Source: Escherichia phage AV111 | Sequence record: OR352941.1 | DNA: 64,000 nt | Direction: 5' to 3' (one strand) | Shown here: positions 1-64,000 of the stretch, piece after piece | Layout of the letters: every line of letters starts with the position of its first letter | Position numbering within the stretch: position 1 is the first letter of the stretch | The notes under the pieces: generated by a model | What the model was told of the DNA's origin: nothing | Seen by the model: the letters and a program-made list of their open reading frames with translations, nothing else | Databases searched by the model: none | Program-made: the position numbers and the translations under genes

Positions 1-100
1 CAATAAACTCATCACGACGTTGCATGATGTCTTCACAATCCGTTTTAATTAAAATAGAAACAATAGTGGCAATTTCAGAAACGATTTCAATTTTAGTCAT
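1..100 (-). CDS. asiA: anti-sigma70 AsiA, N-terminal part (gene runs off the window edge)
   Basis: ATG at 98-100 (complement); translation MTKIEIVSEIATIVSILIKTDCEDI resembles the T4 AsiA N-terminus as recalled; position next to motA. Confidence 0.55.
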   Translation of the reverse strand, partial: MTKIEIVSEIATIVSILIKTDCEDIMQRRDEFI

Positions 101-148
101 TTTAATTTACTCAAGTATTCAATAGGACGTTCATTATTCAATAAGAAT

Positions 149-177
149 ATTGTAACACTATTCTTCTAGGTTGTACA
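149..177 (-). promoter_or_regulatory. early-type promoter (minus strand: -35 TGTACA, 17 nt, -10 TACAAT) upstream of asiA; -10 flanked by AAGAATA/TATTCTT inverted repeat
   Basis: hexamers read from sequence; same architecture as other early promoters in the window. Confidence 0.45.
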
Positions 178-411
178 TATGATTTTTCATCCGTACAACA
201 TATTCCTGATATATCTCTTCTACTGGTTCCTGGAACTTAAAATCAGCTCCCAGGAATTCCTCAAAGCACTCCTGCTCACGTGTACGCATACCTGATATAG
301 TATTCTCTAAGTTATGACTAATAGCCTTTACCCTTATGTTTCTGTTTACGCTTAGACTCTTTAAAGTTTTTCTTCTTGTCCTTATGGACAGACGCCTTAT
401 TGAAATCGTGC

Positions 412-693
412 TTAGCTACCAGATTGTTCATGCAATCTCCTTAATTGATATTCGAGAGAACTAATAATTTCTTTATTAGTTGCGATATACATATCACGCA
501 GGAAAGGCTTCAATCCTACCATGCTTTCATAAAATGTCTTAGAACTAATATCCTTTATATATTCATGGTCTAAAGCGTCCCATGCCGGTTGGTTAACATA
601 AGTACCCCAGTTATCTTCCATCATAGCATTCAGGCGTTTGATATGATTAATGTGGGCTTCGATTGCGTCAATTTGGAGTTGTTTAAGATTCAT
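412..693 (-). CDS. hypothetical protein (93 aa), asiA-motA interval
   Basis: ORF in track, tight packing with neighbours. Confidence 0.5.
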   Translation of the reverse strand: MNLKQLQIDAIEAHINHIKRLNAMMEDNWGTYVNQPAWDALDHEYIKDISSKTFYESMVGLKPFLRDMYIATNKEIISSLEYQLRRLHEQSGS

Positions 694-1154
694 TAGTAAA
701 GGTCCTCAGAGTAAAGTTCTTTTTCACTACCACCACGTTCAATACGAACTTGATTAGCATATGTTGCAATAATCATTGCTTCTTCACGCGTCCAGTAATT
801 AGAGTATTGGTCAATAAAACCTTGGTCGTCACCACAAACTTGTTGCGAGACTAATTGAGGACCAACTATATCAAGTACTTCAGCCATATCTTTAGAGTAA
901 TGACGAACTCCAGGAATAATCAGAGTTCCGCCGCTCTTCAATTTAAACCTATTAGCTGCACATACTATAACACGTTGAACTTTTTGGTCATTGTTCCAAT
1001 AGCACGTTTGCCAACAGATTTCAGGAACTTCATTCATTATATCATCAGCAGAATAATTATAACCGTAGGACTGGAATTTTTCTGCTAGACTTTCAGGAGT
1101 CTCACGAGACAAGGCCAAATCTAATAGCTCTAAACGTTCTTTAAATGATTTCAT
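693..1154 (-). CDS. hypothetical protein (153 aa)
   Basis: ORF in track; 4-nt overlap with downstream gene. Confidence 0.5.
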
Positions 1155-1480
1155 TTAAACCATTCCTTAATACGTTGCCAAATAGATTTTTGTGCTTGTT
1201 TATTTACACCAATCGAACGAATAACCGGTTGTGACTGCTGATATTCTTTATAATCTTCTTTATAGATTTCGTAAGCCGCATCAACAAATGAACTGATCGC
1301 TGCCATGTAGTTTTTACGAAGGCCAAATGGCGCATCATTATTTTCACGAATAACCATATATTGGCCTGCTTTAATCTTTACAATTGTCCCTAAATAAGCC
1401 CCGTGGTACCAAATATCCCATCCTTCCTGAGTAGGTTCTGCACATTTACGAAGTTCGTTAATAATATTCAGCTTATTCAT
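1151..1480 (-). CDS. hypothetical protein (109 aa)
   Basis: ORF in track; overlaps upstream stop. Confidence 0.5.
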
Positions 1481-1490
1481 TATGTATTCC

Positions 1491-2123
1491 TCACAGTACG
1501 TTAGTTACAAGGGTAATGATTTCTTTGGACACATTAGGGAAGTCAATGTAAGTATATTTACCACCGATCTTAATCTTAACATCATTTTCAAGAGAAGTAA
1601 ACAGCTTTGATTCAGTTTCTGACATGTTGTATGCAAAGATTCTAAGAGCACCATCTCGACGAATTTCGATCTGACGAATACCTAGAACTCGTTTTGCAAA
1701 TCGAACTTCTAAGTTACTACGGTTTTCACCAATTTCTTTAACTTCAACTTTATCTTTAATATTTTCAAAAACAAAGTTTGCTAATTCATGCATTTCAGGA
1801 GTAACTCCACGTGCTTTTCTGGTGTTACGTTTCTGAAGAAGTTCTGGAGCATTTTCTTGGGCAAATAGGTCTGCAGCTTTTTGGATAATATCCATTGCTT
1901 CGCCTGTTGCTATAAGTCCATCACCAGATTTTTCGACTAAACCTTTCTTAATCAATACACCAATGTTAGAGTTAACAACTGATGCATTGTATTCTGCTTC
2001 CAGAGCTTCACGGACATTGGCAGCAGTGGTGAAGTTGTTCTTAATGATATAAACCATTATTGCAGCAGTTTTTTCATTCAGAACGTTTTCAGAAGCTTTG
2101 ATGATGTAAGTAACTTTAGACAT
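1491..2123 (-). CDS. motA: middle-transcription activator MotA
   Basis: 210 aa; MSKVTYIIKAS...NSNIGVLIKKGLVEKSGDGLI closely matches T4 MotA as recalled; GGAG RBS. Confidence 0.9.
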   Translation of the reverse strand: MSKVTYIIKASENVLNEKTAAIMVYIIKNNFTTAANVREALEAEYNASVVNSNIGVLIKKGLVEKSGDGLIATGEAMDIIQKAADLFAQENAPELLQKRNTRKARGVTPEMHELANFVFENIKDKVEVKEIGENRSNLEVRFAKRVLGIRQIEIRRDGALRIFAYNMSETESKLFTSLENDVKIKIGGKYTYIDFPNVSKEIITLVTNVL

Positions 2124-2162
2124 TTTATTTCTCCAATTTGGTTGTTTTGTTTTGATAGGTCT

Positions 2163-2191
2163 ATAATATCATGTTTGAAGCACATGTAAAC
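2163..2191 (-). promoter_or_regulatory. early promoter upstream of motA (-35 GTTTAC, 17 nt, TGnTATTAT)
   Basis: plus-strand gtaaac at 2186-2191 and ataata at 2163-2168. Confidence 0.55.
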
Positions 2192-2219
2192 TGTTTTGTG
2201 AGGAAAAAAATGCACAAAA

Positions 2220-2235
2220 GGGAGCCGAAGCTCCC
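2220..2235 (-). terminator. intrinsic terminator-like hairpin GGGAGC-UUCG-GCUCCC followed by a U-rich tract, downstream of gene 52
   Basis: perfect 6-bp stem with UUCG tetraloop on the minus-strand RNA. Confidence 0.6.
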
Positions 2236-2311
2236 TAATCATGCATGTCCAACCAATACAGCCAAATCACTAGTGCAGCTATTGCACCGAGAAATCCTAA
2301 GGCTAGGGCAC

Positions 2312-3637
2312 TCAAAGTGCCTCCAAGTCTTTAGTGTACTCTGTCACAACATCAGTAGACTTCCAATACTCATTTTCTTCTTTCTTAGCTTTAGCTTCTT
2401 CTGCTAGTTTACGTGCTTCATCGGAAGTGATATGGAAGATGTTAAGACCTACCAGTTTATCGACATGTTCTTTATACATTTCGATTTGTGCTAGCTCTTC
2501 AGTCAAAGCTTTACGAGTCTTGCCCTGAATCACAATTTCGCCGCTGATAACTTTTTTGATGAAGTGTGCCTTAGCAAAAGCAAGTTTAAATGCTTTTTCA
2601 GATTCAATGATTTTGTTATCAATACGTTTCTGAACGTAAGTCTTACGGACTTCAACAAAATCTTTGATTAAGTCCACTACGTTATCATAGACCGCTAATT
2701 TACCCTTTTCATTAATCACTGTGATGTTTTGTGAACGACGTTCTATGAGACTAAAATCTTTCATGATTTTTTCATGACGTAGCTCTTCATCATCAGGAAG
2801 CGAGTACTCTTTACGGAACTTCACCTTAAACCCAAAGCCGTGTTCACCGCAATCATCTTCCCATGAGATTAGACCTTTGTCTTCCAACGGGTCAAGAACC
2901 TTACTCACATACGTTTCACGGTCGAATTTATATGGGATTTCAGTTATCTGCATTTGAGTGCGAGATGTGAACTTATATGTTCCGTGAATCTCATAACGCC
3001 CATCAACTTCATGTACTTCACCACGGAATTCCGGGAATTCAACTTTTGGCTTAGTGACATTTTTACCTTGAAGAGCTTGTAATACAGCCTTTTTTACCGA
3101 TTTAAAACTATGAGGCAGAATATTTGTTGCGTAACCGGTTGCAATACCAGAGACGCCATTCAAAAGAACTGTCGGAATAATAGGAAGATAGAATTTTGGT
3201 GGAATGTGTTCTTTATCTTCATGAGCTGGAGCATATTCAGTATCTTTATATACGTTATAGAAATTTTTACTTACACGAGCAAAAATATAACGAGATGCTG
3301 CAGCTTTTTGGACTGTTCGAGAACCAAAGTTGCCTTGGCCATCTAACAGTGGATAGTTGTTGTTCCATGTGTTAGCCATCAATGCACCTGCATCTTGTGC
3401 AGAAGATTCACCATGGTGATAACCTAAATCTGCAACACCGCCTGCAATTGACGCAAGTTTATGAAATTTTTCTTTATTGCCACGAGCCAAATCTAACGCA
3501 CGATGAACCACAAAACGTTGAACCGGCTTAAATCCATCAATCATGTTTGGGATTGCACGGTTTTCAACGGTGTACATCGCATATGCTAAGGCTTCGTTAT
3601 CAATAATACTTTTTAGATTACGAGAATTCAATTGCAT
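2312..3637 (-). CDS. 52: DNA topoisomerase II medium subunit gp52
   Basis: 441 aa; GyrA-like; matches T4 gp52 length and synteny. Confidence 0.9.
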   Translation of the reverse strand: MQLNSRNLKSIIDNEALAYAMYTVENRAIPNMIDGFKPVQRFVVHRALDLARGNKEKFHKLASIAGGVADLGYHHGESSAQDAGALMANTWNNNYPLLDGQGNFGSRTVQKAAASRYIFARVSKNFYNVYKDTEYAPAHEDKEHIPPKFYLPIIPTVLLNGVSGIATGYATNILPHSFKSVKKAVLQALQGKNVTKPKVEFPEFRGEVHEVDGRYEIHGTYKFTSRTQMQITEIPYKFDRETYVSKVLDPLEDKGLISWEDDCGEHGFGFKVKFRKEYSLPDDEELRHEKIMKDFSLIERRSQNITVINEKGKLAVYDNVVDLIKDFVEVRKTYVQKRIDNKIIESEKAFKLAFAKAHFIKKVISGEIVIQGKTRKALTEELAQIEMYKEHVDKLVGLNIFHITSDEARKLAEEAKAKKEENEYWKSTDVVTEYTKDLEAL

Positions 3638-3641
3638 ATTT

Positions 3642-3782
3642 TCACCATATTAATGAACGAATAACCATTATAACATCCGAAATGAAAAGCACTACTTGGA
3701 TTAGTCCAAACATCACACCGTAGTACAGAACCGTAAGCAACAACAAGAGCCCGAAGGCTCCTGCTAAGATTTTCTTAATCAT
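3642..3782 (-). CDS. small hydrophobic protein (46 aa), ac/52.1-like position
   Basis: ATG at 3780-3782, ends 3 nt before gene 52 ATG; below ORF-track length cutoff. Confidence 0.4.
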   Translation of the reverse strand: MIKKILAGAFGLLLLLTVLYYGVMFGLIQVVLFISDVIMVIRSLIW

Positions 3783-3928
3783 TACTCGCCTTTTAACACG
3801 TTAAAAAGAGCTAAGACCGCTAAGGTGCCTTGTGATACGGCCTGTTGAAATACCGTTGTTTCGCCTGTAACTAAAGTGTTAACGAATAAAAACGACCAAC
3901 ACAACAATGCAATAATCCATGATACCAT
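3782..3928 (-). CDS. small hydrophobic protein (48 aa)
   Basis: GAGGT RBS; stop overlaps the next ATG (TAATG). Confidence 0.4.
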   Translation of the reverse strand: MVSWIIALLCWSFLFVNTLVTGETTVFQQAVSQGTLAVLALFNVLKGE

Positions 3929-3980
3929 TTTAATTACCTCAAAAATAAATTAAAGGCCCAACTTAATAGGCCTGTATAAA

Positions 3981-4427
3981 TTAGTAACTCTGCAGAATGA
4001 ATTTGAAATTATCTGCCAGAAGACGGTTCATTTCAGTGAGTGTTTGATATTCTGATGTATGGTTGCGAGTGAATGCCAGAGCCAATTGACCTTTACCATA
4101 ACCAGTGGTCAGTGGTTTCATGTTCTTAGCTGCAACAAAGATTACATCATATTCAATATTGTTAGTGCCCATGGTACGGGCTAGTTGTGAACGGCCTTGA
4201 CGAATGTGAGAAAGAATTGCATCCAACCCTTGTTTAGAACGTTGACGTCCTACAAAGAATCGTGCTGCTACTTGTCGCCAATCAGATGAACCTTTAACAA
4301 AGAAGTAAAAACCTTCACGAGAACGAAACTCTTTAGAAACTTCAGAACCGTATTCGCCATTACGAACTACTGCAACAACTTCACCACCAACTGCCAGAAG
4401 GTCTTTACGAGTTAAATATTTGGACAT
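3981..4427 (-). CDS. ndd: nucleoid disruption protein Ndd
   Basis: 148 aa; RQRSKQG...[20 protein letters not shown]...[17 protein letters not shown] matches T4 Ndd as recalled. Confidence 0.9.
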
Positions 4428-4471
4428 GCTAATTTCCTCAATTGATTAATGTTTTTGTAATCCATGAGAGC

Positions 4472-4500
4472 ATTATACTCTGCTCTCAAGAGTTTGTACA
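4472..4500 (-). promoter_or_regulatory. early promoter upstream of ndd (-35 TGTACA, 17 nt, -10 TATAAT)
   Basis: hexamers read from sequence. Confidence 0.55.
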
Positions 4501-4503
4501 ATT

Positions 4504-4704
4504 TTATTCGGCTATATCAGAACGTTCAAAAAGCTCTTCAACAGTTAAACATTCAGTGTCATCTTCAATAAAGAATCGAGTCCAACACGTTGGGGCGATA
4601 CAGTTATGAGTTTGTCCGGCTATAGAAGCTACACGAATAAGCTGCTGGCCATTATTCAGGACAAATTTTTCACCAATTTCAACATCTTTAAAAAGCTTAG
4701 CCAT
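4504..4704 (-). CDS. hypothetical protein (66 aa)
   Basis: ORF in track, ATG start, RBS, own promoter. Confidence 0.5.
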   Translation of the reverse strand: MAKLFKDVEIGEKFVLNNGQQLIRVASIAGQTHNCIAPTCWTRFFIEDDTECLTVEELFERSDIAE

Positions 4705-4732
4705 TTTGTTTTCCTCTTGATTTGATGTGATT

Positions 4733-4762
4733 ACTATACCATAATCCTATCGTGATGTAAAC
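4733..4762 (-). promoter_or_regulatory. early promoter (-35 GTTTAC, 18 nt, -10 TATAGT)
   Basis: read from sequence; -10 flanked by GATTA/TAATC repeat. Confidence 0.5.
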
Positions 4763-4764
4763 AA

Positions 4765-4875
4765 TTAAATTACATTAAAATATGTTAAAGCCAACCATGT
4801 TCCAGTGAACGAACATGCAATGTAAAAACCAGTATCACAAATTGTTCTTAGTACAATAAGAAGTGCATTTTTCAT
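4765..4875 (-). CDS. tiny hydrophobic protein (36 aa)
   Basis: ATGA overlap with upstream tiny ORF; GAGGT RBS. Confidence 0.3.
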   Translation of the reverse strand: MKNALLIVLRTICDTGFYIACSFTGTWLALTYFNVI

Positions 4876-4958
4876 AAGTACCTCAATGCAATTGAAAATA
4901 TTATACAAATCATAGGGATACTAAGCAACCATATTCCAATCCACATTTTAGAGCTCAT
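4872..4958 (-). CDS. tiny hydrophobic protein (28 aa)
   Basis: ATG overlaps stop of ORF 4955..5218 (ATGA). Confidence 0.3.
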   Translation of the reverse strand: MSSKMWIGIWLLSIPMICIIFSIALRYL

Positions 4959-5218
4959 ATCTCAACTTCCGCGAGTTCCATATATCCTTTGTTGATAACC
5001 TCTTTAAGGTCTTTAGAAAGAATGACATTAAAATGGTCGTTCATATGTCCATTAACTAAACGAGTTATTTCGGCTTCAGATGACATATAAGGCACGTCCG
5101 AGTCCCAATGAGATAGACCCAAATGGGTATAAATCATCCCTTCGTCGTCTGCAGTGTTGTACATTGAAACAAATTCGCCTGTTACTTTATGTTTTGCGTA
5201 GAAAAATTTAAATTTCAT
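4955..5218 (-). CDS. hypothetical protein (87 aa)
   Basis: ORF in track, ATG start, own promoter. Confidence 0.5.
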   Translation of the reverse strand: MKFKFFYAKHKVTGEFVSMYNTADDEGMIYTHLGLSHWDSDVPYMSSEAEITRLVNGHMNDHFNVILSKDLKEVINKGYMELAEVEI

Positions 5219-5244
5219 GATGTTATCCTCTTTTAGATAGGACT

Positions 5245-5274
5245 ACTATATCATAGTCCTACTTAGTTGTAAAC
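5245..5274 (-). promoter_or_regulatory. early promoter (-35 GTTTAC, 18 nt, -10 TATAGT) with AGGACTA/TAGTCCT repeat around the -10
   Basis: read from sequence. Confidence 0.5.
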
Positions 5275-5286
5275 ACTTTTATGAAA

Positions 5287-5844
5287 TTAAAGATGAAGAT
5301 ACCACCCGTTGTAGTTGCTCTTGCGGACGATTTTCTTTAGGTCTTCATGGTCTCCCACGAACTTTATAGAATAGGAGAAGACGTCAGGTGAGGTTTCTTT
5401 GACATCTAATATAATAATGCAATCTGCGACTCGATGGTTCAAGAAGGGCCCTATATTGATTCCATTACCACCAGGATAATCACCACTGTATCCTGTGGTA
5501 ACCGAAATCCATTTAGAATCTATCTGGTGCGTCTTGACTTCGACACGCAACCCGCAATATTTAGGATGAGCTAACACGTCCCATGCATACGTGTACGGGT
5601 CTTCTACGTCTTCAATACCTTTATTAACATATCCATCTAGCCAATTTGCTACTACATACTCTGCAAAGACCGCAACCTTACAACGTCGAACAACGTCTTC
5701 TTTTATTTGACCTGGATCTTGTTTCAACGAGTACCGAGCAGTATCAGCGATCTTAACCTTCATTTCGCTAGTCAAAAACTCATTCGACAGGATAAATGTC
5801 GGAAGACTCTTCAGCCTCAACAGCCCCAAGTTCGTCTTTACCAT
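5287..5844 (-). CDS. denB: endonuclease IV DenB-like
   Basis: track ORF is 206 aa; internal ATG at 5844 with AGAGG RBS gives 185 aa, the T4 DenB length; synteny between ndd and rIIB. Confidence 0.7.
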   Translation of the reverse strand: MVKTNLGLLRLKSLPTFILSNEFLTSEMKVKIADTARYSLKQDPGQIKEDVVRRCKVAVFAEYVVANWLDGYVNKGIEDVEDPYTYAWDVLAHPKYCGLRVEVKTHQIDSKWISVTTGYSGDYPGGNGINIGPFLNHRVADCIIILDVKETSPDVFSYSIKFVGDHEDLKKIVRKSNYNGWYLHL

Positions 5845-6067
5845 AGATACCTCTGATGTGTAGTTCGCCAAAATAAATGCGGTCACCTTCTTCAAGATAT
5901 TCTGCATCTACAGGCGGAATTTCAATAACAACTTCGTCGCATTCTAACCAGCCGTAGTGTGCATCACCAGGATGTTTTACCAATTTAGCGCAATAAACTG
6001 ATTTACACTTATGATGACCACGAAGATTAGCAATTTTGGATTCTGATACGTCAAATGGATGAATCAT
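5780..6067 (-). CDS. hypothetical protein (95 aa), overlaps denB 5' end
   Basis: ATG at 6067 with RBS; overlap makes it uncertain. Confidence 0.3.
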   Translation of the reverse strand: MIHPFDVSESKIANLRGHHKCKSVYCAKLVKHPGDAHYGWLECDEVVIEIPPVDAEYLEEGDRIYFGELHIRGIYGKDELGAVEAEESSDIYPVE

Positions 6068-6087
6068 AATTACCCCTAAAGAAAAAA

Positions 6088-6103
6088 GGGGACCGAAGTC
6101 CCC
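6088..6103 (-). terminator. intrinsic terminator GGGGAC-UUCG-GUCCCC plus U6 tract, downstream of rIIB
   Basis: perfect 6-bp stem, UUCG loop, UUUUUUCUUU tail on minus RNA. Confidence 0.65.
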
Positions 6104-6108
6104 AATTA

Positions 6109-7044
6109 TTATTCTGCAAATAATTCAGTAACGTCTGAAATTACTTCATAACGACAAGTACGCATCTTAGCATCACCATAGTCAACTGGGATAGATACAA
6201 CATCACGTGGATGAACTTTAACCTTAACAACTTTATCTGAGCTAGAACCAAAGTAACGAATATATGATTTAGCACAAACATGTAGACCACGGGAGCAGGT
6301 TTGAGTATCATCATCGTTAACACGAGTACGAGGCATTGAAACAACTTTACCAGGCGAGTTATCAAATGTGCCGCTATAGCAATCTAAATAGTCTTTACGA
6401 ACTACTTTCCACGCATAGAAATGCCCATCTTCAGTGATTTCAATATCGTTTGCAACCAAGAAGTCGAATAAACGTTGTACAGCTTTTTCGCTTGGGTTTT
6501 CTAACAGGTTTTCAAGGAACGGCAGATAGAATTTAAAGTCTTCGCCTTTTTCCATGGAATCAATAATACGATTAACCAGTCCTGAACGAATCTCTATACC
6601 TTGATAAAATAAACTACCACCTTCAATAGTAACATTACCATCAACAAACTTAGTAATAGCTTTCTTGATGTTAATAAGTTCGACAGCTTTACTAAGGTTT
6701 CCTGCGACCAGATTAGCTTTAATTTCTTCAAAATTTGCATGACTTGATGGGGTCGCATTGTATGCTACGCGTCCTTCAATAATTGAAATAAATTTAGATG
6801 ACGCGTTCCATACGATTTCAGGACGATGTCCGCCGATAATAGGTTCATCATTTTCTGGGACCTGTTCTTCGTCTTCAAATTCAGCTGCTTTCTCTTCAGC
6901 TTTAAAATTCTTAACAATCTTACGAAGAGTATCTGTTGAAATGTCAAAGTAATCGGCAATTTCTTTACGGGTCCATTTGCCTGATTTAACCAGGCCATAA
7001 GCTTCTAACTGTTCTTCTTGGGACAAGCATTTGATATTGTACAT
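6109..7044 (-). CDS. rIIB: rIIB protein
   Basis: 311 aa; MYNIKCL... N-terminus and length match T4 rIIB; coupled to rIIA. Confidence 0.9.
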   Translation of the reverse strand: MYNIKCLSQEEQLEAYGLVKSGKWTRKEIADYFDISTDTLRKIVKNFKAEEKAAEFEDEEQVPENDEPIIGGHRPEIVWNASSKFISIIEGRVAYNATPSSHANFEEIKANLVAGNLSKAVELINIKKAITKFVDGNVTIEGGSLFYQGIEIRSGLVNRIIDSMEKGEDFKFYLPFLENLLENPSEKAVQRLFDFLVANDIEITEDGHFYAWKVVRKDYLDCYSGTFDNSPGKVVSMPRTRVNDDDTQTCSRGLHVCAKSYIRYFGSSSDKVVKVKVHPRDVVSIPVDYGDAKMRTCRYEVISDVTELFAE

Positions 7045-7053
7045 AATGTTTCC

Positions 7054-9267
7054 TTATTTGGCCGCTTCCACGGCCTTCATGAATTTAACGATTTGAGCGA
7101 CCTGTTCTTTGGAAAGAGTACCACGTCGTCCCATGTATTCTGACACAATATGATAATTGGTTTCGAATTCAATAACCATTTTATCATCATTATCGTAAGC
7201 ATTATCTTTAAGCTTATCGAAAATTTTAGCACACAATTCTAACTTCCTGTTCAGGTCTCTGTTATCAGCGCCTGCGAATCGATTCCATCCCCAGCGATTA
7301 TTTACTGTTGAGAGTTTTGCAAAGTCTTTACTGATTTCTTTGTTCTTAGAGCTAAAATACTTACTAAGGAAGTTAAGCTCTTCATTACGAGTAATATGAT
7401 TCAAATAAGGCTGTGCTCTACGACTTGGTGATACATACTCATCATAATCTACTTTATCGATTAGCATAATATAGTCATTAATTGATTTTTCAAACAAGCA
7501 TTCTACTTCACCAAGTTTACGAACTTTCTTAGCAATCTGTGGGCGAACTACAGTGAACTCTTTAATACCTGACAAATCGGCAATACGAGTCAAGAAACTA
7601 GAATCATAGTTCAACCAACCTTTATCTGCGTCAAGACATTCGGCGTTAGAACGATTACGAATTACAACATAACCTTGAATCTCATCAGCTTTACCGGCCG
7701 GAATAAAGAGATCTTCTGATACCCAAACATCGTTTTCATTCTTAAAGAACCGATGAGCACTTGGGGATTTAGGACGAGGTTGCGATGAACGTTCTTTAAC
7801 TTCAATCCACGGTTTAACTAATGCAAGAATTTCAGAGGTCTTATAAAATTTAAGGCTATCACCAGCGAAAATAACCTTTAATCGTTCCAGAAGTTTCATT
7901 GCAACTTCATCTTCCGGGTTAATGAATAATACGCTACTACCCCGTCCGGAAGGAACCTTATCAACGAGTGTTGATGCATCTGTGGAAGTCAAAGCATCGT
8001 TCAGAGCACGCATCATGGGTACGCGGCCTTTCACATCGTCAATAACAATATCAATATGCTTACGACTAATACCTAGCAGGCTATTAATTGAAATAGTTGC
8101 AGACGAGCTTCCGCTTTCACGAATACGACGAAGTCGTGGGTCTGAAACGATATCGTATACAACACCAAGGTTGCACCATTCAGGTCCCATTTTAAAACGT
8201 TTGTACAACTCGGAATAAGTTAGTTGTTCTTTAGAGTATTTCAGTGATTCAATATTAGACCCGGCTTTTTCCATGTATTTACGAGCAGAGTAACCAAGAG
8301 AATCGATTTCACGGAATACATGACGTGGATATTCACAATCAATCCATTTCTTAGAATCTTCAGCAAATAATTTTGCATCGATTTCTGCAACGCGTTTATG
8401 GATATTTGCTACTGTACGTTTATCAAATGACAATGCTTCACGAGACGGGGCTACATCTAGTTCACCCATAGGGAATTTAATATAAGCTGTAGTGCATCGC
8501 GTCATCATCCATGTTTGTTCTTTAATAACACTTCCAATTGGATATACAATACCACCGTAAACAGCCATGATATTACCACGTTCACCCCATGGAGCTTCCT
8601 TGGCCAAATATACATCGTCAAATTCAGGGAAGTATTTAATATCTTTAACACCACGAACTTCTGCAATATCACCTAGAGGACGCATAACATATGCAATTTC
8701 GGATGCGAACTTTTCAAAATCTTCTGGGTTAACAGGCACAACTACTTCAACGCCGGTCCGGTCATCAGGACCCATCTTATCTACAAAGGTCGGCTTAATT
8801 TGTGGACCCGTGTCATCTTGGTAGATTACGTAACCACGAACTTCGCCGTTGTGATAAGACGTAAGGTTAAACGTATCGGTATATGCTAGCGGAGCTTTAG
8901 AGCCGAGTCCGAATCCACCAATGAAATCGTTACTCGATGTTTTAGTTGAAGCAAAATATGAGTTATAGATTCCTGGCTCTTCGTCATTACCTCGAATGGT
9001 GAAATCACTCATACCAGGACCAAAGTCTCGAACTACAAAACGTGGGTCTAAACGACCTGGAGCCTGAACAATAAACTTATCAGTGCAACCATTAAGAATT
9101 TGTCCATCAATACAGTTTGTGATTAATTCACGTACACAAGCCAATTCTTTGTTTGTATAAAGGTCGTTAGACAAAATCTTATAAACTTTGCTATTGCCTT
9201 GAATAGTGAATGCTGTGCTCTTACCGCCTGAACCAATAATCGTTTCTTTAGCCGTTTCAATAATCAT
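7054..9267 (-). CDS. rIIA: rIIA protein (GHKL ATPase-like N-terminus)
   Basis: 737 aa; synteny and N-terminal similarity to T4 rIIA. Confidence 0.92.
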   Translation of the reverse strand: MIIETAKETIIGSGGKSTAFTIQGNSKVYKILSNDLYTNKELACVRELITNCIDGQILNGCTDKFIVQAPGRLDPRFVVRDFGPGMSDFTIRGNDEEPGIYNSYFASTKTSSNDFIGGFGLGSKAPLAYTDTFNLTSYHNGEVRGYVIYQDDTGPQIKPTFVDKMGPDDRTGVEVVVPVNPEDFEKFASEIAYVMRPLGDIAEVRGVKDIKYFPEFDDVYLAKEAPWGERGNIMAVYGGIVYPIGSVIKEQTWMMTRCTTAYIKFPMGELDVAPSREALSFDKRTVANIHKRVAEIDAKLFAEDSKKWIDCEYPRHVFREIDSLGYSARKYMEKAGSNIESLKYSKEQLTYSELYKRFKMGPEWCNLGVVYDIVSDPRLRRIRESGSSSATISINSLLGISRKHIDIVIDDVKGRVPMMRALNDALTSTDASTLVDKVPSGRGSSVLFINPEDEVAMKLLERLKVIFAGDSLKFYKTSEILALVKPWIEVKERSSQPRPKSPSAHRFFKNENDVWVSEDLFIPAGKADEIQGYVVIRNRSNAECLDADKGWLNYDSSFLTRIADLSGIKEFTVVRPQIAKKVRKLGEVECLFEKSINDYIMLIDKVDYDEYVSPSRRAQPYLNHITRNEELNFLSKYFSSKNKEISKDFAKLSTVNNRWGWNRFAGADNRDLNRKLELCAKIFDKLKDNAYDNDDKMVIEFETNYHIVSEYMGRRGTLSKEQVAQIVKFMKAVEAAK

Positions 9268-9279
9268 ATTTTTCTCTCA

Positions 9280-9480
9280 TCACAAGTTACGTTTAAAAAT
9301 TTCTGCTACTTCAAGAAGTTCTTCTTTAGTAGCTGTATCGGTTTGTATTTTATATCGAATTTCCTTAAAGCGTTCTTTAAAGGCTTCAGCTGATTCGATA
9401 TCAAAAAATCTTTGGATAAGCCGGAATTCCCGGAGCACTGCTTTATCAAAAAGTTCCAAGTCCACGTTATACGTTCTCAT
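9280..9480 (-). CDS. hypothetical protein (66 aa), rIIA.1 position
   Basis: ORF in track, GAAGAG RBS. Confidence 0.5.
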   Translation of the reverse strand: MRTYNVDLELFDKAVLREFRLIQRFFDIESAEAFKERFKEIRYKIQTDTATKEELLEVAEIFKRNL

Positions 9481-9505
9481 AATATTCTCTTCAGTAGATT
9501 CCTAG

Positions 9506-9556
9506 GGCACTATTACTAAAGACCATATAATTTATCATCTTATGTGTAATAGTGCC
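9506..9556 (-). promoter_or_regulatory. perfect 11-bp inverted repeat GGCACTATTAC/GTAATAGTGCC with a 29-nt loop containing a TATAAT-like element
   Basis: seen in sequence between glycosyltransferase gene stop and ORF 9280..9480 start. Confidence 0.4.
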
Positions 9557-9572
9557 TCAGGCGATTCAGGAT

Positions 9573-10673
9573 TTACGCTGTGAAGATTTTATCCCACATC
9601 GCAACAACTGCATCTCGATTATACTTCTTCCATACTGCTTCAGCACGTTTAACTCGAGCTTCGTATGTGTCAGTGAATTCTAATACAGCTTTTGTGTAAA
9701 GCGCAACTACTTCTTTCTTAGGAGTAGAGGAATCAATTTCTACACGCACAGTATCTGGGTCGTATTCGAATGTCGCATGAGGATAATCCTTAAAAACTAA
9801 CTGGATTACAGGGACACCTTTAGAAATGGCTTCAATAGAACTATTCTCTACCGTACCTGTGTCAGGACACGTATTAATAAGTGCTTTAGCTGTTTTAAGA
9901 CGTTCCATGATTTCACTGTGTGGAGCATCAATAATAACAGGATATTTAGCTGGTGGTGCCCATTTGCTTGGACAATAACCAATACCATTTTCGCCTAGTG
10001 CTTTAATTGCTTCAAGAGCAACATCAGTGCGACGCATCTTAGTGTCATAACGTTGAGCACTAATAATCAAATCAGTTGCCGGGAGAACTTCTGGCTTTTC
10101 AGACAAACAAATAACCGGGTAGTCATCAGGTTCAAATAATGGATTTTCGCGCCAGTAGTCATAATCAATTTTGTCAGTCAGACCTGAAGTCATATAACAA
10201 TATTTGCGTTCAAATTCACGGAAGGCTTTAGTAGGAGCATAGCTCTTCCCGCCGTTCTTGTGAATCTGGATAGTCTGATCCCAAATTTGAACAATACCAC
10301 GAGACACCGGTTCAAACGGCGTAGCCATAAAATTCTTATGAACTTTAGAGAGTCCAGCATCTTTAATTGCCTGAACGGTTAGTTTAGTCGGTTCCATAGT
10401 AACAACAAAATCGTATTCATGGATGCCGGCTAGTTCAACAATCTTACGAGCCATAGTATAACTCATACCTAGACTGAATTTAGTCAGATGACCAACAGGA
10501 TGATGATTAACCTTCCAATCACCAAACGTGTCATTATCAAAGCCGATATAATCAATATCAGCACCGATGGACACAAGATATTTCAACACATTTAAATGTA
10601 CTGCTTCAAGACCACCTTGTACACGGTCAGGATTAAATGGGACTGCACGAGATGGGATAAACATAACTTTCAT
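9573..10673 (-). CDS. GT-B fold glycosyltransferase-like protein; candidate DNA (hydroxymethylcytosine) glycosyl/arabinosyl-transferase
   Basis: 366 aa; C-terminal motif TGTVENSSIEAISKGVPVI resembles the GT4/GT-B donor-binding motif; lies next to rIIA where the proposed RB69 arabinosyltransferase maps (recollection). Confidence 0.55.
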   Translation of the reverse strand: MKVMFIPSRAVPFNPDRVQGGLEAVHLNVLKYLVSIGADIDYIGFDNDTFGDWKVNHHPVGHLTKFSLGMSYTMARKIVELAGIHEYDFVVTMEPTKLTVQAIKDAGLSKVHKNFMATPFEPVSRGIVQIWDQTIQIHKNGGKSYAPTKAFREFERKYCYMTSGLTDKIDYDYWRENPLFEPDDYPVICLSEKPEVLPATDLIISAQRYDTKMRRTDVALEAIKALGENGIGYCPSKWAPPAKYPVIIDAPHSEIMERLKTAKALINTCPDTGTVENSSIEAISKGVPVIQLVFKDYPHATFEYDPDTVRVEIDSSTPKKEVVALYTKAVLEFTDTYEARVKRAEAVWKKYNRDAVVAMWDKIFTA

Positions 10674-10699
10674 AATTAAGCCTTATTAAAATTAAAATG

Positions 10700-10717
10700 A
10701 AGCTCCCGAAGGAGCTT
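10700..10717 (-). terminator. terminator-like hairpin AAGCUCC-UUCG-GGAGCUU overlapping the HNH gene stop
   Basis: 7-bp stem, UUCG loop, U-rich tail. Confidence 0.55.
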
Positions 10718-11513
10718 AGGACATCCAACACATTTTATAACCTTTGCAGGTTCTGTTAGGATTATTTAATGCTTTCAATATATTAGAAGACCCTATATCT
10801 AAATACTCTCTTAATTCATAAAGATAGTTAAAATCAATAGTTTCACCTGTTTTTACACTTGTGATTCTTATAGGCCTTCTTTCATATTTAGATTTATACA
10901 ACTCTCTAGTCTTAGCTTTAGTTTCTTCTGACCTAGGAGTGTATGGTTTAAATCCTTTTGTTTTAAATGTTTCCATTCTTGATTTAGTTATTTTATCCCG
11001 GTGTTCTTTTGTTTTTACAGGTGCTTTTCGCCCATTCTCCCGAGATAACTTGTTGGCCTGTATTATTTTATCTATTGCTTCTTGCGTATGAGTTTTACCA
11101 TAAAATGGATTTAATTCGCCTATACGTTGTGAAGCAATATGTGACATTAATTCTCTTGTTGCTTTAGTATGTTTTTTACCTTTAAATGGGTTGCCATTTT
11201 TAGCAATCCATTCTTTCATAAATCTAGAGTGCTCTTTAGAGAATTCTTGTTTAAGCCAATCATAATCTCTAGAATTTCTAGCTCCCATGTAAAAAGCTCT
11301 AATAGCCATAAGCATAGAACGGTTCTTATGAATTTTATAAAGCAATAAATGGGCGATAAAATGCTCTCTAGGGGTCATTTTAACTAGATTTGATTTAGCA
11401 TTACTCCCGCCCATAGATTTAGGCAAAATATGGTGAGTTTCAGTATAATTAGGAATAGTGCTGCGGTTTTTAGCCGCAGCGATAAGTTTATCATAAATTT
11501 TACGATAATTCAT
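10716..11513 (-). CDS. HNH homing endonuclease (Mob-like, NUMOD repeats)
   Basis: HHILPKS...NLV..T..EH HNH motif; ATG at 11513 overlaps gene 39 stop (TAATG); track ORF start is an upstream alternative codon. Confidence 0.8.
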   Translation of the reverse strand: MNYRKIYDKLIAAAKNRSTIPNYTETHHILPKSMGGSNAKSNLVKMTPREHFIAHLLLYKIHKNRSMLMAIRAFYMGARNSRDYDWLKQEFSKEHSRFMKEWIAKNGNPFKGKKHTKATRELMSHIASQRIGELNPFYGKTHTQEAIDKIIQANKLSRENGRKAPVKTKEHRDKITKSRMETFKTKGFKPYTPRSEETKAKTRELYKSKYERRPIRITSVKTGETIDFNYLYELREYLDIGSSNILKALNNPNRTCKGYKMCWMS

Positions 11514-13333
11514 TATCCTAGCATCCAATCTTTACGGAGTTCAGGGTCGTTACCCATGAGCATTTCAAATAGTTCTTTCCAATTTTCAGGAAGTTTAACT
11601 ACGTCGTACACAGGGTTTTGAATCATTTCTTTATATTCATCTCGCTGAAGTGAGCCCAATCCCTTGATGTATCGAATACTATGCTTAGGCAGTGTATCTT
11701 TAACTTCTTCATACTCAGCTACAGTATAAAACCATTTTTGAGTTTTGCCAATTTGTGCAATAATTACAGGCGTTTTAACAAAGCGAATACGTCCTTGTTC
11801 AAACAATTCAGGCCAATTACTAAAGAAAGCAAGCAAAGCCGGATAAATGCTTCCAAGACCGTCATGATCGGCATCGGTCATAATTGCAATATTACGATAG
11901 TTCGTATTCTCTGCCTTTTCACCAAGAATAAGACCTGTGATAGCACAGATATCAAAGAGCTCTTTGTTCTTCATCATATCAGCATATGACATACCCCAGC
12001 TATTCATCACCTTACCACGTAATGGGAATCCGCCGTGTAGTTCACGGTCACGAACATCAATGAGATAACCAATTGCCGAATCACCTTCTGTTAAGAACAA
12101 TGTTGTATCTGCATCTTTACCACATTGGTTAGCTTTAATATGCTTATGAACCTTAGCTTTAGTTGCCTTTTTAGCTGCTTTAGTTTCTGCAGCCTTTTCT
12201 GCTGCCAATTTACGAGCTAATGCTGCTTCAACAATAGGCATAATCAAGGCTTCGTTTTTAAGAAGTGCCTGAGCAATTTTCTTAGCATCTAATTGGATAT
12301 GATTACGAATATCACCATACGTTGACGTTAAACGTTCTTTAGTCTGAGAATCAAAACGCATGTTGCTCATGTCTCTAATAAACATCAACATTGTGAGACA
12401 TTCTTTAACACGAGCTTTAGTGACTTCAATACCCTTATATTTCTTTTTAATACCTGGCAAAAGATGTTCGCAGATATCATCCATTACGCATTCAACATGA
12501 TGACCGCCGTTTTTAGTATGGATGTTATTCACATAAGTTAAATGACGGAAGCCATCTGGTGATGTTGTGAATGCTATAGAGACTTTATCATTTTCTTGAA
12601 TGATGTTATCTTCACCAAATTGTTTAGCAAATCGTTTAAAATTACCATCAACCTTTTTACCATTAAATGTGAACTTGATATCAGGATAAACGACTGCCAA
12701 TGTTTGAAGTCGATCTAAAGTAATATCTAAATAAATTTGAGATAAATTATGCTCTTCAAATGAAGAGAAATCAGGAGTGAAGATTACTTTAGTGCCTTTA
12801 CATTTAGATTTCTTAGAAGACCATGATTTGTTTTCCATTCCGTTTGAACAGTTAACAGTGATTTCATTTTCGCCATCTGACGTGATGCCTGTAAACAACG
12901 TAGAGAAGATATTAGTTAAACTACTCCCGACGCCGTTCATACCACCAGTCTTGCGTTCAGAATCATCACCAAAGTTACCACCAGCCTTTGGAATAGTCCA
13001 GGCTGCTACAGGCCCAGGAATTTGTTCACCTGTTTGGTCGGTAACTAAACCTTGAGGAATACCACGTCCGTTATCTTCCACCGAAACTTGATTATTTTTA
13101 ATTTGCACGTCAATTTTATTTGCAAACTTAAATGATGTACGAATAGCTTCATCAACCGAGTTGTCAATAATCTCATCGATTAATTTAACCAGACCAGGAA
13201 CATATTCAACTTGTTGATATTTACCAAACAAAAAACGCTCGTGGGCTTCTTTGGCCGAAGAACCAATATACATGCCACTACGTTTCTTAATATGTTCTAC
13301 ATCTGACAGTACCTTAATTTCATTTTTAATCAT
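11513..13333 (-). CDS. 39: DNA topoisomerase II large subunit gp39 (fused 39+60 ORF)
   Basis: 606 aa GyrB-like; MIKNEIKVLSDVEHIKKRSGMYIGSS matches T4 gp39; single ORF covers the region split into 39 and 60 in T4. Confidence 0.93.
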   Translation of the reverse strand: MIKNEIKVLSDVEHIKKRSGMYIGSSAKEAHERFLFGKYQQVEYVPGLVKLIDEIIDNSVDEAIRTSFKFANKIDVQIKNNQVSVEDNGRGIPQGLVTDQTGEQIPGPVAAWTIPKAGGNFGDDSERKTGGMNGVGSSLTNIFSTLFTGITSDGENEITVNCSNGMENKSWSSKKSKCKGTKVIFTPDFSSFEEHNLSQIYLDITLDRLQTLAVVYPDIKFTFNGKKVDGNFKRFAKQFGEDNIIQENDKVSIAFTTSPDGFRHLTYVNNIHTKNGGHHVECVMDDICEHLLPGIKKKYKGIEVTKARVKECLTMLMFIRDMSNMRFDSQTKERLTSTYGDIRNHIQLDAKKIAQALLKNEALIMPIVEAALARKLAAEKAAETKAAKKATKAKVHKHIKANQCGKDADTTLFLTEGDSAIGYLIDVRDRELHGGFPLRGKVMNSWGMSYADMMKNKELFDICAITGLILGEKAENTNYRNIAIMTDADHDGLGSIYPALLAFFSNWPELFEQGRIRFVKTPVIIAQIGKTQKWFYTVAEYEEVKDTLPKHSIRYIKGLGSLQRDEYKEMIQNPVYDVVKLPENWKELFEMLMGNDPELRKDWMLG

Positions 13334-13355
13334 GTTGTCTCCTCGTTATGAAGGT

Positions 13356-13380
13356 ATTCTATCATCCGAAATCTAAAGCA
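13356..13380 (-). promoter_or_regulatory. MotA-dependent middle promoter for gene 39 (MotA box TGCTTTA, 12 nt, -10 TAGAAT)
   Basis: read from sequence; fits the T4 middle promoter pattern. Confidence 0.55.
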
Positions 13381-13384
13381 AAAA

Positions 13385-13395
13385 GGGCCGAAGCC
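13385..13395 (-). terminator. short GGC-UUCG-GCC hairpin plus U5, downstream of ORF 13397..13822
   Basis: seen in sequence; weak stem. Confidence 0.4.
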
Positions 13396-13396
13396 A

Positions 13397-13822
13397 TTAT
13401 TTAAATTTAATTTTCTGAAGTGCATCAATTGCAGCCAGGCGCCCTTGTTCACTTTTAACTGTAATGACCACATCGCCTGATACGATCACCGAACCATCAA
13501 CAAATTCTATAGAGCCTTTTTTGAAATCGACAGCTGTATCTGGTTCCTGAACTTCTTCAAAGAATTTAAATTCTGCACCATAAAGCATAATATCACCTTG
13601 CATACTATGAATAGTTCGGCCATAATCGCCTACGGCTTCTACAGCAATAACCGAAACACCGTAACCAATCATCTCTTCCACAATAAAATCTTTGGACAAT
13701 AAAGTAGTATGCAGATTAGTATTAAGACGTTTACCAGTTGTATTAAGAATTCTCAAGAAATTATCTTCCTGCCCTTTGATAATACGATATTTCTTACCAA
13801 CTTCAAAACCTTTAAAAGCCAT
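13397..13822 (-). CDS. hypothetical protein (141 aa)
   Basis: ORF in track, ATG start. Confidence 0.5.
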   Translation of the reverse strand: MAFKGFEVGKKYRIIKGQEDNFLRILNTTGKRLNTNLHTTLLSKDFIVEEMIGYGVSVIAVEAVGDYGRTIHSMQGDIMLYGAEFKFFEEVQEPDTAVDFKKGSIEFVDGSVIVSGDVVITVKSEQGRLAAIDALQKIKFK

Positions 13823-13824
13823 AA

Positions 13825-14004
13825 TTAACCCTTCTTAAGTAAGTCGTAAAAACCACCGTTCACATGTTTAGGAGCAGAAACCCGACGAGTAGACAGACGA
13901 TGACATTCAGGGCAAACATCGTTTTCTCGTTCAGAAATCCTTTTAATTTTTTCATATTCATGTCCGCAATCTTCAGATTGGCATTTATAGTCGTATAACG
14001 GCAT
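13825..14004 (-). CDS. FmdB-like zinc-ribbon protein (59 aa)
   Basis: [18 protein letters not shown]...CPEC; ATG overlaps upstream stop (TAATG); below ORF-track cutoff. Confidence 0.55.
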   Translation of the reverse strand: MPLYDYKCQSEDCGHEYEKIKRISERENDVCPECHRLSTRRVSAPKHVNGGFYDLLKKG

Positions 14005-14435
14005 TATTGTTCCTTAAAGTGAGCTTTCAACATTTGATACAAAGACCATGCCTGGTCGCTATTTTCGATAGTAATCGACATCACAGGAAATTCAGACAAT
14101 TCATCAAGTTCTCCAGAGTCTTGCTCTTCAGACGCTTGATATGGATTTCCTACTTCATCGAAGAACTCAGCTTCGCATGTAGAAAGCCAGATAAAGTTTT
14201 CATCAAGGATATCACCACCTGTAGCGTATCCGACCATGCCAGTAGATGTCACAATTTTAGTAGGACGTCCAAGATGGTCAACATCTAATACTTTAAACGG
14301 TTCCATGCCAAGACGTCGTGCATAAATCCCATTATCAGTGTGGTCTTTAATAAACTCTTCTTGGGCACGTTTATCTATAAATTGATACCATGAGTTAACG
14401 CGGAATTTATTAGCCATTAGTAAGTTTCCTTCCAA
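14004..14435 (-). CDS. hypothetical protein (143 aa; start may be internal)
   Basis: ORF in track. Confidence 0.5.
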
Positions 14436-14644
14436 TAAGTTGTACCGTTTTCAGTGATTTCACGGAAGATACCATAGATAGGCATTTCATCGCCGAGTTT
14501 TTCGTAAACGTAAACCACTTCTGTGTAGCATAAAAATTCGGTCCAGTTTTTCTGTACAACAACTAAATCAGGATTAAACAGAACATCTTCAAACTCATCG
14601 ATGTTTGAATCAGTAGTTACGTTTTTAATGATTTGACGTTTCAT
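14417..14644 (-). CDS. hypothetical protein (75 aa)
   Basis: ATG at 14644 with AAGAGGAG RBS; track ORF over-extended into the promoter. Confidence 0.5.
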
Positions 14645-14672
14645 AATATTCTCCTCTTGTTTTGATAGGTCT

Positions 14673-14701
14673 ATAGTATCATAGACCATAGTTGTTGTAC
14701 A
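14673..14701 (-). promoter_or_regulatory. early promoter (-35 TGTACA, 17 nt, -10 TACTAT) inside hairpin GGTCTAT-N6-ATAGACC
   Basis: read from sequence. Confidence 0.5.
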
Positions 14702-15226
14702 TCATTTTAGCAAAATAAAATCAACTTGTTCTGCCAATGAACGTCTAAACATTAATTGACATCTTCCGAGGATGAAATCAGGTGCTTCATAGACCGCTAT
14801 GTAGTATCCTTTGGCTTTCAGGAGTTCAACATCCACCTGGTCATCAAACCATGCATAAACCGCGACAACACTTTCAAATCCAAAATAGAACTCTTGAGCC
14901 CAATCTTCGTTCAATTCAAATGTGTGCTCAACTCTATAGTATCTTAAGATATTTTGTTCAAGGAGTTTGTCTTCATTTACTGTAGGACGATTAGGGACAT
15001 TATAGTTGTCGCCGTGATGGTAGAAGTTACCTGAGAGTATTCCATGCTTATCAAGGAACTCCCATGTTTCTTCAGAGTTGTCGGTGCCTGACCAACCGTA
15101 CGGCGAGCGAGGTTCTTTATTCCAAGAGGTTTCCCAAATTCTGACGGCTTTACCATCTTCGATAGCAATTCCTGGTAATGATTCACGTTGAGTACAAAAA
15201 CTACGTTCTACGCGGTAAACTAACAT
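14702..15226 (-). CDS. hypothetical protein (174 aa)
   Basis: ATG start; promoter and RBS upstream. Confidence 0.55.
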   Translation of the reverse strand: MLVYRVERSFCTQRESLPGIAIEDGKAVRIWETSWNKEPRSPYGWSGTDNSEETWEFLDKHGILSGNFYHHGDNYNVPNRPTVNEDKLLEQNILRYYRVEHTFELNEDWAQEFYFGFESVVAVYAWFDDQVDVELLKAKGYYIAVYEAPDFILGRCQLMFRRSLAEQVDFILLK

Positions 15227-15252
15227 ATTATTCTCCTCTGGTTGATGTGGTT

Positions 15253-15281
15253 ATAATATCAAAACCAGAGGAGAAGTAAAC
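15253..15281 (-). promoter_or_regulatory. early promoter (-35 GTTTAC, 17 nt, -10 TATTAT); spacer arm pairs with the RBS
   Basis: 11-bp perfect inverted repeat TTCTCCTCTGG/CCAGAGGAGAA spanning 15231..15275. Confidence 0.55.
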
Positions 15282-15285
15282 AACT

Positions 15286-15705
15286 TTATGCAAAAGATGC
15301 TGGACAATATTTTTTGATTTGGAACTCAGGAACTACCATGAACTGTCCAGCGAAAACGATGTTATAAAGCTTAACACCATCTTCTACCCATTGGTCCGAA
15401 ATAAAACCAGCAACTTGATTCGTTGTCCACGGTGTTCCATCTGTTGCCGCAGCAATGGTGAACTCGTGGTCTTTTACAACTAAAACCGATCTGCACAGTT
15501 TCCATTTGAACGCGCGTTCTTCTGGCTCGATGAATTGGCTTTTAACGTAACCAATGTTACCATCAGCGTCACGAACTTTAACTTCGTTACGTCCAAAAAC
15601 CGGATCACTCACAGAAAGAACTTCGACCAACTTACCAGCAACTTTAGAGCGAGAAGCATCTGATACGTGTACATAATCACCAATAGAGAGATTTGCAATA
15701 TTCAT
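15286..15705 (-). CDS. hypothetical protein, DQW(V/I)EDG paralog family member A (139 aa)
   Basis: shares N-terminal and C-terminal motifs with the next two genes. Confidence 0.6.
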   Translation of the reverse strand: MNIANLSIGDYVHVSDASRSKVAGKLVEVLSVSDPVFGRNEVKVRDADGNIGYVKSQFIEPEERAFKWKLCRSVLVVKDHEFTIAAATDGTPWTTNQVAGFISDQWVEDGVKLYNIVFAGQFMVVPEFQIKKYCPASFA

Positions 15706-15714
15706 AATAATTCC

Positions 15715-16212
15715 TTAAGCTTTACGAGGAGACACATAGCGAGTGATTTCAGATTCTTCAACAACTCGGAAGTCACCTAAGAATACAATATTGTATAACT
15801 TTTTACCATCTTCAACCCATTGGTCACTAATGAAGCCGCACATAGTATCAGTTTTGCTTGGATAACCGTATTCGTCGATGTAATCAAATTCTTTATCGGT
15901 TATAAATTCAACGCCTTTGCAAAGGGCCCATTTGAACTGTGTAGTAGGCTCAACGATATCGTTTGAAGCAAAGTGTGCAGGTGCAACTTCTTCGCTTGAA
16001 GCAAATTGGACTCGTATATGTTTTTCCAGGAATTTAGGACTTACGTAAGCATACTGGGCATCTTGTCCGCCAAAACTCGGGATGATTCGAACTTTAACTT
16101 CTTTAACACGTCCCATGCCATTAGTACGAAGCCCTGCTACTTCAACCAGACGACCTGCAGCTTTAGAACGAGAAGCAGGAGATACACGAAGGATTTCACC
16201 AATAGTAATCAT
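15715..16212 (-). CDS. hypothetical protein, paralog family member B (165 aa)
   Basis: start moved to ATG at 16212 (MITIGEILRV...) by alignment with paralog A. Confidence 0.6.
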   Translation of the reverse strand: MITIGEILRVSPASRSKAAGRLVEVAGLRTNGMGRVKEVKVRIIPSFGGQDAQYAYVSPKFLEKHIRVQFASSEEVAPAHFASNDIVEPTTQFKWALCKGVEFITDKEFDYIDEYGYPSKTDTMCGFISDQWVEDGKKLYNIVFLGDFRVVEESEITRYVSPRKA

Positions 16213-16242
16213 AATTTCTCTCTCTTTGTTTAAATTGAATTC

Positions 16243-16271
16243 ACTATACTCCATCCATCCTTGGATGTACA
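16243..16271 (-). promoter_or_regulatory. promoter (-35 TGTACA, 17 nt, -10 TATAGT) with spacer palindrome CATCCA-TCCT-TGGATG
   Basis: read from sequence. Confidence 0.5.
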
Positions 16272-16274
16272 ACA

Positions 16275-16769
16275 TTAATTAAGGATATTAACCACAGCAC
16301 TACGTGGAACTACACTAAAATCACCTGCATGAACAACGTTCAGAAGTTCAACGCCGTCTTCAATCCATTGGTCAGTTACCCATCCACTCACTGGTCCTGC
16401 GAACGGACGTCGAATTGAAACAGCTTTACACAACAAATCAGTAGGCTCAATAGGCTTAATCAGAGTACCGTACATACAAGCGATATCCATATCAAAGTGG
16501 AGACCATCTTTAACAGGTGCTTCTTCAATCAACAGTTCAAAGTCTGTGCTTGGAAGGGCGGTAGTAGAAATTGTACCGTATGAATTTTTAATTTCTAAGA
16601 ATAACCAAGGGCCTTCCGTTTGTTTGATGAAGTTAACAATAGTGAAACTATTACCTTGAGTGGCACCTAAAATTTCACAAAACTTTTCATAAGCTCGCAC
16701 TGAAGCACCATACCAGTTAATTTGTTTTTCGTCTTTCAGGATGTAAGTAGCCGTAGTATTGATATTCAT
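16275..16769 (-). CDS. hypothetical protein, paralog family member C (164 aa)
   Basis: C-terminal GWVTDQWIEDG...AGDFSVV motif shared with A and B. Confidence 0.6.
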   Translation of the reverse strand: MNINTTATYILKDEKQINWYGASVRAYEKFCEILGATQGNSFTIVNFIKQTEGPWLFLEIKNSYGTISTTALPSTDFELLIEEAPVKDGLHFDMDIACMYGTLIKPIEPTDLLCKAVSIRRPFAGPVSGWVTDQWIEDGVELLNVVHAGDFSVVPRSAVVNILN

Positions 16770-16800
16770 AATGTTTTTCCTGTTTAGTTAAGATAAAAAG

Positions 16801-16830
16801 ATTATACTACAACCAAGGATGGTTGTAAAC
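16801..16830 (-). promoter_or_regulatory. promoter (-35 GTTTAC, 18 nt, -10 TATAAT) with spacer palindrome CAACCA-AGGA-TGGTTG
   Basis: read from sequence. Confidence 0.55.
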
Positions 16831-16835
16831 TGGTT

Positions 16836-17513
16836 TTATCGCTGTTTTACACTTAACGGGTCAGGATTCTCAGGGACATCTTCAAGGCCAAGCGCATAAC
16901 GCTGAGCATATTTTAACATCAAAATATCTTTAGCACAATCATGAATACTATCATGGGCAACGAATCCTTTTAGCGTACCCATCGGTAATGGACACATACT
17001 TAATCCTCGTGTCAACGAGTAAGCTTCGATTGCCGTACGAATATCACGTTGAGCCCAGAATTTAACCGGTTCTAATTTATCAGTATCAATATCTGGTTCA
17101 AGAACACCTTCATCACGATAGAGGTCACGAATCAAATCGACCAAGATCGGGAAGTCAAAGCTCATACCACGGCACCACATCTGTGATTTCCATTGGTCAA
17201 CTTTATTAGCTCGACAATAATCTAAAAAGATTTTAATGCCTTCAAGCGTAGTGACATCGTCTTCAGACGGGGCCAAGTTTTTACGTGCTTCTGCTGATTG
17301 TTCTTTCCACCATTTCATAGTGGATTTAGCGAAAACTCGCTTCCCTTTCTGAGAAGCTAAATTAAATTTAATTCGCTTACCTCGTTGAACAAGTTCTTCA
17401 AATGATTCAACAACTTCAGGGTCGGAATTATATGCAATAACCGCAAGGTCAATAACAGCCGCTTTTGATGTATTGCCGAATGTTTCAAAATCTATAATAA
17501 CATCAGTGCTCAT
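16836..17513 (-). CDS. dexA: exonuclease A (DEDD 3'-5' exonuclease)
   Basis: 225 aa; IIDFETFG motif; synteny with dda. Confidence 0.85.
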   Translation of the reverse strand: MSTDVIIDFETFGNTSKAAVIDLAVIAYNSDPEVVESFEELVQRGKRIKFNLASQKGKRVFAKSTMKWWKEQSAEARKNLAPSEDDVTTLEGIKIFLDYCRANKVDQWKSQMWCRGMSFDFPILVDLIRDLYRDEGVLEPDIDTDKLEPVKFWAQRDIRTAIEAYSLTRGLSMCPLPMGTLKGFVAHDSIHDCAKDILMLKYAQRYALGLEDVPENPDPLSVKQR

Positions 17514-17522
17514 AATTTTCTC

Positions 17523-18836
17523 TCAAATAAAATGGACGTCAAAACGACCACGAGTCGTGCCGACATATAGTAATTGTTTGGCTAATTCTGAATCGGCATA
17601 ATGGATACACGGTGTATAAACAAAGGCCGTGTCAACAGATATACCCTGGGCCTTATGGAAGGTTGATACAGGTAGTGCCTTCACCTTAGTGAACATGCGT
17701 TTAGCATCCCAGAATTCGCTCCATGGAGCTTTACCGCCTTTATTCCAGAATTTGTATGTTTCTGCGGTCTTAGCCAAAAACAAATTGAATTTATAAAGCT
17801 CTTCTTCAGAAGAAATAACCTTTATATCCTCTCGGACGTATTCCTCATCATCACCATATGTTTCTACTGTAAGATTCCAGTATCGTATCATATATTCGCC
17901 TGAAACACCACGTGCTTTAACGAATGTAGACGTTTCTACAGCATCTCGAATACGAACGAATTGCCCATTATTGAAAAGCATTTCGGTCATATTTTTACCG
18001 TCTAGCTTATATGTCTTAGTAAATGGCTCTTGTAGAACAATGACTTCGTCTTTAATAAATGGTTTTTCTGTTTCAAGAAGTTTTCGGCGAATAATTGAAT
18101 TTAACTTGTCCACCGACTTATTTGTGAATGCCATCATTCGATTTTCGAAAAGGTCTTCAGGAGTTTTAACGACGTTAAAATAGTTCATCATATACGATTT
18201 AAGGTCTGTATATCCATGAACGCCGTGCCCATCAACTACTTTATCGTAAATCCATTTGCCATTACGAATATCAGTCGCAACATCAATAATTGGTGCATTG
18301 CTACGTTTAACTTCTGTAAGGTTGCATTGCACGAAGTCTTTGTGAGTGAAGAAAGGACTTAGATACGCAGTTGATTCGCCTGGGTCTACCGGACGAATCT
18401 GGCATCGGTCGCCGATTCCAATTACTGTACACCATTTAGGGATACTAGCTAACATTATTTTAAACAGAGAACGGTCGCACATTGACGCTTCATCAAATAA
18501 CAGTACACGACACAAGGCTAAGTCGGGAACCTTTTTCTGTTCAAACAATACGTTTTCTTCGTATGTAGTTGGGTTGATTTTAAGAATGCTATGAATAGTC
18601 GATGCTTCTTGACCCGCAAGTTTGCTTAGAACCTTTTTAGCGGCATGTGTAGGGGCTGCTAAAATAATACCTGATTCTCCTGAAGAAATAAGAGCTTCAA
18701 CAATAAATCTAGTAAGGGTTGTTTTACCTGTACCAGCCGGTCCATTAATAGTTACATGATGTTTCTTTTCTTTAATAGCTTCCATAACAACGTTGAAGGC
18801 GTTTTTCTGGCCTTCAGTCAAATCATCAAATGTCAT
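17523..18836 (-). CDS. dda: Dda DNA helicase (SF1)
   Basis: 437 aa; Walker A GPAGTGKTT; length and synteny match T4 Dda. Confidence 0.9.
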   Translation of the reverse strand: MTFDDLTEGQKNAFNVVMEAIKEKKHHVTINGPAGTGKTTLTRFIVEALISSGESGIILAAPTHAAKKVLSKLAGQEASTIHSILKINPTTYEENVLFEQKKVPDLALCRVLLFDEASMCDRSLFKIMLASIPKWCTVIGIGDRCQIRPVDPGESTAYLSPFFTHKDFVQCNLTEVKRSNAPIIDVATDIRNGKWIYDKVVDGHGVHGYTDLKSYMMNYFNVVKTPEDLFENRMMAFTNKSVDKLNSIIRRKLLETEKPFIKDEVIVLQEPFTKTYKLDGKNMTEMLFNNGQFVRIRDAVETSTFVKARGVSGEYMIRYWNLTVETYGDDEEYVREDIKVISSEEELYKFNLFLAKTAETYKFWNKGGKAPWSEFWDAKRMFTKVKALPVSTFHKAQGISVDTAFVYTPCIHYADSELAKQLLYVGTTRGRFDVHFI

Positions 18837-19144
18837 CGTAAAGTCCCTGCAATTGGAATACTAACAATACGGCCAGTGTCCAGGATTCGTTGATACAATC
18901 TTTGCGTCTCCGCATCTAGTTTAATGTGTTTCATTTCAAGCTTATTAAACCAGAACTTACGCGGAGTTTCGACCATTCTTAGAACTCCCATTTTTAAATC
19001 TGTTTTATACTGTGTTTTCAAAGTATCGAAAACTTTATCTGCAATATCCTTTCTAAAAAATACTGCAGGACGATGCTCATCAAGTGGAACCGGGACAGTA
19101 AATCCTTCCATATCTCGATAAACTATTGCATATACATAAACCAT
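18833..19144 (-). CDS. hypothetical protein (103 aa), dda.1 position
   Basis: ORF in track; ATGA overlap with dda. Confidence 0.5.
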   Translation of the reverse strand: MVYVYAIVYRDMEGFTVPVPLDEHRPAVFFRKDIADKVFDTLKTQYKTDLKMGVLRMVETPRKFWFNKLEMKHIKLDAETQRLYQRILDTGRIVSIPIAGTLR

Positions 19145-19146
19145 AA

Positions 19147-19893
19147 TTAACCTTTAATCAGTTGGAATAATGATGCGCTAAGTGGTAAGCCACGTTTCAA
19201 TTTTAATTTACCAATGAAACCAATCTTTTCAAAACGTTGCAGACCTTGGATAACTTTATCATATGTATCGAAAAGCGATTCAGCGTCAGTTAATTTAGTT
19301 TTAGTTTTCCAGTCAGAGCCTTTAAGAAGAACGTTGAGTTTAGTAAGTTCATGGCCTTCTGCTTGATGTGAGCCATTAATGCGTGCTTTCAAAGCAACAA
19401 TTCTAAGTTTAGATTCGTTAGATAAAGGTTGATTTTTCATCATGTTCGCCATATGCTTAACACGATTTTCACGTTTTGCTCGGATTTTTAAAATAGTATC
19501 ATAAACCTTTTTAATTTGGGCCCATTTCTTCTCGTCGAGATTAAGTTTCTCTACTTTACGGGCAGAAGGATTAGCAATACGTCTTGCAACAGCGTCACGT
19601 TTCTCAATAAGTTCTTCTAATGTTAAATCAGAACGAGCCGTGTTATATTTTTTCTTAACTGGGATAACATTACCTTTAATGTAGCCGATATCGTTATTAA
19701 AACGTTCTAAGGATAATTTCTCACCTTCAACAGAGTTATTAAAGGATTCGCCTGAGTAAGCGCAGACCTTTTGATCAAGAATGTTTTTAAGGTAATTAAA
19801 GTCTAAGTTAAAATCCTTAGAGCGTCTCTTCGCAGAAGCTCTGGTGTGGTCAAGACGACGATTGATTTTGTTAATTTTATTATTTGATAACAT
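19147..19893 (-). CDS. srd: Srd-like protein
   Basis: 248 aa; position between dda and modA as in T4; sequence not independently recognised. Confidence 0.5.
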   Translation of the reverse strand: MLSNNKINKINRRLDHTRASAKRRSKDFNLDFNYLKNILDQKVCAYSGESFNNSVEGEKLSLERFNNDIGYIKGNVIPVKKKYNTARSDLTLEELIEKRDAVARRIANPSARKVEKLNLDEKKWAQIKKVYDTILKIRAKRENRVKHMANMMKNQPLSNESKLRIVALKARINGSHQAEGHELTKLNVLLKGSDWKTKTKLTDAESLFDTYDKVIQGLQRFEKIGFIGKLKLKRGLPLSASLFQLIKG

Positions 19894-19944
19894 AATATTT
19901 TCCTCTGTCTTACGGACGTTAAGGTCATTTAGCTGATAAGTCTA

Positions 19945-19970
19945 TAATATCATGCCCTCAGGTAGTGTAC
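19945..19970 (-). promoter_or_regulatory. early promoter (-35 GTGTAC, 17 nt, TGnTATTAT) upstream of srd
   Basis: read from sequence. Confidence 0.5.
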
Positions 19971-20046
19971 ACTCTTTTTTCGTAAAATGCTTTAATTTTT
20001 TATGTGTTATAATGGTTCTGAGTTCCATCCGGTTATTCCAATTCAG

Positions 20047-20655
20047 TCAGTAACTGACAATAGACAGATTCCAGATTGTATAACGTCCATCTTGAATAAT
20101 AGAATCTACACGCAGTGTAGTCCCTATAGGGAGCATAAATTCACATTCGTCAGATATAAGTCTAGCATTAGACCGTCTTGTCGCTTCAGGGAAAGCTCCA
20201 TTGAACTCACAAGATGGCGCAGCCAGAATCATGTTAAGCATATGTTCACGGAAGTTGAAAGCAAATGGTGCATCTTTGATGCAGAACATATTAAATGTTC
20301 CGTAAAAATTATACGAAGCAAAGTTACGTGCTACACCGAACACTGGGCTGAAGCTCATTACTCTGTCAAATTTAATAATACTACCAATGCCTTTATCATC
20401 AAGTGTGGCCATAGTTTTCTTAGAGATTCCACGATACATTGTCTCAGGAACAGAAGACGTCCAATTTCTACGAACGATTGAACTTAACTCCTGTTGAATA
20501 CAGTCTGGCTTGTTTTCCATACACTGCCAAAGGATGCTTTGTTCATTATCGTTGAATTGACTATCAATTTCGTACTGCAATACATCTTGATATTCGGGGG
20601 TTTGAGCACGACGAACCATTTCTTCAATTTCACACTCGTTATACGGCATAAACAT
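20047..20655 (-). CDS. modA: ADP-ribosyltransferase ModA-like
   Basis: 202 aa; YRG motif; paralog of the adjacent gene; synteny. Confidence 0.7.
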   Translation of the reverse strand: MFMPYNECEIEEMVRRAQTPEYQDVLQYEIDSQFNDNEQSILWQCMENKPDCIQQELSSIVRRNWTSSVPETMYRGISKKTMATLDDKGIGSIIKFDRVMSFSPVFGVARNFASYNFYGTFNMFCIKDAPFAFNFREHMLNMILAAPSCEFNGAFPEATRRSNARLISDECEFMLPIGTTLRVDSIIQDGRYTIWNLSIVSY

Positions 20656-20683
20656 TTAGGTTTCTCCTGTGGTTGATAGAGGT

Positions 20684-20712
20684 ATAGTATCATCATCGGA
20701 AGAGTTTGTACA
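20684..20712 (-). promoter_or_regulatory. early promoter (-35 TGTACA, 17 nt, -10 TACTAT) upstream of modA
   Basis: read from sequence. Confidence 0.5.
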
Positions 20713-21294
20713 CTAAAAATTCAACATTTTCAAATGAATGATTTTGTATAATCGAGATAAAGGGTCATATTCTAAGTCTTCAATTTCCACAATCTCAAAT
20801 CTAGAGATACCTGAGACCATGTACTCTTGTTCAGATTCAATCATATCTAGGACGTCAACACGCTTTTCTTCCATAATATGCTTAGGGTTCTTTCCGGCGA
20901 GTACAATGTTAACCATGTTTTGGTAGTAATCAAAAATGAATGGAGCATTCCTGAGACTAAGAATAGTGTACGTCTGATACTCCCAACTCCCAGAGAATTG
21001 ACGAGCTGTACTGAAATCAGTTGTGAACGATGTTACTCGTCCAGGAGACCAATGACATCCAACAGAAAGAAGTGAAAGACGTTCTACTTCTTCTGGAGTT
21101 ACACCACGGTAGAGTTCTACTGGTACTGTAGAAGTCATATGCTTACGAACAAGATGGTCTAATTCATAGTGGAAATCCGGGTCTTCCTTAGAATCGGTGC
21201 AAGCCCAGAGAATGTTTTGTTCTTGTTTAGTGAATTTGCTATCAATCAGATTTGTTAGGTATTCACGTTCTTGAAGTTCAGATTGACATGTCAT
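20713..21294 (-). CDS. modB: ADP-ribosyltransferase ModB-like
   Basis: 193 aa; YRG motif; paralog of modA. Confidence 0.7.
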   Translation of the reverse strand: MTCQSELQEREYLTNLIDSKFTKQEQNILWACTDSKEDPDFHYELDHLVRKHMTSTVPVELYRGVTPEEVERLSLLSVGCHWSPGRVTSFTTDFSTARQFSGSWEYQTYTILSLRNAPFIFDYYQNMVNIVLAGKNPKHIMEEKRVDVLDMIESEQEYMVSGISRFEIVEIEDLEYDPLSRLYKIIHLKMLNF

Positions 21295-21321
21295 GATAGA
21301 CCTCCATTTAAAGATAAGCCT

Positions 21322-21350
21322 ATCATAACACGAGAGGAGGGAATGTAAAC
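21322..21350 (-). promoter_or_regulatory. early promoter (-35 GTTTAC, 17 nt, -10 TATGAT) upstream of modB
   Basis: read from sequence. Confidence 0.5.
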
Positions 21351-21514
21351 TACTTTTTAAGCTTTCCTACTAAAGGTCCATCAGGGCCAGGTTGTTCTAA
21401 CATGAATAACGATGCTTTAAAAAGCAATGTTAACCCTTTCACCATTCGATACCATGTCTCAAAGTCTTTTTCCTTGATTTCTAGTAAAAATTTCTCTTTC
21501 AATTTATCTTTCAT
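21350..21514 (-). CDS. small protein (54 aa)
   Basis: ATG overlaps stop of ORF 21511..21699 (ATGA); below ORF-track cutoff. Confidence 0.3.
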   Translation of the reverse strand: MKDKLKEKFLLEIKEKDFETWYRMVKGLTLLFKASLFMLEQPGPDGPLVGKLKK

Positions 21515-21699
21515 TTCCAAGGACTCCATGGTGGAGGGTCGTCATAATAAGAGGCAAGGTCTTTCAGGGCTTCAACAGGTAAACTAAAGCCGTGTCGTTG
21601 TATAATACTATCTAGTTCATCAACAAGTTCACTACGATGCACTTTAGGAGCCTCAACTTCAGGCTCGTCAAACATACTCATAAGGTCCATATTATTCAC
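21511..21699 (-). CDS. hypothetical protein (62 aa)
   Basis: ORF in track. Confidence 0.45.
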   Translation of the reverse strand: MNNMDLMSMFDEPEVEAPKVHRSELVDELDSIIQRHGFSLPVEALKDLASYYDDPPPWSPWK

Positions 21700-22156
21700 C
21701 TAAATAAAAACTAGGCTGCTCGGAGAATGTTTCTAGCGCTACACCTTTTGTCTTAAAAAATTTCCAAATAGCTCGTTGCAAATGGATTAAATCTGCTAAT
21801 GATGTAATAAAGTATTTTTTGGCAAAATACTTATGGTCTCGATTTTCAAACAAGTCTAAACGCTTTTCAGGATTCACATAAACGGCATTTTCCGTAGATT
21901 CATAACCTAAGTCCTTTATGCCTTCTTCAAGACTAAACGGAGAATTTTTAGAATGAGTAATAGCTCCAACTCGCTCTACACGAATTTTGTAACCTTTAGG
22001 AATCTGCAATTTGCAGAATTCTTCTACGATATATTGCGGATTATTTAGACTTTTGTTAATGAGAATAGCTATTTCTAGTGGAGTCTTATCTTCTACTGGT
22101 ATATGTTTAAATGACTTGGCTTCAAGCAAATACATTTTAAATAACATAGCATCCAT
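21692..22156 (-). CDS. hypothetical protein (154 aa), mrh position
   Basis: ORF in track. Confidence 0.5.
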   Translation of the reverse strand: MDAMLFKMYLLEAKSFKHIPVEDKTPLEIAILINKSLNNPQYIVEEFCKLQIPKGYKIRVERVGAITHSKNSPFSLEEGIKDLGYESTENAVYVNPEKRLDLFENRDHKYFAKKYFITSLADLIHLQRAIWKFFKTKGVALETFSEQPSFYLGE

Positions 22157-22331
22157 TATAATTTCCTCGATGGTTCACCCATATAAAGTTTTACAATACG
22201 TTCGCCTTCATCTTCGACGAGCTTTTCTTCATGTTTCTGGAATTCTTTAGCCATATTCTCTTCAAGAACATCCAGCCAATCTTCTGGTCCGACACCATCA
22301 TTCCAGCTTTTAAACCATTTTACTATTCTGT

Positions 22332-22520
22332 TCATTCGCAGCTCCCTGAGTCCGAACTACAATCGGAATAACTTGAACCAGAATCTCCAGACCAGGATGA
22401 TACGTAAGAATGATTATAACTTGAAGAGTTTGAAGCAGACTTAGGACGAATAACTTCTTCCATCATGCCGTCACCAATGTATTCCCAACTTTTTTCATGT
22501 GTATCAGGAATAGGCATCAT
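22332..22520 (-). CDS. hypothetical Ser-rich protein (about 62 aa)
   Basis: internal ATG at 22520 downstream of the stop of ORF 22534..22761; track ORF over-extended. Confidence 0.35.
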   Translation of the reverse strand: MMPIPDTHEKSWEYIGDGMMEEVIRPKSASNSSSYNHSYVSSWSGDSGSSYSDCSSDSGSCE

Positions 22521-22533
22521 ACCTTCGCCTGGT

Positions 22534-22761
22534 TTAGCAGCAAACAACTTCTTCAGCATCGTAAGCATTAATTGTTCCTCGAACAAAACGAACACCACCA
22601 TCATCCCAACGGATTTCGGCATTAAATTTGACGTCTTCACCATCCATCATGAATGAGTGTACGACTACGTCATCATAATATCCAAGACCGTATTTCAACG
22701 AAACTTCTTGTGCAATCAAAGCGCCTAATGTGTTATTAGGTTTAATCCAACGATTTAACAT
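22534..22761 (-). CDS. hypothetical protein (75 aa)
   Basis: ATG start, AAGAGGAA RBS, promoter upstream. Confidence 0.5.
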   Translation of the reverse strand: MLNRWIKPNNTLGALIAQEVSLKYGLGYYDDVVVHSFMMDGEDVKFNAEIRWDDGGVRFVRGTINAYDAEEVVCC

Positions 22762-22789
22762 ATTGTTTTCCTCTTGAGTAAGTAAGAAT

Positions 22790-22819
22790 ATCTTAACACA
22801 GTTTTTAGTGGATGTAAAC
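22790..22819 (-). promoter_or_regulatory. early promoter (-35 GTTTAC, 18 nt, -10 TAAGAT)
   Basis: read from sequence. Confidence 0.45.
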
Positions 22820-22835
22820 TCTAGAAACGAAAAAA

Positions 22836-22853
22836 GGAATCCCGAAGGATTCC
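22836..22853 (-). terminator. intrinsic terminator GGAAUCC-UUCG-GGAUUCC plus U6, downstream of soc
   Basis: perfect 7-bp stem, UUCG loop, U-run. Confidence 0.65.
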
Positions 22854-22862
22854 TTAAATTAT

Positions 22863-23099
22863 TTAACCACCTACTTCCGTGGGTGTGAACATTGCTTTGT
22901 TCTTAGTACGCCAATCTGCTGCGTCAGTCACCACAGTAGTGTAAGCAGCTTTTTCAGACGGGAAAGTCTGATAATGAGCATCAGCAATTCGGTGCTCATT
23001 TGAGTAAATCTCAAACGGTACAGAAACTTCCATACCTTTAACTTCTTTACCTTCACCAGCAGGATGCGTAAAGGTTTTGATGTTTACATAACCACCCAT
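22863..23099 (-). CDS. soc: small outer capsid protein Soc
   Basis: 78 aa; GYVNIKTF...AHYQTFPSEKAAY matches T4 Soc as recalled. Confidence 0.9.
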   Translation of the reverse strand: MGGYVNIKTFTHPAGEGKEVKGMEVSVPFEIYSNEHRIADAHYQTFPSEKAAYTTVVTDAADWRTKNKAMFTPTEVGG

Positions 23100-23130
23100 A
23101 ATTAACTCCTTTGTTGTTTAATTACAGGTG

Positions 23131-23138
23131 TATTTATA
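23131..23138 (-). promoter_or_regulatory. late promoter TATAAATA (minus strand) about 32 nt upstream of the soc ATG
   Basis: exact T4 late consensus octamer. Confidence 0.6.
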
Positions 23139-23144
23139 ACTTAA

Positions 23145-23666
23145 TTAGTAACCATTATCCTGACGTTCAAAGTTGTGTTGGTTTTTCAAGTAGTAAAGTT
23201 TAAAGATTTCTTCTGCTGTAAGACCAAGACCCTGGAACATATTCAGAACGAAATGAAGAATATCAATCATCTCAAATTTAATTTCAAGCTGGTCTTCAGG
23301 AGACAGTTCATCGATACGACGATTTCGATATTCAGCATGTTGTGCTTTCCATGGCTTCCATACAGAGCTAGCGGCTTTTTCACCATTGCTCATACCGCCA
23401 AGTGAAGTCAGCAGTTCACGGAATTCGTCATCAATATAATCTTTCTGATTACGCAGCCAATCAACAACATCGCCTGCAGTGGCCAATTCATCAGGATGTT
23501 TGTTATGTTCAGGCTTGTCATTTGCCAGACGAACCTGTAAAGATTTCTGCATATCAAGCATTACCTGCAGTGGGTCTTTATCTTCGTGAATCAGAGCATT
23601 AAAATAAGCTTCTTCTGCTTTATCAACGCCTTCGATCAGTTGACTACATTCGTTGAAATGTGGCAT
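23145..23666 (-). CDS. 56: dCTP pyrophosphatase gp56 (MazG-like)
   Basis: internal ATG at 23666 with AAGGAA RBS; MPHFNECSQLIEG...WKPWKA...LEIKFEMIDILHFVLNMF matches T4 gp56 as recalled; about 173 aa. Confidence 0.85.
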   Translation of the reverse strand: MPHFNECSQLIEGVDKAEEAYFNALIHEDKDPLQVMLDMQKSLQVRLANDKPEHNKHPDELATAGDVVDWLRNQKDYIDDEFRELLTSLGGMSNGEKAASSVWKPWKAQHAEYRNRRIDELSPEDQLEIKFEMIDILHFVLNMFQGLGLTAEEIFKLYYLKNQHNFERQDNGY

Positions 23667-24317
23667 GTTATTTTCCTTTCTTATGAAGTTTTCTATCATA
23701 TGTCTATAGCAGATATTAGGATAACCTGCCTTGACAGCTATTTTATTAAATTTTGTGCGCTTAGGTCTATTATTATAAACCCATAATTCATAAAGCGCAT
23801 CATAACTATTCCATATTTCTCCTCGCCTAGGATTTGGTAAACCATATCGAGGCGAATTTTTACCGCTAAATCTTCCTTTTCGGGCTTTACTCATATTAGC
23901 CTTGGCTTCATCGGATATAATTTTACCTTTATGAGCTAGACGCATTTTAGCTTTAGTTTCTTCTGGAGTCTTTTTACCTTTAATCCATGACGGCTTGCCA
24001 TATCTAGGATTATTTTCACCCGAGAAAAGAACAGAGTTTTGGATTTTAAGGGTTTCTATTAATCTACTTGTTAATTTAACACCTTTATTATATCGCATTA
24101 AATTTACAGCATAATGCAATCCTCTCACATCTGGATATATTTTAGTTAATAATCTATGAGCTATAAAATGCTCACGCGCAGTTAACTCAACAAGATTGTT
24201 TTTGCCATCTGCTCCTCCCATACATCTAGGAATTATATGATGGCGTTCTTTATATCCGCAAAGCCGCCGGCATTTAGCTTTTGTAATTAAAGCAGAGTAA
24301 ATTTTTTGGTAATTCAC
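23667..24317 (-). CDS. HNH homing endonuclease, in frame with gene 56 (no stop before 56)
   Basis: N-terminus MNYQKIY...HHIIPRCMGG..NLVELTAREH is paralogous to HNH 10716..11513; initiates at GTG 24317; the adjacent ATG at 24319 is out of frame. Confidence 0.6.
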
Positions 24318-24405
24318 ATATATCCTTTCAATTCAGTATAAAAGAGTTTAATTCTAACATTAATTTTATAAAGCGTAATAAATAATAGGTAACTAAGGAG
24401 ATATT

Positions 24406-24603
24406 ATGTTTAAACTTCCGTCGTTAATCAACGCTATTAAAGGCAATAAAAAGAAAACTGCTATCGCTGCAATAGTTGTAGGTGGCATTATTTCATGGAA
24501 CTTCGGGATTGCACCATTGTTAGTTGCCCATGGTATTATAGTTCCTTCCGTTCCATTGGATACTGTAGTTGATTTGGCCTTTGCTATTATAGGGCTTGTT
24601 TAA
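24406..24603 (+). CDS. small hydrophobic protein (65 aa) on the plus strand
   Basis: AAGGAG RBS 5 nt before the ATG; intergenic between 56 and 61; convergent with gene 61. Confidence 0.45.
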   Translation: MFKLPSLINAIKGNKKKTAIAAIVVGGIISWNFGIAPLLVAHGIIVPSVPLDTVVDLAFAIIGLV

Positions 24604-25622
24604 ATCTTCGAATAACGAGATAATCTCATTTTAGCATGCAACCCACTTGAAATATTCTGTTTCATATATTCTAAAATTTCTTGTGGTGTTGCATTTTCTT
24701 TCATTACCATATCATTCACATCCTTTGATCTCCATGGAGCTAGGTCCCAGAACATGACACGTTCGCCTGCATCAACTAATCGCTTCATGCGAGCTATAGT
24801 ATCCGGATGCCTAGGTTCATTATCCATTACCCATACCCGACGTTCTTTAAATGGTACCACATCTAAATCTATTGAGCCGCCTGTAATAGCGATTGCATTG
24901 GGTATGAATAAACTATCAATAGGGCCTTCCATTACCCAGACGTCTCCTTCCTTAACACGTTCAACACCATAAATTTTTGTTGCAGACTCAAACGCTTTAA
25001 TAGTGATATATTTCTGAGGAGCATCTTTGCGAAGTGCACGTCCTTGAAATGACTCGGCCTTCCCATCTTTATTAAAAATAGGAATCACTAAACGTGGTTC
25101 AGGAATCTCTTTCTTATACGTACCCGGTTGAATCTTGTTGACCAATTTGGGCCATTCTAATGTGAACCATAATCTGTTCCATGATTCTTTAGGAATACAC
25201 CGAGACTTAACATATTTCACAATAGGATGCTCTTCAGGCAACTTGTCTAGACGAGAACAAGACGGCAAAGAATTTATAGTCTTTTTCTCTGGCTCCGGTT
25301 TAGCTTCAGGAACCTTTTCAATCTTTGGTTCCATTCTAGCTTTTTCTTTACGAACTTCCATTAGATATTCGCGATAAAGCTCTTCATCATACTCTTTTAA
25401 GTATCCGGAAATTGTATTGTGGTATTGACAGTTATAGCAATGCACATTACCAGGAGTACCGCCATAATACCATCCGCGAGCTTTCATTGCATCTGTCTGG
25501 GAGTCGCCACAAACTGGACATCGAAATGTTAATTTAAATGTGCTTGAATTATTGATTTGTCTAAAACGAGGTAGGTGAGAAAACGCACGATAAGCAAATT
25601 CATTATCTATCCATTCAGCCAT
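24600..25622 (-). CDS. 61: DNA primase gp61
   Basis: 340 aa; zinc ribbon CPVCGDS...CYNC plus TOPRIM; matches T4 gp61. Confidence 0.9.
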   Translation of the reverse strand: MAEWIDNEFAYRAFSHLPRFRQINNSSTFKLTFRCPVCGDSQTDAMKARGWYYGGTPGNVHCYNCQYHNTISGYLKEYDEELYREYLMEVRKEKARMEPKIEKVPEAKPEPEKKTINSLPSCSRLDKLPEEHPIVKYVKSRCIPKESWNRLWFTLEWPKLVNKIQPGTYKKEIPEPRLVIPIFNKDGKAESFQGRALRKDAPQKYITIKAFESATKIYGVERVKEGDVWVMEGPIDSLFIPNAIAITGGSIDLDVVPFKERRVWVMDNEPRHPDTIARMKRLVDAGERVMFWDLAPWRSKDVNDMVMKENATPQEILEYMKQNISSGLHAKMRLSRYSKI

Positions 25623-25635
25623 AGTATTCTCCAGA

Positions 25636-25655
25636 GGCCTTAAATTAATAAGGCC
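25636..25655 (-). promoter_or_regulatory. hairpin GGCCUUA-N6-UAAGGCC in the gene 61 leader, just upstream of its GGAG RBS
   Basis: 7-bp perfect inverted repeat seen in sequence. Confidence 0.4.
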
Positions 25656-25661
25656 ATCTTA

Positions 25662-26156
25662 TCACAACTTATTAATATTTACTTTAATTCGCTTTCTTTT
25701 CTTGGAAGGAATTTGTTCGGGACCTTTATTTACGACTGCACCTGTAGTTGTTCCTGATGCAATAGCTTGAGGGCTGCCACCTGAATCGCCAGCAACCATA
25801 TCCTCAAATAAAGGGAGCTCTTTAAATATTTCTTTCTGTTGTTCTTCCGTAATGTTATAGCGTGAAGCTACAGCACTCCAGGCAGACATCATTGAGGCCA
25901 TTCCATTAAGACCTGGAACAGTGCTCATCATTCGCTTCATTGAACGAACTGAAGCATGAAAAGGTGTATACGCCGCTTTTTCTTCGGGAGTAGAAGGACG
26001 TTTAAGAACACTTCCACGTTCATCGATGATTTTGGCTTCGTATGCTTTCCATTCGGTAAAAGGTTTTTGCATTAGTCGAATAAACTTATATGCGTAAACA
26101 GAATCTATTGCAGTGTTAATAATACCCATAGGTACCTCCTGAGTATATTTAATCAA
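25662..26156 (-). CDS. hypothetical protein (164 aa)
   Basis: ORF in track. Confidence 0.5.
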   Translation of the reverse strand: MIKYTQEVPMGIINTAIDSVYAYKFIRLMQKPFTEWKAYEAKIIDERGSVLKRPSTPEEKAAYTPFHASVRSMKRMMSTVPGLNGMASMMSAWSAVASRYNITEEQQKEIFKELPLFEDMVAGDSGGSPQAIASGTTTGAVVNKGPEQIPSKKRKRIKVNINKL

Positions 26157-26347
26157 TTACAAAGATTGCTTTGTCACCATTTATATCTGTGACTTCATAT
26201 GTAGTGCCTTCATACTGTGGAATATTCCAAATTACACCGTCATTAGCTTTTACGCTAATATGGCATTAGTGTTTTGAAACAACTTCATAATCTTCAAAAC
26301 TTGTAAAAACACTAATTTTAGAACCAGTGCAAATTGCAGTAGTCATT

Positions 26348-27007
26348 TTAACCTCGATTCATAAATGCATTAAATATTTGGTCATCAACAGAAATTTCTA
26401 ATTCAACTTCAATTGCTTCAGCCTTTTCTTCAGGTGGTAATTCGTATCCACACACTACAATTTTTTCATCGATATCAAAATATACAGAAGCAATACGATT
26501 AATGTTACTTTCAGTTAAGTCTAAATCAACATCAACATCTTTTTGACCTACGCTTAAAGGATAACTAATACGAGTTATTTTATTATCTTTAACAAAGAGT
26601 CCACCAACATACTCTGTGCTACGTTTGAAGTTTACACGTTTCCGAATTGAAAGATATGATACATCTTTACCGTGAGCTCGGCTCATAGGACATAATGAAT
26701 AGCTAGAATAAGAGATGTCAAATCCTACACCTTCAATATGAGCCAACGTGTCATGATTAAACCAATTATAATCATATGCCAAATCCATTATATTGTAATA
26801 TGTGAAAGGCACAGGATTAACATCATATGTTGTACCTTTAAAATCTGCCCAGGCAACGATTTCGTTATCTTTAACAATTACAAAAATTACACCAATATGG
26901 TATCCGTTATTATTTTCATTCGGCGTTATATTATAACATTGTGCATTAGGAAATTTACCATATTTAAATGGCGCGTTTTTGTGCATATAATAAATCATAT
27001 TATTCAC
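26348..27007 (-). CDS. hypothetical protein (219 aa)
   Basis: ORF in track. Confidence 0.5.
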   Translation of the reverse strand: MNNMIYYMHKNAPFKYGKFPNAQCYNITPNENNNGYHIGVIFVIVKDNEIVAWADFKGTTYDVNPVPFTYYNIMDLAYDYNWFNHDTLAHIEGVGFDISYSSYSLCPMSRAHGKDVSYLSIRKRVNFKRSTEYVGGLFVKDNKITRISYPLSVGQKDVDVDLDLTESNINRIASVYFDIDEKIVVCGYELPPEEKAEAIEVELEISVDDQIFNAFMNRG

Positions 27008-27293
27008 CTGTGATTTCGGTTACGATATCTTTGTTATCGAAATTAGGGTCACAATACAAAACATAGTTGTACTGCATGATACCGCCAGACTTAAGTTGTT
27101 CAACAACTTTATTAACCATATTAGGACGGTCTCGTTTAGTGATGTTCATGATATCAGAGAAGATTTGTTGTTCAACATCTTCTTGATTTGCAGTCATTGA
27201 CCACTCACAGAGGTCTTTATCATAACCTGCCGTAACTGGAGCCGGTGCACATGATACTGCAAGTAAGATTGCTGCCAATGATAACTTTTTCAT
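27000..27293 (-). CDS. sp: periplasmic spackle-like protein (signal peptide)
   Basis: 97 aa with N-terminal signal peptide; position between 61 and 41; T4 Sp is 97 aa. Confidence 0.55.
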   Translation of the reverse strand: MKKLSLAAILLAVSCAPAPVTAGYDKDLCEWSMTANQEDVEQQIFSDIMNITKRDRPNMVNKVVEQLKSGGIMQYNYVLYCDPNFDNKDIVTEITGE

Positions 27294-27322
27294 TTTAACT
27301 CCTTAGTTGATTTGATAGGACT

Positions 27323-27352
27323 ACTATACCATAGTCCATCTATAATGTAAAC
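27323..27352 (-). promoter_or_regulatory. early promoter (-35 GTTTAC, 18 nt, -10 TATAGT) with AGGACTA/TAGTCC repeat
   Basis: read from sequence. Confidence 0.5.
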
Positions 27353-27356
27353 AAGT

Positions 27357-27605
27357 TTATTCTTTTTCGCGAATAATAATTACTTGTTGAGGCTGCTGAG
27401 CAGATTTCTTTTCGGCGACGATAGACCAAATTAAAGTTCCAATCCAACCAATCATCGTCCAGTTAAAGAGTAAAGATACAAAGAAGATTGCTGTTGTGCT
27501 TTTTGTGCCACGAATAAGTGCGATTACCCAAGGCAACATGTAAATGATGATTGAACCAATACCTGCGATTAAAACTGCTACTGAACTAGCTACGAATAAT
27601 TCCAT
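27357..27605 (-). CDS. small membrane protein (82 aa)
   Basis: two hydrophobic segments. Confidence 0.5.
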   Translation of the reverse strand: MELFVASSVAVLIAGIGSIIIYMLPWVIALIRGTKSTTAIFFVSLLFNWTMIGWIGTLIWSIVAEKKSAQQPQQVIIIREKE

Positions 27606-27666
27606 GTTAATTTCCTCTTGATTTGTTATGTTTATAGTATCTTGTTTTAACTTTGGTGTAAACCAA

Positions 27667-28035
27667 TTAATTAAATTTGTTTAAACGTTCAATACACTGG
27701 ACGTAGTTATTCGCGATTTGTTTCTGGGTAGGCTCTTTACCAGTTGTTTCAACATAGCGAATGAATGCGATTTCAGTAGCCTGTAGACAATGTTCTTTAA
27801 CGCGTTGTTCTTTTGACAATGCTACGGTATCAGAGTCACGATAACGTTGAGCATGGGCATCAGCTTGAATCATTCGATTACCTACAGTAACCGGGTCTTC
27901 CACTTCAACTTTAGGTTGGTCGTACTGTTTAACATTCGGATTGTAAATCAATTGGCCGACGTTATTAGGGATAAAGCCATGGGCACCACATCCGGTTAAT
28001 CCAAATACCATTGCTAAAGCGATTAATTTTTTCAT
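27667..28035 (-). CDS. putative lipoprotein (122 aa)
   Basis: signal peptide with lipobox LTGC. Confidence 0.55.
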   Translation of the reverse strand: MKKLIALAMVFGLTGCGAHGFIPNNVGQLIYNPNVKQYDQPKVEVEDPVTVGNRMIQADAHAQRYRDSDTVALSKEQRVKEHCLQATEIAFIRYVETTGKEPTQKQIANNYVQCIERLNKFN

Positions 28036-28063
28036 TTCAATTTCCTCTGTAGTTGATAGAAAG

Positions 28064-28093
28064 ATAGTAACACAGTATGTGGTGCTTGTAAAC
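28064..28093 (-). promoter_or_regulatory. early promoter (-35 GTTTAC, 18 nt, -10 TACTAT)
   Basis: read from sequence. Confidence 0.5.
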
Positions 28094-28095
28094 AG

Positions 28096-28308
28096 CTATT
28101 TTAAACTTTTTCGAAATTTGCGTTTTTCTTGACGAATCTGTCGTTTAGTCGGACGTACAGCAAATTTAACGAAGTCTACTTTGCCGTGTGGAAACTTTTC
28201 AGATGCTTCGCAGTCCATCATTAGTTCCCATCCTTCCAGAATAAGAGCTTTCCATTGTGTAGTTGATGCAAATTCGTATGTTGATGGTTTAAACACAGTT
28301 GAATACAT
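28096..28308 (-). CDS. small basic protein, RPTKRQ-tail family (70 aa)
   Basis: ATG at 28308 with GAGGA RBS; C-terminal VRPTKRQIRQEKRKFRK. Confidence 0.5.
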   Translation of the reverse strand: MYSTVFKPSTYEFASTTQWKALILEGWELMMDCEASEKFPHGKVDFVKFAVRPTKRQIRQEKRKFRKSLK

Positions 28309-28309
28309 A

Positions 28310-28501
28310 TTATCCTCTGAAATCAGCTTCAAAAACTTTCTCGTCATTAATAAATGCTTTAACTAATGCATTGTTCACTTCAGCAAGTTGTACCGTAACC
28401 CACTCGATTTCTTCGCGATCACCTGATAACATGATATCTTTAGTGAACATCTCACCGCTTTTAAACCAACCGATAAAAGTAACTTTAGTTAATTTGCTCA
28501 T
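28310..28501 (-). CDS. dmd: Dmd-like protein (63 aa)
   Basis: ATG at 28501; position upstream of 41 region; recollection of T4 Dmd is weak. Confidence 0.45.
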   Translation of the reverse strand: MSKLTKVTFIGWFKSGEMFTKDIMLSGDREEIEWVTVQLAEVNNALVKAFINDEKVFEADFRG

Positions 28502-28815
28502 ATTTCCTCGCAAAAGGCCCATTCAGCGTGATAAACTGTAGCACCTTTAGTATTATTCATTTGAACTACGTCTACCGGAGAAATTACTCGATAGAGACGT
28601 GGTTCACCTCCATAAGAGCGTGCTGCTCGTCCTGCATAAATCTTTGCTAAACCGATATCTTCAGTAAAGAATACACGATCCAAGTTTTTCTTACGTCCAG
28701 TTTCAGACAGAACTCCTGTTTCTTCAGGAGGACAAAGCATGTTTTCGATGTTAGCTGAACTACTTGAACCGTGATAAAAAATCTTAAATTCTGCTTTACA
28801 ATCGATGGTTTTCAT
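28498..28815 (-). CDS. hypothetical protein (105 aa)
   Basis: ATG start, GGAG RBS. Confidence 0.5.
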   Translation of the reverse strand: MKTIDCKAEFKIFYHGSSSSANIENMLCPPEETGVLSETGRKKNLDRVFFTEDIGLAKIYAGRAARSYGGEPRLYRVISPVDVVQMNNTKGATVYHAEWAFCEEI

Positions 28816-28841
28816 TTTGTTCTCCAGTAGTTGATAGGTCT

Positions 28842-28870
28842 ATAATAACACAACTACTGGAGAAGTAAAC
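28842..28870 (-). promoter_or_regulatory. early promoter (-35 GTTTAC, 17 nt, -10 TATTAT) inside a 14-bp inverted repeat that pairs the spacer with the RBS
   Basis: TTCTCCAGTAGTTG/CAACTACTGGAGAA perfect repeat spanning 28820..28864. Confidence 0.55.
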
Positions 28871-29245
28871 TTAAAAACGTAATTTAGATATATCCGCGTT
28901 GATTTCGTTTTGGTTTGCGTCGTATGCAATTAAACGAACCGCTTTAGATGGGTCATTCAATGCATAGAAATGATGGAACATTGCTCGAACGATATCACCA
29001 TTTACGAGTTCTACCTGGATAGGAGAACCTTTTTCGAGTTGGAAATGTTCATAAGCTTTGATGGTTCGTAGATAATCAAGTTTTTGATTTCCAGCTCCAA
29101 CTATTTGTACGATACGTTTGCCTGTGTTTTCCATATGAGATACAATAGTTTTAGGAGCAAGAATAACGTAGGTTGCCAGCGGAGAAACTACTTCAACAGT
29201 TGTGTTTTCGGTGATTGCAGTAAAAATTGCTTGAGACATATTCAT
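28871..29245 (-). CDS. hypothetical protein (124 aa)
   Basis: ORF in track, ATG start. Confidence 0.5.
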   Translation of the reverse strand: MNMSQAIFTAITENTTVEVVSPLATYVILAPKTIVSHMENTGKRIVQIVGAGNQKLDYLRTIKAYEHFQLEKGSPIQVELVNGDIVRAMFHHFYALNDPSKAVRLIAYDANQNEINADISKLRF

Positions 29246-29274
29246 AATGTTTTCCTCTTGGTTTGTGTAAGTAC

Positions 29275-29304
29275 ATCATATCATGCCTAGAGGAAGATGT
29301 AAAC
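29275..29304 (-). promoter_or_regulatory. early promoter (-35 GTTTAC, 18 nt, -10 TATGAT) with imperfect spacer/RBS inverted repeat
   Basis: TTCCTCTAGG vs CCAAGAGGAA, 9 of 10 pairs. Confidence 0.5.
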
Positions 29305-29311
29305 CCCGAAA

Positions 29312-29327
29312 GGAGACCGAAGTCTCC
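29312..29327 (-). terminator. hairpin GGAGAC-UUCG-GUCUCC immediately downstream of gene 41
   Basis: perfect 6-bp stem, UUCG loop; short U tail. Confidence 0.5.
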
Positions 29328-29333
29328 TTTTTA

Positions 29334-30776
29334 TTAAAATTTTAACTCATTGGCTAAGCTATCTAGGTCAGCACGTGTTGCTTTGGCTTTACCTACGCGT
29401 TCCGTACGATTCACCTCTGCCTGACGCATCTGAGCACCTGCGTTTTCATTTACTGTGTTAGGTGTGTTCATGCCTTCTTGCTCAATCTCAACCCATTTCT
29501 GATTGCCTTTACGTACACCCATCAGGAATTTATTCCACTTATTCTTATCGCCGTATCGTGATTTGATTTGTTTGATAAGTTGTTGTTCAGCTTGTGCAAG
29601 TTCTTCGGTTTCAATTACAGCCAACATGAAATCTGCCGTTGCTGGTAAACCTGCTGATTCTGCGATATCACTCATGTTCATGTCTGAAGCATCCCATGCT
29701 GCACGTCCTACTTGAGCTGCAGTCCATAGAACTGTTTCAGATTCTACTGCTAATGCACGAAGTTCTTCTGCGATAGCTTTAACTAATGTGTAGCTATTTT
29801 CAGTGTAAACTCTGATACGACAAGACCCACAAATACCTAAGTAATCAACCATGATTACAGACGGCACAAAGTTCTTCTTAAGTTTTAACTCATTAAGCAA
29901 TGCACGAAATGTATTAGCATTAGCTCCACCAGTAGGATACTGTTTAACTACTAAACGTCCTAATGTGGATTTTGAACGCCATTTTTCCATCTTGGCTTTA
30001 TATTCAGCATAAGATACGTTACCATCATCGATATCATCGAGTGATACGTCAAGCATGTTTGCATCTATACGCTTAGCACAAACTTCTTCAGCCATTTCCA
30101 TGGAAATATAAAGAACATTATGACCTGTTTGAAGATAATCTGCAGCAAGTGAACAAAGGCCTAAAGATTTACCGACGTTAACACCAGCCATTAAAACGTT
30201 TAGTGTACCTGTTTCAGCACCACCTTTGGTGATTTTATTCAAAATGTTTAATTTGAACGGGACCTTACGTGCTTTATTTAGATAAGAAAGCCAGCGTGCT
30301 TCGTAGTCTTCCATCCAGTCGTGTCCAACATAACTATCGAACGAAATTGAAAGTGCTTGACGCATAATATCAGGAATAGCTCCTACGTCAGGCATTTTCT
30401 TGTTACGTTGTTCTGGAGGTAGTTCAGCATTAGACTGAATCTCAATGATTTTGGATGTAGCATTATACATCGCTTTTTGCTGGACATATTTCTCAGTTTC
30501 TTTAACCAACCATTCGTGGTCTTCAGGAGTATCAGCCAATTTTTCAATTAGGTCTGAAGTTCCTTTATATTCGGCTTCAGTTAAAGAACTGTTATCTAAA
30601 GCCACCTTTAACGCATTGATAGATGGCATTGCATTATATTCGTTAACGTGGCTCTTTATAATTTTAAAGACATTTTTTGCCGGTCCACGCTCAAAATACT
30701 CAGAATCCATATAAGGCCAGACCTTAGAAAAATAAGCCTGGTCATATACGAGATGAGACAAAATAATTTCTACCAC
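29334..30776 (-). CDS. 41: replicative DNA helicase gp41 (DnaB-like)
   Basis: 480 aa; strong match to T4 gp41 throughout as recalled. Confidence 0.95.
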   Translation of the reverse strand: MVEIILSHLVYDQAYFSKVWPYMDSEYFERGPAKNVFKIIKSHVNEYNAMPSINALKVALDNSSLTEAEYKGTSDLIEKLADTPEDHEWLVKETEKYVQQKAMYNATSKIIEIQSNAELPPEQRNKKMPDVGAIPDIMRQALSISFDSYVGHDWMEDYEARWLSYLNKARKVPFKLNILNKITKGGAETGTLNVLMAGVNVGKSLGLCSLAADYLQTGHNVLYISMEMAEEVCAKRIDANMLDVSLDDIDDGNVSYAEYKAKMEKWRSKSTLGRLVVKQYPTGGANANTFRALLNELKLKKNFVPSVIMVDYLGICGSCRIRVYTENSYTLVKAIAEELRALAVESETVLWTAAQVGRAAWDASDMNMSDIAESAGLPATADFMLAVIETEELAQAEQQLIKQIKSRYGDKNKWNKFLMGVRKGNQKWVEIEQEGMNTPNTVNENAGAQMRQAEVNRTERVGKAKATRADLDSLANELKF

Positions 30777-30785
30777 GATAACTCC

Positions 30786-31127
30786 TTAAAAGAATTTAAA
30801 TTTTTTCTTGGTTCGTTCATTAAAAGCTTGTTGTACTTGCATTGTAACACATTTTTCAACATGTGGTGCAAGTTCTGCTTTTCTGTCCTGGTCAAGAACT
30901 GCAAAGTCCATTACGATTTTACCACCAACCCAGTCTAGTTTTGTAATATAGACTATATGATGGGAACCGTCTTCAAGTGTAATCAGAATCTCTTGAATGA
31001 CATTTTCCATTGCTGAACGGATAATTTTAAGAGATTCATTAAACACTCGTTCTTTGCGAATGTCCTCCCCTTCCGAAGAAGGGGATTCATCAACGATTTC
31101 TAGATTTAAATCATCGAGATTATTCAT
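30786..31127 (-). CDS. 40: gp40-like protein
   Basis: ATG at 31127 overlaps uvsX stop (ATGAATAA); about 113 aa; synteny. Confidence 0.6.
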   Translation of the reverse strand: MNNLDDLNLEIVDESPSSEGEDIRKERVFNESLKIIRSAMENVIQEILITLEDGSHHIVYITKLDWVGGKIVMDFAVLDQDRKAELAPHVEKCVTMQVQQAFNERTKKKFKFF

Positions 31128-32292
31128 CGAAATCTTCCATTTCGTCAAGGTCGTTTTCAATATCTGCTGCAGACGGAGCATCAGAAGTTTTAACCGGAAC
31201 TTTAGTTGTTGCTTTGCAATTAATAAGGTCATTAACAGCGTCATCAACTTCTTTAATAGAAGAGATAGCACCTAGTTTATATTTAGTTTCAATTGCATCT
31301 CGGAAAGGCTTATGTTTAAACAACGGCCCCCAGAATTCTACACAATCAGTAGCTTTAGCACGCCATGATTTCTCTTCACGAATCATTTCGCCTGTTTCTT
31401 CGTCAAGGAATTCGCGAGCATACCAACCGGCTTTAGGCTTAACCACAAAACCGATTTCAGTTGCCATTTCTAGCAAGCCGCTGAATGGGTCGATACCACC
31501 ATCAAAATTAACCGTGATCGGGAAAGTAGATTTCTCTTTAACTGTACGAGATTTTTCTGCTTTCAACGTGAAGTCATAACCGGTCAATTCTGTACCTTCT
31601 TTAACCTGACGTTTAGAGATAAAAAATACCGTGTTGGCAGAATAAAGAATACCTGTACCACCACCCATAATCTCTTTAGGATATAGTCCGCCGATTTCCA
31701 TTGCTGTATGGTTGATTGCAACACATGGAATATCTTTAATAGTCAGATAAGGAGTCACAATGCGGAACAGAGATTTAAGTGCCTTAGCACGAGACATATC
31801 ACCTACAACTTTCTCGTTCAACGCATCTTCGGTTTCTTTCTTAGATGCAGTATTACCGATTGAATCGATAAAGATAATAACTTTATCACCGCGTTCAATC
31901 GCGTCAAGCTGATTAGTCATATCAACTTTAAGTTGTTCGACAGATTGAATCGGAGTATGAACTACACGGTCTAAATCAACACCCATTGAACGAAAATAAG
32001 ATTCTGAAGCACCAAATTCTGAATCATAGAACAAACAAATTGCATCTTTATATTTCTTCATATATGCTGCAACCATGGTCAGTCCAAACAACGTTTTAAA
32101 GTGTTTAGAAGGAGCAGCAAAAATAGTCAAGCCTGATTGCAATCCTGCATTCAGAGCACCACCTAGTGCAATATTCAACATCGGAATACGAGTAGGGACT
32201 TCATCACGATTATTAAACAGCTTAGACTTAGTCAAGTCTGCAGTCATTTTAGAAGTAGAAGCTTTAATCAGACGAGATTTTAAATCAGACAT
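31120..32292 (-). CDS. uvsX: UvsX recombinase (RecA-like)
   Basis: 390 aa; matches T4 UvsX length and N-terminus. Confidence 0.95.
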   Translation of the reverse strand: MSDLKSRLIKASTSKMTADLTKSKLFNNRDEVPTRIPMLNIALGGALNAGLQSGLTIFAAPSKHFKTLFGLTMVAAYMKKYKDAICLFYDSEFGASESYFRSMGVDLDRVVHTPIQSVEQLKVDMTNQLDAIERGDKVIIFIDSIGNTASKKETEDALNEKVVGDMSRAKALKSLFRIVTPYLTIKDIPCVAINHTAMEIGGLYPKEIMGGGTGILYSANTVFFISKRQVKEGTELTGYDFTLKAEKSRTVKEKSTFPITVNFDGGIDPFSGLLEMATEIGFVVKPKAGWYAREFLDEETGEMIREEKSWRAKATDCVEFWGPLFKHKPFRDAIETKYKLGAISSIKEVDDAVNDLINCKATTKVPVKTSDAPSAADIENDLDEMEDFDE

Positions 32293-32345
32293 TGTATTTT
32301 TCCATAGGCATCATTATATTTTACTCATGTTTAAAAGATAAGATG

Positions 32346-32370
32346 ATTATATACTAAGAGTTATACAGCA
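32346..32370 (-). promoter_or_regulatory. middle-type promoter upstream of uvsX (MotA-like box TGCTGTA, 12 nt, -10 TATAAT)
   Basis: read from sequence; box deviates from TGCTT by one base. Confidence 0.45.
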
Positions 32371-32390
32371 TTTAAAACTTTAAATGGCTC

Positions 32391-32939
32391 TTAACGAGCC
32401 CATTTAATGATTTCTGTAATCAAATTATTACGTTCGCTTGCATTAAATCCTATAACTTTGTTAGAACCATCATGATTAAGTAATTGATACGTTTGGATTT
32501 TGTTATGAATTGCAAACTCTTCAAAATGTGAAATGACTGTATTAAAACCGAATGAAGACAAAGTAATAAGGTCGTCTTCAAAACTTTCAGACATTTCGTT
32601 ACGTGTTAAAATAATTGTGAACACATCATGGTTTTGGCAAAGACGAACATAATCCTGTTCATAAACGTCAAGAACCGAGTCCGCATCTTGTCGAATACGT
32701 CCATAAACCCAGTTACTAATATATCCACGGTCTAACAGATAAATCTTAGTAGGGTCTAAATAATTCAACATCGTTTCGAAACAGCCAACTTCATTTCGAG
32801 ACTTAACATCGAAACGTCCATCAACTGTTCGTTTAGGGAAATCAATCTTTACATATCTTTCACTAATTTCCATTATGTCATTAATGAAAGTTGTTTTACC
32901 AGCATTATCTGGGCCATCTACTAAAATAATTTTAGCCAT
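32391..32939 (-). CDS. P-loop kinase-like protein (182 aa)
   Basis: Walker A DGPDNAGKTT at the N-terminus; sits where T4 has beta-gt. Confidence 0.55.
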   Translation of the reverse strand: MAKIILVDGPDNAGKTTFINDIMEISERYVKIDFPKRTVDGRFDVKSRNEVGCFETMLNYLDPTKIYLLDRGYISNWVYGRIRQDADSVLDVYEQDYVRLCQNHDVFTIILTRNEMSESFEDDLITLSSFGFNTVISHFEEFAIHNKIQTYQLLNHDGSNKVIGFNASERNNLITEIIKWAR

Positions 32940-32940
32940 T

Positions 32941-33840
32941 TTATTCCTCGATTACGACATCTTCATATTTAGGTATATTATACGGCGAAGAAATTAAAGC
33001 GTTAAAGTAGATGAACTCACCAAGACCTGGATGGAATACTTCTTCAGGATTTTCGAAATATTGAATCTTCGGACGTCCTTTAAGAATTTGATAGTACTCA
33101 GTTTTAGTTGGATTAAAAATTCGAATCAGCGCTTCTTCAGGATACTTATTTCTGTCGAAACTATTATTTGGATCAGTTATATAAAGCGGTTGACCTAATT
33201 GAATTGCGCATTCAACCACTTGTTCAAAACGATAGCATGGGTCACTAATTCGAAATGGATGAAAAATACCATCTAGATGAATAGGAGCCAAATCACCTAC
33301 AAGACGCTGCATGACGGAAGGACGTATAACTTTCTGCGTTACGATAATCTTATTACCATCTGCACCTGCGTTAACCAGCACTTCTTTTTGACGTTCATTC
33401 AACACAGTAGTTTGAAGTGAACGATTAACAGACAACATGTCGGTTTTTAAGAATTCATCAATATAAAAACGTGGTTTATTAGGGTCTGCAGTGATATTGA
33501 AATTGAATTCTACATCAAAAGCGCCGTCATATCCAGTGATATCTGTGATTAGAAAATCGCAATCATAATAAGCAATTAATGAATCAACTACAAATTCATT
33601 TTCAGACCAGAAATATTTACGAGTGTTATACGCGTTATCTTTATACCATAATGGAACAAACTTAAATTCTGGAAAAAGACGTTCGCATTCTTTAATATCA
33701 GATGCATTACGTGGATATGTAATCACATCACCCGGATTAGCACGGTGCAAATGAAGTTGGAAGTTGCCATCCTTAAGGATAGCATACTGTCCAGTTTCAT
33801 AAGACCGCATACTCAAGATAGGTACGCGGAAAATAGCCAT
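32941..33840 (-). CDS. hypothetical protein (299 aa)
   Basis: ORF in track; part of the cassette between uvsX and gene 43. Confidence 0.5.
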   Translation of the reverse strand: MAIFRVPILSMRSYETGQYAILKDGNFQLHLHRANPGDVITYPRNASDIKECERLFPEFKFVPLWYKDNAYNTRKYFWSENEFVVDSLIAYYDCDFLITDITGYDGAFDVEFNFNITADPNKPRFYIDEFLKTDMLSVNRSLQTTVLNERQKEVLVNAGADGNKIIVTQKVIRPSVMQRLVGDLAPIHLDGIFHPFRISDPCYRFEQVVECAIQLGQPLYITDPNNSFDRNKYPEEALIRIFNPTKTEYYQILKGRPKIQYFENPEEVFHPGLGEFIYFNALISSPYNIPKYEDVVIEE

Positions 33841-34556
33841 TAGTCAAGGAATCCTTTAACATAATCAAAATCACGTTCAAACACATGGGCACTTACCATG
33901 GTATGAGTATAATCACCAACTTCTACACCACATTCGTTAGCGATATAATGAAGTAATTTTCCTTGGAGATAAAAATCCAACTGCATAACAACAGCACAGT
34001 TCTGAGAACGCATATGACAGTGGGTATAAAGCTTACCATCACGAATATAATAAGTCACTGAGTCAGTACATGGATATTCAAGCGTTTCGTCTGAATCAAG
34101 CAAAGCCTGATCAGAACTTTCTAGAATTTGGAACACAACTCTTCGAGAGTTAGGCTTCTCTTTAAGTTCTTTTAGAAGAGCTGGTAATTGAGCCGCAATG
34201 CGAGGACCATAGAAAGTGTTGAAGTTCGCCGGCAAAACATCTGATTTTGGTTTAGAAATAAATTTAGCGACATTAGGATATGCCTTAAACGCTTCTTCTG
34301 CGTTGGTACCACCAGAAATCATAAACTTCCAGAAGTCTTCGGCATATTCATAAGAGATGCGGTTAATACGTGGGTCGGTCATTTTGAATGATGACGGAGT
34401 GTCAACAACTACTGTCATAGACCCAATTTCATTACAACGTCCAATACGAGAATCAGTTACGAATTCCGGGTTTTCTAAAATTTCACGATTGACTGCTTTA
34501 AATGCGGTTTGAAAATCTGCGGCTTTGATATATTTCATTGTGTTATGTTTTCCCAT
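33840..34556 (-). CDS. thymidylate-synthase-family pyrimidine hydroxymethylase, divergent gp42-like
   Basis: motifs NSRR, EYPCT (catalytic Cys), YYIRDGK, HMRSQN align with T4 gp42 DSRR, FMCT, YLIRDKK, MRSND but overall identity is low. Confidence 0.65.
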   Translation of the reverse strand: MGKHNTMKYIKAADFQTAFKAVNREILENPEFVTDSRIGRCNEIGSMTVVVDTPSSFKMTDPRINRISYEYAEDFWKFMISGGTNAEEAFKAYPNVAKFISKPKSDVLPANFNTFYGPRIAAQLPALLKELKEKPNSRRVVFQILESSDQALLDSDETLEYPCTDSVTYYIRDGKLYTHCHMRSQNCAVVMQLDFYLQGKLLHYIANECGVEVGDYTHTMVSAHVFERDFDYVKGFLD

Positions 34557-34597
34557 GTTTACCTCAATACAATTATTATATACTCAATTCGTAAAGC

Positions 34598-34837
34598 TTA
34601 TTTGAATTTCTTGGCAGTGTTGATATAACGTAAAGCTTCAGCATCGATACTTCCAAGAACACTATGAAGAAATGCATCAGCGTAGTATTCCAATTGAACA
34701 GATTCTTTAATCACTTTAGCCGCTTTAGTTTCAAACAGGCCCATCAGGGCCTTTTTAAGAATTTGTTCATTAGTGTTCAGTTTCATAGTCAAAATCTCTT
34801 CATTAAGTTGGTGGTTAAAAGTTTTTCTAGAAATCAT
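34598..34837 (-). CDS. hypothetical protein (79 aa)
   Basis: ORF in track. Confidence 0.4.
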   Translation of the reverse strand: MISRKTFNHQLNEEILTMKLNTNEQILKKALMGLFETKAAKVIKESVQLEYYADAFLHSVLGSIDAEALRYINTAKKFK

Positions 34838-35994
34838 TCCGGGTACCTCAAAGCGTCATCAGAGTTAGTTATATCAATAATAGATATAGAGTTTTCTGCT
34901 AACCCGTTTTTAGATAATTGACGTTTATAATATCTTTCACAATATGTACACGTCGTCCCGCAGATTTCATTAGCACAATCGAAATCTGGATGTCTGAACC
35001 ACCTTTTTTCTAAAAAGCCATCTAACAAAGAGGTTTCAATATTTACTGTATGTGAAAACTCAGTTTCGTTTTCAAGAGTGAAAATAGTCTCTAAAGGCTT
35101 CCACAGTTCTAACAAATTACCTTCAAACTTTTCAGAAGCGTATGCTTCAAGAACTTTCAAAATGTAGTCTGTGCTACCTGTACGTCCTGAAACTTTGAAT
35201 TGAGTGATACCAATATCATTATAAAGTTTCAAATCTTGAGGACGAACAAAACGAGTTCTCAACCAGTTAAATGGGTCTGTATCACGAGCTTTAATACAGT
35301 GCTGCATAGGATATCCGTTTAAGGATTTAGCATCATCAGCTGTAACATCAGTACTATGGAAAATATAGCAAGAGTCACGATAGCTACAATGTGTTGTATA
35401 CCCTTTACCAGCATTAGAACAGAACTCATTTACAAGAACTTCAAATATTATATTGTTCTTATTGCAAAACTCTGCTGCACGCTTCAGGAAAGAAACTGAA
35501 CGGTTCTTATGAATTCCACAGCAGACCTTTTTGATATTATATTGGTCATGCAAGTATTTGATTTGAGTTACAGCATCGACATGTAGAATTGTTGAAACTT
35601 CAATCTCAATGTCTTTATTGACTTCACGAACAATTTCCATAACAACAGGGTTAGCGATAGTAATACGCCATACGCCTATTGACCAAAGATACTGAACATA
35701 ATCCTGAATAGCTTTCTTCTTCCACTCAACTAGTTCTCTTTTTGAACCAGGATTTATCGTGTTGAGTGTATAGTTAAAGCAAATACCTAATTCGTTACAA
35801 CGTTTAACGTAATCTTCTAACATCTTTTTGTCAACGTCAGGAAGCCTAAAATCAGGTCTGGCTGCTACAAAAGCCATTTCTCTTGTAGAGCCGTATACTT
35901 CGTTTATCAAGCTATTAGGATAGGTTTTATTGAGCTCTACGATTTTATCAAGAAGAGCTAAATCAAAATTCGTTCCGATTTTAAAAGTATTCAT
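34834..35994 (-). CDS. Cys-cluster protein (386 aa), possible Fe-S enzyme
   Basis: C-terminal CX4CX3CX2C cluster and an EFCSNAGKGYTTHCS segment reminiscent of the peptidase U32 signature. Confidence 0.5.
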   Translation of the reverse strand: MNTFKIGTNFDLALLDKIVELNKTYPNSLINEVYGSTREMAFVAARPDFRLPDVDKKMLEDYVKRCNELGICFNYTLNTINPGSKRELVEWKKKAIQDYVQYLWSIGVWRITIANPVVMEIVREVNKDIEIEVSTILHVDAVTQIKYLHDQYNIKKVCCGIHKNRSVSFLKRAAEFCNKNNIIFEVLVNEFCSNAGKGYTTHCSYRDSCYIFHSTDVTADDAKSLNGYPMQHCIKARDTDPFNWLRTRFVRPQDLKLYNDIGITQFKVSGRTGSTDYILKVLEAYASEKFEGNLLELWKPLETIFTLENETEFSHTVNIETSLLDGFLEKRWFRHPDFDCANEICGTTCTYCERYYKRQLSKNGLAENSISIIDITNSDDALRYPE

Positions 35995-36056
35995 TTTTTT
36001 TGCATCTCGCGTTAATTGATGCGATGGTTTTTTTTTTGCAGGTCTTACTTAAATTA

Positions 36057-36458
36057 TTATAGATTCGGTTTATATGATTTAAATGTTTCGAATTCGCCTT
36101 TATTCATAAGAGCTTTGAATTCATCAGGACGCATAGCTTTGTCGTCGATAATCCAATCATATACTGGTTTATGTGTTAGCAAATTATGGTACTTCAAACC
36201 AATGTTTTCCAAGTTCTGAATAAGACTTGGGAGAATGTCAATTGCTATACGACCAGGACCTACTGACTTCATACCACGAGCAGTGTAAAGCGTTATGGTA
36301 TGCCCTGCATCATACAGGGCATTAATGGCAGACACCATTTCGACGTCTGGTTTGAAGTTCACGTAATCACGATTGTTATTCCATTCCGTGATGCAATCAT
36401 CGACATCAAAACAAAGATTAAGCATGTTTTCTACACAGTGCATTAGATTCGTTCCCAT
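36057..36458 (-). CDS. HAD-superfamily phosphatase (133 aa)
   Basis: motif I FDVDDCIT (DxDxT), motif II TARG, motif III WIIDDK. Confidence 0.65.
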   Translation of the reverse strand: MGTNLMHCVENMLNLCFDVDDCITEWNNNRDYVNFKPDVEMVSAINALYDAGHTITLYTARGMKSVGPGRIAIDILPSLIQNLENIGLKYHNLLTHKPVYDWIIDDKAMRPDEFKALMNKGEFETFKSYKPNL

Positions 36459-38128
36459 TGATGAGTGATATCGCCACCGATTGGACGATAAGAAACACCA
36501 GTTTCTTTATCAGTTAGTACCCATTTACCAGGATTTTTTGTAATCAGAGTAGCCGTTACAGGTTCTGCTACGTCATAACTAATAGAGCCGTCTTGAAGTA
36601 CACGGCCCATGTTACGTAATTGCTTAGTCAGAAGTTCCATACCTTTATAATATGCTGCTACCGCTTTAAGTGGATTATTCTTGAAATAACCACCTAATGC
36701 AATCCAGATAATTGCTACAGCCAAATGATGATACTCGTTAAACGAACTCATCTTTCCATATTTGTAAACTAATGGATTGATGTTAATAGTCACATTACAA
36801 GTTGTTTCATCAATAGTAAACTGTCCCCAGGCCGGATTAGCATTGAATTCATCATAACCTGAAACAGCATAAAGCACTTTAGCTTCATCATACAATTTTG
36901 GCCCGTAAATCTTGGTTTCGCCAAAATATCCACGAGGGTCGATAAACTTGACTTCGCCGTTATCAGTAATCATAGTATTACTGAAGTTCGGGTCACCATG
37001 AATAACAGAGTACTGTCCCTGAGAACGGTTATGATAACGAATAAGGTGTTCTAAAGCTTGTTTCAGCATTGGCTTCAGACGTCCAATCTTAGTGTAGTTC
37101 ACATGTGTGATTTTACCAAATGAATCAATCAATGGTTGAATACTTTCACAACGATCAATAACTTTCGTATAGAATTCTTTAGTGAAATCACGACGAACAG
37201 TTTCAGGACTTACAAAATAAGTGTCTGTGCTGAATTTCAGTGCATCTAAAATTGCATCAACAATTTGTGGACGAGCAAGACTTGATTTGGATTTAATATA
37301 TTCAAATGCCGGCTTACCTTTAATGCGTTCCATTTCAAAGTTATTTTCATTAACAGAAACTAACTGAGGAACTGAATCTGATTTCACTTTAAGATACCAC
37401 GAAATCTCATCTTTCTGAAGAGCTCGACCCTGTTCGGTTAATGCGAATTTAGTTACAGTTTCTTCACCAATTTCAACTGCATTAAAACTACGATTAAGTT
37501 CACGAACTTCATGAGCTTTTTCAAGTTTAGGCATATCACCTAAATCAATTAGATTCATAAGCTCTGATTTATTGAATGCGCTGCCGTAAAGGAATTCTAC
37601 GAAATCACGTCCTTTGCAGTATTCATGAATTTCCTCATCGGTAGAACCCATATAGAATTCCCAGTCTTTGAACTGATAAATTCCTACAACATTACCACCT
37701 GTTGAACCTACGTTAGTGATATTTTCACCGTCGAAATTATATCGACATTCATCACCCTTAACATAGATTGCGTTAACATTCCAAGACCATGAACCAAAAT
37801 CAGGAATAATATCACACCAGTTAACAATTACGTTATGGCCGTCTAAATCTTTGTGTAATTTAGCAAGAGCATAAGCAGAACCATACGCTTCATCAACTGT
37901 ACGAATAGTCACATTGAACCCTTCTTGCTCACAATAAGCTCGAACAGTTTCAGCAAATTTTGAATGAACTACTACAATAATTTCATCTGCGCCAAGGTCA
38001 GAATAAATTGTATACAAATTGCTCAGAATAGTGTCTTGTTTATAGTTAACAAGCACCTTAGGAATATGATGCGTTATTGGATACAAACGAGTTGCCAGTC
38101 CAGCACCAAGAATAACAGCTTTTTTCAT
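36443..38128 (-). CDS. bifunctional sugar-1-phosphate nucleotidyltransferase / kinase (561 aa)
   Basis: N-terminus MKKAVILGAGLATRLYPIT (GxGTRLxPxT); C-terminal HGDPNFSN (HxDxxxxN) kinase motif. Confidence 0.7.
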   Translation of the reverse strand: MKKAVILGAGLATRLYPITHHIPKVLVNYKQDTILSNLYTIYSDLGADEIIVVVHSKFAETVRAYCEQEGFNVTIRTVDEAYGSAYALAKLHKDLDGHNVIVNWCDIIPDFGSWSWNVNAIYVKGDECRYNFDGENITNVGSTGGNVVGIYQFKDWEFYMGSTDEEIHEYCKGRDFVEFLYGSAFNKSELMNLIDLGDMPKLEKAHEVRELNRSFNAVEIGEETVTKFALTEQGRALQKDEISWYLKVKSDSVPQLVSVNENNFEMERIKGKPAFEYIKSKSSLARPQIVDAILDALKFSTDTYFVSPETVRRDFTKEFYTKVIDRCESIQPLIDSFGKITHVNYTKIGRLKPMLKQALEHLIRYHNRSQGQYSVIHGDPNFSNTMITDNGEVKFIDPRGYFGETKIYGPKLYDEAKVLYAVSGYDEFNANPAWGQFTIDETTCNVTININPLVYKYGKMSSFNEYHHLAVAIIWIALGGYFKNNPLKAVAAYYKGMELLTKQLRNMGRVLQDGSISYDVAEPVTATLITKNPGKWVLTDKETGVSYRPIGGDITHQWERI

Positions 38129-38156
38129 GTTGAAGTCCTCATTGGTAAGTAGGAGT

Positions 38157-38181
38157 ATTGTACACTATTCTAGTTAAAGCA
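38157..38181 (-). promoter_or_regulatory. MotA-type middle promoter for the nucleotidyltransferase/kinase gene (TGCTTTA, 12 nt, -10 TACAAT)
   Basis: read from sequence. Confidence 0.5.
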
Positions 38182-38313
38182 TTCATACTTTGCTTGTAGT
38201 CCAATCATAATCCATCCAATTACAAGTGTTGGAATCATTACCGGAGCCGTTAAGCTCCAGTAGATAGTCATGACAAGCATCAATAGTAAAAGTCCTATTG
38301 TTATTGCTTTCAT
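38170..38313 (-). CDS. small hydrophobic protein (47 aa)
   Basis: ATG overlaps SIS gene stop (ATGA); below ORF-track cutoff. Confidence 0.35.
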   Translation of the reverse strand: MKAITIGLLLLMLVMTIYWSLTAPVMIPTLVIGWIMIGLQAKYECFN

Positions 38314-38945
38314 TGTTCGCCTCGTAACATGGCACCTAGTGCACCGCCTGGATGGAACTTAAGGAAATCATTAGAGGTAAATCCACGTTCAGACGAAAGG
38401 TTGATAGCAAACGTATCGATAAGCGCTAACAACAATGTAGTGGACATTGTCGGAGCTAAAGAGTTCTCGTCAACTTCTACCGCGATACCGGTACAGAACG
38501 TATAATCAAAAAGAGCTTCGTATTCTTGTGGAATGTCAGGGTTACAATGTAACAGAATCTGTTTAACCTGAGGACGAATCATACGAAGATGTTTAGCAAC
38601 ACCTATCATTTCTTCAGTCTTACCAGAACGACTGATGTGAACTAATACATCATTAGGTGCAATAAATCCTGCGTCACCATGAGAATAATGCCCAGTGTTC
38701 AAGTACATACTCGGGATACCGAGTGAAGCAAATGTCTCAGAAGCTTTAGTTGCGATATTAGCATTCTTACCAACACCTGTAATAATTACCCGGCTTTCAT
38801 AATTGCTAAGTCCGGGGCGTCGAAGAGTTTCTAGAATAGCATTATAACGAGCAGGGTTTTGACTAATTACTTTGGCCATAGCGGCCAAAGAAGAAGCTTG
38901 TTTTATGATTGCGTCAATAGCGATAGTAATAGGAGTAGTTTTCAT
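38310..38945 (-). CDS. SIS-domain sugar-phosphate isomerase, KdsD/GutQ-like (arabinose-5-phosphate isomerase-like)
   Basis: ITGVGKN, HISRSGKTEE, APTMSTT, HPGGALG motifs align with the KdsD SIS domain as recalled. Confidence 0.75.
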   Translation of the reverse strand: MKTTPITIAIDAIIKQASSLAAMAKVISQNPARYNAILETLRRPGLSNYESRVIITGVGKNANIATKASETFASLGIPSMYLNTGHYSHGDAGFIAPNDVLVHISRSGKTEEMIGVAKHLRMIRPQVKQILLHCNPDIPQEYEALFDYTFCTGIAVEVDENSLAPTMSTTLLLALIDTFAINLSSERGFTSNDFLKFHPGGALGAMLRGEQ

Positions 38946-38985
38946 ATTTCTCTCATTTAATTAGTTTACCGTCCATGACATTATA

Positions 38986-41697
38986 TCAAAAATCGAACAT
39001 ATCGAACAGAGATGCTTTCTTCTCATAATCGAGTTTCGCTGCTGATGTGAATCCTTCAAGTGGTTTAATAAATGTCTTCTCAAGGAGAACAGTGTAGTCC
39101 ATCCAATGAAGTACATCGTCTTTAATTAAATCTGTGATTTCAGTACCAGAAGGCCATGCGATACATTTATCACCGAATGGGTTTCCTTCACGTAAAGGCA
39201 GAACATATACTTTTTCACCTTCTACAACTTGCGGCGCATCAATATTACCTTTGATAGCTCGGTTATATGTCAGAATTCCACGAATATGGAACGGGCATTT
39301 GGGGCCAGGGAATCCACCGACATCATATTTAGCAATGTTATTCGCAGAAGATACCGACGCGATGCTAATATAATTCAATTGACGGAATTCTTTTTCAAAC
39401 TCTTTAAAATATTCTTGTAATGATTCTTCACCTTCTTGAAGCATACGACGAATACATTCTTTAAGAGCTTTCTGTACTGCTTTAGGGGTCGAAGATTTCT
39501 GAGTCTCTAGACCCATGATTTTGAGTTTAGGCTCAGCGTAACGAGTGCCTTCCATATCCCACACGTTTAATGCATAACGTTTCTTACCAGTCCAGAATCC
39601 ACCAATACCTTTAGAACCGAGCGGAGGGCCAGCAATAGCTTCTCGGTCCATGAACATCAAATGTTGCTTATTATTCATGTATTCACACATTTCACGGAAA
39701 CCTCTATCAATAGCTGGTTCCATACGTTCACGTGCAAACTTATCTAAGAAGTCTACCCAATGGTTGGTATCACGGAATTTAGATTCACCAACCTTATCAA
39801 TAATTTTATCTGCAGATACGTAAATGGAGTCTGTATCACCATATAGAACGAAAGCTTCGCCTTCTGTACCACAAACTTCATTCAGATATTCATTAACTTT
39901 ACGTTCAATCCACTGTAAAGCCATTTGCCCAAATGTTGTGATTGCAGTTGCATTACGCAAATCGTAATAACGGAACCAAACGTTTCCAAGTGCACCATAA
40001 AGTGAGTTGATAAGCAATTTACGGTTAATCTGTGCAGTCATACCTGCAACTTCAGTACGTTGAGCTCTAAACAACATTTCATTAAGAGATTTAGCAGACA
40101 ACTTTTTAATCTTTTCTTTAATCTCATCACTGAAGTCGAAACGATAATCAACATCTAATGGTTCGTCAACAGAAAGATTAGGATTATGCAATGCCTCTTT
40201 AATTATTTCGCCATTACGTTGAGCTGCAAGCATGTAACCTTTATGTTCTTTACGTTGATTAAAGACCTTAGTGATTTCAGTTGGAACTACACCATCACGG
40301 TCTTTATAATACATCATGCCGTTAGGAGAGCAACTGTACACATCTGAAGGACGTTCAGCGATTGCGTTAATATAATCATGCAGTGGAGCTACTTTAAACG
40401 TTCCTGCTATTGTTTCAGGGCTAATATTCACTTGGCGAATAATACTTGGATACAGAGATGTAAGGTCGAAACTCATTACATATTTGTATCGATTTGGAAT
40501 AGGTTCCTTAACAAAAGCGCCAGGATAAGGTTGAACCGGGTGAGAACGACCTTGTGGAATCACCTTGTTCTGCTCTTTAAGGCTATTAAAAATAATAGCA
40601 TCCCATGTTTTAATTGGACTGAACACAGATTGAATCTGAATTTTAGCATAATAACCCATGTCCAAGCTCAAGTTAATGAACTGGCGTTTAGCATCAATTT
40701 GCAATACACGATATACGTCGATAATGTTATAAGAAATATATCGTTGGTGATTGCTTTCACGAAGCTTAGAAATAGGGCCGTCATATTTCAGTTTACCAAC
40801 GTTCAATTCAAATTCTGAAATGTAATCCAGAGAATACGACGGTTGGTTCGTGAAAGAGAACTTTTTGTAAAGGTCAATGTAATCAAGAACAGAGATACCG
40901 AACAATGTAATGATTTCACGAGAACCATACATGTTTTCGATAACTTTAACACGAGTTTTACGATGTGGTGATAAACGTTTCGCAGTAGATTCGCCAAAAA
41001 TATTCTTGATTCGGTTATACACATATGGAATATCAAATGACTCAACGTTCCATCCAGTCAAAATGACAGGAGTTTTCTGTTGCCAGAAGTTGAGATATTC
41101 CATCAACAATTCTTTTTCGTTATCGAACGGCATATAAATGATTTTATCGATAATTTCGGATGGAACTTCATCACCGCCTTGTTCTTGAAGCTTAGCAGCG
41201 ATTTCAATAGACCATTCTTCTACATTACCATATGGAGAATTCAATAGATCAAATACGTAGAACCTGTCGTCAATTGAGTCATAATGGGTGATAGCATCAA
41301 TCGGATGTTTTGCTTGTGACGGCTCAGGGAACCCATCCGGAGATGTTACTTCGATGTCGAAGTTAGCCACACGAATTTTTGTATGGTCGTATTTGATTTC
41401 ATAGTTATAAGTGTCAGACAAATACGCCAATTTGAAATCGTCCATGCCAAGTGCTTCAAGTCCGATATCTTCCATGCGTTTAATCCATTGAGACGCATCG
41501 CGCATATTAGCGAACAACTTACGAGTACACGGCTTACCGTAGATATCGAAATATTTCGTAGCCTGACTTTCTGGACAATGAGCAAACAGTGATGGTTTAT
41601 ATTCTACTTCACGAGTACGTTCACGGCCATTAGAATCGATGTAACGTTCAAAAATTGAATCACCAATCTGTTCAACCGTTAAGTAAAATTCTTTCAT
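38986..41697 (-). CDS. 43: DNA polymerase gp43 (family B), RB69-type
   Basis: 903 aa; N-terminus MKEFYLTVEQIGDSIFERYID and C-terminus LFDMFDF match the RB69 polymerase as recalled. Confidence 0.97.
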   Translation of the reverse strand: MKEFYLTVEQIGDSIFERYIDSNGRERTREVEYKPSLFAHCPESQATKYFDIYGKPCTRKLFANMRDASQWIKRMEDIGLEALGMDDFKLAYLSDTYNYEIKYDHTKIRVANFDIEVTSPDGFPEPSQAKHPIDAITHYDSIDDRFYVFDLLNSPYGNVEEWSIEIAAKLQEQGGDEVPSEIIDKIIYMPFDNEKELLMEYLNFWQQKTPVILTGWNVESFDIPYVYNRIKNIFGESTAKRLSPHRKTRVKVIENMYGSREIITLFGISVLDYIDLYKKFSFTNQPSYSLDYISEFELNVGKLKYDGPISKLRESNHQRYISYNIIDVYRVLQIDAKRQFINLSLDMGYYAKIQIQSVFSPIKTWDAIIFNSLKEQNKVIPQGRSHPVQPYPGAFVKEPIPNRYKYVMSFDLTSLYPSIIRQVNISPETIAGTFKVAPLHDYINAIAERPSDVYSCSPNGMMYYKDRDGVVPTEITKVFNQRKEHKGYMLAAQRNGEIIKEALHNPNLSVDEPLDVDYRFDFSDEIKEKIKKLSAKSLNEMLFRAQRTEVAGMTAQINRKLLINSLYGALGNVWFRYYDLRNATAITTFGQMALQWIERKVNEYLNEVCGTEGEAFVLYGDTDSIYVSADKIIDKVGESKFRDTNHWVDFLDKFARERMEPAIDRGFREMCEYMNNKQHLMFMDREAIAGPPLGSKGIGGFWTGKKRYALNVWDMEGTRYAEPKLKIMGLETQKSSTPKAVQKALKECIRRMLQEGEESLQEYFKEFEKEFRQLNYISIASVSSANNIAKYDVGGFPGPKCPFHIRGILTYNRAIKGNIDAPQVVEGEKVYVLPLREGNPFGDKCIAWPSGTEITDLIKDDVLHWMDYTVLLEKTFIKPLEGFTSAAKLDYEKKASLFDMFDF

Positions 41698-41701
41698 TTA
41701 A

Positions 41702-41725
41702 TTTCCTTTAGACGAGTTATTGTCT
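41702..41725 (-). promoter_or_regulatory. gene 43 translational operator candidate: hairpin AGAC-AAUAACUC-GUCU next to the AGGAAA RBS
   Basis: 4-bp stem with 8-nt loop directly upstream of the RBS, as described for T4 gp43 autoregulation. Confidence 0.5.
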
Positions 41726-41755
41726 TTTGTTTGTTGATGAACTTATTATACTCCA

Positions 41756-41775
41756 AATGGGACCGAAGTCCCATT
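41756..41775 (-). terminator. hairpin AAUGGGAC-UUCG-GUCCCAUU between regA and gene 43
   Basis: perfect 8-bp stem, UUCG loop; no strong U-run. Confidence 0.5.
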
Positions 41776-41778
41776 GCT

Positions 41779-42156
41779 TTAATTACCAATTGTATATTTT
41801 GCTTTCAAAGTCCAGTCATCTTTCTGTTTAAAAGAGATAACACGGAAGTTATTAGTCAGGCCAAACAGATCTTCACGAGCAGAGTCTTCAATAACAATCA
41901 ATCCCCAGTCTTCAAGCAACTGGGCAATCGAATCACGTCGCTGATAGTCTTCACCGTCAATATCAACCTGACGTCCATCCATACGCAACATTTCTTTAAA
42001 GTGGACGATGTAGTATTTACCTTGCTTTTGGAGGATATGACAGGACTGATAAAGAACTTTATCCTTGTTATTAGCGATGCCCATACGGGTCAAAGTCTCT
42101 TTGACTTTCAGAAAATCTTCGGGGTTCTTCAATTTAATTTCAATCATTTTTACCAT
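41779..42156 (-). CDS. regA: translational repressor RegA
   Basis: [25 protein letters not shown]...[11 protein letters not shown] matches T4 RegA as recalled; true start may be the ATG at 42147. Confidence 0.88.
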
Positions 42157-42713
42157 TCCAATGCTAATTTTTTAAATTGTTTTTGTTCTTTCACATTTTT
42201 TGTAACTTCTTTGAGAAACTCATCAGTGACCATGGCCTTCAGTTCTTTAAGGACTATTGGCAACTTGTTATTTTTTTCAAGGAGCCGCTTATACTCGGTA
42301 GCATCATTCATGTTGATTGTGTAACGTTTCATCAACAGTTTGATAACTAGTAACTCTGAAGTGTCTTCGACTAGTTTAGCCCATTTAGAGAATCGACGAC
42401 CACGTGGAATTGCCGCCATCATATAGTTGAAGTGCGCTTCATCACTTAATTCAGAACCGACTAAGTTCATCATGTAAACGGCTGGCATACATTCCGGGAA
42501 CTGGGATAATGAGTTCTCAACCATAAATTTTGAGTAGTCGACCTGAGCAATTGACATAGATTTCTTTTCATTAATAGCATTAATGATTTTAAAGAATTCA
42601 TTCTCAGGTTTTTCTTTAAACATGTCAGCACATTTTTGAATCGCATCAGCGTCATTAGACTTCCATGCAATTTGGTGCTCGTTAAGTTGGACGTCATCAT
42701 CAAATAAGTTCAT
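42150..42713 (-). CDS. 62: clamp loader small subunit gp62
   Basis: 187 aa; matches T4 gp62 length and sequence. Confidence 0.92.
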
Positions 42714-42714
42714 A

Positions 42715-43677
42715 TTATTTCCAAGTCAGTTCGCAGGTCAGTTGAAGAAGCATATACATAACATGTAATTCAATATTACTTGCTAATCCATGAAATTTAT
42801 TATTTTCGCCTGCGATTTCATAAAGCGAAATAATACTTTTACCAGGTGCAACTTGGTCATAACATTCTGAAACTAATTTATCGATGAACCATGAATAATC
42901 TGCGGCATATTTTGGAGCTAATGCACGAAGCTGTTTGATATCTTTGTTCTTCATTGCTTCGATAACATCATCTACCGTGCCACGATCATTGGTTACAATC
43001 GACAAAATACCTGCATCAAGAACACCTTTAGACGAGTACCTGTCTAATTGACCAATTGTACGTCGAAAGTCCGGGAAGTTCTTTTTAACCAGAGCTGCAA
43101 CAACTTTCATATCAGCGATTTCGATATTTTCGTTCTTACAGATTTCAACCATGCGATGAATCATTTTCTTCATCATTGAGATTTTATCTTCTTCGGTTGG
43201 ACGTCCGAATTCGATAACTCGACAACGACTACGTAATGGTTCAATAATTCCATCGATGTTGTTGGCAGTAATAATAATAGAACAGTTACTAGAGAATTCT
43301 TCCATGAATGTACGAAGGTGACGTTGTGATTCAGCGAGGCCACTACGGTCAAATTCATCGATAACAATAACTTTAGGCTTGCCTTCCATTGAGACTGAAC
43401 GAGCAAATGCAGTTAACGGACCGCGTACAAAATCAATTTTACAATCAGAACCGTTGACGAACATCATTTCAGCGTTGATATCGTTACATAGTGCTTTTGC
43501 CACGGTTGTTTTACCGGTACCAGGAGATGGAGAGTGTAAAATAATATGAGGAAGTTTTCCTTTAGATACTAAAGACTTGAATGTTTCATGGTCATACGCA
43601 GGCAGAATACATTCGTCAATGGAAGAAGGACGATATTTCTGTTCTAGAATGTGCTCTTTGGAATTGATAGTAATCAT
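42715..43677 (-). CDS. 44: clamp loader large subunit gp44 (AAA+)
   Basis: 320 aa; Walker [11 protein letters not shown]; matches T4 gp44. Confidence 0.95.
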
Positions 43678-43702
43678 GTAATTTTCCTCATTATCATTAA
43701 AC

Positions 43703-43720
43703 TGGAGGATTTCTCCTCCA
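43703..43720 (-). promoter_or_regulatory. gene 44 leader hairpin GGAGGA-GAAA-UCCUCC (GNRA loop) upstream of the AAUGAGGAAA RBS region
   Basis: 6-7 bp perfect stem seen in sequence. Confidence 0.4.
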
Positions 43721-43752
43721 TAATCGTACTACATTAAACGTAAAGCTTTGAC

Positions 43753-44439
43753 TTAGAAGTCGTGAGTAGAATCGGCTTCCATTGCAATAACATAACTTAC
43801 TTGAGAGCTTTCAAACTTGGCTGCAACTTTATCACCAGCTCCCCACAACATTACTTTATAGTTACCTGGCTGGATTTTCATATTAGCCATATTGATTACG
43901 AAGTTAAAGTTGTTAGAACCATCATAATCGGTAAGAGTCAAAGAATACTTAGGACGAGTTAGTCCGGAATCTTCAACTTTATTATAGCCATTGATAACAA
44001 TTTTACCATCTTTATTTGTAATAGCAATTATATCAATCTGAAGACCACGTGAAACTCGAAGCAATTGTTGAAGGTCTTCAGCTTTAATTTCAGTAATCAC
44101 AGAAGCCACTGGGAATTGAATTGGCTTATTAGGAAAAACAATGGTGCTCTTGTCAGCGGCAGGCCAATAAACTGTGGAACGTGTATCTGCAATTTTAATA
44201 TTGCCATCGGTGTGCATTGAAATTTCAGCATCATCGGACACTAGACTCAAAATGCTTAAGAAGCTATTCAAATCATAAAGTGCTACGTCAAAATCAATTT
44301 CATCAGAGATATTTGCTTCCGCATAAGTGGTGCCATTAACTGCACGAGTCATAATAAATTTACCTTGACTAAGCAGAATGCCAGAGTTAATAGAAGCGAA
44401 GTTTTTCAGAATATTTACGGTTTCACGGCTAAGTTTCAT
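43753..44439 (-). CDS. 45: sliding clamp gp45
   Basis: 228 aa; near-identical to T4 gp45 as recalled. Confidence 0.95.
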   Translation of the reverse strand: MKLSRETVNILKNFASINSGILLSQGKFIMTRAVNGTTYAEANISDEIDFDVALYDLNSFLSILSLVSDDAEISMHTDGNIKIADTRSTVYWPAADKSTIVFPNKPIQFPVASVITEIKAEDLQQLLRVSRGLQIDIIAITNKDGKIVINGYNKVEDSGLTRPKYSLTLTDYDGSNNFNFVINMANMKIQPGNYKVMLWGAGDKVAAKFESSQVSYVIAMEADSTHDF

Positions 44440-44711
44440 TTAGGTTTCCTATTAGCATAATAATTTGTCCAAGACCGGATAGCACCTTGGTATGATTCAT
44501 CATTAAAACCATGCTGAATTGCATGTTTTCTAAATGTAATATAACTTGGTTTTCCTAAAGCAATCCACAATTCCTTTAATTTTTGTTCATGAAATATCCA
44601 TGTACCTCTAGCTTTAGATTTTCTGAATTTATCCTTAAATTCTTTGGTTGCATTTCTTTTCGAAGCTGCGATAGAGGCCTTTGCTCTATTTTCAGGTTTA
44701 GACCAATACAA
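44436..44711 (-). pseudogene. ORF without any ATG; resembles a Seg endonuclease C-terminal module; possible frameshifted remnant (or rpbA-region gene)
   Basis: track start is TTG and there is no internal Met; by-eye similarity to the C-terminal part of the Seg protein at 56441..57262. Confidence 0.3.
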
Positions 44712-45325
44712 TGTTTTAGATATTTTATTTTATCTTTAACATTAGGAGAATTCATTATATCTTTAAATTTTAAAGCAAAATCTCTATCGCTAAACATTTT
44801 TTTAGAACGAATAGAAACTTTCTCTCTTCGTTCTTTGGTCCAATATGTTTTTTGAAATTCTCTAATTGCGTTTAAATGATTCTCCGACAATTTGCAATTT
44901 TTTCTAACACCGACGTAATCTTCATTTATTTCGTTTTTAGAAAGTTTTACTATTTTGCCTGTTTTTAAATTTTTATACGGTGCATATCCTTTAGCTGATA
45001 TTCTAGACTTCTCGTTAGCATAAGCCTTATTAAAATATTTTTCATTTGAAACGGCTTTAACATTGAGTTGGAATAGTCTTTCTATTCTTCTAGGGTCTAA
45101 TGTGGTTTCGCCTAAAATTTTTACAGAATATTCGCCTTGGTCTATTAATCTGTTATATAAAGGAGAATACGAGGAATTAACACTACCGGTATATATTTTA
45201 CCGGTAGAATCTTCAATAATATCCTTTCCATTAAAATGACACGAAACTTTAGAACCTATATAATAACACGGGTATTCATTTTTAATCTCACGATTATAAA
45301 AGGTTATAAGATATATTAAATTCAT
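44576..45325 (-). CDS. Seg-like GIY-YIG homing endonuclease
   Basis: N-terminal YYIGSK...NGKDII...YTGS motif; ATG at 45325; inserted between 45 and 46 regions. Confidence 0.6.
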   Translation of the reverse strand: MNLIYLITFYNREIKNEYPCYYIGSKVSCHFNGKDIIEDSTGKIYTGSVNSSYSPLYNRLIDQGEYSVKILGETTLDPRRIERLFQLNVKAVSNEKYFNKAYANEKSRISAKGYAPYKNLKTGKIVKLSKNEINEDYVGVRKNCKLSENHLNAIREFQKTYWTKERREKVSIRSKKMFSDRDFALKFKDIMNSPNVKDKIKYLKHCIGLNLKIEQRPLSQLRKEMQPKNLRINSENLKLEVHGYFMNKN

Positions 45326-45330
45326 AATTA

Positions 45331-45747
45331 TCAAGCAGCAACCATCTGCTTTTTAATAGCTTCAGGCAGTGATTCAATATATTCTGGAATTTTAGAAGCA
45401 ACAATTTCGCCAGCTGCAATTAGTTGTTCGTCGGCATCAACACAGTAAAAATCTTCAAGGCGTTCAGAACCGTCTTTATCAAGAACGATTTTAGCACCTG
45501 CTTCGATAGAATCTTTATAGTGCTTACGCATCAAATGAATCCACATATCAGACACATCGTTATCAATAAAACCATAAATCATAAAACGAGTTTCTTGTGG
45601 CAAAGATTGGAGTTTTTTAGCACTTGCGTCATCACAATGCAGGACCCATGCTTTACGAACACGATTATGGTTATGCGGGTTAGCGTCAGTACGGATAGAA
45701 GTAACTTTCAGATCAGCAGCGGTAAAACCTTTAGCAGTAGTAAACAT
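45331..45747 (-). CDS. hypothetical protein (138 aa)
   Basis: ORF in track. Confidence 0.5.
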   Translation of the reverse strand: MFTTAKGFTAADLKVTSIRTDANPHNHNRVRKAWVLHCDDASAKKLQSLPQETRFMIYGFIDNDVSDMWIHLMRKHYKDSIEAGAKIVLDKDGSERLEDFYCVDADEQLIAAGEIVASKIPEYIESLPEAIKKQMVAA

Positions 45748-45759
45748 ATTATTTCTCTC

Positions 45760-45960
45760 TTATTCGTAGAAGTCGGTAACTGTCCATGCGGAATTGCGAT
45801 TAGACATTATTTTATTATACTCATCTTTAAAAGCAGATTTGAGCATTTGTTCAGTGACAATATGTTCTTCACCTGAAAACGTATTGGTCAAAACATATTT
45901 TTTAATTTCAGGGACAACGAGAAGATGTTGTCCAGTTGAATACTCCATGTTGTTCTCCAT
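45760..45960 (-). CDS. hypothetical protein (66 aa)
   Basis: ORF in track. Confidence 0.4.
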   Translation of the reverse strand: MENNMEYSTGQHLLVVPEIKKYVLTNTFSGEEHIVTEQMLKSAFKDEYNKIMSNRNSAWTVTDFYE

Positions 45961-46002
45961 TTAATTTGATGTGGTCATTATAACCACATCGTGTTAAAGC
46001 GT

Positions 46003-47691
46003 TTATGAAACAGTCATTACAGTAAATCGTCCAACTTTGCTCATTTGCAAATGTTGTCCATAACGTTGAGGGTCATGGTCCCTATGAGAAATAATGAACA
46101 CGTTAGTATTTTGTAAACTTCCAAGAATGGTATCTATAGCCTTAACAGCTTCAGAATCAACTGCCCCATCAAAAACCTCATCAAGAATCAGAGTGTTGAT
46201 TTTAACACCAGAGACCTTTTCAGCAATATCTCGCCATGTAAACAACAACGCGATATCAATGCGTGCTTTTTCACCTTGACTAAATGAAGCATAACTAAAA
46301 TCTTCACGACCACGTGATTTTATAGATTCATTGAATTCTTCATCAATAGAAAACACGTAATCAGCTTCCATAATTTTAAGATAATGGTTAATCTGCTTGT
46401 TGAACAGAGGCACATATTTTTTAATGATAGCACCTTTAATACCAGAATCTTTTAACATATCTGTGATAATACCACGATGGTATTTTTCAAGAACGATATC
46501 CGATTTTGTTTTAATGATTTTATCAAGTTCTTTTTGAAGCAAAGCTATCTCATCGGCATGGTCGATAAATTCTGCTGAGGCTTGCTCTATTGCAGCTTTA
46601 ACTTTCTTAGCTTTATCAATAGTGGCAATCATTGCTTGTTTCTTGGTACGAATATCGGATGCAAGGTCCTGCTTAGTCTTAACATTAGCTCTATATTCGT
46701 CCACTAGGACACTCAGATTATCTCTGTGACAGGTAAGTTGCTCGAATGAGTGATTACATTCATGAAGCTTATCGGTAATCTTAGAGACAATAGGGTCACC
46801 CTGGTGCAATTGTGATGCACAAGTAGGACATGTGCCACCGTCATGATACATCTTAATAACTTTGTTATATGAGTCGATTTTAGATTTAATCAAGAATGCT
46901 TCTTGTCCTATCTTGTTGAATGCCTCAGTAGGGTCTTCATCAAGAACGATATTAAGTAGTCGCTCATTAGCTTCTTCGATTTCTGCTTTTAATGAACGAG
47001 CTTCTTTGGCTAGGTCGTCATACATATTCTGTAGACGCGCTACATTATCACCAGATAATTTCTTTTGACGTTCGATATTCTCGTTATAAATCTTAATTTG
47101 TTGGATAACACCATCTTTCTTGGCATCAAGAACTTGTCCCTGAGAATTAAGTTCGCGAACTTGAGACTTATTGATTTTATCCATTTCAGCGAGTGTGCCG
47201 ACTTCTAAAAGGTCTTCGACAAGTTTTCTACGAGCAGGGGTGCTAAGAGCCATGAAAGGGGTATACCCTGCCGTCCCAAGCACAACGATCTGTTTAAAAG
47301 ACGCGTATGACATTCCGATGCTACGTTCAAATTCTTCTTGGAAGTCACGACTGCTGGCAGATTCATCAAGACGAACACCGTCAACGGAGATTTCGAAAAT
47401 ATTGGGCTTTTGGCCTCGTTTAATGAAGTATTTTTTATCATCGAATTCCATCCAAAGCTCAACTAAGAGCTCTTTCTTGTTCGTGCTATTAATGATTTGT
47501 CCTTTCTTAACATCACGAAATGGTTTACCGAAAAGTCCGAAAGTAATGGCTTCTAACATCGTAGATTTACCACCGCCATTTTTACCGGTGATTAAGGTCT
47601 TTTGGACTTTATCTAATTGGATATCGATAGGATTCCCACCTACCGACATGATGTTTTGATAACGAACACGATTTAATTTAAATGATTTCAT
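46003..47691 (-). CDS. 46: recombination endonuclease subunit gp46 (Rad50/SbcC-like)
   Basis: 562 aa; Walker A GKNGGGKST; matches T4 gp46. Confidence 0.95.
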   Translation of the reverse strand: MKSFKLNRVRYQNIMSVGGNPIDIQLDKVQKTLITGKNGGGKSTMLEAITFGLFGKPFRDVKKGQIINSTNKKELLVELWMEFDDKKYFIKRGQKPNIFEISVDGVRLDESASSRDFQEEFERSIGMSYASFKQIVVLGTAGYTPFMALSTPARRKLVEDLLEVGTLAEMDKINKSQVRELNSQGQVLDAKKDGVIQQIKIYNENIERQKKLSGDNVARLQNMYDDLAKEARSLKAEIEEANERLLNIVLDEDPTEAFNKIGQEAFLIKSKIDSYNKVIKMYHDGGTCPTCASQLHQGDPIVSKITDKLHECNHSFEQLTCHRDNLSVLVDEYRANVKTKQDLASDIRTKKQAMIATIDKAKKVKAAIEQASAEFIDHADEIALLQKELDKIIKTKSDIVLEKYHRGIITDMLKDSGIKGAIIKKYVPLFNKQINHYLKIMEADYVFSIDEEFNESIKSRGREDFSYASFSQGEKARIDIALLFTWRDIAEKVSGVKINTLILDEVFDGAVDSEAVKAIDTILGSLQNTNVFIISHRDHDPQRYGQHLQMSKVGRFTVMTVS

Positions 47692-47942
47692 ATGTATTCT
47701 CTTCGAATGAAGTCCTCTACATATTTTAACATGTCATCTCTATCAGCAAAATATTCATCTAGTTCTGCATACATAACAACACCTGGTGCATACTCACAGG
47801 TAACATACATTGTTCCAAAGAAACGAGGAGTTGATTCCTCGTAATTCTCAGTCCATTCAACGATACCAATATAACCGTCACCAATACTAAATTCATGACG
47901 ATGGATTTCATAATCAGTCTTCGTCATTATACGCATCCTCAA
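47688..47942 (-). CDS. hypothetical protein (84 aa), 46.1 position
   Basis: ORF in track, coupled. Confidence 0.5.
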   Translation of the reverse strand: MRMRIMTKTDYEIHRHEFSIGDGYIGIVEWTENYEESTPRFFGTMYVTCEYAPGVVMYAELDEYFADRDDMLKYVEDFIRREYI

Positions 47943-48171
47943 TACACGCTTCAGCCATTTTAAGAATAGAGCCGGGAGTATCGTTGTCCATTATATTAAA
48001 GCTAAATTCAATAGCCCAGTCGGTGCAGACATGAACTGCTTTAACTTCATTGCCTTCAACGCGTAATGGCTCAATCCAATACTTGATAGTGTTCTCGAAT
48101 CCATCATCGTCTTTAACGTCCATTTCAACTTCAAGTCCAAGCCCAGCATTATTAAATTCATCTAAAGTCAT
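47914..48171 (-). CDS. hypothetical protein (85 aa), 46.2 position
   Basis: ORF in track, coupled. Confidence 0.5.
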   Translation of the reverse strand: MTLDEFNNAGLGLEVEMDVKDDDGFENTIKYWIEPLRVEGNEVKAVHVCTDWAIEFSFNIMDNDTPGSILKMAEACIEDAYNDED

Positions 48172-49187
48172 TGTGTTGCCTCAATATAAAGTTCGTTGGA
48201 ATATTTGACCAGCGCTTCTCTGTCTTCGTCTGAGATATCTGGAATCGCGTCAATATATTCTTTAATGATATCTTGAAGTGATTTAATCTCGATTTCCTGG
48301 TCGTCATCAGATTCAACACTGTTATCAACTTTAGAAACCATGCGAAGAGAGTGAACTACTTTTTCAAGTTCAGATTCAAACTTAGTCAACTCTGAATCAA
48401 TTTCTGATACTATAACACGTAAGGCTAGATTAGTATAATCAGAATAATTGATTTTGCCTTTAAACGGATAAGTGATTCGTCGATGCCATGTTGTTTCATT
48501 AGGAATAAATTCCATACGTTCAACATCAGTGTCAAATACCCAGAATCCGCGCGGGTCATTCTCATCACCTGCAGTAAGGGTCCATGGTGTCCCAATATAT
48601 TTGACGTTAGCAGCTTCAGAGATTGTGTGGAAGTGGCCGGACCAGACTTGTTTATAGGTCTTTAAGAAATCAGGTTCAAGCCCATGAGACTTCATTCCTT
48701 TATAGAAATAAAAGCCGTTAAGTTCCCAGTGACCAACACAATACGCAGCAGAAGAAGTCTTGATGTGCTCTAAGATTTCACCTGTATTTTCTTCACACAT
48801 CCATGGAACGATATCAATCAGACATCCGTCAAAATCTACAGTAGTCGGATGCTCGTAAATAGTAAAGTTTTCAAATTGAGTTAACAATTCAGAAACAGTG
48901 TTAGGTGTTATTGTATTCTTAAACGCCATGTCATGGTTTCCTATCGTGACATGAACGTGAATGCCTGCTTTAGAAATCATATCAACGATTTCACGATTGA
49001 ATTCCATTGTACGATGTGTTATTGCTTTACGGACGTCAAACCAATCACCGTACTGAATCCAAGTTTTAATCCCGTGTTTCTTAGAGTATTCAATTGCTTG
49101 TTGAATACCATCACGTTGAATATCTTGAACCCATGGGTCGTCTTGTTTGACTCCGATATGGAAGTCGCCTAAGTGCAAAATTTTCAT
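48168..49187 (-). CDS. 47: recombination nuclease subunit gp47 (Mre11/SbcD-like)
   Basis: 339 aa; phosphoesterase motifs GDFH, GNHD; matches T4 gp47. Confidence 0.95.
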   Translation of the reverse strand: MKILHLGDFHIGVKQDDPWVQDIQRDGIQQAIEYSKKHGIKTWIQYGDWFDVRKAITHRTMEFNREIVDMISKAGIHVHVTIGNHDMAFKNTITPNTVSELLTQFENFTIYEHPTTVDFDGCLIDIVPWMCEENTGEILEHIKTSSAAYCVGHWELNGFYFYKGMKSHGLEPDFLKTYKQVWSGHFHTISEAANVKYIGTPWTLTAGDENDPRGFWVFDTDVERMEFIPNETTWHRRITYPFKGKINYSDYTNLALRVIVSEIDSELTKFESELEKVVHSLRMVSKVDNSVESDDDQEIEIKSLQDIIKEYIDAIPDISDEDREALVKYSNELYIEATQ

Positions 49188-49210
49188 ATTATTTCCTCAT
49201 TAGTTAATTC

Positions 49211-49234
49211 ATTCTATCATCCGTTTATAAAGCA
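49211..49234 (-). promoter_or_regulatory. MotA-dependent middle promoter for gene 47 (TGCTTTA, 11 nt, -10 TAGAAT)
   Basis: read from sequence. Confidence 0.55.
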
Positions 49235-49239
49235 AAAAA

Positions 49240-49257
49240 GGAACTCCGAAGAGTTCC
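49240..49257 (-). terminator. intrinsic terminator GGAACUC-UUCG-GAGUUCC plus U6
   Basis: perfect 7-bp stem, UUCG loop, U-run; abuts the stop of the small ORF upstream. Confidence 0.65.
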
Positions 49258-49430
49258 TATCCACATAGTACACCGTACAGAGGCTCATTTGAACTTTTAA
49301 ATCGAATGGGCTTGTACGTAATAGTTCCTTCGGCTTTAGCTTTATCATAAGACTCTTTAAAACGTCTCATTCTTTCTGCTTTGCCTTTACGGATTTTATC
49401 GAAATTTTCAGAAGTCGGGATGTTCGTCAT
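49257..49430 (-). CDS. small protein (57 aa)
   Basis: ATG with GAGAGG RBS; below ORF-track cutoff. Confidence 0.35.
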   Translation of the reverse strand: MTNIPTSENFDKIRKGKAERMRRFKESYDKAKAEGTITYKPIRFKSSNEPLYGVLCG

Positions 49431-49469
49431 GCATAAGCACCTCTCAGAAAATGCCTAAATCGATTTCTC

Positions 49470-49676
49470 TCATCGTTTCCACCATTTCTTAACTTGAAAT
49501 GAATCAACCCACACGAGTTGTTTTGGGTCTGCCTTTACAATAGGCGGACAAATTTCTGTAATAGAACCGTCGTGATATTCCTTTTCAGAAATTTTAACAC
49601 AAAGAGGACCACCCAATTTAACGGTGAACCCTGCGTTCAGCTTCAGACGTTTAAACTTTGTTTGAACTAGCGCCAT
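49470..49676 (-). CDS. hypothetical protein (about 68 aa)
   Basis: track ORF starts at TTG; first ATG at 49676. Confidence 0.4.
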   Translation of the reverse strand: MALVQTKFKRLKLNAGFTVKLGGPLCVKISEKEYHDGSITEICPPIVKADPKQLVWVDSFQVKKWWKR

Positions 49677-49974
49677 TAATGATGTCCTCAATAGCCTGTC
49701 GAGTAGTAACCCATTGGATTTTAATTAACTTGTCATTGTATGGTTGTCGTAGAATATCCCGAGATTTCTTAATAGCATATTCGTAAGCTTCGAAGTTGTT
49801 TTTAATTGCTGCTTCTTGAGCATGGGCATAAAGACGGTTTAGTTCAAAACGATTCTTTTTAAGAATCTTTTCGGATTTTTTACGTGCTTCAGCTTCATTT
49901 TTCTTTTGGATTTCTTGTAGCATTTTAGCTACTGCATCTTCTGCTTCTTTATTTTCAATAATCTCGGTAGTCAT
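49651..49974 (-). CDS. hypothetical protein (107 aa)
   Basis: ORF in track. Confidence 0.5.
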   Translation of the reverse strand: MTTEIIENKEAEDAVAKMLQEIQKKNEAEARKKSEKILKKNRFELNRLYAHAQEAAIKNNFEAYEYAIKKSRDILRQPYNDKLIKIQWVTTRQAIEDIINGASSNKV

Positions 49975-49975
49975 A

Positions 49976-50191
49976 TTATCTCATTAAATTAAAATAAAAA
50001 CGTCCATCCTCTTCAATACAGAACTCATATTCAACTGGAGTCCCGTTTATCGAAAATGACACGTCATGTGGGTTCAAAGGGTCGATGTCAAAATTAATTT
50101 TAAATTCACGACCCAACAGTTTTACCAAATAAGGGATTGCTTCGTCAAAAGGTTCTTCTAAGTAGTTAGAGATGTCAATTGTCATCCTCAT
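49976..50191 (-). CDS. hypothetical protein (start uncertain)
   Basis: track ORF 49976..50269 overlaps gene 55 3' end; internal ATG at 50191. Confidence 0.4.
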
Positions 50192-50732
50192 ATAAAAAAT
50201 CCAAACTAGGCGAATCGCTAACAACTTCCTTCTTTTCAGCCCCAGGAGCTTTATAAGCGGATTCTTCATAATGCGTCATTTTATCGTAGATGTCTTGAAT
50301 AAATGTTTCATCTACCAACGCTACCATATCATCGTCATGACTGTCGTAGACATTATGAACGAAGTAACTATATTTCTTTGCAACTTCCTTACGTTCTTTT
50401 TTGATACGTTGGACAAAAGCATTAAAACAAGCTCGAGTTATGTATGCATGTGGGTTATTGTACTTAGTTTCGTCGAAATTATGAAGTCCCTTAATAGAGG
50501 CTTCAATCCCATCTGCAATCATCTCCTGCTTCCAAGACTGGGTATATCCTGAAAAGTTGAAACGTTTGGACAGGCCTTCGGCGATAAGCATAATTGCTAA
50601 ACCGATGGTATCATTCTGACGAATAATTTTGTTTGGGTCTTTATTATTTAAGAGCTCCTTTTTCCACTCGATTATAGCGGCGAGAAGCTCTTTATTATTC
50701 ACATAGTTATTTTTAGGTTTTTGTTCAGTCAT
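50175..50732 (-). CDS. 55: late sigma factor gp55
   Basis: ATG at 50732 with AAGAGG RBS (track start is TTG); near-identical to T4 gp55 as recalled. Confidence 0.92.
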
Positions 50733-50760
50733 AAGTACCTCTTGGCTCAATTCATAGGTC

Positions 50761-50800
50761 TATTATATCATAATATTTAGAGACCTATCTTAAAGCACGA
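50761..50800 (-). promoter_or_regulatory. promoter region upstream of gene 55 with TATAAT, MotA-like box GTGCTTTAA and inverted ATAGGTCT/AGACCTAT elements
   Basis: read from sequence; exact promoter type unresolved. Confidence 0.4.
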
Positions 50801-50804
50801 GATA

Positions 50805-51074
50805 CTATCGGAGCAAACAATAAGCCTGAAACACTTTTTCCATTAAACGTTTGAACTCATGGATATCGATATAAAGCTCAGTAAGACCGGCATTATAAAG
50901 AAAATCTAAAAAGTTCTCATGTGTTTCGTTATAGACGCCTTCGTTTAATTGAGATACATGAGTTTCCCAAAAACCAACACCTTTAACGAATGGAAAATAC
51001 GTGACTTTCATGTATTCGTCAACATAAAATTCGCCCAGCTTTTCTTCAGTTATACTGATTCGAGTTAATTTCAT
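50805..51074 (-). CDS. hypothetical protein (89 aa)
   Basis: ORF in track. Confidence 0.5.
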   Translation of the reverse strand: MKLTRISITEEKLGEFYVDEYMKVTYFPFVKGVGFWETHVSQLNEGVYNETHENFLDFLYNAGLTELYIDIHEFKRLMEKVFQAYCLLR

Positions 51075-51298
51075 TCTAGTTCCTTTGCTGCTTCAAGAGC
51101 AACATCCAGCGAATCAAATTGGTCAACGAAATCAATATTCAACGCATCGTCAACCGTAGCATATAACCACCATTGTTTGAATTCGTATTCTAGAATAAAT
51201 CCAGGACCTTCAATCTGAGGAAGACCTAGACTATTTGTACCAACTTCGTAACCAGCTAGACGCAGGTCATTAATCAAAGTTTCTGTTAATACGCTCAT
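51071..51298 (-). CDS. hypothetical protein (75 aa)
   Basis: ORF in track. Confidence 0.5.
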   Translation of the reverse strand: MSVLTETLINDLRLAGYEVGTNSLGLPQIEGPGFILEYEFKQWWLYATVDDALNIDFVDQFDSLDVALEAAKELE

Positions 51299-51627
51299 TT
51301 TACCGCCTTAACAATTTTAAGGTCAACGAATTTTTTCTTACGTTGATTTTTCATACGACGGATAGTCTTTTCAGAGATTTCATGTTTCTGATAAGCTTTA
51401 GATTCAACACCAAATGCAGCAACGTCAAATTCAGAAAGAATATATTGTACTAGAATTTCACGAATAGAATTACGTCCAATTTTCTGGTCGTGTTTTTGCA
51501 TGATTTCATAAAGACGGAATTCCCACGCATCAAGAACTTGAGGAGTAACAATATTGCCAGATTCCAGAAGAGCAACAACTTTATCGAAAGCGAAAGAATT
51601 AACTACGTTTTTGATTTTAGTAGACAT
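51295..51627 (-). CDS. hypothetical protein (110 aa)
   Basis: ATG at 51627 with GAGGAAAA RBS; track ORF extends into the promoter. Confidence 0.5.
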   Translation of the reverse strand: MSTKIKNVVNSFAFDKVVALLESGNIVTPQVLDAWEFRLYEIMQKHDQKIGRNSIREILVQYILSEFDVAAFGVESKAYQKHEISEKTIRRMKNQRKKKFVDLKIVKAVK

Positions 51628-51664
51628 ATTATTTTCCTCGGTTATTTTATTATCCAACGAGAGA

Positions 51665-51693
51665 ATTATACTCATCTCTCAAGAGTTTGTATA
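51665..51693 (-). promoter_or_regulatory. early promoter (-35 TATACA, 17 nt, -10 TATAAT)
   Basis: same CTCTCAAGAGTTTGTA element as the ndd promoter. Confidence 0.5.
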
Positions 51694-51933
51694 CTATTTT
51701 TTAAGCATGAAAAGTAAGTAATTTGTATCACGTGGAGTAATATCAACACCCATATCAAAGATGCCTTTATAGATTGGGTATTTGTTTTCGGTTGTATCGA
51801 AGCTGAAACTATTTCCATCACAACTAACAGTAATAGCATCTGTTAAAATGTCATACTCAATCCTAACAATTGAATCCCCAATTTTAACGTCGAGGTGTTT
51901 TTTGAATTTGATAAAATCTAATTCTTGGGCCAT
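51694..51933 (-). CDS. hypothetical protein (79 aa)
   Basis: ORF in track. Confidence 0.45.
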   Translation of the reverse strand: MAQELDFIKFKKHLDVKIGDSIVRIEYDILTDAITVSCDGNSFSFDTTENKYPIYKGIFDMGVDITPRDTNYLLFMLKK

Positions 51934-51996
51934 GATATTTTCCTCATTTTAAGACGATAGGAAGATAATAACATGTCTTCCTATCATTGTACATTA

Positions 51997-52197
51997 TTAA
52001 CCGAACTTTTTAGCGCCTTTCCAGCCTTCGTACATAACTGCACAAGTCAGTAGTACAGCTTGCTGGCATTCTTTGTATTTGTAAATCCAGAACCAGCGTA
52101 AGAAGTCTTCATCCTCAACGCCGTTGAGTTTCATATTGGCAAAGAATTCGGCACGTTCTTCACGAAGCTTTTGCGATAACATAGATTCAGGATTCAT
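51997..52197 (-). CDS. hypothetical protein (66 aa)
   Basis: ORF in track. Confidence 0.45.
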   Translation of the reverse strand: MNPESMLSQKLREERAEFFANMKLNGVEDEDFLRWFWIYKYKECQQAVLLTCAVMYEGWKGAKKFG

Positions 52198-52328
52198 TTT
52201 GTGTTCCAGGCCCCATTTTCATCGATGAACTTAATCCAGTCATTTACAGACCATTTAGTTGTATCACCCTTTGGATTAACATTTAAAGTATATAATCCCT
52301 GCTTAAAAAGCATTCGTTTGATATTCAT
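52194..52328 (-). CDS. small protein (44 aa)
   Basis: ATG at 52328 with GAGGAAATT RBS; track ORF over-extended. Confidence 0.4.
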   Translation of the reverse strand: MNIKRMLFKQGLYTLNVNPKGDTTKWSVNDWIKFIDENGAWNTK

Positions 52329-52335
52329 AATTTCC

Positions 52336-52656
52336 TCAACTGTAACGATAACATTCGTTAGCTTTACGTTTGGCTTCAGTATGAGAAGTATTATAATCAT
52401 ACTCTTCTTTACTGTAAACATCTTTTTTCAACTTATGAACTTCTTTGCGGAGTTGTCGATTCATTTCATTCTTGACTTCAGAATCAACGCCTTTCATACG
52501 TTTCCATTTATCTGAGCGGAAAATGTTTTCAACCATGTCTTTGTGGCTAACACCGTCAGGAGCTTTACGCTTACCAAAATAGTCATAATCGCGAACTTTC
52601 AAATCTTTACGACGATACGTTTTACCCATAAGTACCTCAGAGGTTGATTGATACAA
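52336..52656 (-). CDS. hypothetical basic protein (106 aa)
   Basis: ORF in track. Confidence 0.45.
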   Translation of the reverse strand: MYQSTSEVLMGKTYRRKDLKVRDYDYFGKRKAPDGVSHKDMVENIFRSDKWKRMKGVDSEVKNEMNRQLRKEVHKLKKDVYSKEEYDYNTSHTEAKRKANECYRYS

Positions 52657-52885
52657 CGCGTTTGATAAAATTCACTTCACTTACTGAAAGGTCTTTAAGA
52701 CCGATTGATTCTAAACGCTGAGTAAGCGTCAACATCGGGATATAATCCCAATGAGTTTTAGTTGCTTGATAAGTACGAACTCCATTAGCAATTTCAACGT
52801 TCAAATCGGAAATGGTAATGAATATCGGACGTTCGTTATTTACATTAAGAGATAGAACAACTTTCTTTGAATCTAAACTAATCAT
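52637..52885 (-). CDS. hypothetical protein (82 aa)
   Basis: ORF in track. Confidence 0.45.
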   Translation of the reverse strand: MISLDSKKVVLSLNVNNERPIFITISDLNVEIANGVRTYQATKTHWDYIPMLTLTQRLESIGLKDLSVSEVNFIKRVVSINL

Positions 52886-53064
52886 GGCTTAATTTCCTTC
52901 GCAATTGAACAGAAGATACCACGGTCACAAAGCATTTCACCAATTTCTGGATATTTGATTGAACGGTACCAAACATCCAGGCTTGAAACTCTGGTTATCT
53001 GTACGGCATTACCATTGACAGAATAGTACTGGTCAACCTTAATTTCTTTATCTTCAATTGTCAT
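52882..53064 (-). CDS. small protein (60 aa)
   Basis: ATG at 53064 with GAGGAAAA RBS; track ORF over-extended. Confidence 0.45.
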   Translation of the reverse strand: MTIEDKEIKVDQYYSVNGNAVQITRVSSLDVWYRSIKYPEIGEMLCDRGIFCSIAKEIKP

Positions 53065-53092
53065 TTTATTTTCCTCTATAGCAGATGGTTTA

Positions 53093-53121
53093 ATCTTAAC
53101 ACATCTATTGAGGATGTAAAC
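53093..53121 (-). promoter_or_regulatory. early promoter (-35 GTTTAC, 17 nt, -10 TAAGAT)
   Basis: read from sequence. Confidence 0.45.
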
Positions 53122-53213
53122 TGTTTTATGAAAATATTTTTTGATTTGAGAGGGGCACAAGGAGATAGTGAAGTGAAGATTCCAATGGATTATATTAGAA
53201 ATGAGATAAAGAA

Positions 53214-53232
53214 GACCAGGCGGCACCTGGTC
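53214..53232 (-). terminator. GC-rich hairpin GACCAGG-N5-CCUGGUC overlapping the nrdH stop codon
   Basis: 7-bp perfect stem; stands out in AT-rich context. Confidence 0.45.
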
Positions 53233-53554
53233 AATCTTCTATGATATCAGAGTCATATCCTAATGAAATCAAGGACTTTTTAAACTCTGCAATATTCTTT
53301 TGTTTCTTATCATTTAAAAATATGACAGGATAACGAATATTAAGTGAAGTGAATCCTGCACGTTTAGCAAGAGATACGATTAAAGGACGGTCATATTCAA
53401 TCTTACCATTATTAGTGAGGACTTTATAAAATGTATAAGGAGCATTGAGCTCCTTTAAAAGTTTTGTAACAGTATAACATCCTGGACAACGTCCAACTTC
53501 TTCAGGGATGCCATAAATTTCAATCTTGTTCTTTAAGTTCGAGTTTTGTTCCAC
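53231..53554 (-). CDS. nrdH: glutaredoxin-like protein NrdH-like
   Basis: CPGC active site preceded by KIEIYG; probable GTG start at 53554 with AAGGA RBS. Confidence 0.6.
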   Translation of the reverse strand: MEQNSNLKNKIEIYGIPEEVGRCPGCYTVTKLLKELNAPYTFYKVLTNNGKIEYDRPLIVSLAKRAGFTSLNIRYPVIFLNDKKQKNIAEFKKSLISLGYDSDIIED

Positions 53555-53837
53555 GAGAAATAATTCCTTGGTAAGCCCAATAAGGAGGATTAACAGAATC
53601 CTCACCAGAGTTTTCTTCAGGAAAATAAACCTGGATAACGAAGCCGGATTCATCAAAGGTAAAATAAACCGTAGGCAGTTCACCTAACAAATCGGCACGA
53701 GCGTTGATTTCTTCGAGGTCTTGTTCACGTCCAGCCCAGAAGCTTGGGTTCAGACTACATTCATAGAAATAATAGTCATTACCGAACATATCAAAACCAT
53801 TCCAACTCTCTACTACATACCGCTCAAAACTAATCAT
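53520..53837 (-). CDS. hypothetical protein (105 aa)
   Basis: ORF in track. Confidence 0.45.
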   Translation of the reverse strand: MISFERYVVESWNGFDMFGNDYYFYECSLNPSFWAGREQDLEEINARADLLGELPTVYFTFDESGFVIQVYFPEENSGEDSVNPPYWAYQGIISRGTKLELKEQD

Positions 53838-53839
53838 AA

Positions 53840-54055
53840 TTAAGCCTTTTTATCAAGAACAGAATTCAGTTTATTAGTAATTTTGTCCAAACGTTCATTG
53901 AATTCGCTGGAGGATAAACCCTTTTCTGGAGAAATTAAACTAATCACGAAAAATACACCAGTAAAAGGAATAAGAAAAATAGCTCCAACTGCCATAAACA
54001 AAAAGAACGTTACAGTTGTAAGAAAATCAGCTAAACCTTTACGAAATTTGTACAT
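53840..54055 (-). CDS. small membrane protein (71 aa)
   Basis: single hydrophobic span. Confidence 0.5.
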   Translation of the reverse strand: MYKFRKGLADFLTTVTFFLFMAVGAIFLIPFTGVFFVISLISPEKGLSSSEFNERLDKITNKLNSVLDKKA

Positions 54056-54165
54056 ATTTACCCTTAATTAACTAAGCATTGATAATCATTAAACTATATT
54101 GCGAATAAAATTCTGGACCAAAACGAAAAATCATATCATTTATAGTATCCATAATGTAATTCAAT

Positions 54166-54636
54166 TTAATCATGTTTCCACACCCCATCGGTATTTGACC
54201 AAAGTCGCTGATTATCTGATCCTCGCCACAGCTTTTTAGTCGGAAGATTTTTCTCATACTTCCCATCAATAATAACATCAACATATTTAAGCATTTCTAG
54301 TTGTTTAATATCTTCAAACTTATATCCTGTCCACAACCAAATGCTTTTATTGGGATAAAGATTTTTTACTGTTTGAACAATGCAATGAATAACATCTCGA
54401 TTATCAGGATAGAGAGGGTCTCCTCCGGTTATAGTCAATCCTTCTATATAATCGTTATTCAAACATTCAATTAATTGTTCTAGTGTTTCACCAGTGAATG
54501 GAATACCATTTCTAGCATTCCATGTTGATTTATTATAGCACCCTTCACATTTATGCAAACAACCTGTAACGAAAAGAACGACCCTGCATCCAGGGCCATT
54601 CACAAAATCGCAAGGATAAAATCTATCATAATTCAT
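54166..54636 (-). CDS. nrdG: anaerobic ribonucleotide reductase activating protein NrdG (radical SAM)
   Basis: 156 aa; CX3CX2C motif CLHKCEGC near the N-terminus; synteny with nrdD. Confidence 0.9.
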   Translation of the reverse strand: MNYDRFYPCDFVNGPGCRVVLFVTGCLHKCEGCYNKSTWNARNGIPFTGETLEQLIECLNNDYIEGLTITGGDPLYPDNRDVIHCIVQTVKNLYPNKSIWLWTGYKFEDIKQLEMLKYVDVIIDGKYEKNLPTKKLWRGSDNQRLWSNTDGVWKHD

Positions 54637-56450
54637 TGGTGTTTAACCCTATGCATGATTTCTTTATTTTTGCCGAGATTAAATCCGCGTTCGTTCGGGT
54701 TTCCCAAATAACCGCATGTTCTTCTTATGGTGTTCATCTTTTTAGGATCAGTTTCTCCGCAAACTGAACAAACAAATCCGTTTTCAGTAGGAGTCATTTC
54801 ATGGGTACTTCCACATGTAAAACATTTATCTACTGGCATATTAACACCAAAATAATCTAAATGTTGTGCAGCATAATCCCACACGGCCTCAAGTCCTTTT
54901 AAGTTATTTTTCATATCAGGAAGTTCAACATAAGAAATGTGACCACCTGTCGCAATGAAATGATATGGCGCTTCACGAGAAATCTTTTCAAACGGAGTAA
55001 TATTTTCTTCTACTGAAACGTGGAAACTGTTAGTGTACCAGCCTTTATCGGTAACATCTTTTACACTTCCATATTTTTCTGTATCGAGTTTACAGAAGCG
55101 ATAACAAAGGTTTTCAGCAGGAGTAGAATACAAACTAAAAGCAAAACCAGTTCTTTCAGTCCACTGCTTAAGATGAGCATTCATTTTAGTTAAAATTTCT
55201 TGCCCAATATCACGGCCGACAAGAATATTCAATTCGTGAATACCAATGTATCCTAAAGACACTGAACTTCTACCGTTTTTAAATAACTCAATTATGTCGT
55301 CATCAGGTTTAAGACGAACCCCGAATGCACCTTCTTGGTAAAGAATAGGAGCTACAGTTGCTTTAACTCCTTTTAAGGAACTAATTCTACACATCAAAGC
55401 TTCAAAACACAGGTCCATTCGTTCGTTAAATAGCTCAACAAATTTCTGTTCATTGAACTGTGTTCCAATATAAGAATCTAACGCAATACGAGGAAGATTC
55501 AGTGTTACAACACCAAGATTATTACGTCCATCAAGAATTTCATTACCAGTCGAATCTTTCCATACGCTCAAGAAACTACGGCAACCCATTGGAGAAACTG
55601 GAACTGAAGAACCGGTAATAGCTTTATTATTCTTAACCGAAATAATGTCAGGATACATTCTTTTGCTTGCACATTCTAACGCAAGTTGTTTAATATCATA
55701 GTTTGGATCATCTTTATAAAGATTAACACCTTCTTCAACAAACATAACAAGTTTAGGAAAAATAGGAGTTATTCCATCACGACCAAGACCTTTAATGCGG
55801 TTTTTAAGAATTGCCTTCTGAATCATTCGTTCAGTCCAATCGGTTCCCGTACCAAATGTAATTGTTACAAAAGGAGTTTGTCCGTTTGAACTAAAGAGAG
55901 TGTTTACTTCATATTCATAAGCTTGGAATGCATCGTATACGTCTTTTTCTGTTTTAGATTGAGCATAATTCAACGCGTCAGCGATTTGCCATTTTTCTGC
56001 ATCTTCAACATGTTTAGCGTATGTACGTTTAACATAAGGAGAAAGAACTTTATCGACATTCGCAAAAGTCGTTCCGCCGTATTGGTGTGAAGCAACTTGT
56101 GCAGTAATTTGTGCCATAATTGCAGTAGCAACACCAATCGATTTAGGCGTTTCAATTTGAGCATTGCCTAATTTAAATCCGTTCTCAAGCATCCCTTTTA
56201 AATCTACTAAACAACAATTAGTAAAAGGCAATGATATACTGTAATCTAAATCATGAAAATGAATTAACCCGGCATTATGAGCATTTACAATATGGCTTGG
56301 AAGAATACTGCAAGCGATATGTTTAGAAACAATACCGGCCATTAAATCTCTTTTTGTTGGAAAGACACGAGAATCTTTGTTGGCGTTTTCGGTATTTAAT
56401 TCTTTATCTTTATTTGAAATAAAATTTAAAACATCTTTCTCTAAAGACAT
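54633..56450 (-). CDS. nrdD: anaerobic ribonucleoside-triphosphate reductase NrdD
   Basis: 605 aa; C-terminal glycyl-radical motif RTCGYLG; uninterrupted ORF. Confidence 0.95.
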   Translation of the reverse strand: MSLEKDVLNFISNKDKELNTENANKDSRVFPTKRDLMAGIVSKHIACSILPSHIVNAHNAGLIHFHDLDYSISLPFTNCCLVDLKGMLENGFKLGNAQIETPKSIGVATAIMAQITAQVASHQYGGTTFANVDKVLSPYVKRTYAKHVEDAEKWQIADALNYAQSKTEKDVYDAFQAYEYEVNTLFSSNGQTPFVTITFGTGTDWTERMIQKAILKNRIKGLGRDGITPIFPKLVMFVEEGVNLYKDDPNYDIKQLALECASKRMYPDIISVKNNKAITGSSVPVSPMGCRSFLSVWKDSTGNEILDGRNNLGVVTLNLPRIALDSYIGTQFNEQKFVELFNERMDLCFEALMCRISSLKGVKATVAPILYQEGAFGVRLKPDDDIIELFKNGRSSVSLGYIGIHELNILVGRDIGQEILTKMNAHLKQWTERTGFAFSLYSTPAENLCYRFCKLDTEKYGSVKDVTDKGWYTNSFHVSVEENITPFEKISREAPYHFIATGGHISYVELPDMKNNLKGLEAVWDYAAQHLDYFGVNMPVDKCFTCGSTHEMTPTENGFVCSVCGETDPKKMNTIRRTCGYLGNPNERGFNLGKNKEIMHRVKHQ

Positions 56451-57262
56451 AATTCTAATTTATCCTTTTGAAATTCTTCGTCTAAATATGGGTTCCAACC
56501 CATTTTAAACCTTTTGATGAAATTATCAATTCTAAATTTCGGTAAGTTTAAATCCGCAAAAATAGATGATTTACTTTTAAAATCTGGACCTAAATAATCA
56601 TATAAAATTTCTGCGTATTTTAACCATAATATATAAGTACCAGATTTAATTGCTCTCGGAGTTTTCCAAGGTTTTACACCATACATCGGATTTCCACTTC
56701 CTTTATGCCTGATAGAAGATGAAATTCCAATTTTAATTTTAGCTTCCTCTGTATGCGAAAATCCATGATGTGGATTTTCTTTCCAGTATTTTTTAGAAGC
56801 TTCTGATATTTTCTTTCTGGCTAAATTAGTATGATGCTTTCCATAAAATCCATGATTTTTACCTTTATTACGATTTCTTTTAATCATGGTTATTGATTGC
56901 TTTTTTCTAGTTTCTTTAGAAGGAGAAACACCATACGTTGTAAATTGACCATTAGCATATGCTAAATTAAAATACTCTTTATTCCATATATCTTTTTCTA
57001 TATTCTTTTGAAATTCAGCTTCAATGCTAGTTATTTGCTCATCTCCGACTAATTGAAAATATAATATTTCAACTTTCGGCGTTTCTTTCAACAGGGCTTT
57101 TTGAAATTCGGAAGATGACGAAGACGAATAATAAAATTTACCATTTTTATCAATAATATTCGTTCCGTCAAAAGTGCAATTAGTTTTACTTCCAATGTAA
57201 TAATATGGCGGGGTTTTAGCATTAATTCTATTAATAAATGATAGTTTATATACTACATTCAT
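56441..57262 (-). CDS. Seg-like GIY-YIG homing endonuclease
   Basis: YYYIGSK...NGKFYY N-terminal motif, NUMOD-like repeats; ATGA overlap with gene 49 stop and overlap with nrdD start. Confidence 0.7.
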   Translation of the reverse strand: MNVVYKLSFINRINAKTPPYYYIGSKTNCTFDGTNIIDKNGKFYYSSSSSSEFQKALLKETPKVEILYFQLVGDEQITSIEAEFQKNIEKDIWNKEYFNLAYANGQFTTYGVSPSKETRKKQSITMIKRNRNKGKNHGFYGKHHTNLARKKISEASKKYWKENPHHGFSHTEEAKIKIGISSSIRHKGSGNPMYGVKPWKTPRAIKSGTYILWLKYAEILYDYLGPDFKSKSSIFADLNLPKFRIDNFIKRFKMGWNPYLDEEFQKDKLELCL

Positions 57263-57732
57263 TTTAAACTCTTTCTAAGCTGCTTTTTGAATGAAGCTAT
57301 TAATTGTGTTTTAGTATCAGATTCATTATATTCAAATCCTCTTTGAAGCATCTCAGCCATCATTTCCTCTTTGCCTAGTCTTGAGAACTCTTTAGTTTTG
57401 TCTGGAACAAAATTAGGATGGATATTATTATCAGAATAATCTTGTTTCAAATAAGCAAGAAGAGCTTCAAGCCATTCGAGGTAGTCAACATCACGTCCTT
57501 TAAGACCGGAACGATTGAACTTATGCTTCATTTGGCCTTCTGCTGCGTTGCACAGAGAACAGAGTAACCCACGAACTCTACCGGCTTTTGGCCCGTTTAA
57601 TTCGTGGTCGTGGTCAAGATGGTTACCTTGAACATCAGGGTCTAATTCACGGTGGCAAATAGGACACTTACCATTCTGTGCATCATAAAATTTTTGTTTT
57701 TCTTCTTTGTATAATTTGCCAGATAATAACAT
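57259..57732 (-). CDS. 49: endonuclease VII gp49 (Holliday junction resolvase)
   Basis: 157 aa; near-identical to T4 gp49 as recalled. Confidence 0.95.
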   Translation of the reverse strand: MLLSGKLYKEEKQKFYDAQNGKCPICHRELDPDVQGNHLDHDHELNGPKAGRVRGLLCSLCNAAEGQMKHKFNRSGLKGRDVDYLEWLEALLAYLKQDYSDNNIHPNFVPDKTKEFSRLGKEEMMAEMLQRGFEYNESDTKTQLIASFKKQLRKSLK

Positions 57733-57762
57733 AATAAACCCTTACCATATATAAGATAAGGG

Positions 57763-57770
57763 TATTTATA
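57763..57770 (-). promoter_or_regulatory. late promoter TATAAATA (minus strand) about 31 nt upstream of the gene 49 ATG
   Basis: exact late consensus octamer. Confidence 0.55.
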
Positions 57771-57772
57771 AT

Positions 57773-57952
57773 TTAGTAAACGTTATAAAAGTCTCGATGA
57801 AAACGTTTATACTGTCGAATCATTCTTTTAGTAGGACGTGTTACCGAAATGATTGAAGTCCTCATGTTCGGATTGTTTGGAGCCCCAATCATAATAAATT
57901 TCCAGGATTTTTGGCCGTTTGTTCTTTCGCCATAAAATAGTTCAGTTTTCAT
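57773..57952 (-). CDS. small basic protein, RPTKRQ-tail family (59 aa)
   Basis: C-terminal VTRPTKRMIRQYKRFHRDFY; below ORF-track cutoff. Confidence 0.4.
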   Translation of the reverse strand: MKTELFYGERTNGQKSWKFIMIGAPNNPNMRTSIISVTRPTKRMIRQYKRFHRDFYNVY

Positions 57953-57961
57953 AATAAACCT

Positions 57962-58375
57962 TTAACTTAAACGTCTTTCTAAATATTCAATGTATTCCGC
58001 TGCGGCTTGCATCAGATTACCTTCATAACCGTCATTATTTTCTTGGGCGGCTAATTTAGCTAAAGCATAAGAAATACGTTCACCTTCGAATTCGCCAAGT
58101 CCACCATCACAAACTACTTGGTCAATTTCTTCGAGTTCATCTATTGAATGGGATTCCCAGAAGCACCAAAGAGAAGTATCACGGTCATAGATGCAAAGTT
58201 TCTCACCTGTGTTCAACATCACTTCAATAATGCCATGGTCGCCATAACCATCTTCGGTAGTAGTGCCAATTACCTTGATGATTGTTCCTTTCTTTAATTC
58301 AGGAAACTTATCTTGGAGTTCTTCGTCATCTTTAACAATCTTGAACCACTTACCACGTGTGTCAGAAATATTCAT
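57962..58375 (-). CDS. hypothetical protein (137 aa)
   Basis: ATG at 58375 with GAGGA RBS; track ORF over-extended. Confidence 0.5.
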   Translation of the reverse strand: MNISDTRGKWFKIVKDDEELQDKFPELKKGTIIKVIGTTTEDGYGDHGIIEVMLNTGEKLCIYDRDTSLWCFWESHSIDELEEIDQVVCDGGLGEFEGERISYALAKLAAQENNDGYEGNLMQAAAEYIEYLERRLS

Positions 58376-58376
58376 A

Positions 58377-58547
58377 TCAATATCCTCTATAAAAGTTGCG
58401 ATGCGTGCGTTTCGCTTTGCGAAGCTGACGTTTAGTTGGTCGAACCGTAAATGGTCGTCCGGAGAAAAAATTCGGATCGGTTTTAATAAGCAAATACCAA
58501 TCATGCTTGCCATTTTTTAATAAACGGTACAATAATTTAACTTGCAT
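58377..58547 (-). CDS. small basic protein, RPTKRQ-tail family (56 aa)
   Basis: ATG at 58547; C-terminal TVRPTKRQLRKAKRTHRNFY. Confidence 0.4.
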   Translation of the reverse strand: MQVKLLYRLLKNGKHDWYLLIKTDPNFFSGRPFTVRPTKRQLRKAKRTHRNFYRGY

Positions 58548-58675
58548 AATAATCTCTTCCCATCTCCATATCAATTAATTCATTTATTGAAGGTTCATCA
58601 TAACACGTTTCTTCGTCGTTGTAAACTGTTTCGACGTCTGGCTCGACTGTCTCCCATCGAGCCGAATACCATGGC

Positions 58676-59032
58676 TTAACCCCGGAGTTTATTGAGCTCT
58701 TCATAATCAATCCAGGATTCTAGCCCTGACGGCAGGTCACATTCAATGTTCCACAGAAGCTCTTCAATGGCTTGCAGGCGATTATATTCTTCAACGGTAA
58801 TGGTAACCATTGGTGCAACCGGTTCTGCCTTTTTAACCATCATGTCGTTCATCAGGACGTAAAGGTCATCACGAACGACAGTGTCGTTCCATCCCCATGA
58901 TTTGGCTTCGTAAGCTAATGATGAAGGGAGCACATTTAAAACTTCAATAATAGTTGGAGCATCAGGACCAAGTTCATTGGCACAAACTTCGTATACATCT
59001 TGGAAATCTTTAAGATTTAATGAATATGTCAT
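58676..59032 (-). CDS. hypothetical protein (118 aa)
   Basis: ORF in track. Confidence 0.5.
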   Translation of the reverse strand: MTYSLNLKDFQDVYEVCANELGPDAPTIIEVLNVLPSSLAYEAKSWGWNDTVVRDDLYVLMNDMMVKKAEPVAPMVTITVEEYNRLQAIEELLWNIECDLPSGLESWIDYEELNKLRG

Positions 59033-59050
59033 TTAAAATTTTCTCGCAGG

Positions 59051-59347
59051 TTATTGTTCTACCCATGAACAAGAGACTTCAAAATCAGGACCACCGTATT
59101 CCCAGTGATATTCACCAACAGGAATCCAGTCACCGTGCTCGTTTTCTTCATAGTCCTCAGGCTCAAGGCCAACGAATCGCCATTGGACACCGATGATTCG
59201 ATTACCCATCATTACTCGAAATTCGCCCCATGGATTATCGATAGCATACTGAATATCGTTCTTGGCACGAGAGCACATTTCTTGATATAATAAAGCTTCT
59301 AATTCACCCTGGTCATAAGGGCCAGGGAAAGTTAAATCAATACTCAT
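59051..59347 (-). CDS. hypothetical protein (98 aa)
   Basis: ORF in track. Confidence 0.5.
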   Translation of the reverse strand: MSIDLTFPGPYDQGELEALLYQEMCSRAKNDIQYAIDNPWGEFRVMMGNRIIGVQWRFVGLEPEDYEENEHGDWIPVGEYHWEYGGPDFEVSCSWVEQ

Positions 59348-59607
59348 TTAAAATATTCTCGCAGTTGATCAAATCCGCCAATGTGACTTCCGTCAGGAGC
59401 AAACACTTGAGGCATAGTCAATCCAACTTGTGATTCACGTCCAAGCTTAACCAGAAGCTCAGTAATTTTCTCATCATCGAACACACCTTTTTCTGGCATA
59501 ACATTAATGAATTCGAATGGCTGTTTCTTAACAGTCAGCAATCGTTTCGCATTATCACAATAAATGCATTTATGAATAGTAGAGTCATAACCGTACACTT
59601 TAAACAT
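59344..59607 (-). CDS. nrdC: thioredoxin/glutaredoxin NrdC
   Basis: ATG at 59607 with AAAGGA RBS; MFKVYGYDSTIHKCIYCDNAKRLL matches T4 NrdC as recalled. Confidence 0.9.
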   Translation of the reverse strand: MFKVYGYDSTIHKCIYCDNAKRLLTVKKQPFEFINVMPEKGVFDDEKITELLVKLGRESQVGLTMPQVFAPDGSHIGGFDQLREYFK

Positions 59608-60013
59608 TATTTTTCCTTTCATCGATTAAATATGCAACACCAAATACAATACATGTAATAAAACCTGTGATACCGATAGAGAACATCAACACTGTACCAA
59701 AGAACCAAATCAAGTTATCTTTGGTAGTTTGTTTGATATCCATCTCACGAATTTCTATAGCTATCGTATCACCTTTATTCAGAAGCGTATAAAACGATGG
59801 CGATACACGCCTGTCAAAAACTCGTCCTTGTTCATCTTTATAAACTGCAATAAATTCCAGTTTAGAATATTTTCCTGTAGATTGGCCTGAGATTAATTCT
59901 ACTACCTCCACAGGAATTACTTTAGTTTCCATGTAAGTATTCTGGCTGTTCCAAATGAATGGAATGATGGCAAAAACTAAAGCTGCAATAAAACAACGAA
60001 GGCTATATCTCAT
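59600..60013 (-). CDS. membrane protein (137 aa)
   Basis: two hydrophobic segments. Confidence 0.5.
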   Translation of the reverse strand: MRYSLRCFIAALVFAIIPFIWNSQNTYMETKVIPVEVVELISGQSTGKYSKLEFIAVYKDEQGRVFDRRVSPSFYTLLNKGDTIAIEIREMDIKQTTKDNLIWFFGTVLMFSIGITGFITCIVFGVAYLIDERKNNV

Positions 60014-60318
60014 TATAATGTTCTCTCAAATTTGTGGAAGCATTTACGGCATTTCAATTTCAAGTTATCAGTGGTCCAGTTAACCAGTTGGACTTGGATA
60101 GTTCCACATTCCGGGCATGGATGTTTTGCTGCCGATTTGGCAGCATTTTCACGTCGTTCAACCATTTTCATTATTTCGTTCCATGCCGGAGGAACGAACT
60201 CTTCTTCACCGTGGATTTTATCTCGCTGAACAAATTCAATCTTTGAACTATCGTCAATAAACTTAACCAAGCCATGATTAGTGCTCATATCAATATCCTC
60301 TAAAAGACGTAGTTTCAT
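60013..60318 (-). CDS. zinc-ribbon protein (101 aa)
   Basis: CPECG...CRKC cysteine pairs. Confidence 0.5.
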   Translation of the reverse strand: MKLRLLEDIDMSTNHGLVKFIDDSSKIEFVQRDKIHGEEEFVPPAWNEIMKMVERRENAAKSAAKHPCPECGTIQVQLVNWTTDNLKLKCRKCFHKFERTL

Positions 60319-61268
60319 TATAACACCTCAATGGCATTTCGTAAACCGTCCGCTTTCGCATTCAGAGCTTTTAACGATTTAGTTTGTTCTGCAATCTGGG
60401 CTTCGACTTCTTTCAGACGAGATTTGAGGTACTCACGTTCTTCGCTCAAGTTGTCAACTTTTTCTACTTTAGGTTCTTTAATAGTCTTAAGTTTATACTC
60501 GTTAGGGTTCTTCAACTTAATTCGGGTACGAGAACTATATAACATTGAACCGTTATCTTCGGATTCGTCGAACGTTTCAACAACATCCATAGTCTCTAAC
60601 AATGTAATAAGTTTATAAGACAACGAACGAATAGTTTTGTTGTGCTTATTAATTTCTTCGGCTTTCATAGTACCGAGATTACGTGAGTAGTAATAAGGAA
60701 CCTGGATATCAATTGACAATGATGCGTTACCATTACCAGTTGGTTTGAATACTGCAGTAACCCAATCTTTAACATGAACTTTATTTGTACGGCCATCACC
60801 GCCAGTGAATAATTTACGAGAATGTTTAAAAAGCATATTCACTTGTTTATTGAATTCACAAGCAAATTTATCAGCAAATTTAGTTTCAGGAATGGTAGAT
60901 AACCAATCAGCCAAATGAGTCTTTTTAACATCATTAACAATAGTGAATTCAACCAAATCGGTTTTAGATGTCACAGATTTAATAAAGCTCGGTTTCATAA
61001 AGTTTTTAATGTTATCGCGAGCTACAGTAGAAGATAATAAACGAGAACGTTTGAACCATTGAAGCAGCGTCCCTAGTGAATGAGAATATGCATTTTGAGT
61101 ATCTTTACAGATATGATTTTCTTGGCCTGTGTATGTACCAAAATCGCGAAGAATACCACTTACTACATCTCGGTGTGGAACATCAAATCCTAGTGCACCA
61201 ACAGCGCGCTGGGCACGAACGTTAGCGATAAGACCGGCAAAGTATTCAATGTAATGTGAACGTGTCAT
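60318..61268 (-). CDS. hypothetical protein with C-terminal coiled coil (316 aa)
   Basis: ORF in track; own promoter carrying the shared palindrome. Confidence 0.5.
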   Translation of the reverse strand: MTRSHYIEYFAGLIANVRAQRAVGALGFDVPHRDVVSGILRDFGTYTGQENHICKDTQNAYSHSLGTLLQWFKRSRLLSSTVARDNIKNFMKPSFIKSVTSKTDLVEFTIVNDVKKTHLADWLSTIPETKFADKFACEFNKQVNMLFKHSRKLFTGGDGRTNKVHVKDWVTAVFKPTGNGNASLSIDIQVPYYYSRNLGTMKAEEINKHNKTIRSLSYKLITLLETMDVVETFDESEDNGSMLYSSRTRIKLKNPNEYKLKTIKEPKVEKVDNLSEEREYLKSRLKEVEAQIAEQTKSLKALNAKADGLRNAIEVL

Positions 61269-61296
61269 AATATTTTCCTCTCGTTAAGATAGATTC

Positions 61297-61326
61297 ATTA
61301 TACTCCAACCATCCTTGGTTGTAAAC
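61297..61326 (-). promoter_or_regulatory. promoter (-35 GTTTAC, 18 nt, -10 TATAAT) with spacer palindrome CAACCA-TCCT-TGGTTG
   Basis: read from sequence. Confidence 0.55.
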
Positions 61327-61330
61327 CGTT

Positions 61331-62287
61331 TTATGATTTTAATGCATTCATTGCGTTAAAAAGTTTAGAATACTGCAACTGGAGATTCGTTACAACACTT
61401 TGAGCATCACGAAGCTTAGCTTGTGCTTTGTCAAGTTCAACGGACAGTTGGTCTACAGTAGCCTTGATTTGGTTGTAATAATAATCTTCGGCCGGAAGAA
61501 GGTCATTAGAAACATTTAGTTTTACTGCCGACAGTTTGCACACATTTGGCAAACCTTTAAACATATCGGGTTGTGCCGGAGAATATGCGCTTAGAACCTC
61601 TGCATTACCGACTGGTGTTGCTGTGATATTGCCTTCGAACGTTGCATTTTCCTTTTTAAGATTTTGATAGTATTCAGAGTCTTTGTGCCACCATGGCGCA
61701 GGAACCTTTTTACCAATAGATACACGAGCCTGGATAGCGATATGGCCCTTATTCTTGATAATGTCGATAATATTAAGCTCACGAGAATAAATCGCTTTAA
61801 TCTGGTGGATATTATCACCTAAAACTTCCAACGCTTGGTGGAATACACGAGCAACGTTATCATTCTTAGGTTTATACGTAAGAGTGAACTCATTCTCACT
61901 GATAACCATGATTTCCAACTTATCGTAAGTATATTTCAAATGTTTCATGTTAATTGCTTGAGGACGAATACGAGAAGCAATGGCCATCAAATTGTTAAGG
62001 TTATTTCTGAACTGTTTAGCAAAATATTGTCCGGTGCCGCCGATACAAAAATTACGAAGTTTCTGTTTGGCTAATAAACGGCTGAACTCACCATTTTTAA
62101 TGAACTCTTTAACGGGTGTGTTGGTAACGCATTCAAATTGAGTAAACTTACGAGAAGTAATCCCATAATATGAACAGATTTCCTCAATCTCTTCAGGAGT
62201 CTTTACAGGCATACGGATAGGATTAGGTCCTGGAGTATATGCGTTCGAGGTAAATTCTTTAATAAGTTCTCTACGTGTAATAGCCAT
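61331..62287 (-). CDS. hypothetical protein with C-terminal coiled coil (318 aa)
   Basis: ORF in track; own promoter carrying the shared palindrome. Confidence 0.5.
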   Translation of the reverse strand: MAITRRELIKEFTSNAYTPGPNPIRMPVKTPEEIEEICSYYGITSRKFTQFECVTNTPVKEFIKNGEFSRLLAKQKLRNFCIGGTGQYFAKQFRNNLNNLMAIASRIRPQAINMKHLKYTYDKLEIMVISENEFTLTYKPKNDNVARVFHQALEVLGDNIHQIKAIYSRELNIIDIIKNKGHIAIQARVSIGKKVPAPWWHKDSEYYQNLKKENATFEGNITATPVGNAEVLSAYSPAQPDMFKGLPNVCKLSAVKLNVSNDLLPAEDYYYNQIKATVDQLSVELDKAQAKLRDAQSVVTNLQLQYSKLFNAMNALKS

Positions 62288-62313
62288 TTTATATTCCTCA
62301 TGTTGAAAAATTT

Positions 62314-62342
62314 ATTATACTCCAACCATCCTTGGTTGTACA
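62314..62342 (-). promoter_or_regulatory. promoter (-35 TGTACA, 17 nt, -10 TATAAT) with the same spacer palindrome CAACCATCCTTGGTTG
   Basis: read from sequence. Confidence 0.55.
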
Positions 62343-63338
62343 TCATTCCTTAAGAAGTTTTACTACCTGAATAAGATTAGCTCGTTCTGTTTTATTTTTA
62401 CCGTTTAAGCCTGCTAATCGTGAGATTTCATCGTCAGTCTGCTGAATAGTTACATTAAGTTCGTTAATCAAAGCTTCAAAGTATTTGATTTGCTCAGCAT
62501 GTTTTGATTCAAATTTCTGAACCGGAATAACGTCTTGGTTTAGTTCATCAATAAGGTCTTTAAGAGCATCTTCTTGGTTGATATCATATTCAACTTCTTT
62601 TATTTCTTCAACGAGCTCGTCTTTATATCTAACGTCTTTTAGTCCTGGTGCGGGTCCCGAAATCTCTTCTTTAAGAGTACAAACATATCCAATACGATAT
62701 CCAATGCCATCTCGCTTGATATCAACTTCGTCGATAAATCCACAATGTTTAAGTCCAGAGCCGATTATGTCAAAATATCCTTGACGTCGCCCTTCAAACG
62801 TTACACGAACTACTAAGACGGTTTTACCTGCAACCTTTTGAAGCTCACATTTATAAAAGTCAGTTGAACCTGAATAACGTGGATGAGTTTTAAAGTTCAT
62901 CTGACGATCTAGGCCCATTTGTAAACGTGCTGATACAGCCAGAAAACGTGTTTGGTTCTCGTTAAGATGAGCAACAATCTGTTTCAAAGGCATTTTACCC
63001 TGTTCACGACCGAACAAATCGGTACGTCCTAAATTACGCAGGATATTGTTAGAGTTAATCATCGACAGAACGTTAAGTTTATTCAGCGCGCTGAAGATTC
63101 CATCAGCCATTGATTTTCCATAACCTTTACACGCTTTAATAAGTGCTCGCGGCAGATTAGTATAAATTTCAGACGGCATATGAAAATCAAATTTTCTAAC
63201 CAATAATTGATGAACTTGGATAGCAATTTGCTCATAATTAAGTGCTCTGCGATCGTTATGGTCTTTAAACCACACTTTAATCTGTGAAGCACATAAACCG
63301 TTAATTTCATGTTTTACCGCATCAGATGTAATGCTCAT
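62343..63338 (-). CDS. hypothetical protein with C-terminal coiled coil (331 aa)
   Basis: ORF in track. Confidence 0.5.
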   Translation of the reverse strand: MSITSDAVKHEINGLCASQIKVWFKDHNDRRALNYEQIAIQVHQLLVRKFDFHMPSEIYTNLPRALIKACKGYGKSMADGIFSALNKLNVLSMINSNNILRNLGRTDLFGREQGKMPLKQIVAHLNENQTRFLAVSARLQMGLDRQMNFKTHPRYSGSTDFYKCELQKVAGKTVLVVRVTFEGRRQGYFDIIGSGLKHCGFIDEVDIKRDGIGYRIGYVCTLKEEISGPAPGLKDVRYKDELVEEIKEVEYDINQEDALKDLIDELNQDVIPVQKFESKHAEQIKYFEALINELNVTIQQTDDEISRLAGLNGKNKTERANLIQVVKLLKE

Positions 63339-63373
63339 AACTATTTCCTCAGATTGAATTGGAACTCAAAACC

Positions 63374-63397
63374 ATTATAACCCGTCCTTGGGTAAAG
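63374..63397 (-). promoter_or_regulatory. TATAAT -10 preceded by degenerate palindrome ACCC-AAGGAC-GGGT; no clear -35
   Basis: read from sequence. Confidence 0.35.
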
Positions 63398-63400
63398 CGT

Positions 63401-63928
63401 TTATGCGTGAACCGTCTTTAAACGTTCTTCAAATTTCCGAAGAGTACTAATACGTTCTGCTTTCTGTTTTGTATAGTTTGCAATACGTTCTGAAGTGAGA
63501 GCGTATCGTTCGTTTACTGTTTCTTTCATGAAGTCAGGGATTTCACGAGAAGCTTTAATTTCATCAAACTTATCGAGTACCGCCTGGTCTTCAGCGATTA
63601 AATTTTCGTACATCTCGATATCTTTCTTGATAAACTCGATATCTTCCTGGGTTACTTTGGATAAACGAGATGCTTTATCCTTTTTGTACTGATCGTTAGT
63701 TTCACGAGACCAGAATAATGTACGTTTTTTGTTAGTGTTTTTGTAGACTTCCACAATTCCAACTGAATCGATGATAGCAATCCAATTCCAGCGAGATTTG
63801 AAAATCTGACCTCCGTCCACGGTAATCTCGTTACCATAAGCAATGTCATTAAAGAACTTACTTTGTGCTTCAGATTTAAATTTACCGTCGTTATAATTTA
63901 CCAGGTTGAAAATATCTTTAGCGTTCAT
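63401..63928 (-). CDS. hypothetical protein (175 aa)
   Basis: ATG start, GGAGG RBS. Confidence 0.5.
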   Translation of the reverse strand: MNAKDIFNLVNYNDGKFKSEAQSKFFNDIAYGNEITVDGGQIFKSRWNWIAIIDSVGIVEVYKNTNKKRTLFWSRETNDQYKKDKASRLSKVTQEDIEFIKKDIEMYENLIAEDQAVLDKFDEIKASREIPDFMKETVNERYALTSERIANYTKQKAERISTLRKFEERLKTVHA

Positions 63929-63955
63929 GTTTTACCTCCAGTAGTTGATAGGTCT

Positions 63956-63984
63956 ATAATAACATAACCATAGACCTTGTAAAC
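63956..63984 (-). promoter_or_regulatory. early promoter (-35 GTTTAC, 17 nt, TGnTATTAT) with AGGTCTAT/ATAGACCT repeat
   Basis: read from sequence. Confidence 0.5.
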
Positions 63985-64000
63985 AACTAAAAGAAACTTT

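Follow-up and report, generated by a model that had tools for sequence, protein, structure and literature searches.

The junction of gene 49 and nrdD in Escherichia phage AV111 raises the question of how an additional open reading frame (ORF) came to be placed between two conserved genes, overlapping both, and whether it brought other sequence with it. The window considered here is the whole 64,000-nucleotide stretch of sequence record OR352941.1 that was analyzed, and the features at the junction are as follows.

56441..57262, minus strand: free-standing homing endonuclease gene of the SegG-like GIY-YIG family, 273 aa, ATG start
57259..57732, minus strand: gene 49 (endonuclease VII), 157 aa, the left flank of the insert, a native Mosigvirus-type allele
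57259..57262, minus strand: ATGA in which the gene 49 stop overlaps the endonuclease start by 4 nt, read from the sequence
56441..56450, minus strand: 10-nt overlap of the last endonuclease codons and stop (TAG) with the new nrdD start ATGTCTTTAG, read from the sequence
54633..56450, minus strand: nrdD, large subunit of the anaerobic ribonucleotide reductase, 605 aa, without intron (ORF and Pfam NRDD, 2.5e-171)

Both overlaps had been reported in a preliminary description of the locus, and both were confirmed, as 4 nt at 57259-57262 and 10 nt at 56441-56450. Gene 49, whose product matches the Pfam Endonuclease_7 and EndoVII dimerisation domains, ends in ...TTTAAAATGA; the ATG of its ATGA is the start of the endonuclease ORF, and intergenic space is absent on either side of that ORF. 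The description of nrdD as uninterrupted also holds, since it is a single 605-aa ORF with the Pfam NRDD match given above. In the T4 annotation the nrdD CDS consists of two pieces joined around the I-TevII intron, and the idea that the endonuclease gene excludes the nrdD intron was rejected because G8 and fPS-2 have both. At the other end of nrdD, this gene and nrdG overlap by 4 nt in the window, with no gene between them. The ORF had further been called the second Seg-like gene of this phage, correctly, as a paralogue is present at 44576-45334 on the minus strand, between rpbA and gene 45. The comparison with T4 suggested in the preliminary description shows that in T4 and RB69 a single ATGA contains both the stop of gene 49 and the start of nrdD, with no insert, and the two genes likewise adjoin directly in APCEc01, LF82-5 and Shf125875. 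The full insert is present in 48 of the 833 T4-like records matching a 49-nrdD query; in the remaining records that span the junction the two genes abut, and the region is 812 bp shorter. The insertion lies exactly at the 49/nrdD ATGA, and the inserted gene has the same orientation as its neighbours.

A chance ORF is ruled out because the sequence matches PHROG 7504 ('homing endonuclease') at 5.7e-34 and the NUMOD3 family (PF07460) at 35.2 bits against a gathering cut-off of 20.4, is intact in 10 of 10 copies fetched, and has a low mean dN/dS of about 0.17 over 9 distinct copies. Purifying selection acts on the ORF. Its product is divided as follows.

56945..57262, minus strand: N-terminal nuclease domain, residues 1-106, with VVY (GIY), YYYIGSK (YIG), Glu81 and Asn99
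56678..56875, minus strand: NUMOD3 DNA-binding repeats, residues about 130-195, in two stretches (Pfam NUMOD3, 1.2e-8)
56444..56677, minus strand: C-terminal helical domain, residues 196-273, presumed to bind DNA in a sequence-specific manner

Residues 1-126 share 40% identity with T4 SegG over 128 residues (BLASTP, E 3e-27), and the N-terminal domain is common to 25 of the homologues retrieved, with the pattern Y5...YYYIGSK...E81...YFN99. In this domain the GIY motif is VVY (residues 3-5) and the YIG motif YYYIGS (residues 20-25). Conservation is at least 90% at Y5, Y20, Y22, I23 and G24 (21-22 family members), and E81 and N99, the metal-binding Glu and the conserved Asn, are invariant across the family alignment. 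In the predicted structure, strands E2-8 and E21-26 carry the GIY and YIG motifs, the alpha/beta fold of the GIY-YIG domain is present, and the best fold match is the GIY-YIG domain of I-TevI; matches from Foldseek against the PDB were not significant, with I-TevI in 14th place (E 7.8). A match of the family profile to the DNA-binding domain of I-TevI (1i3j, E 0.0018) covers the NUMOD3 region. The Pfam GIY-YIG models match neither the ORF nor T4 SegG, and a PDB sequence search with the single protein returned no match even at E 10. Profile-profile alignment (hhalign) against canonical GIY-YIG domains gave only a weak 33-column block around Glu81 (probability 28%), in which the I-TevI row serves as a label only.

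In GIY-YIG nucleases the YIG motif is soon followed by a conserved catalytic Arg (Arg27 in I-TevI). No conserved Arg was seen after this motif in the family alignment; among basic residues, Arg12 (located after GIY but before YIG) and Lys26 are conserved, and T4 SegG has the same pattern. In the model, an inserted helix bearing Arg12 separates the first two strands, and the YIG strand leads into a hairpin. T4 SegG is listed as an active endonuclease (PMC2988022, Table 1). The earlier assignment to the Seg-like free-standing endonucleases is borne out by the 40% identity to T4 SegG and by the fold match to I-TevI. Retention of the GIY-YIG motif, on which that assignment had been made to depend, holds for the SegG form, with VVY, YIG, Glu81 and Asn99 conserved, but not for the canonical form, as Pfam GIY-YIG models do not match and the canonical Arg was not located. 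The gene, though uncharacterised, belongs to a known class of phage homing endonuclease and is not a new kind of system.

The endonuclease gene is found at the same site in 49 phage records from two genera, among about 830 T4-like records, at 97-99.8% identity. Between the window, which belongs to Mosigvirus, and the Tequatrovirus carriers the gene is 96-100% identical, while the interior of gene 49 is just 70-81% identical; the gene 49 of the window is 95-100% identical to those of RB69, APCEc01 and LF82-5. Near-identical copies in two genera with divergent flanks imply recent transfer. The closest overall relatives of the window, WFbE185 and JK45 (96.4%), are not among the 49 carriers, and APCEc01 is without the gene though it is classified with the carrier JK42 in one species. 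The GC content of the gene is 28.5% against 36.9% for the window. The distribution is sporadic and bears signs of lateral transfer, as in Seg-type genes. Scans of IMG/VR and JGI metagenomes yielded only three more near-identical copies at the site, with contig L013 as the sole divergent example, and no named endonuclease between gene 49 and nrdD was found in the literature.

The preliminary description had not recorded that the endonuclease gene is strictly linked to a divergent 5' tract of nrdD.

56226..56450, minus strand: endonuclease-linked divergent nrdD 5' tract, nt 1-225 (codons 1-75), delimited by fixed differences

When seven gene-carrying genomes were compared with five gene-less ones, 75 fixed differences were found in nt 1-225 of nrdD and zero in nt 226-360, and the boundary at nt 225 falls just upstream of the conserved PFTNCC codons. 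The tract is 93-100% identical among gene-carrying alleles and 51-72% identical to gene-less ones. A search with the variant tract retrieved 49 records, with 48 of 49 shared with the endonuclease-carrying set; the next best match in the collection was 76%. The GC content of the variant tract is 30.7%, compared with 34.7% for the native tract. The nrdD 5' end is the presumed target of the endonuclease. Overall, the chances appear about even that the product of the ORF is a SegG-like GIY-YIG free-standing homing endonuclease, active now or until recently, and that its gene and the first 225 nt of nrdD make up a single mobile cassette of ~1.03 kb. A more specific proposal, tentative and somewhat doubtful, is that the mobile unit is a two-part cassette in which the endonuclease gene is joined to a recoded replacement of the nrdD 5' end. 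If this is true, the tract would rid the carrier genome of the site that its own enzyme targets, the element could settle in a coding gene, or at its start, without the loss of nrdD, and nrdD translation would be made dependent on the element.

Other records contain altered versions of the locus, namely the scar of an in-frame deletion, a truncated form that has lost nrdD, and a copy with a frameshift next to a residual fragment of native nrdD. In OLB35, a record flagged UNVERIFIED, an in-frame deletion of the endonuclease gene leaves a full-length nrdD ORF. The metagenome contig L013 carries a 58%-identical homologue, also between gene 49 and nrdD, which overlaps the nrdD start in an equivalent way. 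Upstream of this homologue is a leftover 55-codon native-type nrdD 5' fragment that ends at codon 57, and the insertion point therefore differs from that in the window. FL18 has a GIY-YIG gene at its nrdD/nrdG site whose relationship to the window ORF extends only to NUMOD3 (E 0.004). Were the recoded-tract proposal correct, L013 would be a snapshot of invasion into coding sequence, OLB35 a gene-less but resistant allele, and FL18 a case of host gene loss associated with endonuclease genes at both ends, so that sequenced isolates would between them document the whole life cycle of a homing gene at this locus.

The insertion also has consequences for the expression of nrdD, for which the following candidate signals are relevant.

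57763..57770, minus strand: T4-type late promoter box TATAAATA upstream of gene 49, an exact match to the motif only and one of two on the strand in the window
57325..57350, minus strand: MotA-box-like middle promoter motif with a -10 element (TGCTTCA, 13 nt, TATAAT) inside the gene 49 3' end, by pattern match
57738..57763, minus strand: terminator-like hairpin lying between gene 49 and the ORF that precedes it; the records of G8, Lutter and fPS-2 have an annotated terminator at this position
56417..56465, minus strand: predicted RNA hairpin over the new nrdD AAGGA and AUG, from RNA folding

The string ...AGAAAGAGTTTAAAATGA at the end of gene 49 is identical in gene-carrying and gene-less genomes, and the endonuclease start uses the same ATG and upstream ribosome-binding context as nrdD does in gene-less phages. 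A new nrdD ATG and an AAGGA Shine-Dalgarno sequence are located inside the 3' end of the endonuclease ORF. The endonuclease takes over the nrdD start signals and its 3' end supplies the replacements, a point absent from the preliminary description. It had been claimed there that the gene must ride on the gene 49 transcript. No terminator-like site was seen between gene 49 and nrdD. The claim is too narrow in view of the candidate late promoter and the MotA-type motif. Conservation of the MotA-box-like sequence extends to every gene-carrying genome and to gene-less phages, T4 and RB69 included, where it would serve nrdD; no mapped nrdD middle promoter was found in the literature. The idea of sigma-70-like promoters within the ORF that drive nrdD found no support, as promoter-like matches in the region were not above chance (14 seen against 9.8 +/- 3.3 expected). 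The segment 56411-56510 folds at -19.8 kcal/mol (z -2.4), with 5 of 200 shuffles folding as well, and the hairpin predicted over the nrdD start may perhaps have a role in translational coupling.

For the endonuclease we infer cleavage activity, a target and self-immunity, and a course of events can be proposed on that basis. The gene would be transcribed with gene 49 and nrdD, whether from the late promoter upstream of gene 49, by read-through or from the MotA-type motif in gene 49. It would be translated from the former ATG and ribosome-binding site of nrdD, coupled to termination of gene 49. Since the endonuclease 3' end supplies the ribosome-binding site and ATG of nrdD, translation of nrdD may depend on that of the endonuclease. 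During mixed infection, the enzyme would cut the nrdD of a gene-less genome, either inside the first 225-270 bp or beside them, and repair of the double-strand break would copy the gene-carrying genome. Because the 225-nt tract is too diverged (~62% identity), crossovers would have to resolve outside it, to its left in the conserved gene 49 3' end and to its right in nrdD past nt 225, and the endonuclease gene and variant tract would therefore be inherited as one block. The variant tract would probably make the carrier's own nrdD a poor substrate. Comparable properties have been described for the T4 seg and mob genes, which are promoter-less, overlapping and translationally coupled and show co-conversion of flanks (PMC2988022).

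An alternative that also assumes an active enzyme, and that we regard as unlikely though deserving of weight, places the cleavage site outside the tract, which would then be hitch-hiked donor sequence from the lineage in which the gene was first inserted upstream of nrdD. SegH and Hef are said, in work of Sandegren et al. from 2005, to cut their own gene-carrying genomes as well; a protective role of the tract is therefore not required, and the tract may be such donor sequence. The tract ends abruptly beside sequence that is identical in all alleles, its low GC content and want of a close relative in the collection fit a foreign origin, and the insertion point in L013 is unlike that in the window. 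Strict linkage of gene and tract would also be expected, because there is no homology inside the tract. Moreover, cleavage by a free-standing endonuclease can take place hundreds of bp away from the gene that encodes it (PMC2988022). Candidate sites include nrdD just beyond nt 225 (the PFTNCC codons), the gene 49 3' end, or positions further away. Nevertheless, the linkage in 48 of 49 records, together with the persistence of an nrdD 5' variant linked to the endonuclease in the distant L013 homologue, is simplest if the tract matters to the element.

It is considerably more doubtful that the gene survives as a remnant, domesticated or catalytically dead, kept for the nrdD start signals embedded in it. 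A clean deletion would be hard, because the nrdD ribosome-binding site and start are in the 3' end of the gene and the old nrdD signals now serve the endonuclease. The nrdD ATG and AAGGA are indeed inside the ORF, within the predicted hairpin, and embedded signals that favour retention of an endonuclease gene have been discussed for T4 (PMC2988022). However, the in-frame deletion in OLB35 keeps a full-length nrdD ORF, and retention is thus not forced. The canonical catalytic Arg is not identifiable in the alignments, but an identical pattern of motifs occurs in T4 SegG, which is listed as active. A dead enzyme is also at odds with the dN/dS of 0.17 across the ORF, with the 12 synonymous-only polymorphic codons of the nuclease domain compared with 4 with amino-acid changes, and with the recent transfer implied by near-identical copies in two genera with divergent flanks.

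Among T-even phages, localised exchange of genes and marker exclusion are driven by free-standing homing endonucleases, whose favourite targets are the genes for ribonucleotide reductase. The gene at 49/nrdD would be the third endonuclease site at nrdD, after the I-TevII intron and the mobC/SegH site, and its carriers include phages collected for therapy and typing. The sharply bounded tract and the natural empty, occupied, deleted and decayed alleles provide a ready-made system for two questions: whether recoding of the target by a free-standing endonuclease serves to protect the genome that carries it, and by what route endonuclease genes enter coding regions.

That the gene is simply the already characterised SegG or SegH in its usual place, as the JK42 record name and the title of the 2005 paper of Sandegren et al., cited in PMC2988022, with SegH as a seg-like gene adjoining nrdD in some T-even phages, could suggest, is scarcely credible, because T4 SegG, of 210 aa, is found between genes 59 and 32 and is 40% identical in the N-terminal domain only, with no significant C-terminal match, while mobC, which SegH replaces, is between nrdG and nrdD (PMC2988022, Table 1), a site that is empty in the window and whose GIY-YIG gene in FL18 is akin to the ORF only through NUMOD3. 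A SegG orthologue is rejected by both locus and sequence, as only residues 1-126 align with T4 SegG, and SegH by locus only. The JK42 label 'SegG homing endonuclease' is a misnomer; several other records have 'hypothetical protein'. The U5 record AY262145 contains only nrdD and nrdG.

Compared with known systems, the ORF has in common with T4 SegG (gene 32.1) the N-terminal MNxVY...KTPPYYYIGSK...E...YFNL pattern at 40% identity. Both genes are free-standing, promoter-less and co-directional with their neighbours, and both are directly upstream of the expected target gene and bear its expression signals (PMC2988022). The C-terminus is not significantly similar to that of T4 SegG, and the C-terminal domain is shared with P0004, the positional SegG orthologue between genes 59 and 32. 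In contrast to SegG at 59/32, the ORF is at 49/nrdD, its product is 63 residues longer with inserted NUMOD3 repeats, and it overlaps both neighbours, whereas SegG is 55 bp from gene 32. SegH (Sandegren, Nord and Sjoberg 2005, NAR 33:6203) is likewise a free-standing GIY-YIG gene adjoining nrdD and sporadic in T-even-type phages, and the ribonucleotide reductase region is a known hot spot for endonuclease genes (PMC2988022). SegH is set apart from the ORF by locus alone, the mobC site being at the other end of nrdD (nrdD/nrdG). The 'intronless homing' of T4 MobE and SegF, with its localised marker exclusion, offers a further parallel. There, too, the gene is between two conserved genes, the start of mobE overlaps the upstream stop (UAAUGA in mobE, AAAUGA in the ORF), and the flank of a nucleotide-metabolism gene is dragged along in inheritance, as would be expected for the ORF (PMC2988022). 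MobE is, however, an HNH enzyme, and the flank of the ORF is a sharply bounded 225-nt block diverged by ~38% and not a co-conversion tract of graded kind. Finally, I-TevI, the endonuclease of the td intron, is the structural archetype of GIY-YIG enzymes. Relative to I-TevI, the ORF is not intron-encoded and is without a Pfam GIY-YIG match, and its modelled nuclease domain is distinguished by the Arg12 helix between the first two strands and by the hairpin that follows the YIG strand.

The window comes from a Mosigvirus (RB69-like) genome, and its closest matches outside the insert are WFbE185 and JK45, with 96.4% identity. Between gene 49 and nrdD it carries a homing endonuclease gene of the SegG-like type that is genuine, intact and unnamed. 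The site is undescribed in the literature searched, where no paper was found that names or tests a gene at this junction. The locus contains:

56441..57262, minus strand: endonuclease ORF, 273 aa
57259..57732, minus strand: gene 49, with the Pfam Endonuclease_7 and endonuclease VII dimerisation domains
54633..56450, minus strand: nrdD, 605 aa, a single uninterrupted ORF (Pfam NRDD, 2.5e-171)

This arrangement bears out the preliminary description, which had placed the ORF here, with overlaps at both ends and an intron-less nrdD. Gene 49 ends in ...TTTAAAATGA, and the ATG of its ATGA is the start of the endonuclease ORF, whose last 10 nt overlap the nrdD ATG. A single ATGA holds both the stop of gene 49 and the start of nrdD in T4, RB69, APCEc01, LF82-5 and Shf125875.

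The full insert is present in 48 of the 833 T4-like records matching the region, and in junction-spanning records without it the matched stretch is shorter by 812 bp. The endonuclease gene itself was found in 49 records, which represent about 43 different phages once GenBank/RefSeq duplicates are removed, invariably at 49/nrdD and with 97-99.8% identity. In sliding comparisons, gene 49 of the window is 95-100% identical to that of gene-less Mosigvirus genomes, while its interior is only 70-81% identical to that of gene-carrying Tequatrovirus genomes, and it is the native allele. The endonuclease gene, by the same comparison, is 96-100% identical to the Tequatrovirus copies. Moreover, APCEc01 is classified in the same species as the carrier JK42, yet does not possess the gene, and the GC content of the gene is 28.5%, compared with 36.9% for the window. 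Such a pattern marks recent lateral spread.

The insertion is not limited to the endonuclease gene. Against every gene-less genome, the BLAST alignment resumes only about 60 nt into nrdD, and a base-by-base comparison was therefore made. Seven gene-carrying and five gene-less genomes are separated by 75 fixed differences in nrdD nt 1-225 and by none in nt 226-360. This tract is 51-72% identical to gene-less alleles and 93-100% identical among gene-carrying genomes of both genera, and its GC content is 30.7%, versus 34.7% for the native tract. Relative to RB69, the first 120 nrdD codons contain 34 synonymous and 29 non-synonymous codon differences, nearly all in the first 75. The tract ends just upstream of the invariant PFTNCC codons, a block that in T4 NrdD holds the active-site Cys79. 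When the tract alone was used in megablast, it matched 49 records, 48 of which also carry the endonuclease gene, and its next best match across the phage collection was 76%. From the tract comparison and this linkage, the mobile unit therefore spans about 1.03 kb, made up of the endonuclease gene and a 225-nt piece of nrdD that is foreign or recoded, and its left edge falls exactly on the ATGA.

Because the string ...AGAAAGAGTTTAAAATGA is identical across all genomes compared, the endonuclease probably uses the ribosome-binding site and ATG that serve nrdD where the gene is absent, and its start is probably coupled to the stop of gene 49. The nrdD ATG of the window lies inside the last endonuclease codons, with AAGGA 12 nt upstream and a predicted hairpin in the new start region (z -2.4); the hairpin hints that nrdD translation might be coupled to that of the endonuclease ORF. 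The same overlap with the nrdD start is found in a 58%-identical homologue, in contig L013. No terminator-like site was found between gene 49, the endonuclease ORF and nrdD, and the count of sigma-70-like matches in the region is within chance expectation. The candidate signals are:

57770-57763: T4 late-promoter box TATAAATA, just upstream of gene 49 (motif match only)
Just upstream of gene 49: hairpin
57350-57325: MotA-box and -10 motif, inside the 3' end of gene 49 (motif match only), conserved in gene-less phages

The earlier proposal that the gene has no signals of its own is right in spirit and fits the description of T4 homing cassettes as promoter-less (PMC2988022). That it must ride on the gene 49 transcript is too strict; other transcripts may carry it as well.

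The endonuclease protein matches only NUMOD3 in Pfam (1.2e-8), with no match to any GIY-YIG model, and is placed by PHROGs in a 'homing endonuclease' family (5.7e-34). Residues 1-126 are 40% identical to T4 SegG (E 3e-27). Because T4 SegG also matches no Pfam family, the GIY-YIG miss is a trait of the SegG branch and not evidence of decay. An alignment of 21-22 relatives shows conservation of Y5, R12, P19, Y20, Y22, I23, G24, S25, K26, N28, Y44, S47, E81, Y97, F98, N99 and A103, which correspond to a VVY/YIG pair and the Glu and Asn expected in GIY-YIG enzymes. The GIY-YIG motif is retained here in its SegG form. The canonical Arg after YIG has no evident counterpart; the conserved Arg12 sits on an extra helix between strands one and two. 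When the profile was aligned with those of canonical GIY-YIG domains, the Glu81 block alone was recovered. The AlphaFold2 model has a pLDDT of 88-96 over most of residues 1-100 and is poor outside them, and a Foldseek search with it returned nothing significant. The family profile over the NUMOD3 repeats matches the I-TevI DNA-binding domain (1i3j, E 0.0018). Over its C-terminal 80 residues the protein shows 40% identity (E 2e-15) with the C-terminus of P0004, a SegG-like protein of 212 aa whose gene lies between genes 59 and 32; this part has no significant similarity to the C-terminus of T4 SegG. From these nuclease-domain and DNA-binding matches, the protein is a paralogue of SegG into which a NUMOD3 linker has been inserted.

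Another homologue, P0003 (273 aa; ENA contig NODE_202, 90.8 kb; L014 4001-4822), shares the nuclease domain at 56% identity and has an unrelated C-terminal half. Its gene is flanked by the gp5 baseplate-lysozyme gene and a gene matching Pfam Phage_T4_Y07E, and it illustrates domain shuffling between insertion sites.

The ORF is unbroken in all ten fetched copies, residues 1-273 align in one piece by tblastn in every high-identity record listed, and the Nei-Gojobori dN/dS averages 0.17 (36 non-independent pairs), all of which favours a working protein rather than a relic. Of the polymorphic codons in the nuclease domain, 12 vary only synonymously and 4 alter the amino acid. In Pu-Krd-SF3 and Pu-Krd-SF4 (PQ249397.1, PQ759884.1; search matches H18, H19, H299, H300), the match to the endonuclease gene exceeds the query by 1 bp (823 vs 822 nt; 809 vs 808 nt), a difference that may reflect a frameshift in the copy or an error in sequencing a homopolymer.

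Several natural alleles of the junction occur. In a more distant T4-like phage (L013, Logan SRR27536177 contig, 4714 bp; positions 2188-3180), three ORFs come after gene 49 in this order: a 55-codon fragment of a native-type nrdD 5' end (...VFPTQRDLLAGIISKH...), the 58%-identical homologue, which a frameshift near residue 47-50 divides in two, and a complete nrdD. The N-terminus of this NrdD has the ELNTENANKD...VFPTKRD pattern that also marks the endonuclease-linked variant. The nrdD fragment stops at codon 57 in an ATGA overlap with the endonuclease start. Some gene-less nrdD alleles have ATGAATG at codons 57-58, which matches the endonuclease gene over its first 7 nt; this identity suggests joining of the left end through microhomology, although a single example may be coincidence. 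The endonuclease gene is absent from Escherichia phage OLB35 (MH992122.1, a record flagged UNVERIFIED; L021 2480-2560), where the 605-aa NrdD starts with MNVVYKL, encoded by endonuclease codons 1-7 that run on in frame into the variant tract. The junction resembles a deletion scar, with a gene-less allele that retains the variant tract. In Escherichia phage FL18 (PP400780.1; L022 2497-3988), endonuclease nt 1-604 are kept; the ORF breaks off at about residue 202 and is joined to roughly the final 20 codons of nrdD, with nrdD thereby deleted. G8 (L008) and fPS-2 (L009) carry, at locus 3001-6822, both the endonuclease gene and the group I intron of nrdD with its I-TevII, which lies about 537 nt from the start of nrdD. 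A third endonuclease gene follows nrdD in fPS-2; a single nrdD can therefore have three such genes beside or within it.

Intronless homing is the reading with the best support; the cut, its position and the protection are inferred. The enzyme would cleave the gene-less nrdD allele in or beside its first 225-270 bp, and repair of the break would copy from the carrier genome. The endonuclease gene and tract would be inherited as one block because the divergent tract offers no homology for crossover, and the variant tract probably shields the carrier's own nrdD from cleavage. The main rival retains homing but places the cut elsewhere, with the variant tract as hitch-hiking donor DNA. In Sandegren's work of 2005, SegH and Hef reportedly cut their own genomes; self-protection is therefore not obligatory, which favours this rival. 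That the gene is a dead, retained relic is less likely because the ORF bears a selection signal, the gene has spread recently and its deletion is viable in OLB35. The most useful features of this gene are the recoded tract linked to it and its series of natural alleles.

The window also contains a second SegG-like ORF, presumably the 'first' Seg-like gene of the preliminary description:

44576-45334, minus strand: SegG-like endonuclease ORF, about 249-252 aa, between rpbA and gene 45
45331-45747: rpbA
43753-44439: gene 45

It is 31% identical to the 49/nrdD endonuclease (E 9e-14), has a GC content of 28.3%, and gave no match in the Pfam search.

The 49/nrdD gene is already known to the extent that many records label it 'homing endonuclease'; other GenBank labels are 'hypothetical protein' and 'SegG'. 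Shigella phage JK42 (MK962756.1; L001 4001-4822) has it as 'SegG homing endonuclease', a misnomer, since the true SegG of T4 is located between genes 59 and 32 and shares the N-terminal domain alone, at 40% identity. Identity with SegG is rejected on the same grounds. SegH is rejected by locus. The gene that it replaces, mobC, lies between nrdG and nrdD (PMC2988022 Table 1), as also in the T4 annotation, and nrdD and nrdG overlap by 4 nt in the window, so this site is empty. In phage PD112 (L007, about 5562-5940), the stretch separating the nrdD end from nrdG holds about 235-300 bp more than in the window, which may be left over from an element at the mobC/SegH site, and the annotation gives a shortened nrdG. 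In FL18, the nrdD/nrdG site is occupied by a different GIY-YIG gene, followed by nrdG. Its 276-aa product has weak Pfam SegE_GIY-YIG and I-TevI DNA-binding matches and resembles the 49/nrdD endonuclease through NUMOD3 only.

What the first reader, a model, noticed from the sequence alone, without database searches (positions are those of the whole stretch)
57773..58547. Family of small proteins ending in a basic VRPTKRQ tail
Three small ORFs (28096..28308, 57773..57952 and 58377..58547) end in (V/T)RPTKR(Q/M)(I/L)R followed by K/R-rich residues and FY. Two of them flank the gene at 57962..58375. The conserved arginine-rich tail suggests nucleic-acid or ribosome binding. Two of the three fall below the ORF-track length cutoff or are mis-started in the track.
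Basis: seen in the sequence. Interest (0 to 1): 0.4.

Follow-up and report, generated by a model that had tools for sequence, protein, structure and literature searches.

The report
TifA and two short paralogs
The three small genes are real relatives of each other: one is the known phage protein TifA, which binds RNA and disarms the bacterial ToxN defence toxin, and the other two are shorter, unstudied copies of it flanking a protease-inhibitor gene.

Summary
Three minus-strand ORFs share RPTKR plus a basic helix: A 28096..28308, B 57773..57952, C 58377..58547. The motif occurs 3 times against 0.05 expected. All three exceed Pfam's cut-off for DUF7279, and a family HMM finds no fourth copy in the window.

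Copy A lies just after dmd and is 100% identical to RB69 gp61.4, which is TifA. TifA is the published inhibitor of the ToxN toxin. Its Pro-Thr-capped basic helix binds RNA, and that binding is needed to inhibit ToxN (PMC9391042, PMC10853763).

B and C (PHROG 3272) flank pinA at the end of an early operon.
- They are under purifying selection (dN/dS about 0.04-0.2).
- The B model keeps the TifA core fold, and both copies keep every tested RNA-binding residue.
- They lack TifA's N-terminal hairpin and have a shorter specificity loop.
- They are annotated only as hypothetical proteins. I found no paper on them, and none of the ten homologs tested in PMC10853763 is a short form.
- Each copy is present or absent among near-identical phages. 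T4 and T2 keep only a B-tail remnant fused to PinA.

Most likely B and C are RNA-binding TifA-like inhibitors of a different host RNase. This is inferred, not shown. Verdict: a known family with new, untested short members; modest interest.

The parts
28096..28308 (-). Copy A: tifA (T4 gene 61.4 ortholog), 70 aa, inhibitor of the ToxN toxin
   Evidence: 100% protein identity to RB69 gp61.4. Pfam DUF7279 at 71.7 bits and phrog_2375. Lies between dmd and the genes that precede sp, as in T4. AF2 model pLDDT 83: strands 2-6, 9-13, 19-23, 27-33, 43-49 and helix 55-69. SD AGGA; the ATG is 1 nt after the dmd stop.
28108..28155 (-). Copy A RNA-binding element: R52-P53-T54 cap plus basic helix residues K55 R56 R59 K62 R63 R66
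   Evidence: Motif position. [quoted passage not shown]
28310..28522 (-). dmd (antitoxin against RnlA/LsoA), directly upstream of and co-transcribed with copy A. The start may instead be the ATG at 28501, as annotated in relatives.
   Evidence: The translation matches T4 Dmd. The dmd-tifA operon is described in PMC9391042.
58377..58547 (-). Copy C: short TifA paralog, 56 aa, directly upstream of pinA
   Evidence: Pfam DUF7279 at 50.8 bits and phrog_3272 at E 3.5e-25. 38% identical to B. dN/dS 0.11-0.13 against orthologs. SD-like GGGAAGAG; the start overlaps the end of the 49.1-like ORF by 11 nt. Annotated with this start in phage mogra.
58398..58442 (-). Copy C RPTKR cap and basic helix (R36..R50)
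   Evidence: All six basic positions of the TifA helix are conserved.
57962..58375 (-). pinA, inhibitor of host Lon protease, 137 aa, flanked by C and B
   Evidence: PF10465 at 164.8 bits and phrog_2167. The ATG is 1 nt after the stop of C, and its SD GAGGA lies inside the 3' end of C.
57773..57952 (-). Copy B: short TifA paralog, 59 aa (ortholog of RB69ORF087c), between pinA and gene 49
   Evidence: Pfam DUF7279 at 53.1 bits and phrog_3272 at E 3.8e-30. AF2 model pLDDT 87: strands 2-9, 15-24, 27-36 and helix 42-58. dN/dS 0.04-0.20 across orthologs. SD AAGG, 9 nt after the pinA stop. Orthologs occupy this slot in Tequatrovirus, Gaprivervirus and Mosigvirus.
57794..57838 (-). Copy B RPTKR cap and basic helix (R39..R53)
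   Evidence: The helix begins right after P40-T41 in the model.
57738..57763 (-). Terminator-like hairpin that closes the nrdC...C-pinA-B transcription unit, just before gene 49
   Evidence: Consensus scan: 9-bp stem followed by a T run. The equivalent site is annotated as a terminator in phage OE5505.
58537..58710 (-). Context: homolog of T4 gp49.1, upstream of copy C. The likely start is the ATG at 58704.
   Evidence: The translation matches T4 and RB69 gp49.1. phrog_2382.
57259..57732 (-). Context: gene 49, endonuclease VII
   Evidence: The translation and the annotation of relatives.

Best explanation
The three ORFs are paralogs of one small-protein family, TifA (Pfam DUF7279), in a T4-like (Mosigvirus, RB69-like) coliphage.

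Copy A is TifA itself. It is an early protein with a small beta-sheet and a C-terminal basic alpha-helix capped by Pro-Thr. It binds RNA through the helix and the host endoribonuclease toxin ToxN through the sheet and loop side. This holds ToxN in an inactive RNA-protein complex, largely on 16S rRNA, so the ToxIN abortive-infection system cannot destroy phage transcripts. That part is shown by published experiments on the identical protein.

Copies B and C are expressed, selected, minimal versions of the same fold. They are translated from the tail of the early nrdC...49.1-C-pinA-B operon. They keep the whole RNA-binding helix, so they most likely bind RNA in the same way (inferred, about 0.75). 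They lack TifA's extra N-terminal hairpin, and the loop that carries TifA's ToxN-specificity residue 41 is 3-6 residues shorter. I therefore infer that they use the same RNA-dependent sequestration mechanism against a different host target. That target would be another RNase toxin or defence nuclease, or a ToxN variant that TifA does not cover (inferred, about 0.4-0.5).

Their position beside PinA and their gene-sized gain and loss among near-identical phages fit accessory counter-defence genes.
For: Shown here:
- Family membership of all three. Short and long profiles align at 97.4% probability, E 1.2e-11.
- A is 100% identical to RB69 TifA and lies in the dmd-tifA position.
- The residues whose mutation abolishes RNA binding and ToxN neutralisation (P53 T54 K55 R56 R59) are invariant in A, B and C, as are K62, R63 and R66.
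- The AF2 model of B (pLDDT 87) is a three-stranded sheet plus a C-terminal helix that starts after the PT. This matches the published description of TifA and my model of A.
- B and C are highly basic: pI 10.8 and 11.4, net charge +9 and +13.
- Purifying selection: dN/dS 0.04-0.20 for B and 0.11-0.13 for C.
- Plausible SD sequences and tight coupling within an operon that ends at a terminator.
- Accessory-gene behaviour: mogra (95-98% identical flanks) lacks A and B by clean deletions and keeps C. SF has B only. RB69 has A, B and a frameshifted C. T4 and T2 have A only.

From the literature:
- TifA mechanism and specificity (PMC9391042, PMC10853763).
- Six long-form TifA homologs neutralised none of the ToxN or TenpN proteins tested, which suggests that family members differ in specificity.
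- The dmd-tifA-adfA region has been proposed as an anti-TA island.

Context: PinA inhibits Lon. The 118-aa ORF upstream carries a domain that PHROGs labels as an antitoxin (phrog_3402, E 1e-32).
Against: - There is no experimental data on B or C. RNA binding and any target are inferred from homology and a predicted structure, and C itself was not modelled.
- Structural similarity between the short and long forms rests on secondary-structure order and the profile alignment. The Foldseek cross-hits between them are weak.
- The N-terminal third does not align reliably between the forms.
- Frequent loss of each copy (mogra, SF, T4, T2, and the frameshift in RB69) shows none is essential. This is also compatible with weak or redundant function.
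- Proximity to pinA is not obligatory. VR20 keeps B beside a degenerate pin, and mogra keeps pin without B.
- The PHROG antitoxin label on the neighbouring ORF was not tested here.
Confidence: 0.6

Rival explanations
1. B and C are general RNA- or ribosome-binding host-takeover factors, for example mRNA protection, translation modulation or an RNA chaperone role. They would have no specific toxin partner and would share only the RNA-binding helix with TifA.
For: Only the helix and its adjoining strands are conserved with TifA. B and C lack the hairpin and have a shorter loop on the side thought to contact ToxN. TifA binds RNA, ssDNA and dsDNA without evident sequence specificity and co-purifies with 16S rRNA. 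B and C are very basic, pI 10.8-11.4.
Against: The authors argue that TifA does not work by simply coating RNA, because it shows toxin specificity. A general housekeeping role fits poorly with gene-sized loss in near-identical phages and with absence from T4 and T2. The sheet regions of B orthologs are also under purifying selection, not just the helix.
Confidence: 0.25
2. B and C are accessory partners of PinA and the Lon pathway, for example by delivering PinA to nucleic-acid-bound Lon or modulating its activity. That would explain why they flank pinA and why a B tail is fused to PinA in T4 and T2.
For: Tight C-pinA-B packing with 1-nt and 9-nt spacers. The B slot next to pin is conserved across three genera. 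T4 and T2 PinA carry the last 15 residues of B fused in frame.
Against: The association is breakable in both directions. VR20 keeps an intact B next to a fragmented pin. Mogra and T4 keep pin without a functional B, and SF lacks C. The T4 fusion removes the sheet and the RPTK motif, so it looks like a deletion scar and not a functional domain fusion. The closest characterised relative acts on an RNase, not on Lon.
Confidence: 0.08
3. The shared motif is not a functional protein feature. B and C would be decaying duplicates or chance ORFs, or the similarity would reflect a repeated DNA or RNA regulatory element at gene ends.
For: The ORFs are very short (56-59 aa), are annotated only as hypothetical, and are often missing or frameshifted in relatives.
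Against: dN/dS is 0.04-0.20 over orthologs with dS up to 0.9 or more. The motif codons differ at synonymous sites between copies. The Pfam and PHROG matches are significant. The model of B is confident and folded. All copies have SD sequences. The motif count is far above chance.
Confidence: 0.03

Closest known systems
TifA (ToxN inhibitory factor A; T4 gp61.4 and RB69 gp61.4; Pfam DUF7279 PF23945; phrog_2375)
   Same: Copy A is this protein: 100% identical to the RB69 form and in the same dmd-adjacent position. B and C match the same Pfam family. They share the Trp strand, the third strand, the Pro-Thr cap and all six conserved basic helix positions. The B model has the same sheet-plus-C-terminal-helix fold.
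   Different: B and C are 56-59 aa, against 70-98 aa for every tested TifA homolog. They lack the residue 8-24 hairpin of TifA. Their loop is 3 (B) or 6 (C) residues shorter where TifA carries the ToxN-specificity residue 41. They end in HRxFY. They belong to a separate PHROG (3272). They lie 30 kb away, around pinA, not next to dmd. Their target and RNA binding are untested.
Dmd (T4 gp61.5), phage antitoxin against the RnlA and LsoA RNase toxins
   Same: A small (about 60 aa) early T4-type protein that neutralises a host endoribonuclease toxin. It is encoded in the same operon as copy A. Conceptually it is the same class of phage-encoded antitoxin.
   Different: There is no sequence relationship. 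Dmd is described as a direct inhibitor of RnlA (PMC9391042), whereas TifA needs RNA binding. Dmd does not carry the PT-capped basic helix.
Other small T4-like phage proteins with weak matches: phrog_12748, phrog_8921, phrog_15176, and BFVD models from phages S16, Merlin and CBH8
   Same: Uncharacterised proteins of 54-92 aa from T4-like phages. They match the basic helix region in sequence or the B model in predicted structure. Merlin's 54-aa protein has TMq 0.83.
   Different: The matches are weaker (E 1e-9 to 0.1, 22-34% identity). Nothing is known of their function or context, and I did not examine them further.

Membership tests
TifA / Pfam DUF7279 (PF23945) | Profile-HMM match above the curated gathering score (24.5 bits) | tested here: met
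   A 71.7, B 53.1 and C 50.8 bits. All database relatives of B and C also carry PF23945.
TifA / Pfam DUF7279 (PF23945) | Conserved Pro-Thr helix cap followed by basic residues equivalent to K55, R56 and R59 (needed for RNA binding and ToxN neutralisation; PMC10853763) | tested here: met
   R-P-T-K-R..R..K-R..R is invariant in A, B and C and in their orthologs.
TifA / Pfam DUF7279 (PF23945) | [quoted passage not shown] | tested here: met
   AF2 models: B has E2-9, E15-24, E27-36 and H42-58 at pLDDT 87. A has the same core plus an extra hairpin at pLDDT 83. C was not modelled; it is 38% identical to B and in the same PHROG. No solved structure exists for comparison.
TifA / Pfam DUF7279 (PF23945) | Genomic position: second gene of the dmd-tifA early operon | tested here: met
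   Met for A only. B and C do not meet it; they flank pinA about 30 kb away.
TifA sensu stricto (ToxN-neutralising subgroup: T2, T4, T6, RB69) | Loop bearing specificity residue 41 and the N-terminal region predicted to contact ToxN | tested here: not met
   This verdict is for B and C. The segment between the Trp strand and the last strand is 3 (B) or 6 (C) residues shorter, and the residue 8-24 hairpin is absent. A meets the feature, being identical to RB69 TifA with H41.
TifA sensu stricto (ToxN-neutralising subgroup: T2, T4, T6, RB69) | Binds RNA in vitro and rescues cells from ToxN | not testable with these tools
   Published for the protein identical to A. There are no data for B or C, and none of the ten homologs tested in PMC10853763 is a short form.
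PinA peptidase inhibitor (PF10465), for the gene between B and C | Full-length profile match above the gathering score (27 bits) | tested here: met
   164.8 bits over residues 7-137 against profile positions 2-136 of 136; phrog_2167 'inhibitor of host Lon protease'.
Repeated DNA element (regulatory cassette at gene ends) | Nucleotide-level identity between copies beyond what the protein requires | tested here: not met
   The motif codons differ at synonymous positions. Pairwise dS between the paralogs is 1.15-1.5.

The most novel reading that the evidence does not exclude
B and C define a minimal (56-59 aa) subclass of TifA-like RNA-glue antitoxins that neutralise host RNase toxins or defence nucleases other than the ToxN variants covered by TifA. 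Together with PinA and the neighbouring ORF that PHROGs labels as an antitoxin, they would form a second anti-TA and counter-defence islet in T-even-like phages. Their gene-by-gene presence or absence (A/B/C, B only, C only, A only) would then help set host range. A corollary is that the intact copy B of RB69, which T4 and T2 lack, might contribute to RB69's relative resistance to toxIN.
Probability: 0.35. Interest if true: 0.55.

Novelty: new member of a known kind. Interest (0 to 1): 0.3.

Why it matters
TifA is one of the few phage counter-defence proteins with a worked-out and unusual mechanism: RNA-dependent trapping of an RNase toxin.

Many T-even-like phages turn out to carry one or two extra, stripped-down paralogs. 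C-type genes at 80% identity or more occur in 145 phage records, and the B query hits 355 records (some of these are cross-hits to C genes). These paralogs retain the whole RNA-binding helix but differ on the target-facing side. That gives concrete, cheap candidates for new anti-toxin specificities, and a natural minimal scaffold for separating RNA binding from target recognition.

It also links an unnamed Pfam family (DUF7279) and PHROG 3272 to a known function. It further shows that the reference T4 and T2 PinA sequence carries a 15-residue scar of such a gene.

It changes nothing fundamental. The family, the fold and the mechanism of the founding member are already published.

Tried and rejected
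1. DNA-repeat explanation. Rejected: codons differ at synonymous sites and dS between paralogs exceeds 1.
2. More copies. A regex scan and a family-HMM scan of all six frames of the window find only three. The complete genome of the close relative mogra holds a single copy, C. The rest of this phage's own genome is outside the window and could not be scanned.
3. Solved-structure relatives. Foldseek against the PDB gives nothing (best E 0.66).
4. Structural cross-match of long and short forms in BFVD. This is only weak: the Merlin 54-aa protein appears in both lists, and TifA-like long forms do not appear in B's list. The shared-fold claim therefore rests on secondary-structure order plus the profile alignment.
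5. NCBIfam and PADLOC give no hits.
6. Literature. Nothing on DUF7279, RB69ORF087c or RB69ORF089c, and no mention of paralogs or pinA in the two TifA papers. I could not tell whether any short form was among the 57 sequences of the eLife tree, which required full query coverage.
7. Word-indexed protein searches returned few clusters (9 and 2). The exhaustive profile search of 1.84 billion representatives returned 12 hits at E<=1e-3. About seven are real family members or fragments. The multi-stretch hits in long proteins look like low-complexity noise: the one I read, P0013, is a repetitive sequence, and the others were not inspected.
8. Obligatory PinA partnership. Weakened by VR20, mogra and SF.
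9. An apparent S16T difference between copy A and the RB69 TifA sequence in the supplement PDF was a text-extraction artefact. tblastn shows 100% identity.
10. The pair L006/L016 gives dN/dS 0.56 for C, but on only 8 substitutions, so it is uninformative.

Full report
**What is in the sequence**

The window comes from a T4-like coliphage. Its closest relatives (JK42, ST0, mogra, APCEc01) include members of the genus Mosigvirus, the genus of RB69.

- A: 28096..28308, 70 aa.
- B: 57773..57952, 59 aa.
- C: 58377..58547, 56 aa.

They share M1, a Trp in the second core strand, and the block R-P-T-K-R-x-x-R-x-x-K-R-x-x-R. RPTKR occurs three times in the six-frame translation, against 0.05 expected and at most 1 in 200 shuffles. 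A family HMM scanned over all 1244 stop-to-stop ORFs of the window finds these three at E 1e-19 to 1e-26 and nothing else better than E 0.11.

The motif codons differ at synonymous sites, and dS between the paralogs exceeds 1, so the conservation is in the protein and not in a DNA repeat. One correction: only B and C end in FY.

**Which family**

All three exceed the Pfam gathering score for DUF7279 (PF23945). In PHROGs, A falls in phrog_2375 and B and C in phrog_3272, both of unknown function. The gene between B and C is PinA, the inhibitor of host Lon protease.

Copy A lies one nucleotide after the stop of dmd. That is the position of T4 gene 61.4, whose product carries the same VRPTKRQIRQ.KR.FRK block. 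[quoted passage not shown] By tblastn, copy A is 100% identical to RB69 gp61.4. RB69 gp61.4 is the TifA variant used for the biochemical work.

**What is known about TifA** (PMC10853763)

- The protein binds RNA with KD 0.36-2.3 uM.
- P53A/T54A and K55A/R56A/R59A abolish co-purification with RNA, rescue from ToxN and co-immunoprecipitation with ToxN.
- Residue 41 in the loop tunes ToxN inhibition.
- Six other long-form homologs neutralised none of the toxins tested.

The numbering fits the 70-aa start at 28308, not the 83-aa ATG that overlaps dmd.

**What B and C are**

They are short paralogs. None of the ten homologs tested in that paper is shorter than 70 aa, and none resembles B or C. Neither paper mentions paralogs or pinA. 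I found no paper on DUF7279 or on the RB69 ORFs 087c and 089c. NCBIfam and PADLOC have no model for them.

Evidence that they are real genes:
- dN/dS is 0.04-0.20 for B orthologs and 0.11-0.13 for C orthologs compared with the window copy.
- Each has a Shine-Dalgarno-like sequence.
- They are tightly coupled in the order 49.1-like ORF, C, pinA, B. C overlaps the upstream ORF by 11 nt, the pinA ATG lies 1 nt after the stop of C, and the B ATG lies 9 nt after the pinA stop.
- The unit ends at a terminator-like hairpin, 57763..57738, which is annotated as a terminator in a relative.

Structure:
- The AF2 model of B (pLDDT 87) has strands 2-9, 15-24 and 27-36, and a helix 42-58 that begins right after P40-T41.
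- My model of A (pLDDT 83) has the same core: strand 2-6, the Trp strand 27-33, strand 43-49 and helix 55-69. It also has an extra lower-confidence hairpin at 9-23 and a 9-residue loop at 34-42.
- The short and long profiles align from the Trp strand to the end of the helix at 97.4% probability, E 1.2e-11.
- Compared with A, the short forms lack the N-terminal hairpin. Their segment between the Trp strand and the last strand is 3 (B) or 6 (C) residues shorter. That segment is the region carrying TifA residue 41.
- B and C are very basic: pI 10.8 and 11.4.
- No solved structure resembles the fold.
- The best predicted-structure neighbours are 54-64-aa uncharacterised proteins of other T4-like phages: S16, Merlin and CBH8.

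**Distribution and dynamics**

The short form is narrow. It makes 9 clusters in the 5.8-billion-protein index. Only a handful of true relatives appear among 1.84 billion representatives.

In the 50,697-record phage collection:

| Query | Records with a match | Notes |
|---|---|---|
| A | 639 | 68 at 95% identity or more |
| B | 355 | includes cross-hits to C genes at about 40% identity |
| C | 211 | 145 at 80% identity or more |

Every hit listed is annotated hypothetical or not annotated at all.

The B slot, between pin and gene 49, is occupied in Tequatrovirus (OE5505), Gaprivervirus (VR20) and Mosigvirus (SF, RB69). Among the loci I read, C occurs only in relatives of this phage. The relatives whose taxonomy I saw are Mosigvirus.

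Each copy behaves as a gene-sized indel:

| Phage | A (tifA) | B | C |
|---|---|---|---|
| This window | present | present | present |
| mogra (95-98% identical flanks) | absent, clean deletion | absent, clean deletion | present (only copy in 168.7 kb) |
| SF (pin locus only) | not examined | present | absent |
| RB69 | present | intact (ORF087c) | frameshifted by one extra A in an A6 run |
| T4 | present | 15-residue remnant fused to PinA | absent |
| T2 | present | 15-residue remnant fused to PinA | absent |

In T4 and T2, a 137-bp deletion has joined the last 15 residues of B in frame to PinA. This makes PinA 161 aa long.

**Mechanism proposed**

For A, the mechanism is the published one. 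For B and C, I infer RNA binding through the conserved PT-capped helix. I also infer, by analogy, RNA-dependent sequestration of a host nuclease other than the ToxN variants that TifA covers. Specificity would be set by the divergent sheet and loop side.

Supporting context:
- The family shows toxin specificity, and the tested long-form homologs that neutralised nothing suggest other specificities.
- The dmd-tifA-adfA region has been proposed as an anti-TA island.
- B and C lie next to PinA. The C-terminal 55 residues of the upstream 118-aa ORF match a PHROG labelled as an antitoxin.
- Patchy presence and absence is typical of counter-defence genes.

None of this is experimental for B or C.

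Rivals:
- A general RNA- or ribosome-binding role with no specific partner.
- A PinA or Lon accessory role. This is weakened because B survives next to a degenerate pin in VR20, and pin survives without B in mogra, T4 and T2.
- Non-functional relics. This is contradicted by the selection analysis.

**Verdict**

One member is an already characterised protein, and the family is already in Pfam and PHROGs. What is new is modest but concrete. Two unstudied minimal paralogs flank pinA. An unnamed Pfam family is linked to TifA. The paralogs show a clear gain-and-loss pattern, including a scar in T4 PinA. I rate it a new member of a known kind, interest about 0.3.

Noticed in passing
L002 (T4 NC_000866) 4898-5383; compare L003 (OE5505) 1055-1677; T2 L022 7705-8190: The reference T4 and T2 PinA (161 aa) is a fusion. 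A 137-bp deletion relative to Tequatrovirus OE5505 removes the last codons of pin and the first ~43 codons of the short DUF7279 gene. This joins its last 15 residues (MIQQYKRLHQMFYNT) in frame to PinA. PinA is 148 aa in OE5505 and 137 aa in this window.
   Followed up: yes
L021 (RB69 NC_004928) 6376-6516: RB69's copy C is frameshifted by one extra A in a poly-A run (A6 in the window, A7 in RB69), so only a 38-aa fragment (RB69ORF089c) is annotated. It could be a real pseudogene, a sequencing error or a slippage-prone site. RB69's copy B (ORF087c) is intact.
   Followed up: partly
window 28096..28308 and 57773..57961, compared with mogra MN850579 155184 and 127886: Phage mogra has 95-98% identical flanks but lacks tifA and copy B through clean, gene-sized deletions of about 200 bp, and keeps copy C. 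No long flanking repeats are evident at the junctions.
   Followed up: partly
window 58676..59032 (-): The C-terminal 55 residues of the 118-aa ORF two genes upstream of copy C match phrog_3402, labelled 'antitoxin from a toxin-antitoxin system' (E 1e-32). T2 encodes this domain as a separate 56-aa ORF annotated as an antitoxin. There is no Pfam match. I did not trace the basis of the PHROG label.
   Followed up: partly
window 56441..57262 (-): A 273-aa ORF just downstream of gene 49 is annotated as a SegG-type or other homing endonuclease in the closest relatives. Only 5 of 860 matching phage records cover at least 80% of the 3.3-kb query that includes it, so it is probably a mobile insertion between gene 49 and nrdD.
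   Followed up: no
L004 (VR20 KP007360) 1059-1501: In Gaprivervirus VR20 the pin gene is reduced to a 57-aa C-terminal fragment followed by an unrelated 89-aa ORF, while the adjacent short DUF7279 gene (61 aa) is intact.
   Followed up: no
protein cluster P0012 (26 member sequences): The representative of a TifA (RB69-type) cluster reads VVRLTKRQ instead of AVRPTKRQ. That is an A50V and a P53L change in the Pro-Thr helix cap. The published P53A/T54A double mutant abolishes RNA binding and ToxN neutralisation, so this could be a natural loss-of-function variant or a sequencing error.
   Followed up: no
window 27357..28035 (-): Immediately downstream of tifA lie a 122-aa predicted lipoprotein (DUF5481, phrog_1754) and an 82-aa Imm-like membrane protein. 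T4 has sp directly after 61.4. The proposed anti-TA island thus has a different gene content here.
   Followed up: no

Follow-up and report, generated by a model that had tools for sequence, protein, structure and literature searches.

Why does one short palindrome recur in the promoter spacers of several genes of a T4-type phage, and would it act there as double-stranded DNA or as a folded single strand? We examined a window of 64,000 nucleotides of Escherichia phage AV111 (OR352941.1), an RB69-like T4-type phage (Mosigvirus); a 3-kb query around the finding showed 98.4% identity between the window and Mosigvirus PhAPEC2. We conclude that the five sites carrying the palindrome are copies of the PeSL (promoter-early stem-loop) cassette type of T4-type phages. 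In the full explanation, which we consider probable, the hairpin of these PeSL copies would act as a single strand on read-through RNA, and the identity between cassettes would feed recombination.

A hairpin family in intergenic promoter cassettes

The exact 16-mer CAACCATCCTTGGTTG occurs on the plus strand at 61306-61321 and 62323-62338, and its reverse complement lies at 16810-16825. A variant with two, doubly compensated mismatches, CATCCATCCTTGGATG, occupies 16252-16267, and a short variant, ACCCGTCCTTGGGT, is located at 63380-63393, directly 5' of a TATAAT at 63379-63374 on the minus strand. Allowing up to three mismatches, the window contains four matches to CAACCATCCTTGGTTG versus 0.44 expected, and none of 100 shuffles of the window reached four. 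The 10-nt core CCA-AGGA-(T/C)GG was found at the five sites and nowhere else in the window, so that the motif search proposed as a check by an earlier sequence-only reading confined the core to these promoter sites. Likewise, a covariance model built from the hairpin family retrieved the same five window sites and no others at E<0.01. A looser scan for 6-pair hairpins with an AGGA loop gave five in the window versus 1.2 expected, a count that shuffles also reached and that is not significant alone. Rfam returned no match at gathering thresholds in the whole window, and near the finding two chance snoRNA-like matches with E>3. In IMG/VR, the exact 16-mer was present in 26 stretches, roughly chance level by our own rough estimate, and only four of these (L007, L009, L010, and L017, from three Mosigvirus contigs) showed promoter context; an exact 16-mer scan of this kind is useless for judging the breadth of the motif.

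All five copies are inside intergenic promoter cassettes of 55-66 nt, on the gene (minus) strand. As in other PeSLs, cassette elements take up the gaps between early genes wholly, in the order upstream stop codon, -35 box, stem-loop, -10 box, Shine-Dalgarno (SD) sequence, and start codon. Four copies sit in the 17-nt spacer of minus-strand promoters of the form T(T/G)TACA-N17-TATA(A/G)T (62342-62314, 61325-61297, 16829-16801, and 16271-16243), which match 9 to 11 of 12 promoter consensus positions and whose RB69 equivalents are within early promoters predicted in 2006.

Two of these cassettes belong to the nrdC.x cluster, where the palindrome had been placed, correctly, between the -35 box and the -10 box of the promoters for the genes starting at 62287 and 61268. 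The first cassette (62288..62342, minus strand) fills the gap between the genes for the NrdC.6-like and the NrdC.5-like (RB69p097) protein, and its RB69 equivalent is inside the predicted Pe:52042. It comprises a -35 box TGTACA (62342-62337), a -10 box TATAAT (62319-62314), an SD sequence GAGGAA, and the ATG at 62287; the hairpin CAACCA-AGGA-TGGTTG (sense strand; 62323..62338) scores 31.1 bits with the covariance model and is followed by GGAG. The second cassette (61269..61330, minus strand; RB69 equivalent inside Pe:51019), in the gap between the NrdC.5-like and NrdC.3 genes, combines TTTACA (61325-61320), TATAAT (61302-61297), an SD sequence AGAGGAA, and the ATG at 61268, with the same hairpin sequence in its spacer (61306..61321), again followed by GGAG. 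The 62342 promoter serves the gene of the RB69p097/DUF7235 protein (61331..62287, minus strand; 318 aa), a distant NrdC.5 homolog (25% identity over 311 aa, E 4e-11), and the 61325 promoter serves that of the NrdC.3 ortholog (60318..61268, minus strand; 316 aa; 56% identity to T4 NrdC.3).

The other two early-type cassettes belong to the dexA-motB cluster. One, in the gap between dexA and the gene of the first MotB-family paralog (16770..16835, minus strand; RB69 equivalent inside Pe:8947), has a -35 box TTTACA (16829-16824), a -10 box TATAAT (16806-16801), and a hairpin with an 8-bp stem, TACAACCA-TCCT-TGGTTGTA (16808..16827), which scores better with the covariance model on the plus strand; its description as the same stem with an inverted loop was confirmed. 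The other, which separates the genes of the first MotB-family paralog and of the MotB homolog (16213..16274, minus strand; RB69 equivalent inside Pe:8387), has TGTACA (16271-16266), TATAGT (16248-16243), and the hairpin CATCCA-AGGA-TGGATG (16252..16267), followed by GGAG, in which an A-T to T-A exchange is compensated, as had been noted. The "DQW family" of the sequence-only reading is the MotB family (Pfam PF17613). The genes that it listed are indeed those of two MotB-family paralogs, namely, a 164-aa protein (16275..16769, minus strand; RB69 annotates part of the region as motB.1) and the 165-aa MotB homolog beginning MITIGE (15715..16212, minus strand), and of three NrdC.3, NrdC.5-like, and NrdC.6-like proteins of about 320 aa; the start served by the 16271 promoter is at 16212, not 16275. 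BLASTP among the three ~320-aa proteins detected no pairwise similarity, and for this reason tandem duplication of gene and promoter was rejected as the source of the shared spacer in the nrdC cluster.

The fifth cassette (63339..63400, minus strand) lies in the gap between the NrdC.8-like and NrdC.6-like genes and serves the latter (62343..63338, minus strand; NrdC.6 homolog, 331 aa). A degenerate copy of the palindrome had been reported just before the TATAAT of this gene, and the position stands; its assignment to an early-promoter spacer does not, since TTTACC is just 11 nt from TATAAT and there is no usable -35 box. To judge from its sequence, the site reads better as a putative MotA-box-like CGCTTTA (63399-63393), 13 nt, and TATAAT (63379-63374) than as an early promoter. 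The short hairpin ACCC-AAGGAC-GGGT (63380..63393; 23.2 bits) abuts the -10 box. The same arrangement was found 5' of nrdC.7 in T4 and of nrdC.6 in JS98, VR20, and IME08, and the site is absent from the RB69 lists of early and middle promoters.

The term PeSL comes from Krisch's group and, in the parts of their work drawn on here, stands for a recombining cassette made up of a promoter and a stem-loop (Arbiol et al. 2010, PMC2839356; Comeau et al. 2014, PMC4122927); the stem-loop is described there as lying mostly between the -35 box and the -10 box or over the latter (PMC2839356, PMC4122927). In the window, four promoters are sigma-70-like and the fifth, with its MotA-box-like element, resembles the published "PmSL" variant. 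The hairpin is part of the minimum-energy fold at five of five sites and is supported by covariation, and the five copies are repeated across the dexA-motB and nrdC.x clusters. Fold z-scores of the intergenic RNAs are weak (-0.7 to -2.75, and +0.95 at the fifth site). A further 10 or so early promoters of the window have an inverted repeat that extends across the -10 box, the other common PeSL subclass; those at 28869, 15280, and 63983 embed the SD sequence in a hairpin, which only read-through RNA can fold.

Folded strand or double-stranded operator

The sequence-only reading took the shared palindrome to suggest a co-regulated gene set; on this view, the palindrome would be the operator of a dimeric phage or host DNA-binding regulator that switches this subset of promoters together. 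At each copy the site overlaps the RNA polymerase footprint, it is repeated and strongly non-random, and the mechanism of T4 early-promoter shut-off is described in the literature as not fully understood. No candidate regulator is known.

An operator and a hairpin would be expected to differ in which part of the element varies. Our comparison took in 13 different variants, drawn from Mosig-, Dhaka-, Gapriver-, and Tequatrovirus, which are not phylogenetically independent. In these 13 variants, 84.6% of the pairing cells were paired versus 66.9% in shuffles, and none of 500 shuffles scored as high. Five hairpin pairs have changed on both sides; at the pair formed by columns 5-16, AU, UA, CG, and GC were all seen, with no unpaired case, and sliding the partner by 1-3 columns lowered pairing to 22-42%. 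The A-AGGA loop and the closing C-G pairs, on the other hand, are invariant or nearly so across the four genera, and the last loop base is T, C, or A, never G. The arms are thus the variable part, changing with compensation, and the asymmetric center AAGGA(Y) is the constant part, the reverse of what a dimer operator would be expected to show. The distance to the promoter varies as well: by our own count from the sequences, the AGGA loop is located at about -26/-23 in the early cassettes of the window, at about -22/-19 in T4 nrdC.4, and at about -19/-16 in the MotA type, and the upstream element that accompanies the hairpin is of the early type in some cassettes and of the MotA type in others.

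Because the arms covary, the asymmetric center is constant, and the register varies, we favor a hairpin acting as a single strand over a dimer operator. Conserved symmetric half-sites are lacking, as half-site positions vary and one pair takes all four forms, and there is no fixed position relative to the promoter elements, the register to the -10 box shifting by 4-7 bp between cassette types. Furthermore, cytosines in T-even DNA are glucosyl-hydroxymethylated, which hinders major-groove reading of a C/G-rich site. We therefore regard the operator as very improbable and do not retain the idea of a set co-regulated through a shared DNA-binding factor: arms vary around a constant asymmetric center, three registers occur, and the set is wider than five genes. 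Co-expression of the five genes probably goes no further than the ordinary sharing of early promoters by four of them. G-U wobble pairs were considered as a sign of sense-strand RNA, and this argument was dropped because sense A-C mismatches are about as frequent as sense G-U pairs.

Exchange between cassettes and a flipped loop

At the DNA level, the identity of about 30-60 nt between copies may provide a substrate for recombination and gene conversion, and conversion would keep cassette copies alike while shuffling the accessory genes that they flank. Recombination, a defining property of PeSLs, was seen here through comparative evidence alone. The RB69 nrdC.3 cassette and the RB69 cassette downstream of dexA match for about 50 nt, which sets the former apart from its orthologs in the window, PhAPEC2, and OLB35; as far as such comparison can tell, these two RB69 cassettes show gene conversion. 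In other genera, the same cassette variants precede unrelated genes (nrdC.4, nrdC.7, and a cef-like gene). T4 nrdC.4 is flanked by two cassettes, and the window, lacking nrdC.4, keeps one; similarly, the place directly downstream of the MotA-type cassette is occupied by nrdC.7 in some genomes and not in others. The complete relative phiEC1 has eight credible copies in promoter context and a ninth that is missing from the window. A further phiEC1 site at 39765, with GCCAAGGACGGC after the -10 box, was dropped from the family, as it is not conserved in the 38988 region of the window. Related-locus searches gave two loci with the p097 protein and eight with the NrdC.8 protein; the dexA query gave 52, with PeSLs of other types at that position in most genera.

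The copy at 16810-16825 is an exact flip of the four loop bases relative to every relative examined, and none of 50,697 records searched carries it. EP32a shares the promoter and the hairpin arms but has an AGGA loop, and the AGGA orientation is kept in all Mosigvirus records that aligned full-length. A G-to-T change that lengthens the stem is found in EP32a and the window. Through the flip, the sense loop has become UCCU and the loop GGA is lost at the 16829 cassette.

This raises the question of whether the hairpin has any function of its own. Its copies could be alike by descent and gene conversion, and the arms could be kept by templated (quasi-palindrome) mutation. The exact loop flip and the stem-lengthening G-to-T change are what template switching typically produces, RB69 shows gene conversion, and the hairpins are thermodynamically modest; palindromy can persist without selection through templated mutation in single-stranded DNA, and the flip shows that such events occur here. 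Yet across four genera conservation is higher in the loop than in the stem, and the hairpin persists in three promoter registers; one loop orientation is kept at every other site examined even though flips evidently occur, which suggests strand-specific selection. A hairpin without function is, in our judgment, unlikely. Regardless of function, the window and RB69 offer clean natural examples of cassettes that convert one another, flank gene gain and loss, and undergo hairpin-templated mutation.

Read-through RNA and comparison with known systems

If the hairpin acts as a single strand rather than as a double-stranded operator, it would do so on particular transcripts. Since it lies upstream of the start site of its cassette, it would be missing from the transcript of its own promoter and be present in RNA reading through from upstream promoters. 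No terminator-like site was found on the minus strand between cassettes at 59110-64000, and the literature yielded no usable T4 start-site or terminator maps. We infer that the hairpin matters on read-through RNA, as we do for what binds it there: it might mark or insulate the intercistronic junction by attenuation, by processing, or through a protein on the A-AGGA-Y loop. An intrinsic terminator is not apparent, the 5-8-bp stems being followed by GAGUAUAAU and no U-tract; only the 16829 site passed a loose terminator scan, and three of the five sites were not reported.

Processing could involve RegB, which cuts GGAG/U in intergenic regions of early mRNA and whose gene is widespread in T4 relatives, including RB69. 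The hairpin, its 3' GGAG, or both would then present a cleavage site, with GGA unpaired and the fourth base constrained, and the cut would separate the cistrons and leave a protective stem-loop at the end of the upstream mRNA. RegB alone is efficient on an unpaired GGA with a constrained fourth base; the loop holds GGAU or GGAC at four of the five window sites, and GGAG directly follows the stem at three window sites and, at the fourth, in all relatives. The sequence requirement (GGAG/U, early intergenic, unpaired GGA) is found at most copies. However, the family tolerates C or A after GGA, where RegB requires G or U, the fit of GGAGUAUAAU to the S1-dependent consensus GGAGRAYARAA is only partial, and the T4 nrdC.4-type and MotA-type cassettes lack the 3' GGAG. 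Secondary structure is also reported to protect from cleavage, so that RegB may act poorly on a site in or beside a stem. We consider a RegB site quite improbable.

It is more tempting, if still doubtful, to speculate that the hairpin binds host CsrA on read-through early transcripts, either with the dimer bridging to the GGA of the downstream SD sequence and silencing translation of the read-through RNA or with the many copies on abundant early RNA acting as a CsrA sponge, as CsrB does. The SELEX consensus of CsrA is RUACARGGAUGU, with ACA and GGA invariant; 51 of 55 ligands formed a short variable hairpin with GGA in its loop, and 44 of the loops had six nucleotides. RsmE binds ANGGAN hexaloops, and CsrB repeats read CAGGA(U/A/C)G. 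The phage hairpins have the form stem-[A A G G A Y/A]-stem, with constant A, GGA, and closing C-G, and this hairpin form required of CsrA sites is present at the window copies except the flipped one at 16810-16825. The T4 hairpin upstream of nrdC.4 contains ACAAGGAUGU exactly (10/10). E. coli CsrB carries ACACCA-GGA-TGGTGT, CTCCA-GGA-TGGAG, and TCAAGGATGA and holds the same CCAGGAUGG core, and phiEC1 has ACACCA-AGGA-TGGTG. A second GGA is located in the SD sequence 34-39 nt downstream of the loop GGA in the 62342, 61325, and 63396 cassettes. The constant AGGA orientation in the aligned Mosigvirus records fits this reading, ColE7 cel provides a precedent with an intercistronic hairpin plus SD sequence, and CsrB is unusually stable during T4 infection.

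Against CsrA, the window hairpins agree with the consensus at 9 of 12 positions, with CCA in place of the invariant ACA of SELEX, and their stems, at 5-8 bp, are longer than those of most SELEX hairpins (4 bp or fewer). The SD sequence of the 16271 cassette has no GGA, and the flipped hairpin of the 16829 cassette has none in its loop. AAGGA is also Shine-Dalgarno-like, and most SD sequences of T4-type phages contain GGA in any case. Hairpins with an AAGGAN hexaloop are only modestly enriched genome-wide (13 versus 5.1 expected in phiEC1, 8 versus 6.0 in a Tequatrovirus), and eight or nine sites per genome are few for a sponge. The literature searched contained no link between CsrA and early RNA of T4-type phages. 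On balance, we see it as a tentative proposal, drawn from sequence likeness, that CsrB-like hairpins in some early and middle promoter spacers of enterobacterial T4-type phages might recruit or titrate CsrA on read-through RNA. CsrA binding would refine, and does not contradict, the PeSL explanation. If true, it would imply either a CsrA sponge built into the phage or protein-mediated silencing of translation from accessory-gene copies on read-through RNA, and, with the conserved GGA loop as a CsrA site, at least one PeSL subclass would gain a concrete function for its stem-loops. For testing this idea, the flipped-loop copy is a ready natural mutant. The accessory genes concerned include a distant homolog of NrdC.5, which in T4 counters the Dsr1 defense (PMC9391042).

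As such, the finding extends the PeSL concept to RB69-like phages. With PeSLs as described in the sources cited above, the window cassettes share a sigma-70-type early promoter (TTTACW-N17-TAYWAT in T4/PST), a stem-loop between the -35 box and the -10 box, and many copies per genome that lie among accessory genes and are tied to gene insertion, deletion, and exchange. They differ in the phages concerned, as those sources describe PeSLs in RB49/phi1, T4/PST, and KVP40/nt-1 and not in RB69-like phages, and in their stems, those given there being poly-G/poly-C (RB49), AGNA...TCNT (PST/T4), or A3-4G3...C3T3-4 (nt-1); these descriptions do not mention a family in which the AAGGAY loop is constant and the arms covary. 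The RB49 stem-loop tested there terminated transcription, whereas the window stem is short and lacks a U-tract, and because of this the terminator role of the G/C-rich RB49 stem-loop may not apply here.

In T4, the genes e, soc, 49, and I-TevI have a ribosome-binding site that a hairpin masks in read-through early RNA and that becomes accessible when RNA starts from a promoter inside the hairpin. The window cassettes resemble these in having the promoter in or beside the hairpin, so that read-through RNA alone folds, but their hairpins exclude the SD sequence, and masking would need a bridging factor. MerR-type palindromic spacer operators likewise place an inverted repeat between the -35 box and the -10 box; the phage arms, in contrast, are not conserved, the conserved center is asymmetric, the spacer has the normal 17 nt, the register is variable, and there is no known regulator. 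To the CsrA/RsmE hairpins of CsrB/CsrC, the glgC leader, and ColE7 cel T1, the window hairpins are similar in their ANGGAN-type hexaloop, in the core CCA(A)GGAUGG, which two CsrB hairpins also have, in the second GGA within the SD sequence at three window sites, and in an intercistronic position as in cel; they differ in lying in a promoter spacer and in one extra A relative to the CsrB CAGGAUG repeats.

The shared palindrome and the genes behind it

The palindrome that the sequence-only reading had noticed in several promoters is real and non-random. CAACCATCCTTGGTTG is present in exact copies at 61306-61321 and 62323-62338; the copy at 16810-16825 is its reverse complement, and the one at 16252-16267 differs by two changes that compensate each other. 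These four matches at three or fewer mismatches compare with 0.44 expected, and none of 100 shuffles reached four. Each copy lies, as had been described, in the 17-nt spacer of a minus-strand T(T/G)TACA-N17-TATA(A/G)T promoter. At the fifth site, the proposed degenerate copy was found at 63380-63393, where a short version adjoins TATAAT, but the assumed ordinary promoter spacer was not, as only 11 nt separate TTTACC from TATAAT. A motif search of the whole window detected the 10-nt core CCA-AGGA-(T/C)GG at these five sites only, and a covariance model of the family returned the same five and no others at E<0.01 in the window.

Over the 3-kb stretch at 60500-63500, the window shares 98.4% identity with Escherichia phage vB_EcoM_PhAPEC2 and 96-97% with many further Mosigviruses, which are RB69-like T4-type phages. 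All genes near the five sites are on the minus strand; the landmarks are dda (17523-18836), dexA (16836-17513), and nrdC (59344-59622). The "DQW paralogs" proposed as one group of target genes indeed form a family, now identified as MotB by a match to Pfam PF17613. Three tandem members lie downstream of dexA, where ORFs span 14702-15226, 15286-15705, 15715-16212, and 16275-16769; they have in common the C-terminal block DQW(V/I)EDG, and T4 carries motB.2, motB.1, and motB at this position. The gene below the promoter with its -35 box at 16271 had been taken to start at about 16275, and its start is corrected here to the ATG at 16212 (MITIGE...). A mechanical ORF, 15715-16275, begins inside the promoter, and the cassette precedes the ATG. 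Across the equivalent RB69 promoter a separate 29-aa ORF, RB69ORF012c, is annotated, which is probably spurious.

The proteins of about 320 aa include an ortholog of NrdC.3 (56% identity to T4) and a homolog of NrdC.6 (30% identity); the RB69p097 (DUF7235) protein is a distant homolog of NrdC.5 (25% over 311 aa, E 4e-11). BLASTP of these three proteins against one another revealed no similarity. T4 NrdC.5 counters the Dsr1 defence (PMC9391042), and the genes around the nrdC.x cassettes are an accessory-gene cluster.

In the complete genome of the Mosigvirus phiEC1, the core is present nine times against about 0.65 expected, always on the early-gene strand. Eight of the nine copies stand in credible promoter contexts, three of these eight outside the region covered by the window; the ninth, which follows a -10 box at 39765, has no conserved counterpart in the window. 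A Tequatrovirus carries four copies. Nine and four copies imply a set that is larger than the five genes originally proposed and that differs by genus. A longer hairpin, AGTTTTCT-AAGGAT-GGAAAATT, with a stem of 7-8 bp and the AAGGAT loop of the cassette family, is kept outside the window in phiEC1 (record position ~70654) and in Tequatrovirus LF73P1 (~135662).

Hairpin or operator

For the operator of a dimeric protein one would expect half-sites that are conserved, a centre free to vary, and a constant position; the palindrome family fails all three. Its arms vary among relatives: upstream of nrdC.4, the hairpin is CATCC-AAGGAC-GGATG in JS98, CATCCA-AGGA-TGGATG in IME08, CTTCCA-AGGA-TGGAGG in VR20, and CCACA-AGGA-TGTGG in T4, which has AGCCA-AGGA-TGGCT upstream of nrdC.3. 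TACCA-AGGA-TGGTA, upstream of T4 nrdC.7 and of nrdC.6 in JS98, VR20, and IME08, follows a CGCTTTA box and overlaps the -10 box. In an unbiased listing of every CAAGGAYG in the collected loci of relatives, the arms were complementary in all copies beside a -10 box and lacked complementarity in copies within genes. Among 13 distinct variants, 84.6% of cells were paired, a level that none of 500 shuffles attained (66.9% in shuffles), and pairing fell to 22-42% when the partner column was slid. Five of the eight stem pairs showed two-sided changes, one of them occurring as AU, UA, CG, and GC with zero unpaired cases. The constant part is the asymmetric centre A-A-G-G-A with two closing C-G pairs, and the loop, as counted from the sequences, lies at about -26/-23, -22/-19, or -19/-16 from the start site, depending on the cassette type. 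Thus, the palindrome is very probably a hairpin rather than an operator, and the view of it as the mark of a co-regulated set is not supported.

Being upstream of the start site of its own promoter, the hairpin would be carried only by read-through RNA from upstream; a scan of 59110-64000 found no terminator-like sites on the minus strand between cassettes. A terminator role has been shown for a G/C-rich stem-loop of RB49. For the window hairpins such a role is doubtful, since their fold is weak (z-scores -0.7 to -2.75; +0.95 at the fifth site) and no U-tract follows the stem. The hairpin probably acts instead as a recognition or processing element at intercistronic junctions of read-through RNA and, at the DNA level, as a recombination substrate.

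Exchange between cassettes and a flipped loop

The RB69 nrdC.3 cassette equals the RB69 dexA-downstream cassette over about 50 nt (locus records L105, 50969-51019, and L106, 8897-8947), including positions that differ in the orthologs of the window, PhAPEC2, and OLB35; this is gene conversion between sites 42 kb apart. Mosigviruses have the CATCCA variant ahead of motB, and IME08 has it ahead of nrdC.4. In another genus, the T4 nrdC.4 variant stands before a cef-like gene; this variant occurs in 704 phage records, among them phages of Klebsiella, Enterobacter, Serratia, and Yersinia. The order is cassette-nrdC.4-cassette-nrdC.3 in T4, cassette-nrdC.3 only in the window, and cassette-nrdC.4 only in JS98, and nrdC.7 directly past the MotA-type cassette is present in some phages and absent in others. 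Taken together, the RB69 identity, the variants before differing genes, and the variable presence of nrdC.4 and nrdC.7 indicate that the cassettes recombine.

The dexA-downstream cassette reads TTTACAACCAAGGATGGTTGTAGTATAAT in EP32a and TTTACAACCATCCTTGGTTGTAGTATAAT in the window. As the sequence-only reading had recognized, the loop is inverted: its four bases are swapped for their reverse complement (AGGA to TCCT), with promoter and hairpin arms otherwise the same as in EP32a. A G-to-T change common to both lengthens the stem to 8 bp. The 81-nt flipped site matched none of the 50,697 records searched at >=95% identity, and all full-length record matches to the flipped 30-mer were 26/30, that is, unflipped; the flipped loop is unique to AV111 among these records. 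The flip has the hallmarks of a hairpin-templated change in single-stranded DNA and would be either a real mutation of that kind or an assembly artefact. At all other sites examined, the loop keeps one direction. Considering that flips evidently occur, yet the other sites retain a single orientation, the loop appears to be under strand-specific constraint.

Candidate readers and relation to PeSL cassettes

It is conceivable, albeit rather unlikely, that the conserved loop is a CsrA site on read-through RNA. The conserved part of the phage hairpin agrees with the way CsrA recognizes its targets. SELEX gave the CsrA consensus RUACARGGAUGU; the ligands carried GGA in a hairpin loop, the hairpins being short and variable, and 44 of the loops were six nt long. 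RsmE targets have ANGGAN loops, and CsrB repeats read CAGGA(U/A/C)G. The phage loop, A-A-G-G-A-(U/C/A), varies exactly where CsrB varies, and ACAAGGAUGU lies within the T4 nrdC.4 hairpin. Escherichia coli CsrB carries ACACCA-GGA-TGGTGT and CTCCA-GGA-TGGAG, the former with a phiEC1 counterpart, ACACCA-AGGA-TGGTG. Of the five window sites, three have a second GGA 34-39 nt off in the downstream Shine-Dalgarno sequence, resembling the hairpin-plus-Shine-Dalgarno arrangement of glgC and ColE7 cel. However, the window copies fit the consensus at 9 of 12 positions, the phage stems exceed those of typical ligands in length, AAGGA resembles a Shine-Dalgarno sequence as well, and generic hairpin enrichment genome-wide is modest. 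A literature search found no paper linking CsrA with T4-type early RNA. The likeness merits a gel shift. RegB, which cuts GGAG/U and works well on unpaired GGA, would be an alternative, less likely reader of the hairpin; GGAG comes after most stems, but the C and A variants past GGA do not fit, and RNA secondary structure reportedly gives protection from RegB.

Hairpin-bearing promoters of T4-type phages were described as PeSL (promoter-early stem-loop) cassettes by Arbiol et al. 2010 (PMC2839356) and Comeau et al. 2014 (PMC4122927). Early-promoter predictions of 2006 for RB69 cover the equivalents of our four early-type sites (Pe:8387, Pe:8947, Pe:51019, and Pe:52042); the MotA-type site is absent from both the early and the middle published RB69 lists. 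This fifth site, on the minus strand at 63374-63399 upstream of the NrdC.6-like gene, comprises a MotA-box-like CGCTTTA, 13 nt, and TATAAT, and judged by these elements reads better as a middle-type than as an early-type promoter. The same arrangement precedes T4 nrdC.7 and nrdC.6 of JS98, VR20, and IME08, and the element is possibly an unlisted middle promoter.

About 10 early promoters of the window belong to the other common PeSL subclass, where the pairing partner of the spacer lies immediately past the -10 box. Minus-strand examples are 28869-28842, 15280-15253, 63983-63956, 5273-5245, 27351-27323, 14701-14673, 51993-51965, 4500-4472, and 52418-52390; in most other early-type promoters of the window an inverted repeat pairs the 3' spacer half with bases after the -10 box. 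Three of these stems, at 28869, 15280, and 63983, are 10-12 bp long and extend as far as the Shine-Dalgarno sequence (e.g., CTCCAGTAGTTG...CAACTACTGGAG); the ribosome-binding site would be hidden in read-through RNA and exposed in RNA from the local promoter. An "agacctatcaa" or "ctatcaa" block recurs directly past the -10 hexamer of many early promoters, near the expected start site (minus strand, e.g., 63955-63945, 28841-28831, 14672-14662, and 2162-2152); these promoters serve unrelated genes. In three dexA loci (L070, L071, and L073) from T4-type phages that are more distantly related, about 30-60 nt past dexA, the -35 TTTACA lies in a hairpin loop followed by a T-run (aaaGAGGTttacaAGACCTCtttt), a terminator and promoter on shared bases that we read as another PeSL layout.

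The published PeSL order is the stop codon of the preceding gene within AT-rich sequence, a sigma-70-type early promoter, a stem-loop, a Shine-Dalgarno sequence, and ATG. All five window sites match this description feature by feature; they are PeSL cassettes with the stem-loop in the spacer and an unusually conserved loop.
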